A stretch of DNA of 64,000 nucleotides from Heterodontus francisci. Lineage: Eukaryota. Position numbers and translations under genes: made by a program. Shown here piece by piece: positions 1-64,000 of this stretch; the stretch's first letter is position 1, and each line of letters opens with the position of its first letter. Under the pieces are notes generated by a model. It was given only the letters and a program-made list of their open reading frames with translations, had not been told where the DNA came from and did not search any database. The stretch is from positions 92,632,164 through 92,696,163 of the forward strand of contig NC_090383.1 of NCBI RefSeq assembly GCF_036365525.1. Direction: 5' to 3'.

Positions 1-291
1 CCATGGCAGAAGGTGAAATTTGAATTCAATTAATAAAATTAAAATCTGGTCTAATGGTGACCATTGTTGATTGTTGTTAAAAACCCATCTGGTTCACTAA
101 TGCCTTTAGGGAAGAAAATCTGCTCTCCTTACTTGGTCTAGCTTACATGTGACTCCAGACCCATATCAATGTGGTTGACTCTTAAAATGCCCTCTGAACT
201 GGCCTAGCAAGCAACTCAATTGTCAAGGGCAATTAGGGATGGGCAACAAATGCTGGCCTTGCCAGTGATGCTGACATCCCATTTAAAAAAA
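1..291 (+). mobile_element. tRNA-headed SINE, 5' part outside window; 3' tail identical to the CR1/L2-group LINE tail
   Basis: Body matches 50998-51398 and the head at 50013-50293; ends CAAGGGCAATTAGGGATGGGCAACAAATGCTGGCC..A-run like LINE ends at ~20650, ~49280, ~53210. Confidence 0.85.
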
Positions 292-429
292 TTATGAGGT
301 TATTTTTAGAGCTGGCCAATTGCCATTCGAAAGTTTGCAGGAAATTTAAAATAGCATCTGTAGAATGTTTCTGGACAGATAAATTTCATGCTAAATCCAT
401 GATTTAAGTACAGAATCCAGGTTTACAGA

Positions 430-770
430 GATATTAAAACACTAGTGCAGCACTGAGGATGTACTGTATTGTTTGAGATGCTGTCTTTCGGATGAAATCC
501 TGAACAAAGACCCTGTCTGCCTTTCAATTGGACTTTACAGAGCCCCTGTTACTATTAAAGTAGAGAGCTCTCCTAGTGTCCTGGCCAACATTCATCTCTC
601 AACCAAAGATGCACTAACTGGTAATTTATTCTGTGACTTGTCAGATTGTCCTGGGTGCCAAATGGCAGCAGTATCAGCCTACTTAACAAGAATCACTGCA
701 TTGCTAAGTTATTTATTGTTTATCAAGCATTTTGAGTGGCTTGTGCAAGAAATGATAAAATATGAAGGTG
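430..770 (+). mobile_element. Degraded Deu-domain SINE (SacSINE1/AmnSINE1-like)
   Basis: GTGTCCTGGCCAACATT..CTCAACC and CAAATGGC.GC motifs align by eye with 13205-13605. Confidence 0.65.
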
Positions 771-1189
771 TTTACATATTCCGCAAACATTACTATTCTT
801 ATATCAGTGGAACAAACACACACAACAAACCAAGCATCACTGTTTCATCTACTTGAAAGGGGATTCAGAACTCTTAAGTTTCTCAGTGCTATATAAAGCA
901 GTCGTATGTTCAAAAGCACTCCATAATGCAAAAAGAAAGTGCTAATTTCTGCTACTGACTCATGCAGAATATGATAATCACCTGGCAACAAAGACAACTG
1001 CCAAGCAACAGCAACTGCTGCAGCTAAAGCACTGCGTAATTTGCAGCCTCAGGGAAAAAAAGATTTGAAGCCAAATGTCACTATATCAGGTGCAACACTG
1101 ATTTTTTTTTTGGAAGGTGATCAGCTCACTGTGCTGCACTAACACAAGTGCAGGCAACTTTATTTAGTATCATTATCCTTTTTTCAGTC

Positions 1190-1550
1190 TTGCCCCTTTA
1201 TCTCTATTACCTTCTCCAGCTCAACAACCCTCCAAGACCGCTGCATTCCTCTTACTCTGGCCTCCTAGGCATCCGCAAATCTCCTTGCTCCACAATTGGC
1301 AGCCAGGCTTTCAGTCGACCTAAGCTCTCAAAACCACTCCTTAGACCTTTCCGCCTCTCCAACTCTGTCTTGTGCCTTAAGACCCTCCTTGAAACCTATC
1401 TTTCTGATCAAACTTTTAGTCACCAACCGCACCCTCTCCACCCCTCCCTCCCCCGCCTCACTCCCCAATGTTTCGATGTCAATCTTTGCCTGATAATGCT
1501 TCCTTGGGATGTTTTCCGATGTAAAAGGCACTATATAAATCTACGTTGTA
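1190..1550 (+). mobile_element. L2 LINE 3' fragment
   Basis: L2-like C-terminus (KTLLETYL) and tail CTTGGGATGTTT..AAAGGCACTATATAAAT; similar to 56660-57240. Confidence 0.65.
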
Positions 1551-1597
1551 AACACAGGCTAACCAAATAACACCCAATGCTTGAACACTGCTCCCAT

Positions 1598-1927
1598 TAA
1601 AGGCCTGCTTGGGTCTGCAAATGAAACCCGACCCAAGCCCAGCAGAACCACATCCGACCCGAGCCCAACCCGGCCAGAGTCCTTTGATTTTTTTCCCACG
1701 CCCGACCAGACCTAACCAACCACTGGAATAAAGTTGATTATATTAAATAGGTTGTGCTCTACCTTGGATGGAATCGCTCACTACAGACTCACGCGGAGTG
1801 TTTCCCGCATTGGCATCCTGGCTATCACTGTGTCCAACCCGGCCCGACCCGAGCCCGAATGCCGGACCCGGAAGAGCGACCCGACCCCGACACACGTCGT
1901 CGGGCCCGATCGGATAGCCATGCTCTA
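1598..1927. mobile_element. hAT-type MITE
   Basis: Perfect 8-bp TSD GCTCCCAT (1590-1597, 1928-1935); imperfect TIR TAAAGGCCTGC / TAGAGCATGGC; repeated CCCGACCCG subterminal motifs. Confidence 0.85.
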
Positions 1928-2624
1928 GCTCCCATGTCTTGCATCTCTATCACACTCCTGGTAAAAATACAAAAAAAGTTTATCACCTGATGGGTAACCA
2001 TTTTCTCCCCTCCAGCCTCCACCCACCTCACCTTCTCCTTCCTTGTGCGGATACCTAGGAGGCCAGAGTAGGAGGAATGCAGAGGTCTTGGAGAGTTGTC
2101 GAGCTGAAGAAGGTGATAGAGATAAAGGGGCAAGACTAAAAAAAAGGATAATGTAACTAAATAAAGTTGCCTGCAGTTGTATTAGTGCAGCACAGTGAGC
2201 TGATCATCTACAAAAAGAAAATCACCTGACATAGTGACATTTGGCTTCAAACCTTTTTTTCCAGAGGCTGCAAATTATGCAGTGCTTTAGCTGCAGCACT
2301 TGCTGTTGCCTGGCAGTTGTTTTTAATTGCCACCTATAATGATCCTTTAAAGTTTCCTCTTGTTTTTTGTTTTCACCATCTGACTCGGTTTCTTCTGCCT
2401 GTATCTTCAGTGTTGAGATCAACGTTTCTTTCCTAGTCTTTCAAAACAGTGAAAACCCTCTCCTCTCTGCCTTTCCATCTTTCCACAGGCATTAAAACAC
2501 AAAATTGCCATTAGAAAACCACTAATCATCTCATTTACCTACTTTATTCCTTTCGACTTTGGTGGTGTCCTGCACTATTTTGTTTCTTAGTTTAAAAAAA
2601 CTCCTAGTCCACATTCATTGAGAT

Positions 2625-2835
2625 CAAGAAACACGCCATTTGTCCCAGCTGGACTGTGCCGACATTAATACTCCACACAAGCCTCCTGCCAACCTATCAG
2701 CATATCCTTCTATTCCTTCCTCCCTCATGTACTTATCTAGCTTCCCCTTAAAGGCATTTATGCTATTCACCTCCATGATGGTAGCGAGCTCCATATTCTA
2801 TCCACTTTCTTGGTAACAAAGTTCTCCTGAATTCC
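2625..2835 (-). mobile_element. Old CR1 3' fragment
   Basis: Reverse complement resembles CR1 ORF2 end and 3' UTR (TTTAAGGGGAAGCTAGATAAGTACATGAGG). Confidence 0.55.
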
Positions 2836-3852
2836 GTTTCTCAAAATGGAGACTTTTGACCAGTGGTGTTCCACAGGGATCCGTGCTGGGACCACTGTTG
2901 TTTGTGATATACATAAATGATTTGGAGGAAAGTATAGGTGGTCTGATTAGCAAGTTTGCAGACGACACTAAGATTGGTGGAGTAGCAGATAGTGAAGGGG
3001 ACTGTCAGAGAATACAGCAGAATATAAATAGATTGGAGAGTTGGGCAGAAAAATGGCAGATGGAGTTCAATCAGGGCAAATGCGAGGTGATGCATTTTGG
3101 AAGATCCAATTCAAGAGTGAACTATACAATAAATGGAAAAGTCCTGGGGAAAATTGATGTACAGAGAGATTTGGGTGTTCAGGTCCATTGTTCCCTGAAG
3201 GTTGCAACGCAGGTCAATAGAGTGGTCAAGAAGGCATACGGCATGCTTTCCTTCATAGGACGGGGTATTGAGTACAAGGGTTTGCAGGTCATGTTACAGT
3301 TGTATAAGACTTTGGTTCGGCCACATTTGGAATACTGCGTGCAGTTCTGGTCGCCACATTACCAAAAGGATGTAGATGCTTTGGAGAGGGTGCAGAGGAG
3401 GTTCACCAGGATGTTGCCTGGTATGGAGGGCGCTAGCTATGAAGAGAGGTTGAGTAGATTAGGATTATTTTCATTAGAAAGACGGAGGTTGAGGGGGGAC
3501 CTGATTGAGGTGTACAAAATCATGAGAGGTATAGACAGGGTGGATAGCAAGAAGCTTTTTCCCCAGAGTGGGGGATTCAATTACTAGGGGTCACGAGTTC
3601 AAAGTGAGAGGGGAAAAGTTTAGGGGGGATATGCGTGGAAAGTTCTTTACGCAGAGGGTGGTGGGTGCCTGGAACGCGGGCACGATAGCGTCTTTTAAGA
3701 TGTATCTAGGCAGATACATGAATGGGCAGGAAGCAAAGAGATACAGACCCTTAGAAAATAGGCGACATGTTTAGATAGAGGATCTGGATCGGCGCAGGCT
3801 TGGAGGGCTGAAGGGCCTGTTCCTGTGCTGTAATTTTCTTTGTTCTTTGTTC
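2836..3852 (+). mobile_element. 5'-truncated CR1 (HER1-like) LINE, RT C-terminal half
   Basis: ORF 2856-3587 has GVPQGSVLGP, FADDTK, LVRPHLEYCVQFWSP; frameshift to 3568-3774; tail GGGCTGAAGGGCCTGTTCCTGTGCTG plus TTCTTTG repeats. Confidence 0.95.
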
Positions 3853-3907
3853 CATTATTGGACTTTGTTCGCAAGAATATTGCTAAGGTTTTAACTACCG
3901 TCACATA

Positions 3908-4649
3908 GGCCTGGATTTTAACCTGGAGGTAGGTTCTGTGCAAGGATGCTATCATGAGGTTGGGACGCCCAGAAGAATTTAACTGCAGGGCTGCTGTCGG
4001 GTTCCCACTCACAGGCAGCTTGACTGATAGGCTGGAGGCCACTCATACATGAAACTACTTCAAAGGGCCAAAACCTACAAGGGCAGGTAGATGTACTGGG
4101 GGAGTGAGAGATCGTCAGGGGAGGGGTGGTCATGTTGCAAGGATGGAGGGGCTCTGTATCGTGGGGGCAGGACAGGGAGGTATTCCATGGTGGTCCAGGG
4201 ATCATGATTGCGGGGAGGGGGGCATGGATAGTCCAAAGGTTGTTGAAGGTCAATAGTGATCAGAGAAATCATCGGAGTGAATTTGCTGAGTAGGTTGTTG
4301 GACCTGGAGGAAACACTCTTGCACTTCCTGCCCACAAGCAGTGCTGCAAAGGCACTTACTTCATGGATTTAGCCCCTCTCTTCCCTCTTTAAGCTTCTTG
4401 GTTTCCTGTGGCCTAGGAAACCCGACTGCCTGTGGTTAGCAATAGAATGTTAAAATGAAGGCACAGAGCCTGATTATAATATTTCAATCACAAAACTGCT
4501 TCCTATGACAGGATTACTTGCCCGCCTCTGTCCATGCGAACCGCAAGTGGCCGGGTTTGAGTCTGGTTCATATCCTGTTCAGGAGTGTTTGCATTTTAAC
4601 TTCTGACACGACCACAACCCACCCGTTTTTGGGAGTTAAAATTCAGCCC
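3908..4649. mobile_element. PIF/Harbinger-type MITE
   Basis: TIR GGCCTGGATTTTAAC / GTTAAAATTCAGCCC; 3-bp TSD ATA. Confidence 0.75.
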
Positions 4650-5016
4650 ATAAAATCCAGATAGCAAATGTTAAGTCAGTGATACAGTTGTAATGCAAAC
4701 CTGTGTTGAACTGCCTATACTTATTTCATTTAGGTCACTTGTAACCATTAGAGTGTGGAGACTTCATCCCATCAATCAACCCTGTATTCAAACTGAGATT
4801 CTAGAAGTCCAAGCACAGTATTTTAATGCACTGTACTTTACTTTCCAAATAATGAATAAAATGTTTGCCCAACAATTCTTCAATTGTCTCTTTAAAAGGA
4901 AGAGGTAAAAATAGATGCACATACTGTGTAGTCTTTCCATTGGACCTGGTCTGATGCTCAGACCATTAGATTAAACTACAGTAACCAAAAAGAAGAATCT
5001 TGAATTGGTTGTTGTA

Positions 5017-5160
5017 CATAAGAACATAAGAAACAGGAGGAGTAGGCCATTCGGCCCCTCAAGCCATTCAATAAGATCATGGCTGATCTGCCCCAGACCT
5101 CAACTCCTCTTTCGTGCCAGCTCCTCATAGCCCTCAACTCCCCGATATTTCAAAAATCTA
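5017..5160 (-). mobile_element. CR1 3' tail fragment
   Basis: AAGAACATAAGAA microsatellite tail followed by GTAGGCCATTCGGCCCCTC. Confidence 0.75.
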
Positions 5161-7879
5161 CTGTAGTTAAACATTGCCATGTCATTTTATCCCTTGTGTT
5201 TGCCAATGTGTTGTTTGCCTGCTCGTTACATAACTGATTCCTTCAAAAGAAGAAAATCCACAATTCTATTTTAGAGATCAGTTGGGGATTTCCAAAACAC
5301 TCATCTCTTTGATAACTGTTCCCACTAAATATACTCTACAGATTGTATTCAATCATGATGAAAGCTCCCATTTCTGACCTGTCAATTGTGTGTACAAAAA
5401 AGTATTAAGGCCCACTAAAGTCTCTCCTGCTACAGATTAAGCTTTGCTCCATAAGACTTTAATGGCATGAAATAACTGCACAAATAGCACTATCATGAGT
5501 AACACTATCCCATTTTAATCTGATAGACATTAACCTCTTAAATACAAGTGATGAATGTGCTACAATCATTTGATAAGTGTCAGTTTGGCTCATTTGTGAG
5601 TCAGAAGGCTGTGGTTTCAAGCCTCACTCCAGGATTTGAGCATGTAATCTAGGCTGATACTTCAGTGCAATATTGAGAGTGCTTCATTGTCAAAGATGCC
5701 GGCTTTCAGTTAATTCTGTTCCAAAACGATTAACAGGAAGGGCAGCTGAGTGAGGGATAGAGCAGTTTGCAAAAGAGCTTTCATTGGTACTGCTTTGTGA
5801 TTGAAAAAGAATGCACTTCCAATGGATAGTGCTGGTCCTGCCCTGTTACCATGTTCCCCTTCCCTCCACCCACACCCCTACTGTGGAAAATTCAAAATAA
5901 TAAAATGGTTCACCTAGTTTCCATCATTTCCTGGATTGGGTGCAGGCAAATATACAGAGTGACTAGTAGGGTGTAGGTTCCACCATCATTAATCTGCAAT
6001 GGCCTCACAAGCATTTCTGCACAACACAAGCACAGCCTGCCCCATGGTGAGCTGCAGTATGTCCAATTGCTTGCCAGCCCAGTACTTCTGAGTGTCTTTT
6101 CCTGCACTGTGTTCCTTGTGCTATTCCTTGCATAGATGGCATGGATGAGTCATTGCATTTGCAATACGGATATTTACTTACAATGATGAGGCACTCTTTT
6201 CAGTAGCCTGCTTAAGAATTCCATAGTTTGGTAGATGGATTCAAATGACAAATAGGCCTGTGACACAAGACTACTATAACCACCAGGGTAGCAATCACAG
6301 GCACTACTTCCTGGAAATACATACGTAACAACAGCATAGTTCAGTGTATGATTAAACTGGTAAGTTCACCTAATCAAATCTTTTGTCTTATTTTCAATCG
6401 TTTCACATCAACGTCACCCTTTCTTGATTAATACTTCCTATTTTTCCCTTAAGATTTTCACTTAGATATGTCAAAATTTTAAGCACAAAAACACACATAA
6501 AAACTTTAGGAGTGAAAGTCAGGCAAGAAACTGCTGATGAACTTGTGTGTAGCCACAACGAGGAGGCATTTAATATGAAGAGGACGTAGCTGATGCCAAG
6601 TAAGGTCAAACATATTTTACTGTATGCTTACACTTGAAGTACAATGGAATCGAACAGTGAAAATGAAGAGTAATATTCATGGAAACCATTAACAGAGGAG
6701 GGACAATATTTTCACAACTATTCCTGATCCCTAAACCAATCCTTACTCACAAGTTGCATGTGTCTCATCACAGACATCCTCTTATAGTGGCAACATGCAT
6801 TGCACCTGAACTCATCTAGCTTTATCATTGCAGGTCCTAGAGGCAGGATCCACCTCACCACCGTCCCCTCCCCCAGAGGAACTGGATGAGAAGGAAGAAT
6901 CACCTCGACAGGAAGAGGGGAAGAGCAAGGAAGGTACCACATTAATCACTACCACCATTGCAGGCACTAGGTCAGAGACTAGCGCAACTTAGAGGCTAAG
7001 GTAGAACACGGATCCCCACACTCGCACGCACTGGCCACTAGTGGCCAGCAGCCATGTCATGTGGAAGGGACACCACAGGTGCCACCTTGCCAGGAAAAAG
7101 CATCTCACCTCCTCCTCCAGATCAAGGTGGGCCCACAGTGAAATCCCCATGAGCAACATCTTCCTTTCTCCTGGTGACTCCAATAAGGTCTCCAATAAGA
7201 TACAGTAGCACTGCACTGACTCTTTTTAGGTGAAATCTACAGAGAACTTCCAGAAAAAAACAGTTGATAGTGTTGGTGGAGTATTGACAAAGCGTCCCAG
7301 AAAGTCTCTCAATGTGTATCAAAAGTCCTCTTCAAACATAGTGTAGTCAGTCAATTTCAATCAGCAAGTGAACAGTGAAAGCTGAGCATGGCTTTAAGTA
7401 GTGCTCACAATCCTCACCAATGACTTCTTTAGCCTTGTTCAGCTAGTCGCTTTTAGGAGAGGTCATTAATAGCGGCACTAGGCAGCAAAATGGCTTGGAG
7501 CCTTTTTAATGAGCATTAGAGGCATAAGCATCCTTGGAGCGCCCTTTCTTAGGGCATGCTGAAACTCCTTTACCAAGATAGCATCTTGCACTAAAGGTCA
7601 GCTAATCAGGTGCTGCAGCTCAAGGCCCCATCTTGACCATCTCAGAGGCTCTTTAATGCCTAAACTACCGGCCCTGTAGTGAGGAAAAATAGCCCTACAA
7701 TATCAACCTTGATACAGAGACAGAGTTGCCAAGTAGATATCAGCCGTTCCTTACACAGAGTGAGTTGGAGGAAATTCATGACAAGCCAGCTTGGGCTGAT
7801 CTCATACAGCTCCCATCCTCTCATCACACTGAAAATTAGTACCTTGTCTGGTGGAGAACTATGTGTGCAAATATACAAT

Positions 7880-8640
7880 GGGCTGAATTTTACCCTCGGC
7901 GGACGGGAGCCGTCCACCGACTGAAAAGTTGGTGGCGAACCAGTCACTGCCTGGCCTGGAGATCCGACCCACAATTTGCGGTTCCCAGGCCTTTAATTGG
8001 TCTGAGATGGAACTTCCACCTCATTGAGGCATGAAGCCCCGCCTAATGGAGCTGCCAGCCAATCAGTGGGCCTGCTGCTCACTGTTCCAGCAGCGCCACC
8101 AGGAGCGGTAGCTATTGCTGGGATGGCAACCCAGCCATGTGAAGTAAGATGAAGAGCGGCCCTGGGAAAAGCTACGTTTTTGGGGCCTGGCGCGGGTGAT
8201 CTGTCAGGTTCCCGGCAAGGCAAGGGTTGGCGATTGGGGGGTCAGGGGACATGTTGAGGGGGGTCAGGGGACATGTTGAGGGTGGTTGGGGCATCGGAGG
8301 TGGCCCTCTGTCGGACACAGCGTACCTGATCATGAGGGCCACCCCCCCCCCAGGCCGTCAGAAAGCCACCTACTTTTGTCAGCGGCACTAGGCAGCAAAA
8401 TGCCTCCCAACCGGCGAAGGGTAAAATCCCCATGGCTGCACTGGGGGCCCTTAAGTGGCCGTTAATTGGCCACTTAAGGGCTTTGATTGGCCTGGGGCAG
8501 GCAGCCCGTTTTTCACTGCTGCCGCCCTGCGTACAGTGGCGGCGTGAGTGGGTCAGGAAGGGCCCCCCGAGCCTCCCGCTCTATTTTAAGCCCCCCTCCC
8601 GCTCTTTGGGAAGGGGGGGGAGGGGTGTAAAATTCTGCCC
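7880..8640. mobile_element. PIF/Harbinger-type MITE
   Basis: TIR GGGCTGAATTTTAC / GTAAAATTCTGCCC; TSD AAT; internal palindrome TTAAGTGGCCGTTAATTGGCCACTTAA; homologous to 62375-63116. Confidence 0.85.
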
Positions 8641-9115
8641 AATATCTTGGGTTCATTTATAAGTCAGCATCACTTAAAGTACAAAATCTTGAAAATTTAA
8701 TATGTTCCTTATCAGTCAACATTATGAAAAAAACTGAGCTTGTGAACAGGACATCCTAATGATCCCAAAATGTACCATTTAGACACCAATCCTCATATTT
8801 TTGCCTGTTCGGCCAAACAAAGTTTAGTTAATGTTCAGTAGGTGGCTCGACGAATTTAAAACTTAGGCTCCAATATAAACATGTAGCTGACAAAGAGGCA
8901 CTGCTCTGCAGTGAAAATCATTGAAGTGCCAGCAGAAATTTAAAATCCATCTTTCATATACACAGGTGTTTGTTGGTGGTTTAGTAAAAATGTTACATGT
9001 GACAGCTTACCTGTGGAAGTGTAATGTGGGGAGCATTGATAGGCACGAGAACAAATCCGATGATCTGTCAACCAAATCACATTCCAACCATGACCGGACT
9101 GTTAATAAATACTCT

Positions 9116-9724
9116 GGCTCCTTCTGGAATGTGCCTTTGCAAAGAAGGTCTGGAAAGAGATGCAGTGGTTTTTGTCAAGGTTCATCCCAAGCAGCTCTGT
9201 AACACAGGAGTCTGTGCTCTACGGGCTGTTCCCAGGGACGCACACCGAGACAAACATCAACTGCTGCTGGAGGACTATCAATTCGGTGAAAGACGCCCTT
9301 TGGTCTGCCCGAAACTTGCTGGTCTTCCAGCGCAAAGAGTTGTCCACCACCGAATGTTGCAGACTGGCACATTCCAAGGCCCAGGACTACGTGCTGAGGG
9401 ACGCACTAAAGCTTGGGGCAGCCGCAGCAAAGGCTCAATGGGGAAAGACCACAGTGTAAGGTTCCCCCACCAAGCTGGACTGAGGGGCTGGATCACTGGG
9501 AAACCCCTCGAACTGTATCGTTAATATTCTCAATTGCTCTAAATGTAAAACTGTAATTGACATGACAATTGTGAAACGGAAGGGTTGGGAAGAAACTCAT
9601 GAGAGTATTGAAGGAAACTGATCTCCCTTGCAATGTTTGTATTTTTTGGTGCTGTTTGGAAACTGTTTGGCAATGTAATTTTTACAGATGTTTATGAATA
9701 AAGTATATTTTGGAAATAAAAAAA
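9116..9724 (+). mobile_element. Tx1/L1-clade LINE 3' fragment
   Basis: C-terminal region LLECAFAKKVWKEMQWFLSRF...WGKTTV; AATAAA and poly(A); TSD AAATACTCT (9107-9115, 9725-9733). Confidence 0.9.
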
Positions 9725-10471
9725 AAATACTCTACTCTTGGAGTTGCTTCTCAATGTTGATCATGTTTAGCCAGATTTGGCTGCAGTACACATTTTGTAA
9801 CGGTGATGTAGATCACCCAAAGCTTTACCTATCTGCTCATATGTCTTCAAACAACTTTCAGATTCTTTGTGTACCTTGTAGCCAACAGTAACACCACCAT
9901 TTCAAGCAAAGTAACAGTATGTCACACATATATTGCAGTCTGCTGCTCTTAGTTAAGAATTTCTGTTAGCTCAATACAATTTGAAAATGCAGAAACATTT
10001 TTTGTTACGCTTGCCATTTGTACCTTTTGAAGTGAATCATTTTCATTGGACATTCCTCTAAAGTGGATATGTTATAGTATAGATTGCAATTCTGCCTGGT
10101 TTACAGTCCAAACTGCACAGTCACCTTCTAAATGATATGGTGACTGGCTTCTACTAATTGTACAAATCACAGTAAATCAGAGAAAATCAGCAAAATTACA
10201 CTTCAGAAATTCTAAATCCACCATTAGAAGTGAATATTCTATTACTAACATTGGTTCTGCATTTTGCCTGGTCAGCTGAAATTTCTGATAGGTTATTTAA
10301 CACATACTAACCATAAGCAATTTAAAACCACTTGTTCTTGAAACGCTCCTTTTTATACATTGACCCCACTGACCGTTAATTGTTGTTTGCGGTGACGGAC
10401 TCTATTTTTTGCTTATACTATCTGTGTTCTTTCAGCAAGAGGCAAATACAAATATCAATATGTATACAAAT

Positions 10472-11388
10472 TCTTCTTTCTTCTTTCTTTTTCTTTTGGG
10501 CCTCCTTATCTCGAGAGACAATGGATACGCGCCTGGAGGTGGTCAGTGGTTTGTATGGAGTGACCTCTCCATGGCGCATGCCTGGGCAAATTTATGGAGG
10601 TTGAGAGTTGCCCAGTCGTCAAAACCCCCCTCTCGGCCTTTCTGGTGGGGTCCAAAGGAGTGCAGGACACGACGTTTGGCACCAGTATGGCTGCAGGAAC
10701 TGCCGGAAACATGCCAAAGGTGACACATGACCGCCTACGGGGTTCCGCTCCGGATTTTCTGTTAGGGTTTACTCCCTTAGCCTTGGTCTCTCCCGAGACG
10801 CCCACAAGGCAGTGGGGTTGTTGGGGCCCCTACACAGGTGTAGGATGGTGCCGGTGGGAGGAGGGGATGCAAGGGGGAGGGGTAGAGGGAGGGGTAGAGG
10901 GAGGGGGTGGGGGGGGGTGCAGGGGAAGGGGGTGCGGGGTGAAGATGGTGCGGGGGGGGGCGGGCTGGGACGGGGTTGTGAGGGGGTGAGCTGAGAGGGT
11001 GGAGCAGGGAAGGGGGGTAAAGGGGGGGGGAGGGGGGGTGGAATCTGGTGCAGGTAATAAGCCATTTCCTCAGTGCCCACCATCGACGTCCGGAAAGCTC
11101 ATCTACGTCCTTCGGGAGGTGAAGCATCATTTGGCAGACTTAGAGGTGGTTACATTTGCTAAGGGTTTTTTGCAGTGGTTTAAATAAAGGCATGCAGCAT
11201 TGCCGACAGTGCGCTGCAGATGCTCTCCGAGCCATCTCCCGCGGGCGCTTTGAAGTTGCGGCCGTGGGGGCCGTTCGTGGATGTTTTGGGTGTTCGGGGC
11301 ACCTTTTCACAGGACTTCTCTCGGGTCCCGCAGCTCCTTCTTCACCTCAATGGACTTACCGCATGCCGTGGCTGCAGACACTCTGGAC
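10472..11388 (-). mobile_element. Non-autonomous RTE derivative (unique head + C-rich tract + RTE 5' UTR + RTE 3' tail)
   Basis: TSD TGTATACAAAT (10461-10471, 11389-11399); ~10500-10555 matches RTE 3' end ~42265-42320; ~10556-10822 matches RTE 5' UTR ~45748-46015; GAA-type tail. Confidence 0.9.
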
Positions 11389-11464
11389 TGTATACAAATA
11401 CACCGAAAGAAAAGCAATTTAAACTAAATATAATACTGGCTTGGAACATCAAAGAAAAAAATGT

Positions 11465-11625
11465 GTAATAAAACAGAAAATGTTGGAAAACACTCAGCTG
11501 GTCAGGCTGCATCTGAAAGAGTAATGATGGATTAACAATTAAGGGTTTACATCTGAAATGCCAACCTGTCTTCTCTTTCAAATGCTGATTGAACTACTGT
11601 GCATTTATAGCATGGTGTGTTTTGA
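11465..11625. mobile_element. Degraded palindromic Penelope-type terminal repeat
   Basis: AAACAGAAAATG.TGGAAA.ACTCAGC.GGTCAGGC.GCATCTG followed by its diverged reverse complement; same family as 35380-35545, 23365-23430 and 60310-60370. Confidence 0.55.
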
Positions 11626-12434
11626 TAGAAACCAGGTTTATCAAATAAGGGCTCATCTAGCCCCACTAAGCAGGTGGGTAAAGAACAGTATGTTACATCC
11701 CCTAGGGTTGCTTTCTATTGTGCAGAAATATTCTCTTCACCGGAGAATATCATTTGCGTTCACACTAATTGTCGCGTAGCATCTGAATCGCTAATCATTC
11801 ATTACAGAGTAATGAGTACTCCTTAAACCAAACACTAATTTATACAATGCCTGCAGTGCCAACACATTATTAGTATGTGCAGTCTGAATCCATTACTATA
11901 TTTTAATCTATTTCCACTCTTCCACCCTATTGTGTTCCCAATGCCATGGAGGCTGTTTATGCCACCTTTGTTACTTCAGTCAACATAAGGCCTGGGTTAC
12001 TTATAGAAATAAAGGCTAAATATTTGATGAACAATGAATTAAAACTACCATCTCCACTCTTATTTGATATTATGCACAGGAGTCTGTTGTTATTTCCATG
12101 CAATAAAAGGTGTCTAGAGGACTTTGAATGGCCTTCTGATATTAAGCTTTGTAATAAATAACCTACCAGAAAAAAATGGATTGGCAAACCCATTCAAAGA
12201 GGCCACATTAATGGTTTCTGTAGCAAATGTCACTTTGGTGTAATAGGCAAAAAATAAGCAAGATGCCACGGAAATTGCATCAAGATTTGCAAATTAATAG
12301 ACCAAGATCCACCTACTTTGTCTTGTACCATCTCATTCTAGTCTAAGATCGCGGAACCTGTATTCTGTATCTGGACAAAATATGCCTGACCTAATAGACC
12401 CAGCTTGAAATTAAAAATGGTCCTTTTGTGATTT

Positions 12435-12800
12435 TATAGCTCAGTTGGTAAATATGCAGTCCTGTGTAGTATGGGGTTGATTCTTTAGTCTGTTCTGCAT
12501 TAGCTGGTCTCACCTCAAGTGGCAGTGGATGTGCTATACTTAGCCTCCAGTTCACTGCACTAGGGAAAGGGGGGGAAAAAAATCAGCCAAGGTTCCTGGT
12601 TTTGATCCTTATCTGGTGACTTCTGCTATAAAGCACCCATGTGTAGGCAATGGGTGATGACAAGATTGGGCTCAACTGTGACGCCTTATGTGGCAGCCAC
12701 AGCTGTCTGGGTTGAAAGTTTATGAATGCCCACTTAGGCAAGGCACTAGAAAGTAGGTAGTGCATGCAAGCTACATTTCAGCATAAATTAACACCTACAG
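12435..12800 (+). mobile_element. Ancient tRNA-like SINE, unnamed family
   Basis: A-box-like TAGCTCAGTTGG; body motif CTAGGGAA(A)GGGG..AAAATCAG also at ~35650-35900, partly at ~14200 and ~63715. Confidence 0.5.
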
Positions 12801-12900
12801 GAGAGGTGAGAAAACTGCAAGGATCAACAAAATAAAATTTGAAATTTGATATTCAAAGAAGTAAACTGGACTCGAGGTAACTGGTAATGACCAAAGGTTA

Positions 12901-13204
12901 ATTATTTATTTATTTAGAGATACAGCACTGAAACAGGCCCTTCGGCCCACCGAGTCTATGCCGACCAACAAACACCCATTTTTACTAATCCCATATTCCC
13001 TATCACCTACCTACACTAGGGGCAATTTACAACGACCAATTTACCTATCACCTGCAAGTCTTTTGGCTGTGGGAGGAAACCGGAGCACCCGGGGAAAACC
13101 CACGCAGACACAGGGAGGACTGGCAAACTCCGCACAGGCAGTACCCAGAATCGAACCCGGGTCCCTGTAGCTGTGATGCTGCGGTGCTAACCACTGCTCC
13201 GCCC
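12901..13204 (-). mobile_element. HE1-type V-SINE
   Basis: tRNA head (GCAGTGGTTAGCAC, GGTTCGATTC), V-domain GTCTGCGTGGGTTTTCCCCGGGTGCTCCGGTTTCCTCCCAC, CR1-like tail, (TAAA)n. Confidence 0.9.
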
Positions 13205-13605
13205 ATGGGTTCAAGTTCCACTCCAGAATTGTACACACAATCCAGAAAGAAACTCCAGTGCTACACTGACGGAATTAGCAACTTTTGGATGAAACGTCAA
13301 ACCAAGATCTCGTCTACCCTCTCAAAGTGGACATAAAAGATCGCATGGCACTATTCGAAGAGGAGCAGGGAAGTTCTTCCCGGTGTCCTGGTCAATATTT
13401 ATCCATCGACCAACATCACGAAAAAATATTATTTGGTAATTTATTACATTGTTGCTTGTGGGAGCTTGCTGTGCAAATTGGCTGCCATGTTGTTCTACAT
13501 TACAACAGTGATTGCACTTTAAAAGATTGCACTTCATTGGCTGTAATGCACTTTGGGGCATTCTGCAATCATGAAAAGCACTACAGAAATGCAAGTTCTT
13601 TATTC
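13205..13605 (+). mobile_element. Deu-domain SINE (SacSINE1-like)
   Basis: GGTTCAAGT B-box; Deu core AAAAGATC.CATGGCACTATTCGAAG..CGGTGTCCTGG.CAATATTTATCC; L2-like tail. Confidence 0.85.
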
Positions 13606-14449
13606 TTTCATGGCCTCTGTGATTTTCAGTAACTAATCTTTTGCTATCAGCCTGTCCACAGGCAAAAAGCACATACTTTGTTATGGTTAACTTTGGAAGG
13701 AAGGAAGAAGCAGCTGTTTTCACTCTGTAAATCAGCTCCAAACATCCACACTGCCCAAACCAATTTGAGAACAGTGAGTGTGAATGAGTCTGATCATCTG
13801 ATTTTAGTTTTCATACCTACAAGTCTAGGTTACTTAACTCTCAGAAGATTGGGTACAAACATGCATTACTCAAGCAAATGCCAACTATTGATGGGCACAT
13901 CCAGGATACAAAATATCAAGCAGTAACAGGCATTCTGACAGCAAAGCACTCTCAAGTCACTGTAATCCTAGATTACCTCCTACTAATTTTCTCCCCTTAT
14001 GTCTGCAGGCAAGTACTCTGGCAGCCTTTCAGTGCCTTGTCCAAGTGGCAAGATGTGTGACCTGACAGAGTGATTGCTGCTGTCAATATGGGGCCTTTCT
14101 CCCCTGTGGATCAAACAAAATTAAGCAAGAGTGATGTCCTACTCTGCTGATTTAACTGATCACAGTAGCAGCATAACAATTAGCCTCAGCACCTGCACTA
14201 GGAAGGGAAAAAAAAACAAATGAACTCTGGTGGAATTGGGTGTGTACAGACATCTGGTGGATGTTGGACCATATTATGATCAAGATTAGTTGTTATACTG
14301 CAATATATTCCTATGTTATGAGCATGGCCAATGTGTGATATCATTAAACATATGATCCGACCATATTGGTGTCTGTCTTTCTTTACAGGTTCCTCCCAAT
14401 ATATAAAAGCATACCCATAACACAGGAATGCATTAAAAATACATCTCAT

Positions 14450-15375
14450 AGGAACATAAGAATTGTTCGCTGAAGAAAGATAAAAATCCATCTAGTTCAC
14501 CTTCTACCGCCCCAGTAGTCTCATGACACAATGATAATGGATTTATTGACTAATTATAGCAATCAGTCTCCATCAATTAGTCAACAACAGATCCAGATAT
14601 CAGATGAGGAAATCCCCAGTGGTGGAAAGGTTGGGAACCATAGGTTCAAAGTAATCTGTTCCTCCCAAGCATGCTACACTTACCACATGCCATGTCTCAA
14701 ATTACTCACATACTATTTTCTAAAAGAAAACTGTCTAATTTGCATTTGAATGAATCAATAACCAGCTTCCACCGTCTCCCAGAGGTATATGTCCCATAGA
14801 TTTACCGTTGACTCAATGAAATAATATTTAGAATTTAACTCCCTTCAAGCACAAGCTATGTCCCCTGGTCCTTCTGTTCTGGACAAAGTGAAACAGCTTG
14901 TCATGACATTATCTAATCCCTTTATTATCCTACAACAGCAATCATATCACCTCCCAACCTTTTTACTTCCAGTGACAACATGCTCAATTTACATACTTGT
15001 TCCTTATAGTCTATCCATGCAATCATTCTGGTTGCTTTCTTCTGTTGAAATACCCTTTCTGTGCTGAGGTGACCTAAACTGTACAGGCATTTTCTAAGTA
15101 TGGTCACACCAATGATTTATAACGTGGCTAGTTAACCTCCCTATTTCAGATCAACATTGACCTTTTAAGACATCCCAACATCTGATTTCCTTTACTCGCT
15201 AATACCAAGCATTATTGCAATAGCTTCAATTTATTGTCAATCAGGACAACCACCATCCCTCACATCCCCGCCCCAGATCTTTTACATCTTCCATGCAATT
15301 ATTATTTTCTTTACATTTAAGTAATAGCCCCTTCCTGTATTTTTTGTTTCCATGTGAAGTACTTTGCAGGGTTGA
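14450..15375 (-). mobile_element. Old CR1 LINE 3' fragment
   Basis: CATAGGAACATAAG tail; degenerate RT C-terminal motifs on minus strand (LSLEVKRLGGDMI). Confidence 0.6.
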
Positions 15376-16159
15376 ACAGCAGCCAATGTGCACTGAATAG
15401 ACCTGCACATGAAGAATGCCTCATGGGACAGACGGCGACATCATGTGCACTTATCAGTAGCCTCTATTTTTACTTCAGATTTCCTGCATCTGTATTTTTT
15501 CTTTTTATCTTGAGCATCATTACCTTCTGATCAAGCTGTATAACACACATTAATTCCTTTAGCTCCTGGCCACAGAAAAAAATAACTTTAATGGAACTGT
15601 CAGATGCAATAGGAGAATGAAATGAAAGCGATAGCTGAAAGAGTATGTTTGAAATTGAATACTCAAACCAATTATTTAGAGAATGGAAAACTATTGTGGG
15701 CTCCCTTTGTGCCACATGGGTTCATGGTCTGACTTCACACAGTGTCAACTGTGACATGGTATTTCTTTGTAACCCTTTGTAACATGAAACAGAAGGTATC
15801 CTCTCGATCTGTTCAATGACTCCTCTCCCATTTCCAAGATTGAAACTAATTAACATTAATTAGCACTTGCATCTGAGATGCTTTAGATGGAACTGCTGCA
15901 GCAGGTGCTCAACTCAATTTACACCAGTCACGTTATCCTGATTGTAACCATCAACTGAAAAAAACACCAACCCAGCACTGCCAGTGCAAATCTATACATC
16001 TTCACAACGGCATCTTTGAAGTGCTAAAATATGTTTCAGTTTCACAGTATCTCACGCTACTTTGACTGTAGTTTAAACAATTTCAATATTTGGAAACAAT
16101 ATACATAGAAAGAAAGACTTACATTTATATAGTGCCTATCACAACCTCAGAAGATGCCA

Positions 16160-17166
16160 ATTTTTTTCTAAACATATACTTTAGTCAAAAAAATGGAAAA
16201 AGACATTACATAACAGTTCAAATTTGACATTACATTAAGTGCAATACAGATCAATTTCTTTCAATTCAGTATGTGGCCCTCTGAGGTGCCTCACTACACT
16301 TATAATTACAGGTTATATTTGCAATGTACATTTCATGTCAAACATACAGCCCGAGGGGTTTTACACAGGTTCCAGCCCCTCTGCATACTATGGCGGGAGG
16401 ACCTTAGACAGTGGCCTGTCCCCCACTGCATCTTTGCGGCAGCTGCCCCAAACTTTATTGCGTTCCTCAGCATGTAGTCCTGGATCTTGCGGAGTGCTAG
16501 TCTGCAACATTTGGTCATTGACAACTCTTTGCACTGGAAGACCAGTAAGTTTCGGGCAGACCAAGAGGTCTTTCACAAGTTGATCGTCCTCCAGCAGCAG
16601 CTGATGTTTATCTCGGTGTCTGTCCCTGGGAACAGCCCGTGGAGCACAGACTCCTGTGTTACGGAGCTGCTCCGGATGAACCTCGACAAAAACCACTGCA
16701 TCTCTTTCCAGACCTTCTTTGCAAAGGCACATTCCAGAAGGAGGTGGGCAACAGTCTCTTCCCCACCGCAGCCACCTCGAGGGCAGCATGCAGAGGCAGT
16801 GAGACTGTGGGCATGTAAGAAGGATCTGATGGGGAGGGCCCTTCTCACTGCCAGCCAAGCTACATCATGGTGCTTATTTGTAAGTTCTGGTGATGGAAGA
16901 ACTTGGCCAAATGACTTTGACGTTCTGCTTGGGGAACCATCCGACAGGATCCACCATCTCCTTTTCCCACAGGGCCTTGAGGACGTTATGTGTGGACCAC
17001 TGCTCGATGGACTTGTGGTCAAAGGTGTTTTTCCGCACAAACTTTTCCACAAGGAACATGTGATATGGTACGATCCAACTGAATGGAGCATTCCGTGACA
17101 ACATGGCCAGACACATCCTTCGCAACAATGGGGACAAATGGAACCTGAACACGTAGTGAAACTTGT
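16160..17166 (-). mobile_element. Tx1/L1-clade LINE 3' fragment
   Basis: ORF 16573-17244 has WLAVRRALPIR..CPRGGCGGEETVAHLLLEC (zf-RVT); homologous to 9116-9724; poly(T) at 16160. Confidence 0.9.
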
Positions 17167-17786
17167 GGCTCGATTTTTAAAGCCCATTGAGTGCAGGTAT
17201 GGAGGTGAACGTGATTTAAAGATCACTTTCTCGGAGGTTGGCACTGTAAACTGCCGCCTCCAGAACGTGATGCTATTCTTAAAGGGACACCAGGAGGTAG
17301 GGAACAGCCCAGGTGCACGCCTCCAATTAATTGCTTGAAGAGCTCATTAACAAGCTTGTCAGCAGCAGTTTTGAATTTTCAAAGGTGGAGAACGTGGAGG
17401 ATGCCATGTGGGGAACATGACAGGGTGTTCAAGTCGTGAACACAATGGGGGACCATGAGGGCTGTGGGAAGGGCTGATTAAAATACTACAGACGCCCCCC
17501 CAAAAAAAGCTCAGCTGCTTCAAATGTGCCACAGAGTAGCCATTGCTGCAGAAATCAAGAGAGGGATGTGAGGCCACTGGCATCACTTGGGGATGTTGGG
17601 GTGGTAGGGGAAGGGCTGGTGAACACACAAAACCCAGCTGAGGGATTTCAGAGGGGAACAGGCTACTCTAACATTGCATGGAGCAGCTAGGATGAGCTTC
17701 AGCAGATGCAACCTCCTGGACAGCAAGAGGTCAGATAAGCACAGTGGGGGACCACAAGGGAAGGAAGGCGCTACCCAAGATATCGG

Positions 17787-18070
17787 ATGCACAGCCCAAG
17801 AGTCAGCTACCTGCAAATGACAGAGCGCCAGTGCCATAGGAGGCTGCACCTATCCAGGCAGATGGTCTCAGTCCTGTGTGCTCTGATCCACAATGACCTG
17901 AGGCCTCACAGCCCCCATGGCAGTCCACTACCTGCAGCCATCAAGGTTAACACCCCCCTGAATTTCTATGCAACCAGGTTGTTCCAGGGATCAGCTATGG
18001 ACCTAGGTGGCATTTCTCAGGTGGCAGCTCATCAGGCCTTCAAGTAGATGACGAATGCCTTTTCAGGAGG
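17787..18070 (+). pseudogene. Harbinger (HARBI1-family) transposase N-terminal remnant
   Basis: YLQMTERQCHRRLHLSR..LPAAIKVNTPLNFYAT..FQG..DLGGISQ..AH is the typical HARBI1-like N-terminus; stop at 18047. Confidence 0.8.
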
Positions 18071-18590
18071 GCAGGGGGCTACATCCACTTTGACACAGAA
18101 GGAGCTGCAGCCTGTTGTTTCAGGTAAGAGAGACCGAAGGCAGCTCCAAATTGAGGCGCTCTTTCAGCACTTTCAAAACTTTGGATTTAAAAAATGGCCA
18201 CAGCTGCCAGACCACCATTATGGAGGGGAGAACCACTCCCAAGGAGCCTAAGGCCGCAGCTGGAGTTAGGTAGGCAGGGAGGGTCTCAACGCCTGCCTGG
18301 AGCACAGGCCTCTTGGTCTGCTGCCAGGAAGTCACCTCCAGGCAGTTGGCCTGTTCTGGACGCGGCAGGGGAGCCCACAGGATTACTGGAAAATTCCAGT
18401 CGCCCTCTGATAATTGGCCTTCAACTTACCTTAATTGGCTACCTGCCACTTGTGGATGGGTAGCCCATCCGCCCCCAATCCCCCCTCCAGGAAAATTGCC
18501 CAGCAGTAGGCGGGATGCTGCTGGCAAACTGGCATGTTGGCTGGTGGTGTGAAATTACGCACCTGCCAGCCTCTGTTCTCGCCCCCATTT

Positions 18591-20731
18591 CAGAGCTAAG
18601 CTATCCCATAACCAACAGATCAGATCTAAGCTCTGCAATCCTGCCACATCCAGTCGTGAATAGTGGTGGACAATTAAACAACTAACTGGAGGTGGCTCCA
18701 CAAATATCCCCATCCTCAATGATGGGGGAGCCCAGCACATCAGTGCGAAAGATAAGGCTGAAGCATTGCAACAATCTTCAGCTAGAAGTGCCGAGTTGAT
18801 GATCCATCTTGGCCTCCTCCTGAAGTCCCCAGCATCACAGATGTCAGTCTTCAGCCAATTCAATTTACTCCACGTGATATTAAGAAACGACTGAAGGCAA
18901 TGGATACTGCAAAGGCTATGGCCCCTGACAATATTCCGGCAATAGTATTGAAGACCTGTGCTCCAGAACTTGCCGTGCCGCTAGCCAAGCTGTTCCAGTA
19001 CAGCTACTACACTGGATCTGCTGAGCAATGTGGAAAATTGCCCAGGTATGTCCTGTACACAAAAAGCAGGACAAATCCAACCTGGTCAATTAGAATTAGA
19101 ATTTTTTTTTTTAGAATTAGAACATTACAGCGCAGTACAGGCCCTTCGGCCCTCGATGTTGCGCCGACCTATGAAACCATCTGACCTACACTATTCCATT
19201 TTCATCCATATGTCTGTCCAATGACCACCCCATCAGTCTATTCTCAATCATCAGTAAAGTGATGGAAGGTATCGTCGACAGTGCTATCAAGCGGCATTTG
19301 CTTAGCAATAACCTGCTCACTGATACTCAGTTTGGGTTCCGCCAGGGCCACTCAGCTCCTGACCTCATTACAGCCTTGGTTCAAAGATGGACAAAAGAGC
19401 CGAATTCCAGAAGTGAGGTGAAAGTGACTGCCCTTCACATCAAGGCAGCATTTGACTGAGTATGGCATCAAGGAGCCCTAGCAAAACTGGAGTCAATGGG
19501 AATCAGGGGGAAAACTCTCCACTGGTTGGAGTCATACCTAGCGCGAAGTGGCAGGTAGCCAATTAAGGTAAGTCGAAGGCCAATTAAGACCAATTATCAG
19601 AGGGCGACTGGAATTTTCCAGTAATCCTGTGGGCTCCCCTGCAGCGTCCAGAACAAGCCAACTGCCTGGAGGTGGCTTCCTGGCAGCAGTTGTGGTTGTT
19701 GGAGGTCAATCATCTCAGCTCCAGGACATCACTGCAGGAGTTCCTCAGGGTAGTGTCCTAGGCCCAATCATCTTCAGCTGCATCATCAATGACCTTCCTT
19801 CAATCATAAGGTCAGAAGTAGGGATGTTCGTTGATGATTGCACAACGTTCAGCACCATTCGTGACTCCTCAGATACTGAAGCAGTTTGTGTAGAAATGCA
19901 GAAAGACCTAGACAATATCCAGGCTTGGGCTGATGAGTGGTAAGTAACATTTGCGCCACACAAGTGACAGGCAATGACCATCTCAAACAAGAGAGAATCT
20001 AACCATCTCCCCTAAATGTTCAATGGCATGACGATCACTGAATCCCCCACTATCAACATCCTGGGGGTTACCTTGCACCAGAAACTGAACTGGAGTAGCC
20101 ATATAAATACTGTGGCTGCAAGAGGAGGTCAGAGGCTAGGAATCCTGCAGTGAGTAACTCACCTCCTGACTCCCCAAAGCCTGCCCACCATCTACAAGGC
20201 ACAAGTCAGGAGTGTGATGGAATACTCTCCACTTGCCTGGATGAGTGCAGCTCCAACAACATTCATGAAGCTCGACACCATCCAGGACAAAGCAGCCCGC
20301 TTGATTGGCACCCCATCCACAAACATTCACTCTCTCCACCACTGACGTACAGTGGCAACAGTACGTGGCATCTACAAGATGCACCGCAGCAATGCATCAA
20401 AGCTCCTTAGACAGTACCTTCCAAACCCAAGACCTCTACCACCTAGAAGGACAAGGGCAGCAAATGCATGGGATCACCACCACCTGCAAGCTCCCCTCCA
20501 AGCCACATACCATCCTGACTTGGAACTATATCGCCATTCCTTTACTGTTGCTGAGTCAAAATCCTGGAACTCCCTTCCTAACAGCACTGTGGGTGTACCT
20601 ACCCCACATGGACTGCAGCAGTTCAAGGCAGCAGCTCACCACCACCTTCTCAAGGGCAATTAGGGATGGGCAATAAATGCTGGCCTAGCCAGCGACGCCC
20701 ACATACATACCCATGAACGAATATAAAAAAA
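18591..20731 (+). mobile_element. 5'-truncated CR1/L2-group LINE (partner of the tRNA-headed SINE)
   Basis: Disrupted RT: QFGFRQGHS, AAFD, GVPQGSVLGP, FVDD; C-terminus SWNSLP..FKAAAHHHLLKGN; shared 3' tail. Confidence 0.9.
19088..19228 (-). mobile_element. CR1/HER1 3' tail nested in LINE
   Basis: (TTAGAA)n tail, then ACAGGCCCTTCGGCCC; interrupts LINE RT. Confidence 0.75.
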
Positions 20732-21289
20732 GAGTGAAAATTCGGCCCCAAATTTCTTACATAAATCTGAACACAAAACACGTCAAAGCGACATTTCTCC
20801 TTGAATATATATTTGAAAACAAGCTTGATAAAGCTATTTCTACTTGTTTAGAGATGTGGGTTATGATGCTGTCAATCACATCACCGTTTCATCCCATGCG
20901 CAGGAGAACAAAGGACACACAGCTCTTCTCATACGACTACACTCAAAGAAAAGTTTGCCAAACACTTTTCCATGAAAAACAGTAGGAAAGGAGTACTTAA
21001 TTTTACATAGTATCTTTCACATCCTCAAAGCATTTTGAATTACACCCACAATGCCAGCACTATTGTTATGCATGTAAACATGGCAGCCAATTTATGCACA
21101 GCAAAGTAAATGACAAATGAGATAAATGACCAGAGATAATCCATCTTTGGTATGGGTAAGGGACATTGTCGAAAGACTGGAAAAGATTATGGAATGGGAT
21201 GGAGAGCAAGGCCATGTGGGAGTCAACAGTGAGGGAACAGAAAGACTTATGATCCTGCAAAAGGAGTTCAGGAAACTGGATAGCAAGTT

Positions 21290-21678
21290 TTTTCATGCGT
21301 TTCATGGGATGTGTGCCATCTCTACCCTTGAGAAAGTGGTGGTGAGCCGCCTTCTTGAACCGCTGCAGTCCTTCAACTTTTGTGTAGGGGTTTTGCACAA
21401 CTGAATGGCTTGCTGGGCCATTTCAGAGGGTAGTTAAGAGTCAACCCCATTGGTGTGGGTCTGGAGTCACATGTAGGCCAGACCAGGTAAGGACAGCGCA
21501 TTTCCTTCCCTAAAGGACATTAGTGAACCAGATGGGGTTTTTACAACAATCGACAGTAGTTTCATGGTCACCATTACTGAGACTGGCTTTCAATTTCAGA
21601 TTTAATCAATTAACTGAATTATTAATTAATTGAATTTAAATTCCACCAGCTGCCATGGTGGGATATGAACCCATGTCC
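21290..21678 (-). mobile_element. tRNA-headed SINE with longer LINE-derived tail
   Basis: Reverse complement matches SINE body; tail includes GGACTGCAGCGGTTCAAGAAGGCGGCTCACCACCAC (LINE ORF end, GLQRFKKAAHHH). Confidence 0.85.
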
Positions 21679-21679
21679 C

Positions 21680-22560
21680 CAGAGTAATAGCCTGGGTCTT
21701 TGAATTACTAGTCCAGTGACTACTACGTCACTATCTCTTAGGAGCAGGAAGTCAAGCGGCATCATCTCTGAATTACTCTACTAGAATAGTGAAGCATAGG
21801 AAGATTAGGGAACCCAACACATGGTTAAAGAGGTGGTGTCAGGAACTGGATTTGCACTTTATGAACCATTGGCACTAATTCATAGAAAGACAGGAGTTAA
21901 TCCACAAGCAAGGACTACATTTGAACAGGAAGGGAGCTAATGAATTGGCAAAATGTATATATAGGGAAGTGAAGAGTCATGCAAACTAGAAAGTGGGGGC
22001 AGGGAAGTAAAAACAATTAGAAATAAGGCAAAATAGATGAGGTTAATATTCAAAGGGAAAAGAAGTTGGCAAAAGGGGGAGCAAGCAGCATGAATAAAAA
22101 ATGAGGAAAATCAAATTGACCAGTTACAAGCAGGGAAAGGACTGAGATAATGGAACAAGGTGTAAGCTTGGTCAAAAATACAATCACAGAAAAAGTAGTA
22201 CCTTTAAAAAAAGAGCCAAAAAAGGATAAAATTCAAGTATTGCAATACTCAGAGTGAAAGAAATAAGCTGGGGGAATTAGAAATAATTATGTCACAGGTC
22301 AACATAGATTTAATTGCACTATTCAAAACTTGGCTGCTAAGTAACCAGGACTGAAAAATTTGCAAGGAGGGAAAAGGAGTGGCAATATTGGCGAAGAAGG
22401 GAATATATGTTGTAGAGAGACCGAGGCACATGAGAAAGAGGTTCAGATGGTGTCAATACCATTAGAAATTATTAAAAAGAATTGATAGACTCTACTAGAA
22501 ACCCCAAATTGCAGGCAGGAACAGAAGAGGAAGACTACTGCTGGTGTGAAGGATGAACTG
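21680..22560 (+). mobile_element. Degraded CR1 5' region (ORF1 esterase-like remnant and endonuclease start)
   Basis: Degenerate WLKRWC..F..HW..GLHLN.KG motif, then RNKLGELE; many stops. Confidence 0.55.
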
Positions 22561-23654
22561 GTTAGGTTGTACACTCTGACACCATATTGTAACTTTCATG
22601 TAATTCTTGACCTTGTATTTTGCTTCTTGTCCTGCACTCCGATGCTGTAGTTCATTAAAGGTCGCTATGTTACAAAAAGCACTGCACTCACACAAACACA
22701 TCTTGTCATTGTCTTGGATTGATTTCAACAGTAAATATATCAAAACTTGGCAGAGAAAACTGGAAAAGAAAAACAGCACACAAAAAAGTAAAACATTCAA
22801 ATCCCCTGTATCTTAACATAAGGATTTTATGTGAAGTGAGCTTGAACAGATTCAACCTTGTTCTGAGCGGGGACTGAATCACAGCACACAAAGACCAATA
22901 ATCGGGCGCTAAATTAGTTGACCCCACAATAATGGGGATCAACCCTGAAAATCGCACAGGTCCCACACAGGCTCCTCTAGGCTACAGCCGCGTGGGCCCT
23001 GCCCACTTCCCACCCATTTGATGCGAACAACGGAAAGTCTCCTCATTAAGTGTCATTTTTACAATCAGCATAGGTGGCACAGCTTACAAACCCATTAACA
23101 TAGCTGTTTTTTAATTTTGAAACACATACATCACAGGTACATTGGGCTGAATGGCCTCCATCTGTACTGCATCATTCTATGATCAAATTAGATTCCAAAA
23201 AAAACTAATCGATTTTGACATGTTGTTTGCCTGCTGAGTTTAGAGTTACTGTGGATTTGCCTCCACAGTATATTCAGTCAGCTGTTTGGGAACTTTGTGT
23301 TACTAAAAGGCTGATTAAACTTTGAACACGTATATATAAAAAGAAATCTAAGAATATATTTTAGTACAAAAGCAAAATACCACAGATGCTGGAAATCTGA
23401 AGTAAAAACAGAAAATGCTGGAAATACTATTATATTAGTTTAATTCAATAGAAATTATTTAAAATTTGGAAGGCACGAGCCTTGAGTGGAAAACTGAATT
23501 ATGGCTAAATTCCTGCTCGTCTAATTTGTCTACTTCATGGTTATTTGTGTAGAAACATCCTCGCCAGACCAGCATTCAAATCCATCATTTTAGCCAGTTA
23601 TTGGGAGACGAATCCAATTTAACCAAGGGCCCGGTGAATTAGAACTAACTATAC

Positions 23655-24654
23655 TGTCATGGAACCGTTTGTTTATCCTCTGTTTAAAACTGTGTGCCTT
23701 TAAGACTATGTTTAAAAACAGTGTGCCTTTAAAAACTAAGGGGGGGGGGGGCACAGTGTGCCAGCTGCACCTGTTCCTAGGCCACAGCAAGAGAGGGGTC
23801 ACAAAGTGTACTGTAACTTTTAAATGTGTGTAAAAACTGGCTAAAACCAGTTTGAATTGGAGACAAACTAAGCATGCTGTACACTGAAAAGAAGCTGTCT
23901 ATTTCTCAGCAGAGAAAACTTACATTGAGCTCAGACTGTGTTTGCCTAAGGAGAAACAAAACCCCTGAAAAAATAACAATTTGCATTACTGGAGATAGTA
24001 AGGTTCGTTTTACTTCGAAACGCTAACAAGTCTGCTACAGACGTAACTCTCTCTATTACCTATTTGTGTTTGCTGGAATTCTCGGTAAAAGTTTATCAAA
24101 AGACTGCCAATTTTAAAATCCAAGTAGACCTATTGCTGTGCTTCTCGTTGAAAGAACTGTGTGATACCTGCTCCAGCTGAAAGACTTTGAATGCCTATCT
24201 ATTAAAAAACTGTTTCATCAAATTCGCCTGGAGACTTCGAGTGGCATCTGGTTATTCTAATCTGGGACACCTCTTCAACCGGGAACGTAACTTATCAGGA
24301 CTTACATCACAGCTACTTATTTTATTCCTAAGAAACACTATTTTTAAAAACCAGTTAACCATTTTAAGTTTTTGAATGTATGTATGTGTGCATGGGAGGC
24401 TTAGGTTAAATAAGAAGTTATAAGGTCTTTAGACATAGGTTTAGCTTAATAGCTTTTAAGATTTAGTTTTTTTTTAATAAAGTTAATTTGTTGTTGTCTA
24501 AAGATACCTGGTTTTGTGTATTTTATTCTGAGGGTTAATAAAGTGTTTAATTTGGCTGCTTACCGGTTAGGTGGGAAAACCTTAATAATATGCTGCGACC
24601 TGTGGAGTGATGGGACTGAATTGACAGTGCATTGCTCCCGCCTTGGTCGTAACA
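23655..24654 (+). mobile_element. Solo LTR
   Basis: TG..CA ends (TGTCAT / GTAACA), 4-bp TSD ATAC, AATAAA near 3' end. Confidence 0.8.
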
Positions 24655-25289
24655 ATACCAAAAAAACTGTTGGTCTGAGCCTAAGTTTAGTTAGACCACA
24701 ATTTTAACATATACAAGATAGAACAAATAAAATTTAACTGATTATCAACATTATATTTGCAAAAAGTACTTTGTGTAATATTTTACTTTCGATTATAAAT
24801 AAATATGGTGATAATCTAACAAATCTTTTTTATATTGTTGAACGCTAACATTTTATAACAAATATTGTCAGCATTATCACTACATTGTATTGAAAAAGGA
24901 TCTTTGCAAACTGACCTTGCGAAAGGATGGCAATAACCAATAACAGCTATGTGGTTGTGAAATGGTACAATCCAAATCAGCATTCTATCATTAAGCTAAT
25001 GATGGCAGGACCCTATGTAAAAGGTCACGTGGGACAAAATGATTCCAGAAGCCCTACAATGATACATGCTAGATTGCACTGCCAATTTGGATCCTTGTGT
25101 ATAACCAGATGAAATGTGATAGCGAAGAAAAGGAGACAGGTTAAAGTAAACCATAAAAATCTTGTATTTCCCAAAAAAATGTTTTCAAAGTAATGTTTAT
25201 TATACTGCAAGTAAAGAAATAAAATTAAATTCACAATATAAATTTTAATCATAAAGACAATAATAATGAGACAAAATTAATTGTCACTT

Positions 25290-25853
25290 GGAAAAATATG
25301 TGCTACCAAATGACAGCCTGAACAGATTTGTTAAAGGCAAATTGTGTTTGTTTAAATTATAGAGTTCTTGGATGAAGTCACTGAGAGGTTTGATGAAGGT
25401 AGTGTGATTGATCTTTTGTATACAGACTTTCAAAAGATGTTTGATAAAGTACCACGTAATTGACTCATTAGCAAAATTGAAGCCTTTGGGATTAAAAGGG
25501 CTGTGGAGCATGGATCTGAAATTAGCTAAGCGACACGAAGCCGAGAGTGGTGGTGAATGGGTGTTTTCAGACTAGAGGAAAGTATAGAGTGGTGTTCCCC
25601 AGGGGTTGGTATTAGGACCACAGCTCTTTTTGATTTATATTAATAACCTGGACTTGGATATACATGGCATAATTTCAAAGTTTACAGATGACATGAAACT
25701 TAGAAATCTAGTAAAATGTGACGCAGATAATAAACTTCAGGAGGATATAAACAGACTGGTGAAATGGGCAGACACATGGCAGATGCAATTTAATGTCGAG
25801 AAGTATGAAGTCATGTATTTTGGCAGGAAGCATGAGGAAAGGCAATATAAACT
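25290..25853 (+). mobile_element. CR1 RT internal fragment
   Basis: DFQK.FDKV, VLGPQLFLIYIN, FTDD, WADTWQMQFN. Confidence 0.8.
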
Positions 25854-26169
25854 GTTGGTAGATTTCTATTTTCCCTCAAGAACCAGATGAATACCTGCCA
25901 AAGTTGCTCTTTTATGCCAACCTACAAGATAACTCTTTCTATCTTTAACACTTGCTTACAACAAAAATATGAAGGGCAATGTAAGCAGTTCACAAGAATA
26001 AAGAACACTCTGCTCTTATCATGGTTTCTTGATGCATATGTAAATTATTTTTTAAAAATTAGTCTGAGAGGTTTCAGAAATTGCAATTTCGCTGCAAACC
26101 GGGGGAATCTGTTGTCAATTCAGCTAATCATTAAATACTGTCTCAGTGTTGTACTGCAGTTCAATCTAA

Positions 26170-26490
26170 GGGGGTATGGTGGCATAGTAGTTATGTTATT
26201 GACTTAGTAAACCAGAGACATGAGTTCAAATCTCACCATAATAGCTAGGGAATTTAAATACAATTAAATAAATCTTGAATTAAAAAGCCTCAGTAAAGGT
26301 GACCTTAAAGCCCTTTAGAGAAAGAAATCTGCCATCCTCACCTGGTCTGGCCTACATGTGACTCCAGAACCACAGCAGTGTGGCTACTCTAAACTGCCAT
26401 CTGACATGGCCTAGCAAGCCACTCAGTTGTACTCAAGAACCTTCTTAATGGCAATTTGGGATGGGAAATAAAAATTTCCATGAATTAATT
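26170..26490 (+). mobile_element. Diverged tRNA-headed SINE
   Basis: TGGCATAGTAG A-box, GAGTTCAAATC B-box, body ending CCACTCAGTTGT plus LINE-like tail. Confidence 0.75.
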
Positions 26491-26849
26491 AAACGAATCA
26501 CGAGGTCAAAGGGTTTTTAATGGAAGACACGGTACAGTTGTTAGCTGATTACACTGTGGTAAAAATAACTGAGGTAAAAGGTAAATGGAAATATTGACAA
26601 AAGTACATACTAGTGGGGTTAGGGAAAATCTGTTTACTACAACTTGTATAGAAACTAGCACCAAATTGTTTACAGAAGTTGAATATTTGCAGTTTAGATG
26701 CACATTGATTAGGCAATCAATGCACTAAATTATTTCATTTGAGATTATGTTATTCATACTTTAAAGTTATATACCAGTGTTTTCAGGGTGAATTTCATGT
26801 CTTTATCTCTATCCAGGGCTGAGCAAATAATCTAGGCTGGCAATACAAT

Positions 26850-27165
26850 ACAGTGCAATGCAGAAGAAGTGCAGCACAGTTGGACATGCTGTCTTTAGAT
26901 CAGCTGTCAAACCAAGGCTCAGTCTGCCTGTTCAGTGAATGTAAAAGATCCCATGGCACTAACTGAAGCAGTGGAGGGAGTTCTTTCAGTGTCATGCTTA
27001 ACATTCTTCTTTCAACCAAAAATATTGACTGGTCATTGCTGAGCAAAAAGTACTTGTGGTGTCTGCCTACAGAACAACAGTGACTATACTCCAAATGTAA
27101 TCCATTGGCTATGAAGCACTTTGCGACATTCTGAGGATTGAAAGATGCCATTTAACCCAGATTCT
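26850..27165 (+). mobile_element. Deu-domain SINE
   Basis: GTAAAAGATCCCATGGCACTA core and tail like 13205-13605. Confidence 0.7.
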
Positions 27166-27221
27166 TTCTGTGTTGAAGTCAGAGGCAACACTGTTTAATG
27201 CAATGTATTGTACAAAATAAT

Positions 27222-27929
27222 GGCCTGGATTTTGCGGTCAGCGGTGAAACAAGGTTGCTGCCCAAGAGGATCTAGCATCTAGCAATCTTTATTGCATGGT
27301 TTTCCCCTCGCCCAACAGCAGTTTAAATCCAGCGCCAAGTCAAGGGGATGTCTTGGTGTGCTGCGCAGCAGCAGTAATGTTAGCAAGCAGGTAAGGAGCC
27401 AATTATGCTGAAGTATTCACACACAGCAAATCAGGAAGTTAAAAGCATTTAATTTCTTTGACTTTTAATTTACATTTTCAGATAGTGAAATAAATAACTA
27501 GGAGCTAAAACAAAGATAAACAACCTTAAAAAAAGAAAAAATTTAAATGTGCAATATTTTATCATTATGGAGAAATGTGCCAATCCACAAGTATTTAAAA
27601 TTAGCCTTTCAAGGACAGTAGGGTGTTCAGCAGTAATTCTGGTTAGTACGCCGTTAAAAACTCAGTTACACTGCATTCAATAAGGTGCAATCTTTTCAAG
27701 GTTTTTACAGCAAGGCGAACAATACAGAAGTGGAAGTTCTCGTCAGATCATGATTGCAGTCTTTTGGAACCTTAACAGCGCACTGTACGGAGGAATGCAG
27801 ACACCCTGACAGCAACTTCTGGGTTTCCGCATTATTCTGCACATGTGCAGACTCCCAAATTTGCTGTCAGTTTCAGTGGAGTGATGATGCGGACAAGTTA
27901 GCCAACATTATCACAGCAAAATCCAGGCC
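27222..27929. mobile_element. Harbinger-type MITE, second family
   Basis: Perfect TIR GGCCTGGATTTTGC / GCAAAATCCAGGCC; flanks AAT and ATT; related degraded copy at ~37134-37770. Confidence 0.75.
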
Positions 27930-27944
27930 ATTTTTCTGAATTGC

Positions 27945-28505
27945 TGCAATTATATAGTGCATTGGTGAGACCACACCTGGAGTGTACAGTTTTGGTCTTC
28001 TTACCTAAGAAAGGATAGACTTGCCATAGAGGGGATGCAACAAAGCTTCACTAGACTGTATCCTGGGCTGTCCCATGAGGAGAAATTGAATAGAATGGGC
28101 CTATAATCTCTGGAGTTTAGAAGAATGAGACGCGATCACATTGACACATATAAAATTTTTAGAAGGCTTGACAGGGTAAATGCTGTTTCCCCTGGCTGGA
28201 GATTCTAGAACTGGGGGTCATAGTCTCAGGTTAAGGGGTTGGCCATTTCAGACCGAGATGAGGAGAAATTTCTTTACTCAGAGGGTGGTGAATCTTCGAA
28301 ATTCTCTACTCCAGAGGGTTGTGGATACCCAGTCGTTGAGTATATTCAAGACAGAGATTGATAGATTTTTGTGGGAATCAAAGAATATGGAGATACAGCA
28401 GGAAAGCAGAGTTGATGGACAAGTTCAGCCATGATCTTACTGAATGGCGGAGGAAGCTCGAAAGGTCATATGGCCTATTCCTGCTCCAATTTCTTAAGTT
28501 CTTAC
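27945..28505 (+). mobile_element. CR1 3' fragment
   Basis: LVRPHLE, GHSLRL..F.TEMRRNFFTQRVVNL; tail GGCCTATTCCTGCTCC..TTCTTA. Confidence 0.85.
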
Positions 28506-28600
28506 ATTATTAAATTGCAGCTGGCTAACATCAACTATTCTTGGCCCTATAATTGTCTTCCAGTGCTGGTGGATCAAAAACATTTCTAGTTTTATTTTGG

Positions 28601-28838
28601 ATTTAGTTTAGTTTAGTTTAGAGATACAGCACTGAAACAGGCCCTTCAGCCCACCGAGTCTGTGCCGACCATCAACCACCCATTTATACTAATCCTACAC
28701 TAATACCATATTCCTACCACATCCCCACCTGTCCCTATATATCCCTGCCAGCTACCTATACTAGGGGCAATTTATAATGGCCAATTTACCTACCAACCTG
28801 CAAGTCTTTTGGCTTGTGGGAGGAAACCGGAGCAGCCG
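28601..28838 (-). mobile_element. 5'-truncated HE1-type SINE
   Basis: Near identical to the tail half of 40719-41078. Confidence 0.85.
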
Positions 28839-29721
28839 GTTTACAGCAATAGACTCTGTATAGCAATGATTACAGATTTAGAAGAACTATTATGCCCCAT
28901 AGGCAGTTTCTGTTATTTGTACTGCCCAGCACAATGAACACTCGATGTTCCCTGGATTACAATAGTTATTGTAAACCAGGTTTGCTTCATGCTGGCAGCT
29001 TACAGACGATGAGGTGTACGAGTGGAATAAGCTCCTGCCGCTTTCTAAAATACATTTGTGGTTACTTGGTTCTAATATTGAAATAGTGTTTGCTTGCATT
29101 CTAAAATAGCTACATCTTTTTTGTTAGCTAGGAAGATATATTTCGCCATAGTCTGTTACACAAGCAAACAATGCTTTAGAGTACACAGTGAACAGAATTC
29201 TAATACCGCTGTCTGTGGTAGGGTTTTCCCATAATAATTGTAGTGTATTGTACTGAACTGGCTGGGTTAGCGTATTGTGATAGCTAAGCATTTGTAAGCT
29301 ACTATACTGCCTCTCTGCCACCCTCTCTGTTGGGGAGGCGTAAATAAAAAAGTTCCACAATGGCTGCCAACAGCAAGACTCATTTTAGACTGACTTAATG
29401 AATACACAACAGAAAGATGTCAATGAAGATGGGTAGCATTTTTTTTACATTCATTTGAGACATTACAGTCTGAAAAATATTGTGACACCCTTTTTGTAAC
29501 TCCCAAAGGCGATTTTGAGGAAGTTTGGGCGATTTGAAAGATTGCTCTGGGTGTACTTCGCAGCACGGTACAAATTGAAATAAAAGGCACTGAAGACATA
29601 TTTTGGGACAATGGGGGAATTCATAATTTACTTCCAGCATTGATACAGCTGCAGCAGTGTCTGTTATCTCGGAAGGAGAATACAAAACGTTCCTAAGTCA
29701 CATTCCCTTACAAAAACTGGT

Positions 29722-30273
29722 GTGAAACTGACTAGTTATTCCAATAAATATATTCCAGTTTTCAGTGAAGTCAGTGTTAGGGTGGAATATAGGATGCATC
29801 CTATTACTTTCCATTTGGTAGTAGTAGGAGGAAACAAAATCTCCCTAATGTTAAACTGGGCCAAATTATTTACAGTAGAGATCAGTAAGAATATGCCTGA
29901 TATTGAGGAACTGAAGACTGATTCAATTTTAACCAATGAGTTGCCTGTGAATTACTTTACATACACAAATGACATGCCAGTGTCTGCCAGAGAAATTTCT
30001 GAAGAAACTCGCAAGGATGTGGTGGTCAATAAAGTACTCAATTATGTCATGAATGGCTGGTCTAAAGAGTGTGATGATGAGAAATTGCAGGAGTATTTCA
30101 CACATAGAAATGAACTGAGTGTAAATCACGGCTGTCTCCTTTTGGGTTTAAGAGTCATTATTTTGCCAAGGTTTAGGAGAGAGATTGTTAGAGAAATTTC
30201 ATCAAGAGCACACAGGGATAGTCCACATGAAAGCAGTAGCAAGATGATGTTTTTGGCATCCAAAGGTAGATAG
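29722..30273 (+). pseudogene. Gypsy pol remnant: protease C-terminus fused to pre-integrase region
   Basis: LTSYS..IPV..V.V.Y runs in frame into ETRKD..V..YVMNGW..ELSV..GCLL.G.RVI; no RT or RNase H motifs. Confidence 0.75.
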
Positions 30274-31018
30274 AGATATTGAAGAGTTGGTGAAAAGTTG
30301 TGAAGTGTGTCTCAGAATGAGAAATGATCCAACCAAGGTTCCTTTCTTTCCATGGTCAAACACAGGAAAACTGTAGGAACGAGTACATGTCAATTTCTTT
30401 GAAGTAGAAGGTAAAGGGTATTTTCTTTTGGTCGATAGCTATAGCAAATGGATAAATGTTGAGTTTATGCCCAATAATACAAGTGCCAAAACTATCGAGG
30501 TTTTGAGAAGTTGGTTTGCAATTTATGGGTTGCCAGAGGTGTTGGTGTCAGATAATGATCCATAGTTTACATCAAAAGAATTGGAAATATTTCTGAGTAA
30601 GAATGGAGTCAAACACACTCTAATAGCTCTGTATCACAGCATCAAATGGTGCTGCAGAAAGAAGTGTACAACTTGCGAAGGGGCCTTTGCAGAGGTTTTT
30701 GCTAGGTGACAAGCTAGGCAGTAATTTCCATGTTTCTCTTCGACATAGGCTAGACAATTTTCTGTTCTCTTATAGAATAACCCCACAGTCTACAACAGGT
30801 TGTTCACCTGATGAGTTCGTGTTTAAACACGCTCCTAGGACAAGGTTTAGCTTGCTTAAGCCTGACGTCAATAGCAAAGTAAGAGAAAAGCAAGACAGAG
30901 TGAAAATGAGTTATGATACTCGAGGCATGAAACTTAGAGAGTTCAGTGCTGGTCAGAAGGTCATGGTGAAAAACCACCGAGGTGATAAGGAAAGTATGTG
31001 TTTGGAGTTCTTGTAAAA

Positions 31019-31684
31019 CAAGGTTGTCCAACATATGGTCTGCGAGCCAGAATCCGGCCTGCCAAAGGTTTCCATCCAGCCCGTGGATGTAAACTGTACG
31101 CAGCCGTTGCTCCTCCTTGTTCCATGGATTTTGCCCTCGGCCATTTGCTTTCAGCTTCAGGGATGAGAAATTTCATCCGACCGGCAGAGATTTCTATGAT
31201 TAACAATTGTCTGTCCCTGCTGTTTTCGGCGAATGAGCGCCTGCGGGGAAATGTAGTCCCCCTGCTCCCCGATCCCTATAGACAGAACTGTAATCTGGCA
31301 CTACATCTCCCAGAGAGCACCGCGTGCCTGCATGGCGACTGGGCTGTAGCCCAGCGGCATGACCCCAGAGGCTAATGAGCGCAGCGGGTCATGACTGAGA
31401 CGGTAGTTGCAGTCAGCCTGAGGAACCGACAACATGATGACTAAAGTGAAGGTGAACCCGAGGCTTGGGGCCTAGGCTCAGCGGGAGGGAAGGAGAGAGA
31501 CAGACACAGAGACAGAGAGACACACACACAGGAGGAGGGAGAGAGAAACAGACACAGAGAGAGATTTTGATTCATAATAAAATAAATTTCTAATGCCCTT
31601 ATCCTTCCGAAATTTGCTCACTGGCCTCCTATGTAGGACAACATTTGTAATGTGGCCCCTCACGTGAAAAGGTTGGACACCCCG
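31019..31684. mobile_element. hAT (Charlie-like) MITE nested in Gypsy
   Basis: TIR CAAGGTTGTCCAAC / GTTGGACACCCCG; 8-bp TSD TTGTAAAA / TTATAAAA. Confidence 0.8.
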
Positions 31685-32051
31685 TTATAAAAATAGGTGC
31701 ATTCACATATCTAGTGAAGACTGGGGACAGTCTCCATCAATCTCACGTAGATCATTTGTTTGAAAAAGGAAATCTGTCAAAGGCACAGCATGAAAAAACT
31801 CCTATAGTCCAAATTATTACAGTCCCAAGAGAAAGAATGAAAGTGCGAGTCACAAAGAAACCGAAAGTTTGCCAGTATCACAGAATCCACCTGTACAGCA
31901 AGATGAGTCAGGGTCTTTGATTAAGACTAATCAATCAATTTCACAGTTCCAACCATTAAATGGAGTTGGTAGTCAAAGTCAAAGTTCAGGGTTGACACAG
32001 TCTGAGATGTTGGGAGAGCAGAGTCAAGCTAATGGAAATGGAAGAAGATAC

Positions 32052-32327
32052 ACAGACAGTGGCGCAGTGGTTAGCACCACAGCCTCACAGCTCCAGGGAC
32101 CCGGGTTCAATTCTGGGTACTGCCTGTGCGGAGTTTGCAAGTTTTCCCTGTGACCGCGTGGGTTTTCGCCGGGTGCTCTGATAGGTAAATTGGCCATTGT
32201 AAATTGCCCCTAGTATAGGTAGGTGGTAGGGAATGTGGGATTACTGTAGGGTTAGTATAAATGGGTGGTTCTTGGTCGGCTCAGACTCGGTGGGCCAAAG
32301 GGCCTGTTTCAGTGCTGTATCTCTAAA
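32052..32327 (+). mobile_element. HE1-type SINE nested in Gypsy pol end
   Basis: TGGCGCAGTGG A-box, GGTTCAATTC B-box, tail GGCCTGTTTCAGTGCTGTATCTCTAAA. Confidence 0.85.
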
Positions 32328-34759
32328 GAGAAAGAAGCCAGATAGGTTAATTGAAACTATGTAGGAAGGAAGAAGAAATAAGTTATTCTTTTCATTACTC
32401 CTTGTCAAATTATGATATTTTGTAAAAGGCATTCTGGTGTTGAGGAAAAATAATTAATTACACTGGAAATATTGGTCATATATGCTTTAGTTGTGATTAC
32501 AGCAACACAGATTATAGACAAGCATGCAACCCAACCTGTTAGATCTCAGGGTATCATTATTGTATTCTAGGAAATTATGTTCATGTACCATTTTACAATT
32601 TACAGTGTAAGCTTTTTCTTTAAGTGGGGAGTGAGTGTAGTGTATTGTATTGAACTGGCTGAGTTAGTGTATTGTGATAGCTAAGCATTTGCATACTTCT
32701 ATACTGCCTTTCTGCTGGCCTCTCTGTTGGGGAAGTGTAAATTAACAAGGTTTCACAATGGCCGCCTACAGCAAGACTATACACAACTATAATTTAGTTA
32801 GACAATTGTATAGAAAAAGAAACATTCTATTTGGTGAGGAGATTTGTATCTATGCTGTGCCACATGAAAATTTAAATATGTTTTTTCCATTCTGTACAGT
32901 AATCGCCAATTAAAATGAAGCACAATGACCTACCTTAAAGGAGCTATTCCCTTATAAGGAATGATTTTACTTATTAAAATACAGAAAATGTCATAAATTC
33001 TACTCGTAAACTTCCCCCATCAGGTTTCTTCATGTTTTTCTCTGTCTTTGGCTAACATACTGTCAAGGTAGCCTTAACAGAGCTGGAATGAAGTTTGTAT
33101 GACTATAAAAATGGAACTGAATAGAATTTGCTGTTGAACACACATCAAATCAATTTGTTTTCTTAATTCAGTCTCTCCCACACCCTCCCTTCCCAGCAGC
33201 TCTTTCAAACCTAGTAGCAGTACAGGGAATAAAAATGAAAACTTTGTGCAGTTTGTAGTAAGGTTTAGCACTGCACACCCTGCTGCAAGCACGATTTTAC
33301 TGAGGCTGGAAATCAAATGGAATTGTGGTCTTTCTGTATTGAGCACTATCTAAAAGAGTGCCAACATTTTCTTTGCAGCAAAACTTCAAATGGGCAGCCT
33401 TCTGTTATCCATTACTGACTCATGTAAAGGCCTAAAAAACAGTATTGCCTTTGTACTGCCAGCAAGGTAAATGATAATGAAGTAAGACTGTCTCAGTTTA
33501 ACATCGGTATTTATGAACTTGGATGAGCAGTTGCATATTTTATCAAGAGACAAGGTAACTTTAGATGATACTGTCCTGATTTATCGTGAGCTCGATTATG
33601 GCTTTAATCCACTCTTCATTTTCTTTCCTTCCTGTTGCAGTCATTTTTAGATTTCCTTTTTGCCGCCTTCCTTTATATCTTCCTTTGGATTTATTTTTCT
33701 CATGTCTATAAGATTACAGCATTCTTTACAATACAATGCTTTCCATCTCCCTTTCCTTGCCTCTGTGTGGTTTCACTTTTGTTCTTGTATATTCTTTTGG
33801 TGTTATCCTTGTCCCAGTGATACAATCTATTCTAACAGTTCTTGTTCTATGGGGCCTGTTTGATCAGTCATTAGGAATTTCCTCAACTATGGATCAAAAA
33901 ATTCCATCCTCCCACCACTCTTCATTCAGGAGTGCAGAAAAGGGAGAGAATATCGATGGCATATATACCAGATTTCCAACTGTGATCCAGAACCCTGAGC
34001 TATTTACTAAGGGTAGACATTTAACAGAACCAATAATATGTCACTAAAGCAATTACGAATAATAAAATATGTATAACCCTTTTAGGTCACCCACTTTAAT
34101 TGAATTAAATGTAACCCTACACCAGTTCTATTAATGGTCTAATGCAGGAAATAATACAATGATTGTGTTAAAATTCATAATCTCCTTAAGGAGCTTCTAT
34201 AAAGCCATATAGGTGCTTGAAAAAACACTGATGAATATTTGATGGTTAGAAACAAGAACGCCAAGGTACAAATGAGTTGCATTCTTTAGCTCAGCTGGAG
34301 TTGTTTTCTAGTAGTAGTAATAAAGATTTTGCTGGGCCATTTGTTTCAACACTCCCTGAACATTATGCTGCAATTATCCTTAGCAGAAACGGCAAACAAG
34401 CATCCTGTGTCAATTCCCTTATTTTAATTGCTTACCGAAAATTGCACAAGGATGAAATTCGTGAGCTTTTACTTCAGTCTTCCCTCCATCTCTGTGGGGC
34501 TATGCTTCTCTCCTCATTGCTGAAGCTGGGATTGGGACGTCACAGTGTAGAGAATAGTGGCCATGAGCATTTTCTCTCCCGCTGTAACGATGCAGCATAT
34601 TGGTATCTCCAAGTCAAAACCACAAATCTTTGCTAACACTGCTTCTTTCAATGCATTTAGATGAGTTACCACTAAGAATCCATTAGAATCACGACAGATA
34701 TGTGCTGACTGGGAGAATGTTAGTAGAACTTAATAAGTGGTCATGCTAGGTTTTGTATT

Positions 34760-35545
34760 AAACCTGGAAATACTCAGCAGAGCAGGTAGCAGAAACAGAG
34801 TTAATAGGCAGGATTTTTGGGCCTCACTAAGGTCAGGACGGAGGTGGATGGGGCCTGAAATACCTGCACTGGCCAGCCTGCCGGTTTCCCAACCCTGTTC
34901 CTGGTGTCGGCCATTTTGGCTCAGGCTGACTAAGATTTTCCAGTGCAGTTCAATTGCCTGGAGGCCTGCACCCAGCGACAGGCCAGGGTGCCAGCACTCC
35001 AAGCAGGTCTATAGGCCCTCCCTGCCTGCCTGGGTGCGTGTGCAGCCAAAAGCTCCCCTATAGAGGGATTTCCCCCCTGCCCACAATGGGGGCCTCGCTG
35101 CTTTCTCTGTTTTTTTAATTGATTTTTTAAGAAGGTTGGTGATAAGACACTTCCATGTTGATGCGCCCTCTCAGTTACTTATCATTCATTACAGCCAGCT
35201 GCTCCTCTCAAGCTGGAAGCCTTCTGATCAGCCCTCCCATTTCGAGAGCCCCGCTGCTGCCCTTAATTGGACAGGGAATCAGTCTCCATTCCAATTAAGG
35301 GGGCAAGCTGGTCAAATTCCCAAAAAGAGACTGTCCTGGCTCCTGTTTCCCACCCCCCAAGGCTAGAATTCAGCCCAATGTTTCAGGTTGATGGCCTCTC
35401 ATCAGAACTGTTCTGACGATAAGTAATCAACCTGAAACATTAACTCTGCTTTTCTCTCCACAGATGCTGCCTGATCTACTGAATATTTCCACCATTTTCT
35501 GGTTTTATTTCTGATTTATAGCATCTGCAGTATTTTGTTTTTGTG
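34760..35545. mobile_element. Inverted (palindromic) Penelope-type pseudo-LTR pair with hammerhead-like cores
   Basis: Arms meet at AGAAC-T-GTTCT (~35409); CTGATGA..GAAAC on minus strand and CTGACGA..GAAAC on plus strand. Confidence 0.6.
34806..35376. mobile_element. Harbinger-type MITE inserted in Penelope-type repeat
   Basis: Termini AGGCAGGATTTT / AGAATTCAGCCC; TSD AAT. Confidence 0.7.
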
Positions 35546-38500
35546 TTTGTATAAACCTCTTTAACCAAAAAATAGCACTGTCAAAGTCTTTGTAAATTGG
35601 CTTTATTGTCACTAGTACTTTTCGTGAAGTATCGGTGGTATGTTTGAAATGTCCTATGAATCAGGTTTGATCCATATCTATGCTGAGTCAGATAATCTGG
35701 CTTTGGACTGCAATTAAGGTACTACAATTAATTTCAGACCTAGGGAAGGGGAAGAAAATCAGTCAGGAACCCCTGTCCTGAAAGTTATCTAAGCACAACC
35801 ACGAGAAAGTACCTGTGTGGATCATGGGGGCAGGATCGAGTTTGGTGATCCAGCTGTTACTCTCCCTGTTGAATAGCCTGCCAACACACACCATTTAGAC
35901 TTACATTTGAAGAACAGCCATTTAGACAATGTCTTGAGGGTTGCTGGCAGATAGGGATCTGTATCTCAGCAAGGATGGGCGAAGAAACAAAGAGAAAATT
36001 GGAGTAAAGAAATCCTAAATCCAAACAAACAATGAAATTAAACAACTTAACAGTCACATAGATCATTTTCAATTCCCTGTCAATGATGATATTGTACAAT
36101 AATGAGGAACAATACAGCTTGTATTCTACAACTAGGTTATAGTTAACAGAGAGTATATTTGCTGCTACAGCATGTGACAGGTGGCACACATCCTCAAGAT
36201 GAAAGTGACCGGCGATTACAACACATGGTACAATATTCATTATTACTCACTGGGTGTCAGTGATATTTAAGCATGACAGCTCCAAGCACATTTGCAAAGA
36301 AGTGGCTAGCCTCCAAACAAACTTAAACACTCAACCAACCACTCTGATGTCTAAACAAGAATCTATTGAGGCATCTGTTGCACATTCTCCAAATGTGGTT
36401 GAAAATTCTGCAGAGATGTGTTTAAGATGTATTGGAACTATGGTCAGCAGCTGCTGAAGACAGACAATAATCATAAGCTGATTGCAGTGATATGTCAGCG
36501 TGTCCTTTCCCTATGGAAAGCCAAATGTGAACATGCCGGTAGTTATGATTGTTCTTGCAGAAATACAAGGCTTAAGGTAAATGTACTGATCCCATGCTCT
36601 GAGTAAAGAGCCATGTTCAACAAGAGAGTGAGTCAGAAAATCAATGCTACAATGTTGTAGACCTATCTCTCAGCTGTAAAAGCTTAGAGCATAGCTTTTG
36701 CACTGGAAGCACATGGTCAGTTAATTTGTTCAACCATTCCTACATTATTTTATTATCTAATGCATCATCAGCTCACCTAACTGAAATTATCCCTCAAACA
36801 CAAATCTGTCGTTCATTATTATGCAGTTTCATTGTAATTTTTTCACTGGGCCTATTGAGCATTTCAGTAGTAATATGCCAGAGAAAAGAAAGTTATATTT
36901 AAGTCTTTAATATTTGTTTTTTTGATGTGATTCTCTTGACAGAGCACCTCAACTTAGACCCAATAGTGACAAAGTGGTAGCAAGCAGTATTTCACCCTGT
37001 GACTCAGGCAGTATCTCCAGGTATAGCCCAAGTTTGGAAGGACAAAACTTATAATTATAGAGCTGGGCACTTTTATAGCTCAAGTTGACGTAACAGAAAA
37101 ATTCACACCCCAACCATTACACTGAAATCCCAATGACCAAATTTTTCTGCAGCAGAGCTTCTAATTGGTAGCTGCCACTAGTCAGACATGCCCTTACACG
37201 TTTAGTTTTTTTCTACGTGGCAAATTGCTGTAAGTGCAAGCTAATAAAGTGTGAGGGAAACATGGCATCTAAGTCCTGAGTGAGCAGTTAACATTGTATC
37301 TCCTTAACCAATCAGATTGAAAGATTGTGAAATTAACAAAGCAAGGACTGAGAAGGAAGAATAAATTAGAGTAGGTGAATTCAATGTAAAATCAGGAACA
37401 GAAAGGGAAGTAAAGAGATGGAAAGAAAGCTCAGATTATTAGAGAGAAAAATGAGAGAGAAAGAAAGAGTAAAAAAAATTACATTTTTATTATCTCCAAC
37501 AATAATTAAAATCTAAAGGATTGAGACTCCATGCTTGTAATTGTTAATTTTCAACAAATACAGTCATTCAATGCATTTCAATGATGAGGCAGACGACGAG
37601 ATGCTGTTTTCACAAAGCTAACTGTGGAGCAGCACAATGAGGCAGCATCTTTTGGATATTTGAGTTTAAATCGCGCATCTGCTCATTGCTTGAAGTTGCT
37701 GACCCATATGTGTATAAATAATGGTGAGCAGCATTAGCCTCACCATTATTTTGTCAGGGAAATCTGAGCCATTTATGCATTGTATGTTTAAGCACTTCAG
37801 TATTGTACTTCAGAAATAGCATTTTGGGAAATGAGCAATTTGACACATGGCATACAGTAAGTGCAGTAAACTTGAGAGGAACCCCATTGTTCCAAAGCTT
37901 TTCATCACTGGGGTTCTCTTCACCTCATATCTGGGTCTGTTGGAGACTAGCTGATAGAGATGATTGCTATGAATAATCAACAACTCCAATATTATTGTAT
38001 AATACAACTACCAGGATAGTAGAAGGCAAACTAGATGGACCTTGGTCTTTCTTCATCTAGAAATCCCAATGTTCTTGCACAGATCTCAAAATAATTTAAA
38101 ACTGACAAGTTGGGAGGAAGTCACCATTCTGCATTTGAGGATTAGAAAGAGATGAAAGAGTGCTAGGCTGAATAATACCTATCTCACCTCACCTCACTCA
38201 AAGTGCAATACCACATTCAAAACCTAAAAGAAAGTGATTCAGCAAGCAAGCTGGGCAGAGCAGTCTAACATGATAACCATTGCTTACAGACGGCCTGCAC
38301 AGTTATCTGTAAGCCAAGCCTCGCTGCAAGAGTCGACAATCCAATGCCATGAACACTGCATCTTATATACTTTATGTGTAATAATATAGTGTATAGAAAT
38401 ATATTCGAACAACCCGATAAAAAGAAAAGTACTGGCAGTGTAGTGCCTTTCCTAAAAGGAACAATTCCTCTCTCTACTGTACACTCTTTATTTTCTTGTA

Positions 38501-39397
38501 GACTTTATTTTCACATCTGCCCATTTGTCAGCAGAATAAAGCCCGAGAATGTTTAATCATCAATAATCTAAACACACTGGATGCAAAAATTAAAATGCAT
38601 AATAATTGCCTCCAAAGTCACTGTGAATATTTAATCCTGTATAAATTTCCCAATTTACAGTATCTAAAACTACATATATATTTGAGATAGTATTGTATCC
38701 CTTCCTATTACAGTGTAAATGATCTTGCCAGGGGCTGGATTCAGATCACATATACTGTAATATAGTAGGCACTAATTATGAGTTTTTTTTCACATAAACT
38801 GGATTTATTTTCTTCTTCTCTTCATATCTTATTATGTAACCACCATCTGCTCTCTGGATTCAATTTACTCATGTATAAATATACTGCTTGATATGTTTAT
38901 GGTGCTGTAACCTAATTTTCCCTGAGATTTTACTTGGGATAAATTTTTACTTAGCAATGTTTGTTTCCATAGAAACAGCTTAATTAGGTAACAGTTCCTG
39001 GCAGGTTGGAATAGGATATGAAGCTATTTTGCTTCTGAAAAATCAAGGCGGGCTGCGGCCCAAATCTAGGCATTAAATTACATCTACCCAATTTAGTGAT
39101 ATGTTAAAAAAAAGTGTTTTCTTTCAGGAAATTCAGGAGCATTGGAGTCTTTTGAATTATCTTTCAACACTTCATGCCAAGTCAGTAAGACCAGACTTTT
39201 TCATGACATGATGGCATAAAATCATTAACTGGGCATGTTAAAAATAAGTTTCGTGTTGCTTCAATAGGTAAATGCACCATTTGGTATAGTACGCTCTGCT
39301 CTGTGTCAAATTTGCTCATGTCTGCTTTGGTAAAGATGCAAGTGCTATAATTGTTCTCAGTATCACCAGAACAGTGTTCCTTAGCGGGTCAGTTTTA

Positions 39398-40086
39398 GGG
39401 CTGAATTTTCCCAGCCCATTGGGGTTGGGCTGGGATAGTAGAGAGGATGGCTTTAGGAGGAGAGCCCGCCATCTTCCCGCCACGATTACCTATTGCCAAC
39501 AGTGGGGAGATCAGTGGCTCAGCCGCCCACTGGACGGCCAATTGAGTCACTTAAGCGGTCAATTATGGTCCCCTTTATCTCCTGGCAGTCTCCCAACGGG
39601 TTCCAGTGGCAGAGGGCGCCCTCCTTTATGGGCACTCCATGGCCCAAGGAGGGGTCCCATGCACCCCCCCCCCCCCCCCCCCCACAGTGGCAATGGCCAC
39701 CCCTGCAGTAATGGCTCTGCCGTTGCACCGCAACCACCCCCTTGATCGCTGGTGCCTGCCTGCCTGGCCCCGGCTTATCCACAAAATCTCATCTTCTCTT
39801 TGAGGGCACCAACTATTAAGGCGTCCTCTCCCTGGTGGTGCAGCCTCAGCAGTGACCACTGCAAGTGGTCGCGCTGCTGAGGCTGAGTTGTTGGCCCTCT
39901 GATTGGGCTGGCAGCTCTTGGGAATGGGCCGCTATCCTCAATTGGACAGCGGTCCTGGCGACGGCTGATTAATTGGTCACTGTTGGCAAAATGCCACCCC
40001 ACAGTCCCGCTGCCCGCAGGAGCGGGGTTGCTTCCCGCTTTCAGCCCTGGCAGCAGGACTTCAATGTCCCCTGTAACAATCTGTCC
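39398..40086. mobile_element. Harbinger-type MITE
   Basis: Starts GGGCTGAATTTTC; degraded right TIR; internal motifs shared with 7880-8640. Confidence 0.65.
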
Positions 40087-40718
40087 ACAGTTTCTGCTCT
40101 TGATTACTATTGAGTAACCCTTGCTGGAAAAGCATGTGTACGTATATTGGACGCAGACAGGATTCAGCTTGGCTATGACACTCCATCCATAGTTGAATAT
40201 CCTCTGAGACTCCTTCCCTAAGATATTACATAAAAAGAATGGGAGGACAGTATCAAAGGTTTGCTGACGCTCATGGAACTACACCCCAGCATGACTTTAA
40301 GGACAGAATGTGTACAAGGAGAATATCTACATGAACATGCCAATGTGAAAACAAGAGTTTTAACAAAGCCATCCCTTTAAGGGAATGATTTGTTTTTAAA
40401 AAGGACCTCAGTTGAACACAGACTCCAGATGATAACCATCCAGAACAAAAGGGACTCATTTATCTGCTTTTCTTCTGTGAAATGCTGTGAGCACTTCTAC
40501 TTACAAAGCACAGGCATCCTGTGGCAAGGCATGCTTGTTTCTGGAGTCATTGTGACATGATGCTATTTTTCATGAAATACTTTGACATGGTAAATTTACT
40601 CTGACCTTTTGAAAAAATAGAATATAATCTTCCCCTGCTCTCATGCATTGCAACTAACACCCTAAAACTCCATTAAATAGCAGATGCTCACATTAACTTA
40701 GAGTCTAACATTTGATAA

Positions 40719-41078
40719 AGTTTAGTTTAGTTTAGTTTAGAGATACAGCACTGAAACAGGCCCTTCGGCCCACCGAGTCTGTGCCGACCATCAACCACCC
40801 ATTTATACTAATCCTACACTAATCCCATATTCCTACCACATCCCCACCTGTCCCTATATTTCCCTACCACCTGCCTATACTAGGGGCAATTTATAATGGC
40901 CAATTTACCTACCAACCTGCAAGTCCTTTGGCTTGTGGGAGCAAACCGGAGCACCCGGAGGAAACCCACGCAGACACAGGGAGAACTTGCAAACTCCACA
41001 CAGGCAGTACCCAGAATTGAACCCGGGTCGCTGGAGCTGTGAGGCTGCAGTGCTAACCACTGCGCCACTGTGCCGCCC
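40719..41078 (-). mobile_element. Full-length HE1-type V-SINE
   Basis: GGGCGGCACAGTGGCGCAGTGGTTAGCAC head, V-domain, (CTAAA)n tail. Confidence 0.92.
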
Positions 41079-42307
41079 CAAACACACCCCTCACGAACCC
41101 CACGAACATTTGGAGTCTTCTTAAAACAAAAATCAAGGCTATGAATGGAATACAGTCTCACCACAGTGTTCTTTCAAAACCTGAATTCAAGTTCAGCACA
41201 GACTGAGTGGTTGAAATTTTCCTCTCCCTTTACAGTTGTAACAGCTCTGAGTAAGATAAGCTGGAACACACTCAACCTAGTTATAAATAGGCAGCAAACC
41301 ACAGTATAAATTCAGTGCATTCTGTCTCCAAAACAAAAATAAGATTGGTGTGGAAACACAATAACACTCATATAGGTACAGTACAGGGTATGTGCTGAGC
41401 TTCGGGTTAAGGCCAATTTTTGAGGCATTGTGAAGTAAGCTTTCTACTATGCTGGCCATGCTGTTCATCATCTACTGAGTGCCTGATGCTAGTACTGGGT
41501 GTAAACAGGAGGAAAATGCTGCAATCCTTAGAATGGACAGTTTTAACTTTGGTCACAACAAAAATACTTGAGAAAAGATTTGTAATATATATTAATATAC
41601 GTAAAGATGGGGGTTATAGAAAACAGATTGGAAAATTCTAATCCTATACAGTGCTCAAAAAGGTCACTGTAAAGTTGAATGAGTTAAATTATTTTGAAAT
41701 CGATGATAATGTAACCTATTAAAATAAATCAATATTTTAAAAGAAACAAATCATCAATAAACATTGATCCATAGAGGAAACTGATTGATGTGCACTATGC
41801 AGCTTTTATATGCTCATGTAAGAGTTCACAATGATCTTTCAACCATTTTAGGACAATTTGAAATTATCTCAAAACATGGTTTCATACTCTATTCAAAGTT
41901 GAGTCATTTAGCTGGATTTATAAAGGTCCATAAAAATAATTAAAACAAACAGGATTTGTTTACTCTCAATTCAATCTACTCTCGATAGCCATGCAGCATG
42001 ATGAGCATGATCTCCTCTGCCACTTTACCCTGTATACCACACTACTGTCCATTATTTGGCCCACAGTGGCTGCTTTCACAGCTAGCTATGAAAATGCCTT
42101 AAAAGTGTCGATATGTGTGATGAGAAGCATCAGTGTGCGATCTTATCAGCTCTATTTGCAGTGTCAGTGTGTGCTATCACTACTATCAACAGCTGCTATC
42201 ATCAGTGTCAGAGTTCACTATGAGTTTGTGTGCACTATTAATAGTCAGTATCTTCTCTTCTTTCGCCTCCTCATCTCGAGAGACAATGGGAAAGCGCCTG
42301 GAGGTGG

Positions 42308-43786
42308 TCAGTGGTTTGTGAAGCAGCGCCTGGAGTGGCTTTCAAGGCCAATACTAGAGTGACAGACTCTTCCACAGGTGCTGCAGATAAAATTGGCTGT
42401 CAGGGCTGTTACACAGTTGGCTCTCCCCTTGTGCTTCTGTCTTTTTTCCTGCCAACAGCTATGTCTCTTCAACTCGTCACTCTTTAGCCCCGCCTTTATG
42501 GCTGTCCGCCAGCTCTGGCAATCACTGGCAACTGACTCCCACGACTTGTGGTCAATGTCACAGGACTTCACGTCGCGTTTGCAGACGTCTTTAAAGCAGA
42601 GACATGGACGGCCGATGGGTCTGACACCAGCGACGAGTTCGCTGTACAATGTGTCCTTGGGGATCCTGCCATCTTCCATGTGGCTCACATGGCCAAGCCA
42701 TTTCAAGCGCCGCTGGCTCAGCAGGGTGTATATGCTGGGGATGTTAGCTGCCTTAAGGACTTCTGCGTTGGAGATACGGTCCTGCCACCTGATGCCAAGT
42801 ATTCTCCGGAGGCAGCGAAGATGGAATGAATTGAGACGTCGCTCTTGGCTGACATATGTTGTCCAGGCCTCGCTGCTGTAGAGCAAGGTACTGAGGACAC
42901 AGGCTTGATACACTCGGACTTTTGTGTTCCGTGTCAGTGCGCCATTTTCCCACACTCTCTTGGCCAGTCTGGACATAGCAGTGGACGCCTTTCCCATGCG
43001 CTTGTTGATTTCTACATCGAGAGACAGGTTACTGGTGATAGGCGAGCCTAGGTAGGTGAACTCTTGAACTACTTCCAGAGCGTGGTCGCCAATATTGATG
43101 GATGGAGCATTTCTGACGTCCTGTCCCATGATGTTCGTTTTCTTGAGGCTGATGGTTAGGCCAAATTCGTTGCAGGCAGCCGCAATCCTGTCGATGAGTC
43201 TCTGCAGATACTGTTCAGTGTGAGATGTTAATGCAGCATCATCAGCAAAGAGGAGTTCCCTGATGAGGACCTTCCGTACTTTGGTCTTCGCTCTTAGACG
43301 GGCAAGGTTGAACAACCTGTCATCTGGTCTTGTGTGGAGGAAAATTCCTTCTTCTGAAGACTTGAACGCATGTGAGAGCAGCAGTGAAAAGAAGATCCCA
43401 AACAGTGTAGGTGCGATAACACAGTCCTGTCTCAGGCCACTCAGGATAGGAAAGGAGTCTGATGAGGCACCGCTATGCTGAATTGTGCCTTTCATATTGT
43501 CATGGAATGAGGTGATGATACTTAGTAGCTTTGGTGGACATCCAATCTTTGCTAATAGGCTGAAGAGACCACGTCTGCTGATAAAGTCAAAGGCTTTGGT
43601 GAGATCAATGAAAGCAATGTAGAGGGGCATCTGTTGTTCGCGGCATTTCTCCTGTAGCTGGCGAAGGGAGAACAGCAGGTCAATGGTGGAACTCTCTGCT
43701 CGAAAGCCACACTGTGCCTCAGGGTAGACACGCTCAGCCAGCTTCTGGAGCCTGTTTAAAACGACTCGAGCGAAGACTTTCCCCAC
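42308..43786 (-). pseudogene. RTE reverse transcriptase portion
   Basis: QCGFR, FIDLTKAFD, LLFADD, FTYLGS, LKWLGHV, CSTCGRVCHSSIGLESHSRRC. Confidence 0.92.
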
Positions 43787-44341
43787 TATGCTGAGCAGGG
43801 AGATTCCACGGTAGTTGTGGCAGTCACCACAGTCACCCTTCTTCTTTTAAGGGTGATGATATTGGCATCGCGCAGGTCCTGTGGTACTGCTCCCTCATCC
43901 CAGCACAGGCAAAGCAGTTCATGGCGTGCTGAGAGTATAGCAGGCTTGGCACTCTTGATTATTTCAGGGGTAATGCCGTCCTTCCCAGGGGCTTTTCCAC
44001 TGGCTAGAGAATAAATGGCATCACTGAGTTCCGATTTTGTTGGCTGTTCATCAAGCTCATCCATGCATTGAGGGCGGTCTCAGTGACAACATTTTCCCTG
44101 GAGTACAGTTCTAGGTAGTGCTCCACCCAGCGGTCCATTTGCTTGGGTTGGTCAGTGATCGTATCCCCTGACTTAGACTTGAGGAGGGCGATCTTCTTGA
44201 TGGTTGGCCCAAAAGCTCTCTTAATGCCATCATACATTCCTCTGATGTTTCTGGTGTTGGAGGCCAGCTGAATACAACTGCATAGGTGTTGCCAGTAGTC
44301 ATTTACACAGCGCCTAGCTGTTCTTTGTGCAGCGCTTCTGG

Positions 44342-45424
44342 CTACTTTTTAAGTGCTATGGATGTTAACTCACTGGGGGCTTTCTTGTAGTTCAACAGTG
44401 CAATGCGCTTAGCGGTTATGACAGGTTCCAGCTCTTCAAAGTGAGATTGACACCAGTCTGCATTCTGCTTCTCACATTTGCCATAAGTGGTCATTACTGA
44501 GTCATAGATGGCATCTCTGATGTGGGCCCATTTGGTCTCTGCATCCCGTGTAGGAGTGTTTTGAAGGGCCTTTTCAAGTGAATTTAGAAACTTATGTAAA
44601 AGCTGTGGATAAGAAATTCTGTTAGTGTTGATGCACGGGCGGCCCTTCTGCATGGAGTGATGTAGCTTCTTTGGTTTGAGTCTAACTTTGCTGCACACCA
44701 GGGAGTGGTTGGTGTCGCAGTCCGCACTGTGGAAGCTGCATGCGATTTTGACACTGTTTATGGAGGCTCGCCTTGTGATGATGAGGTCCAGCAGGTGCCA
44801 ACGACGTGATCTTGGGTGCCTCCATGAAACCTGGTGACAGGGTTTAGTATGAAAGAACGAGTTGATGATGCAGAGGTTGTGATAGGTACACAACTCCATC
44901 AGTCTTTGTCCATTCTCATTCATCCTTCCAATGCCATAGCGCCCAAGGCAGGAGGGCCATGAGTCATGGTCGGCCCCAACCTTGGCGTTAAAGTCCCCCA
45001 GCAGGAACAAATGTTCAGTATTGGAAATGTTACTAATGATATTATGGAGTTCCTCGTAGAACTGGTCTTTAGCTTCAGGTGGGGAGCAGAGTGTTGGAGC
45101 ATAGATGCTGAGTAGGTGTACTGGACCAGAGGCGGTGAGCAGTCGGGTGGACAGTATGCATTCTGAGCCATTTGAAGGTGGCTCTATCATGCTGAGCAAA
45201 GAGTTTCTGATGGCAAAGCCCACTCCATGCTGTCTTGGTTCTTCAGGATCCCTACCCTGCCAGAAGAAGGTGTAGTCTTGCTCTCTTAGAGATCCGCTCG
45301 CAAGGAGGTGTGTCACCTGAAGTGCTGCAATGTCCACATTGACTCTACTGAGCTCGTTGTTGATGATGGCGGTCTTCCGAGAATTGTTGATTTGTGTAAG
45401 GTCTTCCGACAAGCCAGGACACAT
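44342..45424 (-). pseudogene. RTE APE-type endonuclease portion
   Basis: DIAALQ, GVGFAI, SIYAPT, LLGDFNAKVG, LDLII, DTNHSLV. Confidence 0.9.
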
Positions 45425-46723
45425 AGTTCTGACGTTCCAGCTTGCAAAACGAAGGGCTGGTACCTTCTTTCCTTTTTCTTCATGCTGTTTGGTGCGATGT
45501 TACAGTCCACTTGTCGGGCAATCACCCTAAGCTCCAAGCACCCATTGAAGCAGGTGGACTGTGGCGGGACAGAACCTTACTGACTGGGGGCTGCCCGGTT
45601 TGAGGCGGGCGGTAGCTGTCCAGTGAGATGCGATGACCTCTCCCACAATAAAGGCAACCCGTGGCGCCCAATCTCTACGCCAATTGAGCTGGACTTATAA
45701 CCCGTAACAGCTGCCTTCCGTGTGGTTTTGGTCGCTGTGAGGTAACTATGGAGTGACCTCTCCATGGCGCATGCCTGGGTGGATGTATGGAGGTTGTGAG
45801 TTGCCCAAGCATCAAAACCCCCCTCTCAACCTTCCTAGTGGGGTCCAAAGGAATGCAGAGCATGACGTTTGGCACCGGTTTGGCTGCAGGAACTACCGGA
45901 AACATGCCAAAGGTGACACATGACAACCTTTGGGGTTCCGCTCCGGATTTTCTGATAGGGTTTACTCTTTTAGCCTTGGTATCTCCTGAGACACCCACAA
46001 AGCTGTGGGGTTGTTAGCTCCTATCCCTGAGCAAGGGCCCTAACAAGTAAGCTGTGATTTCATGGAGGGAGAGGGAAGGGAGGACGGGGTGCGGGGGATG
46101 CTAGGGGGAGGAAGTGGGGGAAGGGGTGCGAGGGGGAAGGGGATATGACAGGGAGGGGTGCGGGGGGAGGGGGTGGGGGAAGGGGGTGTGAGGGGGAGCT
46201 GGGAAGGGGGGGGGTGCAGAGGGGTTGGGGAGAAGGTGCAGGGGAAGGGGGTGCGAAGGGAAGATGGTGCGATGCGGAAGGTGTGCAGGGGAAGGGGGTG
46301 CGAGGGGGGAGCTGGGAAGGGGGTGCGAGGGGGAGCTTGGAAGGGGGTACGGGGGGTGAGCTGAGAAGGGGGTGCGAGGGGTATGGGGGTGCAGGGTGAG
46401 GGGAAGGCGGTTCTAGGGGGGAGGGTGAAGGGGGTGCGAGGGGGGAAGGGGGTACTGGGGGGAAGGTGCTGTGGGGGAGAAGGGGGGAGGCGTCCAGCAG
46501 GGGTCCTAACCCTGGCGAGCGGGCCAGCCCACAGCTGTACTAGTCAGTGTACTAACAGAGTGCAATATTAGTAGAGACATTGACCCTGATATTTAGCCTG
46601 GGCTTTGAAGACAGCAGGGCGAGGGGAGGATTTTCAGATAGAAAACCTGGAAGTATAGATTTCCTGCACAAATTTAACAGCAGGACAGTTTTAAAACTTT
46701 TGTCAGCAGGTTTCCCACACAAT

Positions 46724-46865
46724 TTTTTTATTTCCAAAATATACTTTATTCATAAAAATCTGCAAAAATTACATTGCCAGTTTCAAACAGCACCAAAAAA
46801 TACAAACATTGCAAGGGAGATCAGTTTCCTTCAATACTATCATGAGTTTCTTCACAACCCTTCCA
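46724..46865 (-). mobile_element. Tx1 3' UTR stub inserted in a Harbinger-type MITE (~46590-47310)
   Basis: Reverse complement of ~9575-9724; TSD TTTCCCACACAAT (46711-46723, 46866-46878). Confidence 0.85.
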
Positions 46866-47939
46866 TTTCCCACACAATAGCCAGCCAGATTGAAAGCTGG
46901 TCTGTCTGCTAAGGAGGCAAGCAGCTGGGCAGCAGGTGTCAGGTAAGTCTAACATCACGGTAAAGGGAGGATGGAGGGTCGCCCAATCGCATGGAGGTAA
47001 GCTTCGCGGGCCGGAGGGGGCAAAACATTTCTGCTCCTCCTTTTACCTTCTGGGATTCCCGAGGCCTGTGACATCCGGCCTTTGTGAATTAAAACAAAAA
47101 TGCAGTTAAAATGGAGAGACAGCCTCTTTAAAATATTTTAGTAACCAAGCTGCTTCGTAACAGCGGATTGGCCCACCCAACACCCCGCCCCCACCCCGCA
47201 ACCCACCTATGTTAAAACTGGAAGTGGGCAGGTTAGAGGCGGGTTTGAGAATTTTTAAATATTAACTTTCCCACCCACCCCGATCACCCATCTTTGGGAG
47301 TTTTACCTCAGCAGGATGTAATATCAATTCTTTTTGTTTTGTCATGTTCTTCTCCACTCCTCAATATATTTATTTCTTGTGGAGTGAAGTTCCACAGGTA
47401 CCGGGTGTCATCGAGTATATCACCCCAGTAAATGCTCTACATTCATTAGCCCCAGCAGTGTACACTAAGCCATCAGTGATGCCAACTACTGCATCATTGA
47501 CATCTGCTGTATTCACCAGCACAGCATTTTACTGAAACCACTCCAATCTTCAGTTCCATATTCCTTAAGCAATAACATCACAACTGATAACAGCCATTTA
47601 CTGGGTTATACTTAAAATTGTTAATCAAATTGAGTTTGCACGGGTGCGAAGAGCTATAATTATCCTCCTGGCTATAGTTCAAATGACAAAGTTCAGCTAG
47701 CATGTTTCATTTCTGCTTCCTCCAGGGGAGGCAAGCTAGTCAGTTTTGGGCCAGGTCCTGTAGCGAGGAAGCTTGAAGTAAGCAAGTTGTTGAGTGAGGT
47801 TTCTATAAATTGGCAAGCTATTCATAAATCACTTGGGCTTCTGTTCTTGTGGAGAGGCCAGGTTATCAAGGCCAGAAAAATCAACAGAAAATTACTGTTT
47901 TTCTTCTATTATACCTCAGTGCATTAAATCGATGTGGGG

Positions 47940-48062
47940 TGATCACGCATGCAACACATCAAGGAAACATAAAGACAAAAAGCCTTCTGCAAGAAAAGAT
48001 ATGGTACCCTAGAATTGACAAAATGGTAGAAAAAGCAGTAAGAGAATGTATACCAAGCATCC
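47940..48062 (+). pseudogene. Gypsy integrase zinc-finger fragment
   Basis: HATHQGNIKTKSLLQEKIWYPRIDKMVEKAVREC. Confidence 0.7.
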
Positions 48063-48814
48063 ATGAATGAAGGTACATTGTATAAGCTCGACACGTTACT
48101 CAGGTCCAAGTCTTGCCCATGCTGCTGTGTGTGTTCTGTCTGCAGGCCGGATGATCAGTGTCTCCTTACATGAACATGTAGGTAGCTAGCTAGCTACTTT
48201 TCAGGAAAGGGGGTAGGGAAAATGTTTTTTTCAGTAAGTCAAAAACACAATGTAGGAAATTATTTTTTTGATTGAAATCCCAAAGCATGCAAAATCTTCA
48301 GTACTTTGTTATTTTATATTTTACAAAATGGACATTCCTTATGCAGCACAACTCCAAGTATTTGTAACTGAAACTTGAAGCCAGTTGGTTAAAGTCATTC
48401 AACTTAAAAAGTACAAGATCACTATCTAAAAATCTGTTATGTTTGATTCGATGCCTAGCAACATTGACAGATTTACATGAATTCTCTATGTTGAAACTAT
48501 GTTAAAGCCAAAGACAGATTGCTGGATTATCTGAATCTAACTCGAGTGTTACTATAAATTCCCACCCCCATTTGACAATTTATGGAAAACACCAAAGTGC
48601 AGAACAATGTGCGCTGAATGGTGCAGTGGGTTCAGGGCCCAAGTGGAGCGGTAGAGTTAAGGACAGGAGCACAATAGGTTGGACACTGGGTGGTACAGTG
48701 CATTTGGGAACAGTGAGGGAGGGTACAGTAGGTTGACACATCTGTCATTTTATCCAAAGAAACTAAGTTTGGTTGCAGTGTTAATGAGGACTGGACGAGA
48801 CTTGGCTGAGTTAA

Positions 48815-49357
48815 CCGCCATCTCCAAGGCACAAGTCAGGAGTGTGATGGAATACTCTCCACTTGCCTGCATGGGTGCAGCTCCAACAACACTCAAGAAG
48901 CTCGACACCATCCAGGACAAAGCAGCCCACTTGATTGGCACACCATCCACAAACATTCACTCCCTCCACCACTGACACACAGTGGCAGCAGTGTGTATCA
49001 TCTGCAAGATGCACTGCAGCAACGCACCAAGGCTCCTTAGACAGCACCTTCCAAACCCGCGACCTCTACCACCTCGAAGGACAAGAGCAGCAGATGCATG
49101 GGAACATCACCACCTGCAAGTTCCCGTCCAAGTCACACACCATCCTGACTTGGAACTATATCGTCGTTCCTTCACTGTCGCTGGGTCAAAATCCTGGAAT
49201 TCCCTTCCTAACAGCATTGTGGGTGTACCTACCCCACATGGACTGCTGCGGTTCAAGAAGGTAGCTCACCACCACCTTCTCAAGGGCAATTAGGGATGGG
49301 CAATAAATGCTGGCCTGGCCAGTGACGCCCACTTCCCATGAATGGATAAAAAAAAAG
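48815..49357 (+). mobile_element. CR1/L2-group LINE 3' fragment
   Basis: KAQVRSVMEYSPLA..HHHLLKGN and shared tail. Confidence 0.9.
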
Positions 49358-50012
49358 TTGGATAACATGCTGAAACACGCTGACTATATTGACACAATAA
49401 AAAAACTATTTGGATGAGATACTAGAGGGTGCCTGGGGAACTCGACAAAGCAAAATTGGGTGTCATCAAGAGGAAAAGGGGAAAAAAACTGGTAAAAACA
49501 TAAGACAACAGGCAACATGGAGCTTCCTACCACAGAATGGACTGCTTCAGTGGGTCTCAGTCAAGAAGAAGCCAAACTAGAACAAGATTCATCTGCTTTA
49601 TACTACCATTTTTGTGTTGCATTTACACTGGCATTTACAGACATATATTTGGCACGAAAATCATAGTTTTATAAGCACGTAAGGCATATTAATAAGCAGA
49701 GCTGTTTACTCTCTTAACTCCTGATAACCTAAGTGCTTGATGCTGACAGTTGGTACTAAAAGCAGAAAAGTGTTCCACTCCCCAGCACAATCATCCCCCA
49801 CTTTGCTGAGCACAAAAATACATCAGAAAGTTACACTATTGGTTAAAGTGAATCTATTAGCATTGAAGAATGTAAAACAGGCATGCGAGGACACCCTATT
49901 CACTGTCTTTATAAAGCTTCAGTGCTCACAGTGTGAATGATTTAAACCTTGCTTCACAGGCCTTACTGATATCTGTGTCACCTGCCTCATTTTCTCTTTG
50001 TTTTTAATAGTA

Positions 50013-53000
50013 GGGAGGTGGTGGTATAGTGGTAATGTCACTGGACTAATAACCAGAGGCCTAGGCTAATGTTCTGGGGACATGGGTTTGAATCCCACCA
50101 TGGCAGATGGTGATATTTGAATTCAATTAATGAATCTGGAATTAAAAAAGCTAGTCTAATGGTGACCATGAAACCATTGTCGATTGTTGTCAGGAAACCA
50201 TCTCGTTCACGAATGCCCTTTAGGGAAAGAAATCTGCTGTCCTTACCTGGTCTGCATGTGACTCCTGATAATGGCCTAGCAAGCCACTCAGTTGGATCAA
50301 ACTGCTACAAATAATAAAAGGAATGAAATCGGACGGACCACCTGGCATCAACCTAGGCACTGGAAATGAGAACGGCAAACCCAGCCCTATCAACCCTGCA
50401 AAGTCCTCCTTACAAACATCTAGGGGGCTTGTGCCAAAATTGGGACAGCTGTACCACAGACTAGTCAAGCAACAGCCTGACAAAGTCATACTCATGGAAT
50501 CATCCCTGGGTATGTCCTGTTCCACCGGCACAGTGGTATACAGTCGGGAGGGAGTTATGCTAGGAGCCCTCAACATTGACTCCAGACCCCCATGAAGTCT
50601 CATGGCATCAGGTCAAACACGGGCAAGGAAACCTCCTACTGATTACCACTTACCGCTTCCCTCGGCTGATGAATCAGTGCTTCTCCATGTCGAATACCAC
50701 TGGAAGAGGTACTGAGGTTAGCAAGGCACAGAATGTACTCTGGGTGGGGGATCTCAAAGTCCAACACCAGGAGTGGCTCGGTAGTATCACTAAAGGACAT
50801 AGCTGCTCGACTGGGTGGGCGGCAGGTGGTGAGGGAAAAACCTAATTGATCTTGTCCTCACCAATCTACCTGTCTTAGATGCATCTGTCCATGACAGTAG
50901 TGGTAGGAGTGACCACCGCAAAGTTCTCGTGAAGATGAAGCCCCATCTTCACATTGAGGAAACCCACTGTGTTGTGTGGCACTACCACTGTGCTAAAGGG
51001 GAGGCGGTGGGGTAGTGGTAATGTCACTGGACTAGTAATCTAGATGCTAAGGCACTGGGAAAATGGGTTCGAATCCCACCACAGCAGATGGTGAAATTTG
51101 AATTCAATTAATAAATCTGAAATTTAAAAAAAAGCTAGTCTAATGGTGACCACAAAACCATTGTCGATTGTTGTAAAAACCCATCTGGTTCACTAATACC
51201 CTTTAGGGAAGGAAATCTGCTGTCCTTACATGGTCTGGTCTATATGTTACTCCAGACCCACAGCAATTTGGTTGACTCTTAACTGTCCTCGGAAGTGGCC
51301 TAGCATGCCACTTGGTTGTCAAGGGCAATTAGGGATAGACAACAAATGCTGGCCTTGCCAGCGACGCCCACATCCTATGAAAGAATAAAGAAAAAGAAAG
51401 ATTTCGAATAGACCTAGCAACTCAAAACTAGGCATCCATGAGGTGTAGTGGGCTAACAGCAGTATAGTATTCAACCTCATCCACAATCTGTAACCTCATG
51501 GCCTGGCATATGCCCCACTCGACCATTACCATCAATTCAGGGGACCAACCCTGGTTCAATACAGAGTACAGTAGGGCATGCTAGGAGCAGCGCCAAGCAT
51601 ACCTAAAAATGAGGTGCCAGCCTGGTGAAGCTGCAACACAGGACTAATTGCATGTCAAACAGTGTAAGCAGCATGCAATAGACAGAGCTAAGCAATCCCA
51701 AAACCAATGGATCAGGTCTAAGCTCTGCAGTCCTGCCACATCCAGTCGTGAATGTTGGTGGACAATAAAACAACTAACAGGAGGAGGAGGCTCCATAAAT
51801 ATCCCCATCCTCAAAGATGGGGGGGGGCAATGCACATCAGTGCAAAAGACAAGGCTGAAGCATTTTCATCCATCTTCAGCCAGAAGTGCCGAGTGGATAA
51901 TCCATCTCGGCCTCCTCCTGAGGTCCTCAGCATCACAGAGGCCTGTCTTCAGCAAATCTAATTCACTCCACGTGATATCAAGCAAAGTGATGGAAGGGGT
52001 CGCCGACAGTGTAATCAAGTGTCACTTGCTCAGTAATAACCTGCTCACTTACTCTCAGTTTGGGTTCCGCCAGGGCCACTCGGCTCCTGACCTCATTACA
52101 GCCTTTGTCCAAACATGGACAAAAGAGCTGAACTCCAGAGGTGAGGTGAGAGTGACTGCCCTTGACATCAAGACAACATTTGACTCAATATGGCATCAAG
52201 GAGCCCTAGCCAAATTGGAGTCAATGGGAATCAGGGGGAAAACTCTCCACTGGTTGGAGTTGTACCTAGCACAAAGGAAGATGGTGTGGTTGTTGGAGGT
52301 CGCATTTCAGTCGCAGGATGTCACTGCAGGCGTTCCTCAGAATAGTGTTCTAGGCCCAACCATATTCACCTGCTTCATTAATGACCTTCCCTCCATCATA
52401 AGGTCAGAAGTGGGGATGTTCATTGATGATTGCACAATGTTCAGTACCATTCGTGACTCCTCACTGAAGCAGCCCATGTCCAGATGCACAAGATCTGGAC
52501 AACATTCAGGCTTGGGCTGATAAGTGGCAAGTAAAATTTGTGCCACACAAGTGCTCGGCAATGATCATCTCAAACAAGAGAGAATCTAACCATCACCCCT
52601 TGATGTTCAATGGCATTATCATCGCTGAATCCCCCACTATCAACATCCTGGGGTTACCATTGTCTACAAACTGAACAGGAGCAGCCACATAAATGTTGTG
52701 GCTATCAGAGGCTGGGAATTCTGCGGCGTGTAACTCACCTCCTGACTCCCCAATGCCTGTCCACCATCTACAAGGCACAAGTCAGGAGTGTGATGGAATA
52801 CTCTCCACTTGCCTGGATGGGTGCAGCTCCAACAACACTCAAGAAGCTTGACACCATCCAGGATAAAGCAACCCACTTGACTGGCACCCCATCCACCACC
52901 TTCAATATTCACTCCCTTCACCAATGACGCACAGTGGCAGCAGTGTGTACCATCTACAAGATGCACTTCAGCATCTCAGCAAGGCTCCTTCGACAGCAAC

Positions 53001-53283
53001 CTCCAAACCCATGACATCTATCACCTAGAAGGTCAAGGGCAGCAGACATATGGGAACACCACCATCTGCAAGCTCCCCTCCAAGCCACACACCATCCTGA
53101 CTTGCAACTATATTGCCATTCCTTCATTGTCACTGGGTCAAAATCCTGGAGTTCCCTTCCTAACAGTACTGTGGGTGTATCTCAAGAGGCAGCTCACCAC
53201 CACCTTCTCAAGGGCAATTAGGGATGGGCAATAAATGCTGGCCTGGCCAGCGACGCCCACATCTCATGAACGAATAAAAAAAA
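50013..53283 (+). mobile_element. Near full-length decayed CR1/L2-group LINE with tRNA-SINE-like 5' head
   Basis: A/B-box head 50013-50293; endonuclease start (GLVPKLGQL..QPDKVILMES) ~50410; WVGD and DLVLTN motifs; RT in ORF 51648-52520; shared tail. Confidence 0.85.
50998..51398 (+). mobile_element. Complete tRNA-headed SINE nested inside its partner LINE
   Basis: A-box TGGGGTAGTGG, anticodon-like arm CTGGA-CTAGTAA-TCTAG, B-box GGTTCGAATCC, LINE tail, A-rich end; LINE-like sequence continues on both sides. Confidence 0.88.
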
Positions 53284-53764
53284 TGTATACCTGAGATGGG
53301 GAACTCCCACTGTGGTGACTGAGCTGGCTTTCTATCACCATTGAGTTTTACCCAAAGTGTAGTATAAAAAAAGGTATCTGTTTTAAATAGTAATCTGTGT
53401 GGTCTTCTACATCTTGTGAGGAGCATGAATGATGCCCAACCCCCTACACCCCACCCCCACTCTCCCCTTCCCCCGAATCAACGACAACTGGTATTTATAT
53501 AGAGCCTTTAACATTCTAAAACGTCCCAAGGCACTTCACAGGAATGGTATCAAACTTTGTGCTGCCTGTTCATATAAATGACTTCAGTGACCTGTCAGCG
53601 CTGCTGACTGGCTGGATGCATCAGCAAGAGGCCAATGTTGTGAAAGGCTAGCACCAATTAAAGCAAGCCTGCACCTCTTAAAGGGAAGGTGTATCGTGGC
53701 TAGAGCAGGTACTGGCAGTTAGGCAGGAAGTGAATCTGACCTGTGAAACATTGAAAAATCGCAC

Positions 53765-54415
53765 AACATGGGACAGAGCAGGCTCCAAAGTTTTCAGACT
53801 CTGCACCAGAGACCTTGGTAGATGAGGTGGAGAAGAGGAGAAATGCCCTGCCTCGGCAGCGAGCCAGGAAGCACTCCAGACATATGCCCAGAAGCCATGG
53901 AGGTCAATGCCAGAGTCAAGCCCTGGGGACCTGGATGCAATGCTGCACGAAGTTCAATGGCCTCACACAAGCTGTCACGGCCGGTGAATATATCTTCAAA
54001 TGCCATATCCTACCAACTGCACCACCAGACTCAGACACTGCTCAAATCATCACATTCCCATTACTCACCTGCCAACAATCTTTATCAATCAGGCCTTATA
54101 TCTGACATTCATAGCTTCACCTCACCCTCACACGCTTAGCACTGCTGCAATCCTCACGCCCACGTTGCACAGCTTTCACACACAGCCAGCTTTTCAACCA
54201 TGACAGCCACATCACACAAAAACATTGCATGACACACACTGACATACTTCCCTCTCTCTTGCAGGAAAAGGTGGCACACATCCAGAGGCAGCAGGGGTTA
54301 ACTGGATGGGAACATGGCGACTATATGTCCTAACCTCCATGGATGAGGCAGTGTTGGCTACTACTGGGACTGCCATTGCTGAGACCGTGGCTAGCGGTGG
54401 GGCACAGCCATCGAA
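53765..54415 (+). pseudogene. Harbinger Myb/SANT-like ORF remnant, apparently spliced
   Basis: APKFSDSAPETLVDEVEKRR..WMQCCTKFNGLT; acceptor-like CCCTCTCTCTTGCAG at ~54264. Confidence 0.65.
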
Positions 54416-54699
54416 CAGTGAGCGTCGTGTGGGTAAAAGGTACTGATTAGCAAGAGGTTTCCTTCATCCTATTTGACCTGCAGACAAGAGATTTCATGGG
54501 AGTCAATGTTCAGGACTCACTGCTGATGGATCTGAAGTCTGGAATATTGAGATACATATATAATTGTGTGAGTACAACTCAGACAGGCTGTTGCTGGATT
54601 AGTCTGTGGGATAGTCCTCCCAACCTCAGGACCCAGATGTCCATGAGTACTTTGCAGAGTTGACTGGGTGATGTATTGTCAAGTGTCTGGGTTGTTGCT

Positions 54700-55812
54700 G
54701 ATAAATTCAAAAATAAGGAAGAAATCAGACAAAGTAACTGTTTTCTCATTGGCCATTATCAGGAAAACTATATATGCCAAACAGGACATATTAATTTCAT
54801 CAGTTGGAAACTTACCTTAGACTTTTAATGGGAAAAATCCTACAAGTTAACTTTAAAAAAGAACTAGCAGCCAACACGGCCACTGCAATTTACATTTAAA
54901 ACACCAGGAGATTGGACTGGAGACAAAGACTCTAACAAGAAGCTCAGCCACAACAATGCTTTGGCTTACTGAGTAGATTAGCCAGATGATCCTCGTTAGC
55001 GAGCCATTCAAAGTCATCCTGAGGCATTCATAAGTGGAGACGTCCCTCCAGAGGGTATACACTGGCAACCCCACCCAAGAGGAGTTTTGGGTTTTAGACT
55101 TTGGACCTCATTAAAAACAAAAGGGATTGATAGAATCATGTGACTGCTTGCGCATCTCCGAAGAAACTGGAATTTTTGTCACGCAAAACAGGCAGTAACT
55201 GAGTATACAGCAACAAAGCAGGTGGCTACTCCCGTGTGTGTGTGTGTCTCTCTCTCTCCCCAGAAAATATCAAGGAAAGAACGGGCCGTGATTGGGGACC
55301 CTCCAGATTTACAGACCGCTATAGCCAGCAACCAGGGGAAGAGAATCAACTACCAATTCTGCTTTCAGGAAAGCTTTGAACAAAGCAAGCCAACCAAAGT
55401 GCACTTTGGCCAGCGAGGACTTCAAGACTATAGCTTCAGCCAAGGACTACTGGATTCACAGACTGTATTGAAAGTTCCATTTATTCTGGACTTTAACCCA
55501 ACCACTAAATCTGTTTCCCTCTGTAATCTATTTGTGTGTGTGTGATTCTCGTGTGCATGTGTGCCTGAATGTGAAGCGTATTTCTAAATTGGGTTACAGT
55601 GGTAAGTATAATAAACTTACCTCTTTCTTGTTTAAACTCAAGAAAACTTGTCCGATTGGTTCTTTTGCAATCACGTTGGAGGAAAAAGGTAAAAATACCC
55701 ACTGAGGTGGTAAGCACAACCACTGTTTTAAAAAGGAATAAACCTTGTTGTGGTTAAATAACAGAAAGGGTGAAAGGGGAGCCTGTGACCCCCTCCTCAC
55801 CTGCCCATAACA
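54700..55812 (+). mobile_element. Solo LTR, 5' end not defined
   Basis: Ends CCTGTGACC..CCCATAACA like the 23655-24654 LTR (CCTGTG..GTCGTAACA); AATAAA signals; TG-rich stretch. Confidence 0.55.
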
Positions 55813-56659
55813 ACCATATAATATTGGGCTGGAGTTATGTAAAGCCATGACTTCTTGGGAGTGGCAGGCTCCTTTCACTGAATGGATTAATTCAGAAATG
55901 AAACCTTTCTTTTCTGATAATTTATTTAATTTCACTATTTGCTAAGGTGGGATTTGAACTCACAACCTCTCAGTCGCTAGTTCAAAACCACTAGGTTACC
56001 TAACTGATAGATATAAGGGGGCAATATAAAAGCCATTGAAAAGTGTTGAACAGATAAGTTAAACCACATTGTGCAAACAATTTAGGTTGGGCCAATTGAC
56101 ATTGAGCTCAGCTCAAAAGAAAAAACCCCACAGCACTTTTGGAACTCGTCAATTTATCCCTGCTGTGACCGACGTGTCATGCAGGCAAAAGTTAAGAGAG
56201 ATAACAGTAAGCTGGATCAAATCTTCCCTGGACCCTTTCTTTTTTAAAATGCTCTAAGTAAGTAGCGTGCAGAATGACAGAAATTGGGCATCGCCATTAC
56301 TTAGAAGTTTAACCTTTAATAGGAACTCCTTTGCTGAATCCAGAAAAGGTTATGTAAGAACAGGGTCTGATTATATATTCAATTTCTTTCTCCTACTGCA
56401 CAAACAGGAGAGAGGAAAAGATAGCCATGTCATCCAATTCCCAGTCTGATTGCCTCCTGCTTTCCACATCATTTTCCAGTCCTGGGCCTACTCCAATGAA
56501 ATGTGTTTTTTTTTTACAGCACTTCCCTGCAGCATGGTTTCGAAAGGATTGGTAAACAACCCTTACAGAAATGACAAATGTGAGCGTGCCAAGAGCTAAG
56601 TGTGCAGACTATATGCTGCCATAAGAATGAACTTAGTGCCAGTTATGTGACTAAGGCCT

Positions 56660-57240
56660 CTGTCAAAGCCGCTTTCCTCAGCTCATCTGCTTCTGAATCC
56701 CTCATCCCATGTCTTAGTTACCTCTAAACACAACTATACCAATGCTCTCCTGGCCATCTTGCATCTTTTATAAATTTGAGCTCATTCAAAATTCTGCTGC
56801 CCATATCCTAACTTGTACCAAGTCCTGTTCACTCATCATCCCAATGATCACTGACCTATATTGGCTCCTGATCCAGGAAAGCTTCAATTTTAGAAATCTC
56901 ATCCTTGTTTTCAAATCCCTCCATGGCCTCGGCCCTCCCTAAATCTGTAACCTCCTACAGCCCTACAATCCTTAGAGATCTCTTCCAATTCTGGCCTCCT
57001 GCACATCCCAGATTATAATCACTCCATCCCTGGTGGCTTTGCCTTCAGCTGCCTATAGGCCCTTGGCTCTGAAATTCCCTCCCTAAACCTCTATCTTCCT
57101 TTCAAATGCTCCTTAAAACCTGCCTCTTTCCTATCAGAATATCTCCTAATGTGGCTCAATGTTATATTTTGTTTGACAATGCTCCTGTAAAGAGCCTTGG
57201 GATGTTTTACTACATTAGCGTGGTATATAATTATGCTGTT
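56660..57240 (+). mobile_element. L2 LINE 3' fragment
   Basis: ELIQNSAAHILT..ITDLYWL..LVFKSLHGL.P; L2 tail. Confidence 0.8.
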
Positions 57241-57614
57241 TTTGTTCCTGACTGGCAATGGGAGGCATGCAAGAGCAGTTCAGCGAGATTCTGGCTCCCA
57301 TTTTCTAGGTGCAATTATGCACCTAACCTCTACTTGGAGTGGCTGAAATAGTTAAGCCATCATTTGAGGCATCACAAGAAGGAATCCTTGTTCAACATCT
57401 TTACAACATACTGCAGTAGAGCTCCAGTACACTTATGTTACTGTGTTTACCTCCAAAATCATTACTTGTATAGGAAATACAAATGACTGAATGCCATTTG
57501 TACAAGGGAGAGGTCTCATTTTTTGTAAAGTAGATTTACCACAGATTTTATTTTGTATTTGCTTTCCATTCACATTTTTTCAGATAATAAAGCAGATAGT
57601 GAATCAGTCCATGA

Positions 57615-58375
57615 AATATGCAGCGAGACCTGGAAAACATCCAGGCTTGGGCAGATAAGCGGCATGTAACATTCGCACCACGCAAGTGCCAGTCAATGAC
57701 CATCTCCAACAAGAGCAATTCTAACCACCTGCCCTCGACATTCAACAGCATACCCTCACTGAAACCCCCCGCTATCGGTATCCTGGGGATCACCACTGAC
57801 CAGAAACTTAACTGGACCAGCCACATAAATACTGTGGCTAAAAGCACAGGTCAGAGGCTGGGAACTCTGCAACAAGTAACTCACCTCCTGACTCCCCAAA
57901 GCCTTTTCACCATCTACAAGGCACAAGTCAGGAGTGTGATGGAATACTCTCCACTTGCCTGGATGAGTGCAGCTCCAACAACACCACTCAGGAAGCTCGA
58001 CACCATCCAGAACAAAGCAGACCACCTGGTTGGAGCCCCATCCACCACATTAAACATTCACTCCTTTCACCACTGGTGTACCATGGTAGCATCCATAAGA
58101 TGCACTGCAGCAAACCATCAAGGCTTCTTCTTCAACACCTCCCAACCCCGTCACCTCTACCAACTCAAAGAACAAGGGTTGCAGACACATGGAAACACCA
58201 CCACCTGCCAGTTCTCCTATAAGTCACACATCATCCTGAATTGGAAATATTACAGACCGCAGTGGTGCAAAGATGCAGTTCACCACCACTTTCTCAAGGG
58301 CAATTAGGGATGGGCAATAAATGCCGCCCTTGCCAGTGACATCCACACCTCAGGAATGAATAAAAAAAGGAATGA
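57615..58375 (+). mobile_element. CR1/L2-group LINE 3' fragment
   Basis: ORF 57618-58307 DLENIQAWAD..HHHFLKGN and shared tail. Confidence 0.88.
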
Positions 58376-58910
58376 AAATATTTCCAAAATTCAAGAAGCC
58401 AGAATCAATGACTCAAAATCTCTGTCAATTTTTCTCTCTATTTTTATGTTGAGCTATAATGACATTTTTCATGGTCTCACAGCAGGTCCCACCTTTACAC
58501 AAAATCCTCATAAGTTGGCACAACACTGTTTTTGGGGTGCAGGATGAGGCAGGAAAATATCGTAAGACAAAACAAAGTAACATGCAATCTATCTGTGGAC
58601 CTGTACATCACAAATGGCGCGGACAGCACAACAAAGATTACCCATGAGATCCTGCTTTTGCAGCTCAATTGTTCCTGTCCAGCAATTTTAGCTTACGACA
58701 GACTGACATCAATATACAGTCAACACGCATTAGATGTTAAGGTCTATTAAATGTTATCAAGCCCAGCAACAAGAAAACTTAGAAATTTACTGCAGGTTTT
58801 TTTGTTTCCCCTTTCCCAAATGACCCAGACAAAGAGACAGATAATCAATCAGAAAATCACTAATGTGCTCTTCTAACTCATTAATGGGGTGGGGGGGGGG
58901 GGGGGGGGGG

Positions 58911-59120
58911 GGTTAGTCAGTTAGCTCATATGGCTAGAGTGTGATGCAGAAAGACACCAACAGCGTGGGTTTGATCCCGAACCAGCTTTGGTAGTTCATG
59001 AAGGGCTGCCTCCTTGCCTTGCCCTGCCCCATGATTGAGGAGTGGTGACCCTCAAGCTATACATCACCAACTGTCTCTCTCTAATGGGGAGAGATGCCTA
59101 TGGCCCATTGGGACTATGGC
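58911..59120 (+). mobile_element. tRNA-like SINE, another family
   Basis: TAGCTCATATGG A-box-like and GGTTTGATCCC B-box-like motifs, preceded by a G run. Confidence 0.5.
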
Positions 59121-59799
59121 TAGAACAAACTCACTAATACAGTCAGTCACTGCACTTTGAAATAATTCACTGTATGCAAAATGCTTCTGAGAGATATGAT
59201 ATGGTGCTGCATAAATCCAAGTAGCCAAAGTGTTGTGAACATCAAAACAGCACTGTGCAGTCATTAATCACAGACAAACAAAAAGTCATGACTCTAAGTC
59301 CACAGTGCATCTTTTCCATAACCAGAACCTGTCTTGTGTCTCTCTGGATGAGGATGTTATATCAACTTCTGTAACAATTAATTTTGAAAAATTCCACATT
59401 TCTCTTATGTAGGCAATGGAGCTGCATTTATTTTATTTCTTTATGTGAATTTACTTTCTTCCTCTCTTAAGTGCTCCAATGCCACCCCCCACCCCCCCCC
59501 CCCCCCACCGCCAATCCAGTTAGATCCACAGTAATCCCATCAACATGAAATGTCCCAACATACCCTGAAGTGATGAACATAAAATTCTGGAATGAAATGG
59601 ACAGATGCTCATTTGAGGTTACAACACAGCAACCGACGTAAATAATTATCGTATCCCAAAAAAAGGTATAGAAACTAAAATTGACAAAATAGTCACTGTA
59701 TATAATCTCTGCTTAAACTAAATACGAACAGCAAAACCCCTTTATTGTTTCCCATGTTTGTATTTGTGTGCAGCACACAGTTCAACCACAGTATCAGTT

Positions 59800-60200
59800 T
59801 ATCTCAGTTAGTAGCCCTCTTGCCTCTCAGTAATAAGGTTTTGGCTTCAAGTCCTCTTATACATTTGATCACATAGTCTAGGCTGATATTTTGGCACAGT
59901 ACTGAAGAGAGTACTGCATTGGCAGAGGTCCTTCCTTCAGCTGAGATATTAAAGTGAGGCTCTGCCTGCCTGTCCTGGTGAATGTAAACCATTTCATGGC
60001 ACCAACTGAAGACCACAAAATTCTCCTACATCCTGGCCATCACACAAAGTTACTAAAACAAATTAACTGGTCATTTATCTCCTTGGTGATTGCTGTTTGC
60101 AAACTGGCTGCCATACTTGTCTATGGAACAAACTTTGAAAATTATTCTGTGGCACTTTGGGATATGAAAGTGCTTTATAAAAAGAAGTTCTGCCTTTCTT
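59800..60200 (+). mobile_element. Degraded Deu-domain SINE
   Basis: Head and CATGGCAC..TCCTGGCCA core like 13205-13605. Confidence 0.65.
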
Positions 60201-61399
60201 TGTGAGATATTATGATATGGATTAATACATACCCTTATTTGTGTCTGCTTTTTTGTAAGAGGCATTGAAAGCAATGACAGTTTAGATTCTAGATTAAAAT
60301 AGAAAGTGAGTATTTCCAGCACTTTCTGTTTTTATTTCAGATTTCCAGCATCTGCAGTATTTTGCTTTTATTTTAGATTCTAGATTTTTTCTCCTAAATT
60401 GATGAAGTCATGTTAAAATTTGGTCTGACTGATGATGGCTGCCCTTGTCTAGTTCATAACACAAGGCTGAATACGTATTGATCGAGCTTGATTAGAACCA
60501 TGCAGGCCAGGACAGAGCACCAGAAACATGATCATCAAACAAAGGGAAACATCCCTGCAATTTTGCATATCCCACAAGTTACACAAATCCTGGGGACTTT
60601 AAATGTTGAATAGGATACAGTTTTCATTCAAGCGTGCCTTGTCTACATTTTTAAATGTTTCATGACAAGCTCTGAGATTTGGAAATCATTGCGAAAGTGC
60701 ATCATATTTCAAATACTTGTTACAGCTCTTCAGAGAGCATCCATGGAATCAATTCCCAACTTTAAGTATCTGTTAATGCTACATTTTAACAGACCCAGCT
60801 GGATACATGGCTTCAATTCACCAGAACAGTTCCTCAAAGCTCCCTGAGGTGACCCAGCTGAGTGGCTTACATTACAGTAACTGTCTGGGTAGTTTCTTTT
60901 CCATCTGCCAATCTTCACTGCACAGACAGGCAAACAAGGCAGACAGCTCTCCAGATACTATAATGTCACCAAGCATCAGCAGTCAGATAGTGATCAAAAA
61001 GCTACAGTTGGCACAGCCTTTTGTGTAGTACATGCTCTTTCTGCAAGGTTATACTGCTGATTTTTCCAGTTTCTCTTCAAGTATATTCACTGAATTCTCA
61101 CACTCAGTGAACTTCCAAGCATAATGAGGGATTGTGACACCAGAATCTGAGAATGGGAGTAAGTCAAGTTTGTTCTTTGACATATCGTAAAATTTTCTTT
61201 AATTCATTTAAATATATTAAATTAAGGAGCCATAGCCCTGAATATGCTTTTAGCAGGAAGATCTCTAATACTGTAGCTTCAGTATCAATAATCTGGTCAA
61301 TGCAAAAAAATTTACCATTTATGGCAGATGAATCTTAACATGGACAAGTGTAAATTTTAAACATAGGATTAAAAAAATATGGCCCACATATTCCATGAA

Positions 61400-61960
61400 T
61401 GGTGTCATAATAGTTAAAGTGAAACTGAAGGGGATGTAGAGAATTTGGCACATTCAACTCTCCATTTCCAGGCACTGTGCAGCAGCAATCAGCAAGGCAA
61501 ATAGAATGCTAATGTGTATAGCCAATATTGTGGAATGGAGATTGGAGGAAGTCATACTTAAACCGCATAATGCTGTTGTTACACCACGCCACACCTTGAA
61601 TAATTTTTCCAGTTCTTGTCATTGAAACACATGTGAGAGACATTCAACCTCTGGAGCCAAGGCAAAGATCCACAAAGACTGATTCCTCTTGTCAGAAGGC
61701 TGAGTTACGAGGGCAGACTGGAGAAACTTAATATTTCATCCTTGAAATGGCAAGTGGCCTTATGTAAAACAGTAAATGATATAGAAAGGATTGATCTGGA
61801 ACATTACTTCAAAATAAACTATGATAATAAGACATGGGCTTCAGTTTTAAACGAGTAAAAGATGAACTGAGCACGGATGGCAAGAAAATCTTCTTCACAC
61901 AAAAAATGGTCAACACTTTGAATGGAATTTTGCCTTGGGTAGTCAAAGCAAAGGTCTGGG
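61400..61960 (+). mobile_element. Old CR1 3' fragment
   Basis: Degenerate PHLE, LSYEGRLEKL, FFTQKMVNT motifs. Confidence 0.6.
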
Positions 61961-62374
61961 AAACAAGTAGCTGGTTGCCAGCACAGGAGGATTGAAGGGT
62001 TCTTCTGGATGGAAGAACGAGCATGTGGTGATCTGCCGTCCTCATATTTAATAGTCTTGTAATCCAAAACAACACCAGGAAAGCACAATGTGCTGGTGCA
62101 CTAATGCGCTGCCTCACAGAGTTCACTTTGTGTCTGGGCTCTCCACACATGGGAGAGGATTTCCGCTGTGTATTATCAAAATCTTCTCTCAGTGAGTTCC
62201 CAACTTCATCTCGCCAGGAGACACACAGCAGGGAACAGGAATAAAATAGATACTTTCTCAATGAGATAAGGACAAAAAGACATAGATATTTATTCTCATG
62301 ATCCTCAATCTGGATAGATGTTGAACAGTGGCCAGGTGCTTCCTCAGAGGAAAGGTTTCTAATACTTTGACACA

Positions 62375-63116
62375 GGCTGGAATTTTACGGTGGATGGACA
62401 GGATCCGGACTCCGACGTGAACGTCGGTGGCGAACCTGCTTCCGCCTAGCCTGGGGATCTGTCCCGTATTTTACGAATGCCCTGGCTTTAATTGTCCCGA
62501 GGCGGGACTTCCACCCACTTGTGGGAGGAGGTCCCGCCTCAGTGAGCTGCCGGCCAATCAGTGGGCCGGCACGCTTAGTCCCAGCAGCGTCACTGGGAGC
62601 GGTGGCTACTGCTGGGACTGCAGCCAAGCTGACGCCATGGATCGAGGAGGGAAGGTAAGTAGGGGCATGCCTCACCAGGGGGATCGGTCCTTCCCTGGTG
62701 AGGCTGGAGTGGTCCTTTGGAGGGAGGGGGGGGTGTCTTGGGCCCTTGGGGTGGGTTGGGAAGCGGGGGCGGACCTCAATCAGGCATCCTGTGCCCGACT
62801 GCCATGCCTCCCCTCGGGGCGCGGAAAGACCGGCAGCTATCGCTAGGCAGCCTTTCACGTCCCGAGCACACCCGCTTGCCATGGTAAAATACCTGTGGAG
62901 GTGGGCGAGGGCCCTAAAGTGGCCGTTAAGTGGCCACTTAAGGGTCTTGATTGGCCTTGGGTGGGCGGGCCGTTTCCCACCCCCCCCCCCGCCTGACCTT
63001 GGTAAACTTGTCCAGAGGTGGAATCGGGGTGGGTAGGCCTCCCGGAGCCTGCTGCTCAATTTTATGCTGCCCCCACGCCACCATCCAACCCGCTGGGGCA
63101 GCATAAAATCCCGGCC
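62375..63116. mobile_element. PIF/Harbinger-type MITE
   Basis: TIR GGCTGGAATTTTA / TAAAATCCCGGCC; TSD ACA; CpG-rich; homologous to 7880-8640. Confidence 0.85.
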
Positions 63117-63755
63117 ACAGTGTGTATGGTGATCAACTGATGCAATTAAGTGTGAAATGCTCATGAAAAATCAACCCATTTGAGTAACAATTGACCCAGT
63201 CATTAGCCCACAGCAAGTATTTCAAGGTCATGGCAAAGACTGTCCTCATACAATGCTGATTTTAAGCACTCTGAGTTCAGAATTAAAACTTAACCTTTTC
63301 ATAATGTATCTGTGCAAAAAAAAAAGGAAACATATTTCGATCTGATAACCAGACTTGAATGCATGTTGATATCAGTTGTACTTGAATAATTGCTGCTTGC
63401 TATACCATAATAGAGGCTGCTATGGTTGCAACTACTGGAGCTCTAATGTTTATCTTTCAATGCATTTGTGACTTAGTTTATCTATTGTCATGCATGGAGA
63501 GCTAATCTATATGCTGCTAACAGCATCATCAAAAGAAAAATTTGTCTTGCAGTAATTCTGCTTCCAGTCGCTTGAATATTCTTTCTGCTCAGTTCTTTAT
63601 GAAAAGATTTCAACAGCTAGGGAGGTACTGAGACCAGAGAGCTCCCATGTTTGATCTCCGAAATTCAGTCAGAGTCGTAAAAGGGGTGATACAAATCTCC
63701 TCAATGCTCCTGGGCTAGGGAAAGACACTGAATACTCCCAATTCAACGACTTTTA

Positions 63756-64000
63756 GGGCTGGATATTCCCAGCCCCGTGGAGGCAGTTGTGGGGGCAGGG
63801 GATGGGCAGGAAAATAGGGGGAAGCCATGTTGGAATGGCTGCATGACACCTTTCCCACTGCTGGTGAACTTTTCCAGGGTCAGGCTCATAACAGAATTGG
63901 CTGCCTACTCAACAAAGGCGGGCAGACAATTAGGGTGGCTAAGGGTCCAATTAGGGGCGATTTTGCGGCGTCGCTGGAAGTTTTCCCACGGGCGGAGAGG
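63756..64000. mobile_element. Harbinger-type MITE left end, runs off window
   Basis: GGGCTGGATATTCCCAGCCC start like 39398. Confidence 0.55.

Follow-up and report, generated by a model that had tools for sequence, protein, structure and literature searches.

A tRNA-type head opens a Zenon LINE of Heterodontus francisci and is a candidate Pol III promoter for its coding RNA

Positions 50013-53283 (+ strand) of a 64,000-nucleotide stretch of Heterodontus francisci DNA, hereafter the window, are, as judged from the sequence, a decayed full-length copy of an elasmobranch Zenon LINE that begins with a tRNA-type head. This head is almost certainly the native 5' end of the family, and in four shark species and a ray the sequences compared here have the head, the body and the junction to the coding part as the start of the family. 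On balance, we favor the proposal that this decayed Zenon copy carries in its head a likely internal Pol III promoter, from which the whole 3.3-kb RNA would be made. The element is ordered as tRNA-like head, body, spacer, broken APE endonuclease, nested SINE, linker, RT, stop and tail, as follows:

50013..50105, + strand: tRNA-derived head (A box, anticodon-like arm, extra hairpin, B box), delimited by ARAGORN, the contig boundary and 7/7 published consensuses
50022-50032, + strand: A-box-like 11-mer; this copy carries a single C>T change
50084-50095, + strand: B-box-like 12-mer; this copy carries a single C>T change
50106..50294, + strand: conserved body, common to the local SINE forms (alignment; contig loose ends at 50254)
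50295..50414, + strand: LINE-specific spacer with an A-rich tract, an out-of-frame AUG at 50323 and an Arg-rich leader in the endonuclease frame (contigs, Heterodontus P0001, consensuses)
50400..50997, + strand: APE endonuclease region with frameshifts, stops and small deletions (motif order as in full-length relatives)
50998..51398, + strand: nested short (SINE) form, a later insertion into the coding region (85% identity with head and body)
51399..53221, + strand: linker, reverse transcriptase and C-terminal region (Pfam, alignment)
53222..53283, + strand: 3' tail common to the SINE forms, with a stem-loop (weak fold, z -1.5) and an A8 end

The boxes at 50022 and 50084 were assigned with what we take to be the box consensus, and the tRNA-like fold called by ARAGORN covers 50015-50105. 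A sequence-only reading of this DNA had stated that the element shares head and body with a local SINE family, has no SINE tail after ~50293 and runs about 110 bp into the endonuclease. This description held: positions 50013-50294 aligned with the four SINE copies of the window, the SINE tail is absent past the common motif that ends at 50294, and the endonuclease starts ~105-120 bases further on, with its first strand from ~50400 and a conserved Asn codon at 50415. The layout given in that reading (head, body, endonuclease, RT, tail) was likewise borne out, except that it missed the nested SINE inside the span. The nested form lies on the same strand as its host LINE, and a clear target duplication was not found for it. 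The body of this copy has a private 37-base deletion near 50270 and ends in a predicted hairpin with a 7-base loop (50273-50287). The endonuclease region gave a weak Pfam match to Exo_endo_phos_2 (E 0.079), and the RT (~51963-52514) matched RVT_1 (E 2e-21); a private deletion of ~225 bases lies in the RT linker, at 51981. The ORF stop codon is at 53219-53221, the tail contains AATAAA and poly(A), and A-rich 3' ends were present in all four LINE copies of the window. An imperfect candidate target-site duplication of ~7 bases is only suggestive.

The other three copies of this LINE in the window are 5'-truncated (18.6-20.7, 48.8-49.4 and 57.6-58.4 kb). The first, at 18591-20730, holds two foreign inserts, ~19086-19229 (with a T11 run) and ~19546-19689, the latter an inverted match to 18318-18451. 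Downstream of the element by 1.2 kb and on the opposite strand, 54432-54663 (-) gave a weak (70%) match to the same endonuclease region. Two further LINE fragments were seen: 42692-44079 (-), with its best match to the Zenon-like relative P0173 (27%), is possibly a second, older lineage, and 2682-3759 (+) is of vertebrate CR1 type and grouped with bird and turtle CR1 in the RT tree. G-rich tandem arrays at 46116-46492 and 10875-10956 lie within a duplicated segment (10554-11002 vs 45747-46210).

By its identity with named elasmobranch consensuses, its RT outside vertebrate CR1, its single APE-RT ORF and its poly(A), the element belongs to the known elasmobranch Zenon family. Zenon elements occur in elasmobranchs, coelacanth and hagfish, and all those surveyed have a poly(A) end and no ORF1 (Stuart et al. 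2026, PMC13343379). No ORF1 fits in 50013-53283, where only ~105-120 bases separate the body from the endonuclease; the sequence-only reading treated this as unusual, but because the element is a Zenon and all surveyed Zenons lack ORF1, its absence is ordinary, and we rejected it as a novelty (PMC13343379). The unusual part is instead the tRNA-type head. Shark proteins 59-83% identical to the element came from Heptranchias, Heterodontus and whale shark, and the nearest full-length relatives, among them Branchiostoma and Loxostege proteins, were 33-37% identical; of these nearest relatives, P0128, P0131 and P0144 lie on contigs of 3.3-4.0 kb, which leaves a few hundred bases of leader. An RT phylogeny, which the sequence-only reading had proposed as a check on an element that it likened to CR1/L2-group LINEs, placed the element with invertebrate relatives and outside vertebrate CR1. 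In this tree (32 rows, 166 columns; rows picked by similarity, none of them labelled Zenon), the element fell on a long end branch (1.47) in a 13-row group with the Loxostege and Branchiostoma proteins, at a support (93/93) just under the bar, and bird and turtle CR1 stood apart (96/90, which reached the bar). Identity with HER1 or vertebrate CR1 was rejected on this placement, the RT lying outside the canonical vertebrate CR1 clade and ORF1 being absent. With respect to SINE2 elements, the tRNA-derived head with A and B boxes is present (with weak Rfam support), but the long form encodes endonuclease and RT, and only the short forms are short and non-coding.

Elasmobranch Zenons were not yet in any repeat repository (PMC13343379), and they make up 6.8% of the genome in great white, 4.4% in dogfish, 3.0% in sawfish and ~0.7% in stingray and skate (PMC13343379). 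The main text of that paper has the word 'tRNA' nowhere and 'SINE' once, in a reference, and does not discuss the head, short forms or a promoter; the literature that we searched (mostly non-subscription) contained no description of a tRNA head on a shark Zenon or of a Pol III-transcribed autonomous LINE. In chimaera, 0.018% of the DNA is Zenon-masked, ~10 to 600 times the listed Zenon-free vertebrates (PMC13343379, Table S4), and the head or body may have a relative in this genome. DNA patterns of the element had no matches in viral contigs or in metagenome contigs, protein-based locus searches found four distant LINEs (25-36% identity, without a tRNA call) and none in viral contigs, and the ESM Atlas returned RT clusters only. 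Pieces of the element are contained in the predicted proteins P0001, P0022, P0130 and P0137 (an RGL1-like protein of Heterodontus, a CBS-like protein of Scyliorhinus, and others), by mis-annotation or exonisation.

To place the 5' end, we compared the first 400 letters of ten published Zenon consensuses (PMC13343379, Supplementary Table 2). All seven elasmobranch consensuses began with this head, body, junction and spacer (largely by eye). They are 2886-3314 bases long and come from great white, whale shark, catshark, dogfish (three) and stingray, five species in all, and the same head was absent from the three hagfish and coelacanth consensuses. The exact junction motif was found in five of the seven and a variant in two, and exact window motifs gave 5, 1 and 1 matches in the consensus sequences. 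Contigs from 4 of 24 runs were also aligned to 49860-50990. Across 50013, their summed depth, which is not copy number, rose from 398 to 381,099, from 91 to 167,857, from 187 to 220,740 and from 187 to 5,469 in the four runs, a step of ~30- to 1800-fold. Before 50013, at least 378, 568, 426 and 43 contigs had loose ends with an agreement of 0.34-0.37, as many different insertion sites would give. Eleven of the 32 listed pieces, with all four runs represented, spanned from 50270-50285 to 50445-50482; no listed contig had 31 letters on both sides of the junction, and the head side gave at most 25, because the 37-base deletion of this copy lies just upstream. Among the 24 loose-end rows listed, none had another 5' end joined to the endonuclease. 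The junction thus recurs at many loci in the contigs of all four runs and in 7/7 consensuses and is not unique to this locus, and full-length members with an ORF1 and a different 5' end did not appear among the seven elasmobranch consensuses. Contigs and consensuses both uphold the earlier claim of a single-ORF autonomous LINE with a tRNA-derived head as its native 5' end.

Several features of the head suggest a Pol III promoter. In the first 400 letters of the headed consensuses, the A box was intact in 7/7 and the B-box core in 6/7, the sequence between them being variable (by eye), and the 5' ends lay 5-10 bases ahead of the A box, compared with 9 in this copy. Pol III terminates at runs of four or more T. 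We counted T-runs on the coding strand against a synonymous-codon shuffle that held protein and codon usage fixed, in window copies that are not independent of one another. This copy had 6 runs of three or more T compared with 16.2 expected (P = 0.001, 719 codons), and the 18-kb copy had 7 compared with 11.3 expected (P = 0.028), whereas none of five control LINEs was T-run-depleted under the codon shuffle (control L002 was T3-poor under a composition null, P = 0.005). Runs of A and G were not depleted, and C runs were mildly so (P = 0.026). For T4 runs, this copy had 1 against 2.9 expected (P = 0.15) and the 18-kb copy 0 against 2.4 (P = 0.055), neither significant alone, and the deficit was gone under a dinucleotide shuffle (P 0.22-0.93). 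In 5750 bases of the four window copies there were two T4+ runs, neither of them present in more than one copy (counted apart from the nested SINE and from the 18-kb copy's pair of foreign inserts, where three more runs lie), and ten control LINE stretches, most of them T-richer than the family, held 93 in 14,612 bases. T4+ runs were absent from the first 400 letters of the seven headed consensuses and present in all three other Zenons (by eye). The coding strand is poor in T-runs, a bias that fits Pol III and is no proof of it, and we consider Pol III the probable polymerase of the family's RNA. The hagfish element CR1-7_EBu had three T4 runs in the ~600 letters examined, unlike the shark family (supplement of PMC7245038). 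A bacterial promoter scan was empty, a method not applicable to this element.

In the endonuclease frame, no AUG occurs from the stop at 50277 up to the conserved Asn at 50415, and other copies have no common Met in the first part of the endonuclease domain, so a frameshift or a non-AUG start would be required. The AUG at 50323, after the A-rich tract, is kept in 6/7 consensuses and is one base out of the endonuclease frame. In this copy the frames are falsely joined by a private extra base at ~50422, which was left out in 98, 107, 102 and 27 contigs of the four runs; the 107-aa open frame at 50272-50595, which depends on that base, was rejected as the true N-terminus, as were the ORF lengths of Table S3 (PMC13343379) as a guide to the start site. 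Read in the endonuclease frame, the leader is rich in Arg, as is the Met-started leader of the relative P0128. When the 5' piece was used in protein searches, the 1 and 2 matches were all gene-caller fragments and uninformative on the start. In 6/7 consensuses the hairpin that closes the body carries an anticodon-like 7-base loop, and this loop could pair with an invariant 4-base motif ~13 bases downstream (7/7). The motif lies in the endonuclease frame in four of the six consensuses that can be read, whereas in two dogfish consensuses it is out of frame. Dicistrovirus-type IGR IRESs are defined by three pseudoknots with an anticodon-codon mimic before a non-AUG start; what the element offers for comparison is this predicted hairpin and its possible 4-base partner, and IGR-type IRESs in LINEs have been raised as a possibility (PMC3894237). 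None of the 18 predicted pairs showed a compensatory change, no Rfam IRES matched, and head, body and tail, when folded as single sequences, did no better than shuffles (z 0.44 to -1.9). A tRNA-codon mimic of the dicistrovirus kind is a lead only and seems improbable. The joint reading, in which the element would be transcribed by Pol III and also translated without cap or AUG, is tentative, and we regard it as somewhat doubtful.

A rather unlikely alternative accepts the native head but places in head or body an internal promoter at which Pol II transcribes the coding RNA, with the A and B boxes serving only the short forms or lending TFIIIC aid, and with translation from the conserved AUG by a -1 shift. 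LINEs are taken as Pol II-transcribed (PMC5786205), and several of our observations would suit this account at the expense of Pol III: an AUG after an A-rich tract in 6/7 consensuses fits a capped, scanned mRNA, the tail has AATAAA and poly(A) as in Pol II LINEs, and the T4 deficit is not significant alone and vanishes under the dinucleotide null. However, the account leaves unexplained both the avoidance of T-runs on the sense strand and the retention of A and B boxes in full-length families of sharks and ray, and by eye no conserved canonical slippery heptamer was seen in the spacer of the consensuses.

ARAGORN, at a lowered threshold, called Thr(agt) for two of three SINE heads and made no call for the third; Rfam gave no significant match in the window, head or body, its tRNA matches falling below significance (E 0.12 and 4.5). 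The anticodon-like loop CTAGTAA on which tRNA-Thr(AGT) had been proposed is present in the SINE copies, but the head of this LINE reads CTAATAA. A derivation of the head from tRNA-Thr(AGT) is plausible, and its likely origin is capture from an older SINE. The extra hairpin at 50056-50080 resembles a duplicate of the anticodon arm and is mostly absent from the 26.2 kb SINE and the stingray consensus (by eye). By analogy with R2, whose RNA is naturally uncapped (PMC12222951), the head could be a processing signal at which read-through host transcripts are cut at the 5' edge (RNase P-like), giving a defined uncapped end. The abrupt 5' boundary at tRNA position +1 would agree with this, as would two compensatory pair changes in the extra hairpin that set dogfish apart from the other sharks (by eye), which suggest that RNA structure of the head is under selection. 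We nevertheless find it improbable, as the acceptor stem pairs poorly in the published consensuses while the A and B boxes are intact (first 400 letters, by eye), and processing gives no reason for T-run avoidance.

It is very improbable that the headed form is a dependent passenger, mobilised by an unseen partner with an ORF1 or another 5' end. Copies with an intact ORF2 are indeed few (e.g. 3/612, 1/1419 and 0/2313; PMC13343379, Table S3), and the absence of other 5' ends was observed among the listed loose-end rows, but the head is in 7/7 elasmobranch consensuses, Zenons lack ORF1 throughout, and endonuclease and RT coverage is 92-100% in 5/7 elasmobranch families (PMC13343379). That head and endonuclease came together here by chance or by a single template switch is refuted by the same junction in 7/7 consensuses of five species and in the contigs of 4/4 runs, even though SINEs do insert into this family, as the nested copy at 50998-51398 illustrates.

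The short forms can be read from the same layout. In the four SINE copies of the window, the body joins the tail at three different breakpoints: two copies have a direct join at a short repeat common to the 5' and 3' parts of the LINE, the 26-kb copy retains slightly more of the ORF end, and the copy at 21.3-21.7 kb retains ~20 bases of LINE-only spacer and ~45 of the ORF end. We infer that these 'SINEs' are repeated internal deletions of the headed LINE rather than an independent donor, and the separate local SINE family implied by the sequence-only reading gives way to this view. The lepidopteran Zenon repeatedly spawns short forms (Persaeus) by internal deletion at microhomologies (PMC6740152). 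Body motifs had no match in the Persaeus supplement (PMC6740152) and one irrelevant match in hagfish SINE supplements; line breaks in these supplements could hide matches.

Under the Pol III proposal, TFIIIC would bind the A and B boxes and Pol III would start at the first base of the head, so that the promoter would be carried into every full-length insertion. Selection would have removed T-runs that end transcription early, and the uncapped RNA would be translated from a non-standard start, for which the conserved structured body is a candidate helper. LINEs generally insert through target-primed reverse transcription that begins at the 3' tail. The short forms, which behave as SINEs because they retain promoter and tail, would then have come from internal deletions at short repeats. 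We know of no natural precedent for a 3.3-kb translated Pol III RNA.

By the usual division, LINEs are coding and transcribed by Pol II, and SINEs are non-coding and transcribed by Pol III. This split is blurred by a family that occupies up to ~7% of a shark genome and whose coding form has a Pol III-type head, and the family raises the questions of whether a natural multi-kilobase mRNA is made by Pol III and how an uncapped, AUG-less ORF is translated. It also offers a simple route of SINE birth, in which the middle of a tRNA-headed LINE is deleted, and a candidate origin for the conserved SINE body called enigmatic in PMC5786205. If the proposal is true, a protein-coding element with Pol III-made RNA would be unusual; should the RNA be a Pol II product, what remains of the finding is the unannotated 5' structure of a known family.

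Known systems share parts of this arrangement. R2 is co-transcribed with 28S rRNA and freed by an HDV-like ribozyme, and belongs to another clade with another endonuclease type. The likeness to it lies in a single-ORF non-LTR element with a naturally uncapped RNA (PMC12222951). The HE1 SINE and HER1 LINE (PMC3747384) occur in the same shark and ray hosts and pair a tRNA SINE with a CR1-group LINE through a common tail; HE1 is a V-SINE sharing only its tail with the LINE. In the RT tree the present element falls outside vertebrate CR1, and another LINE of the window falls inside. RTE-1_DAn and related elements (Repbase, per PMC5786205) are LINEs that contain tRNA-like sequence, but are of the RTE clade, and PMC5786205 names RTE-1_DAn only as a source of unwanted matches, without a position or promoter role. 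In the bipartite SINEs Bov-tA, CoeSINE4 and SINE2_Gav (PMC5786205), a tRNA head is likewise joined to LINE 5' and 3' parts, but there it sits on a non-coding deleted LINE of the RTE or Vingi clade, whereas the shark head is on the coding LINE itself. The elasmobranch Zenons (CarCar, RhiTyp, ScyCan and HypSab Zenon-1; SquAca Zenon-1/2/3; PMC13343379) are the same family, with matching first 400 bases, and are also ~3.3 kb long with a single APE-RT ORF, no ORF1 and a poly(A) tail, so that the element itself is no different. Lepidopteran Zenon and Persaeus (PMC6740152) resemble it as a Zenon-type LINE with an internally deleted partner; Persaeus, however, is without tRNA homology or a Pol III promoter, whereas the shark head belongs to the long and short forms alike.
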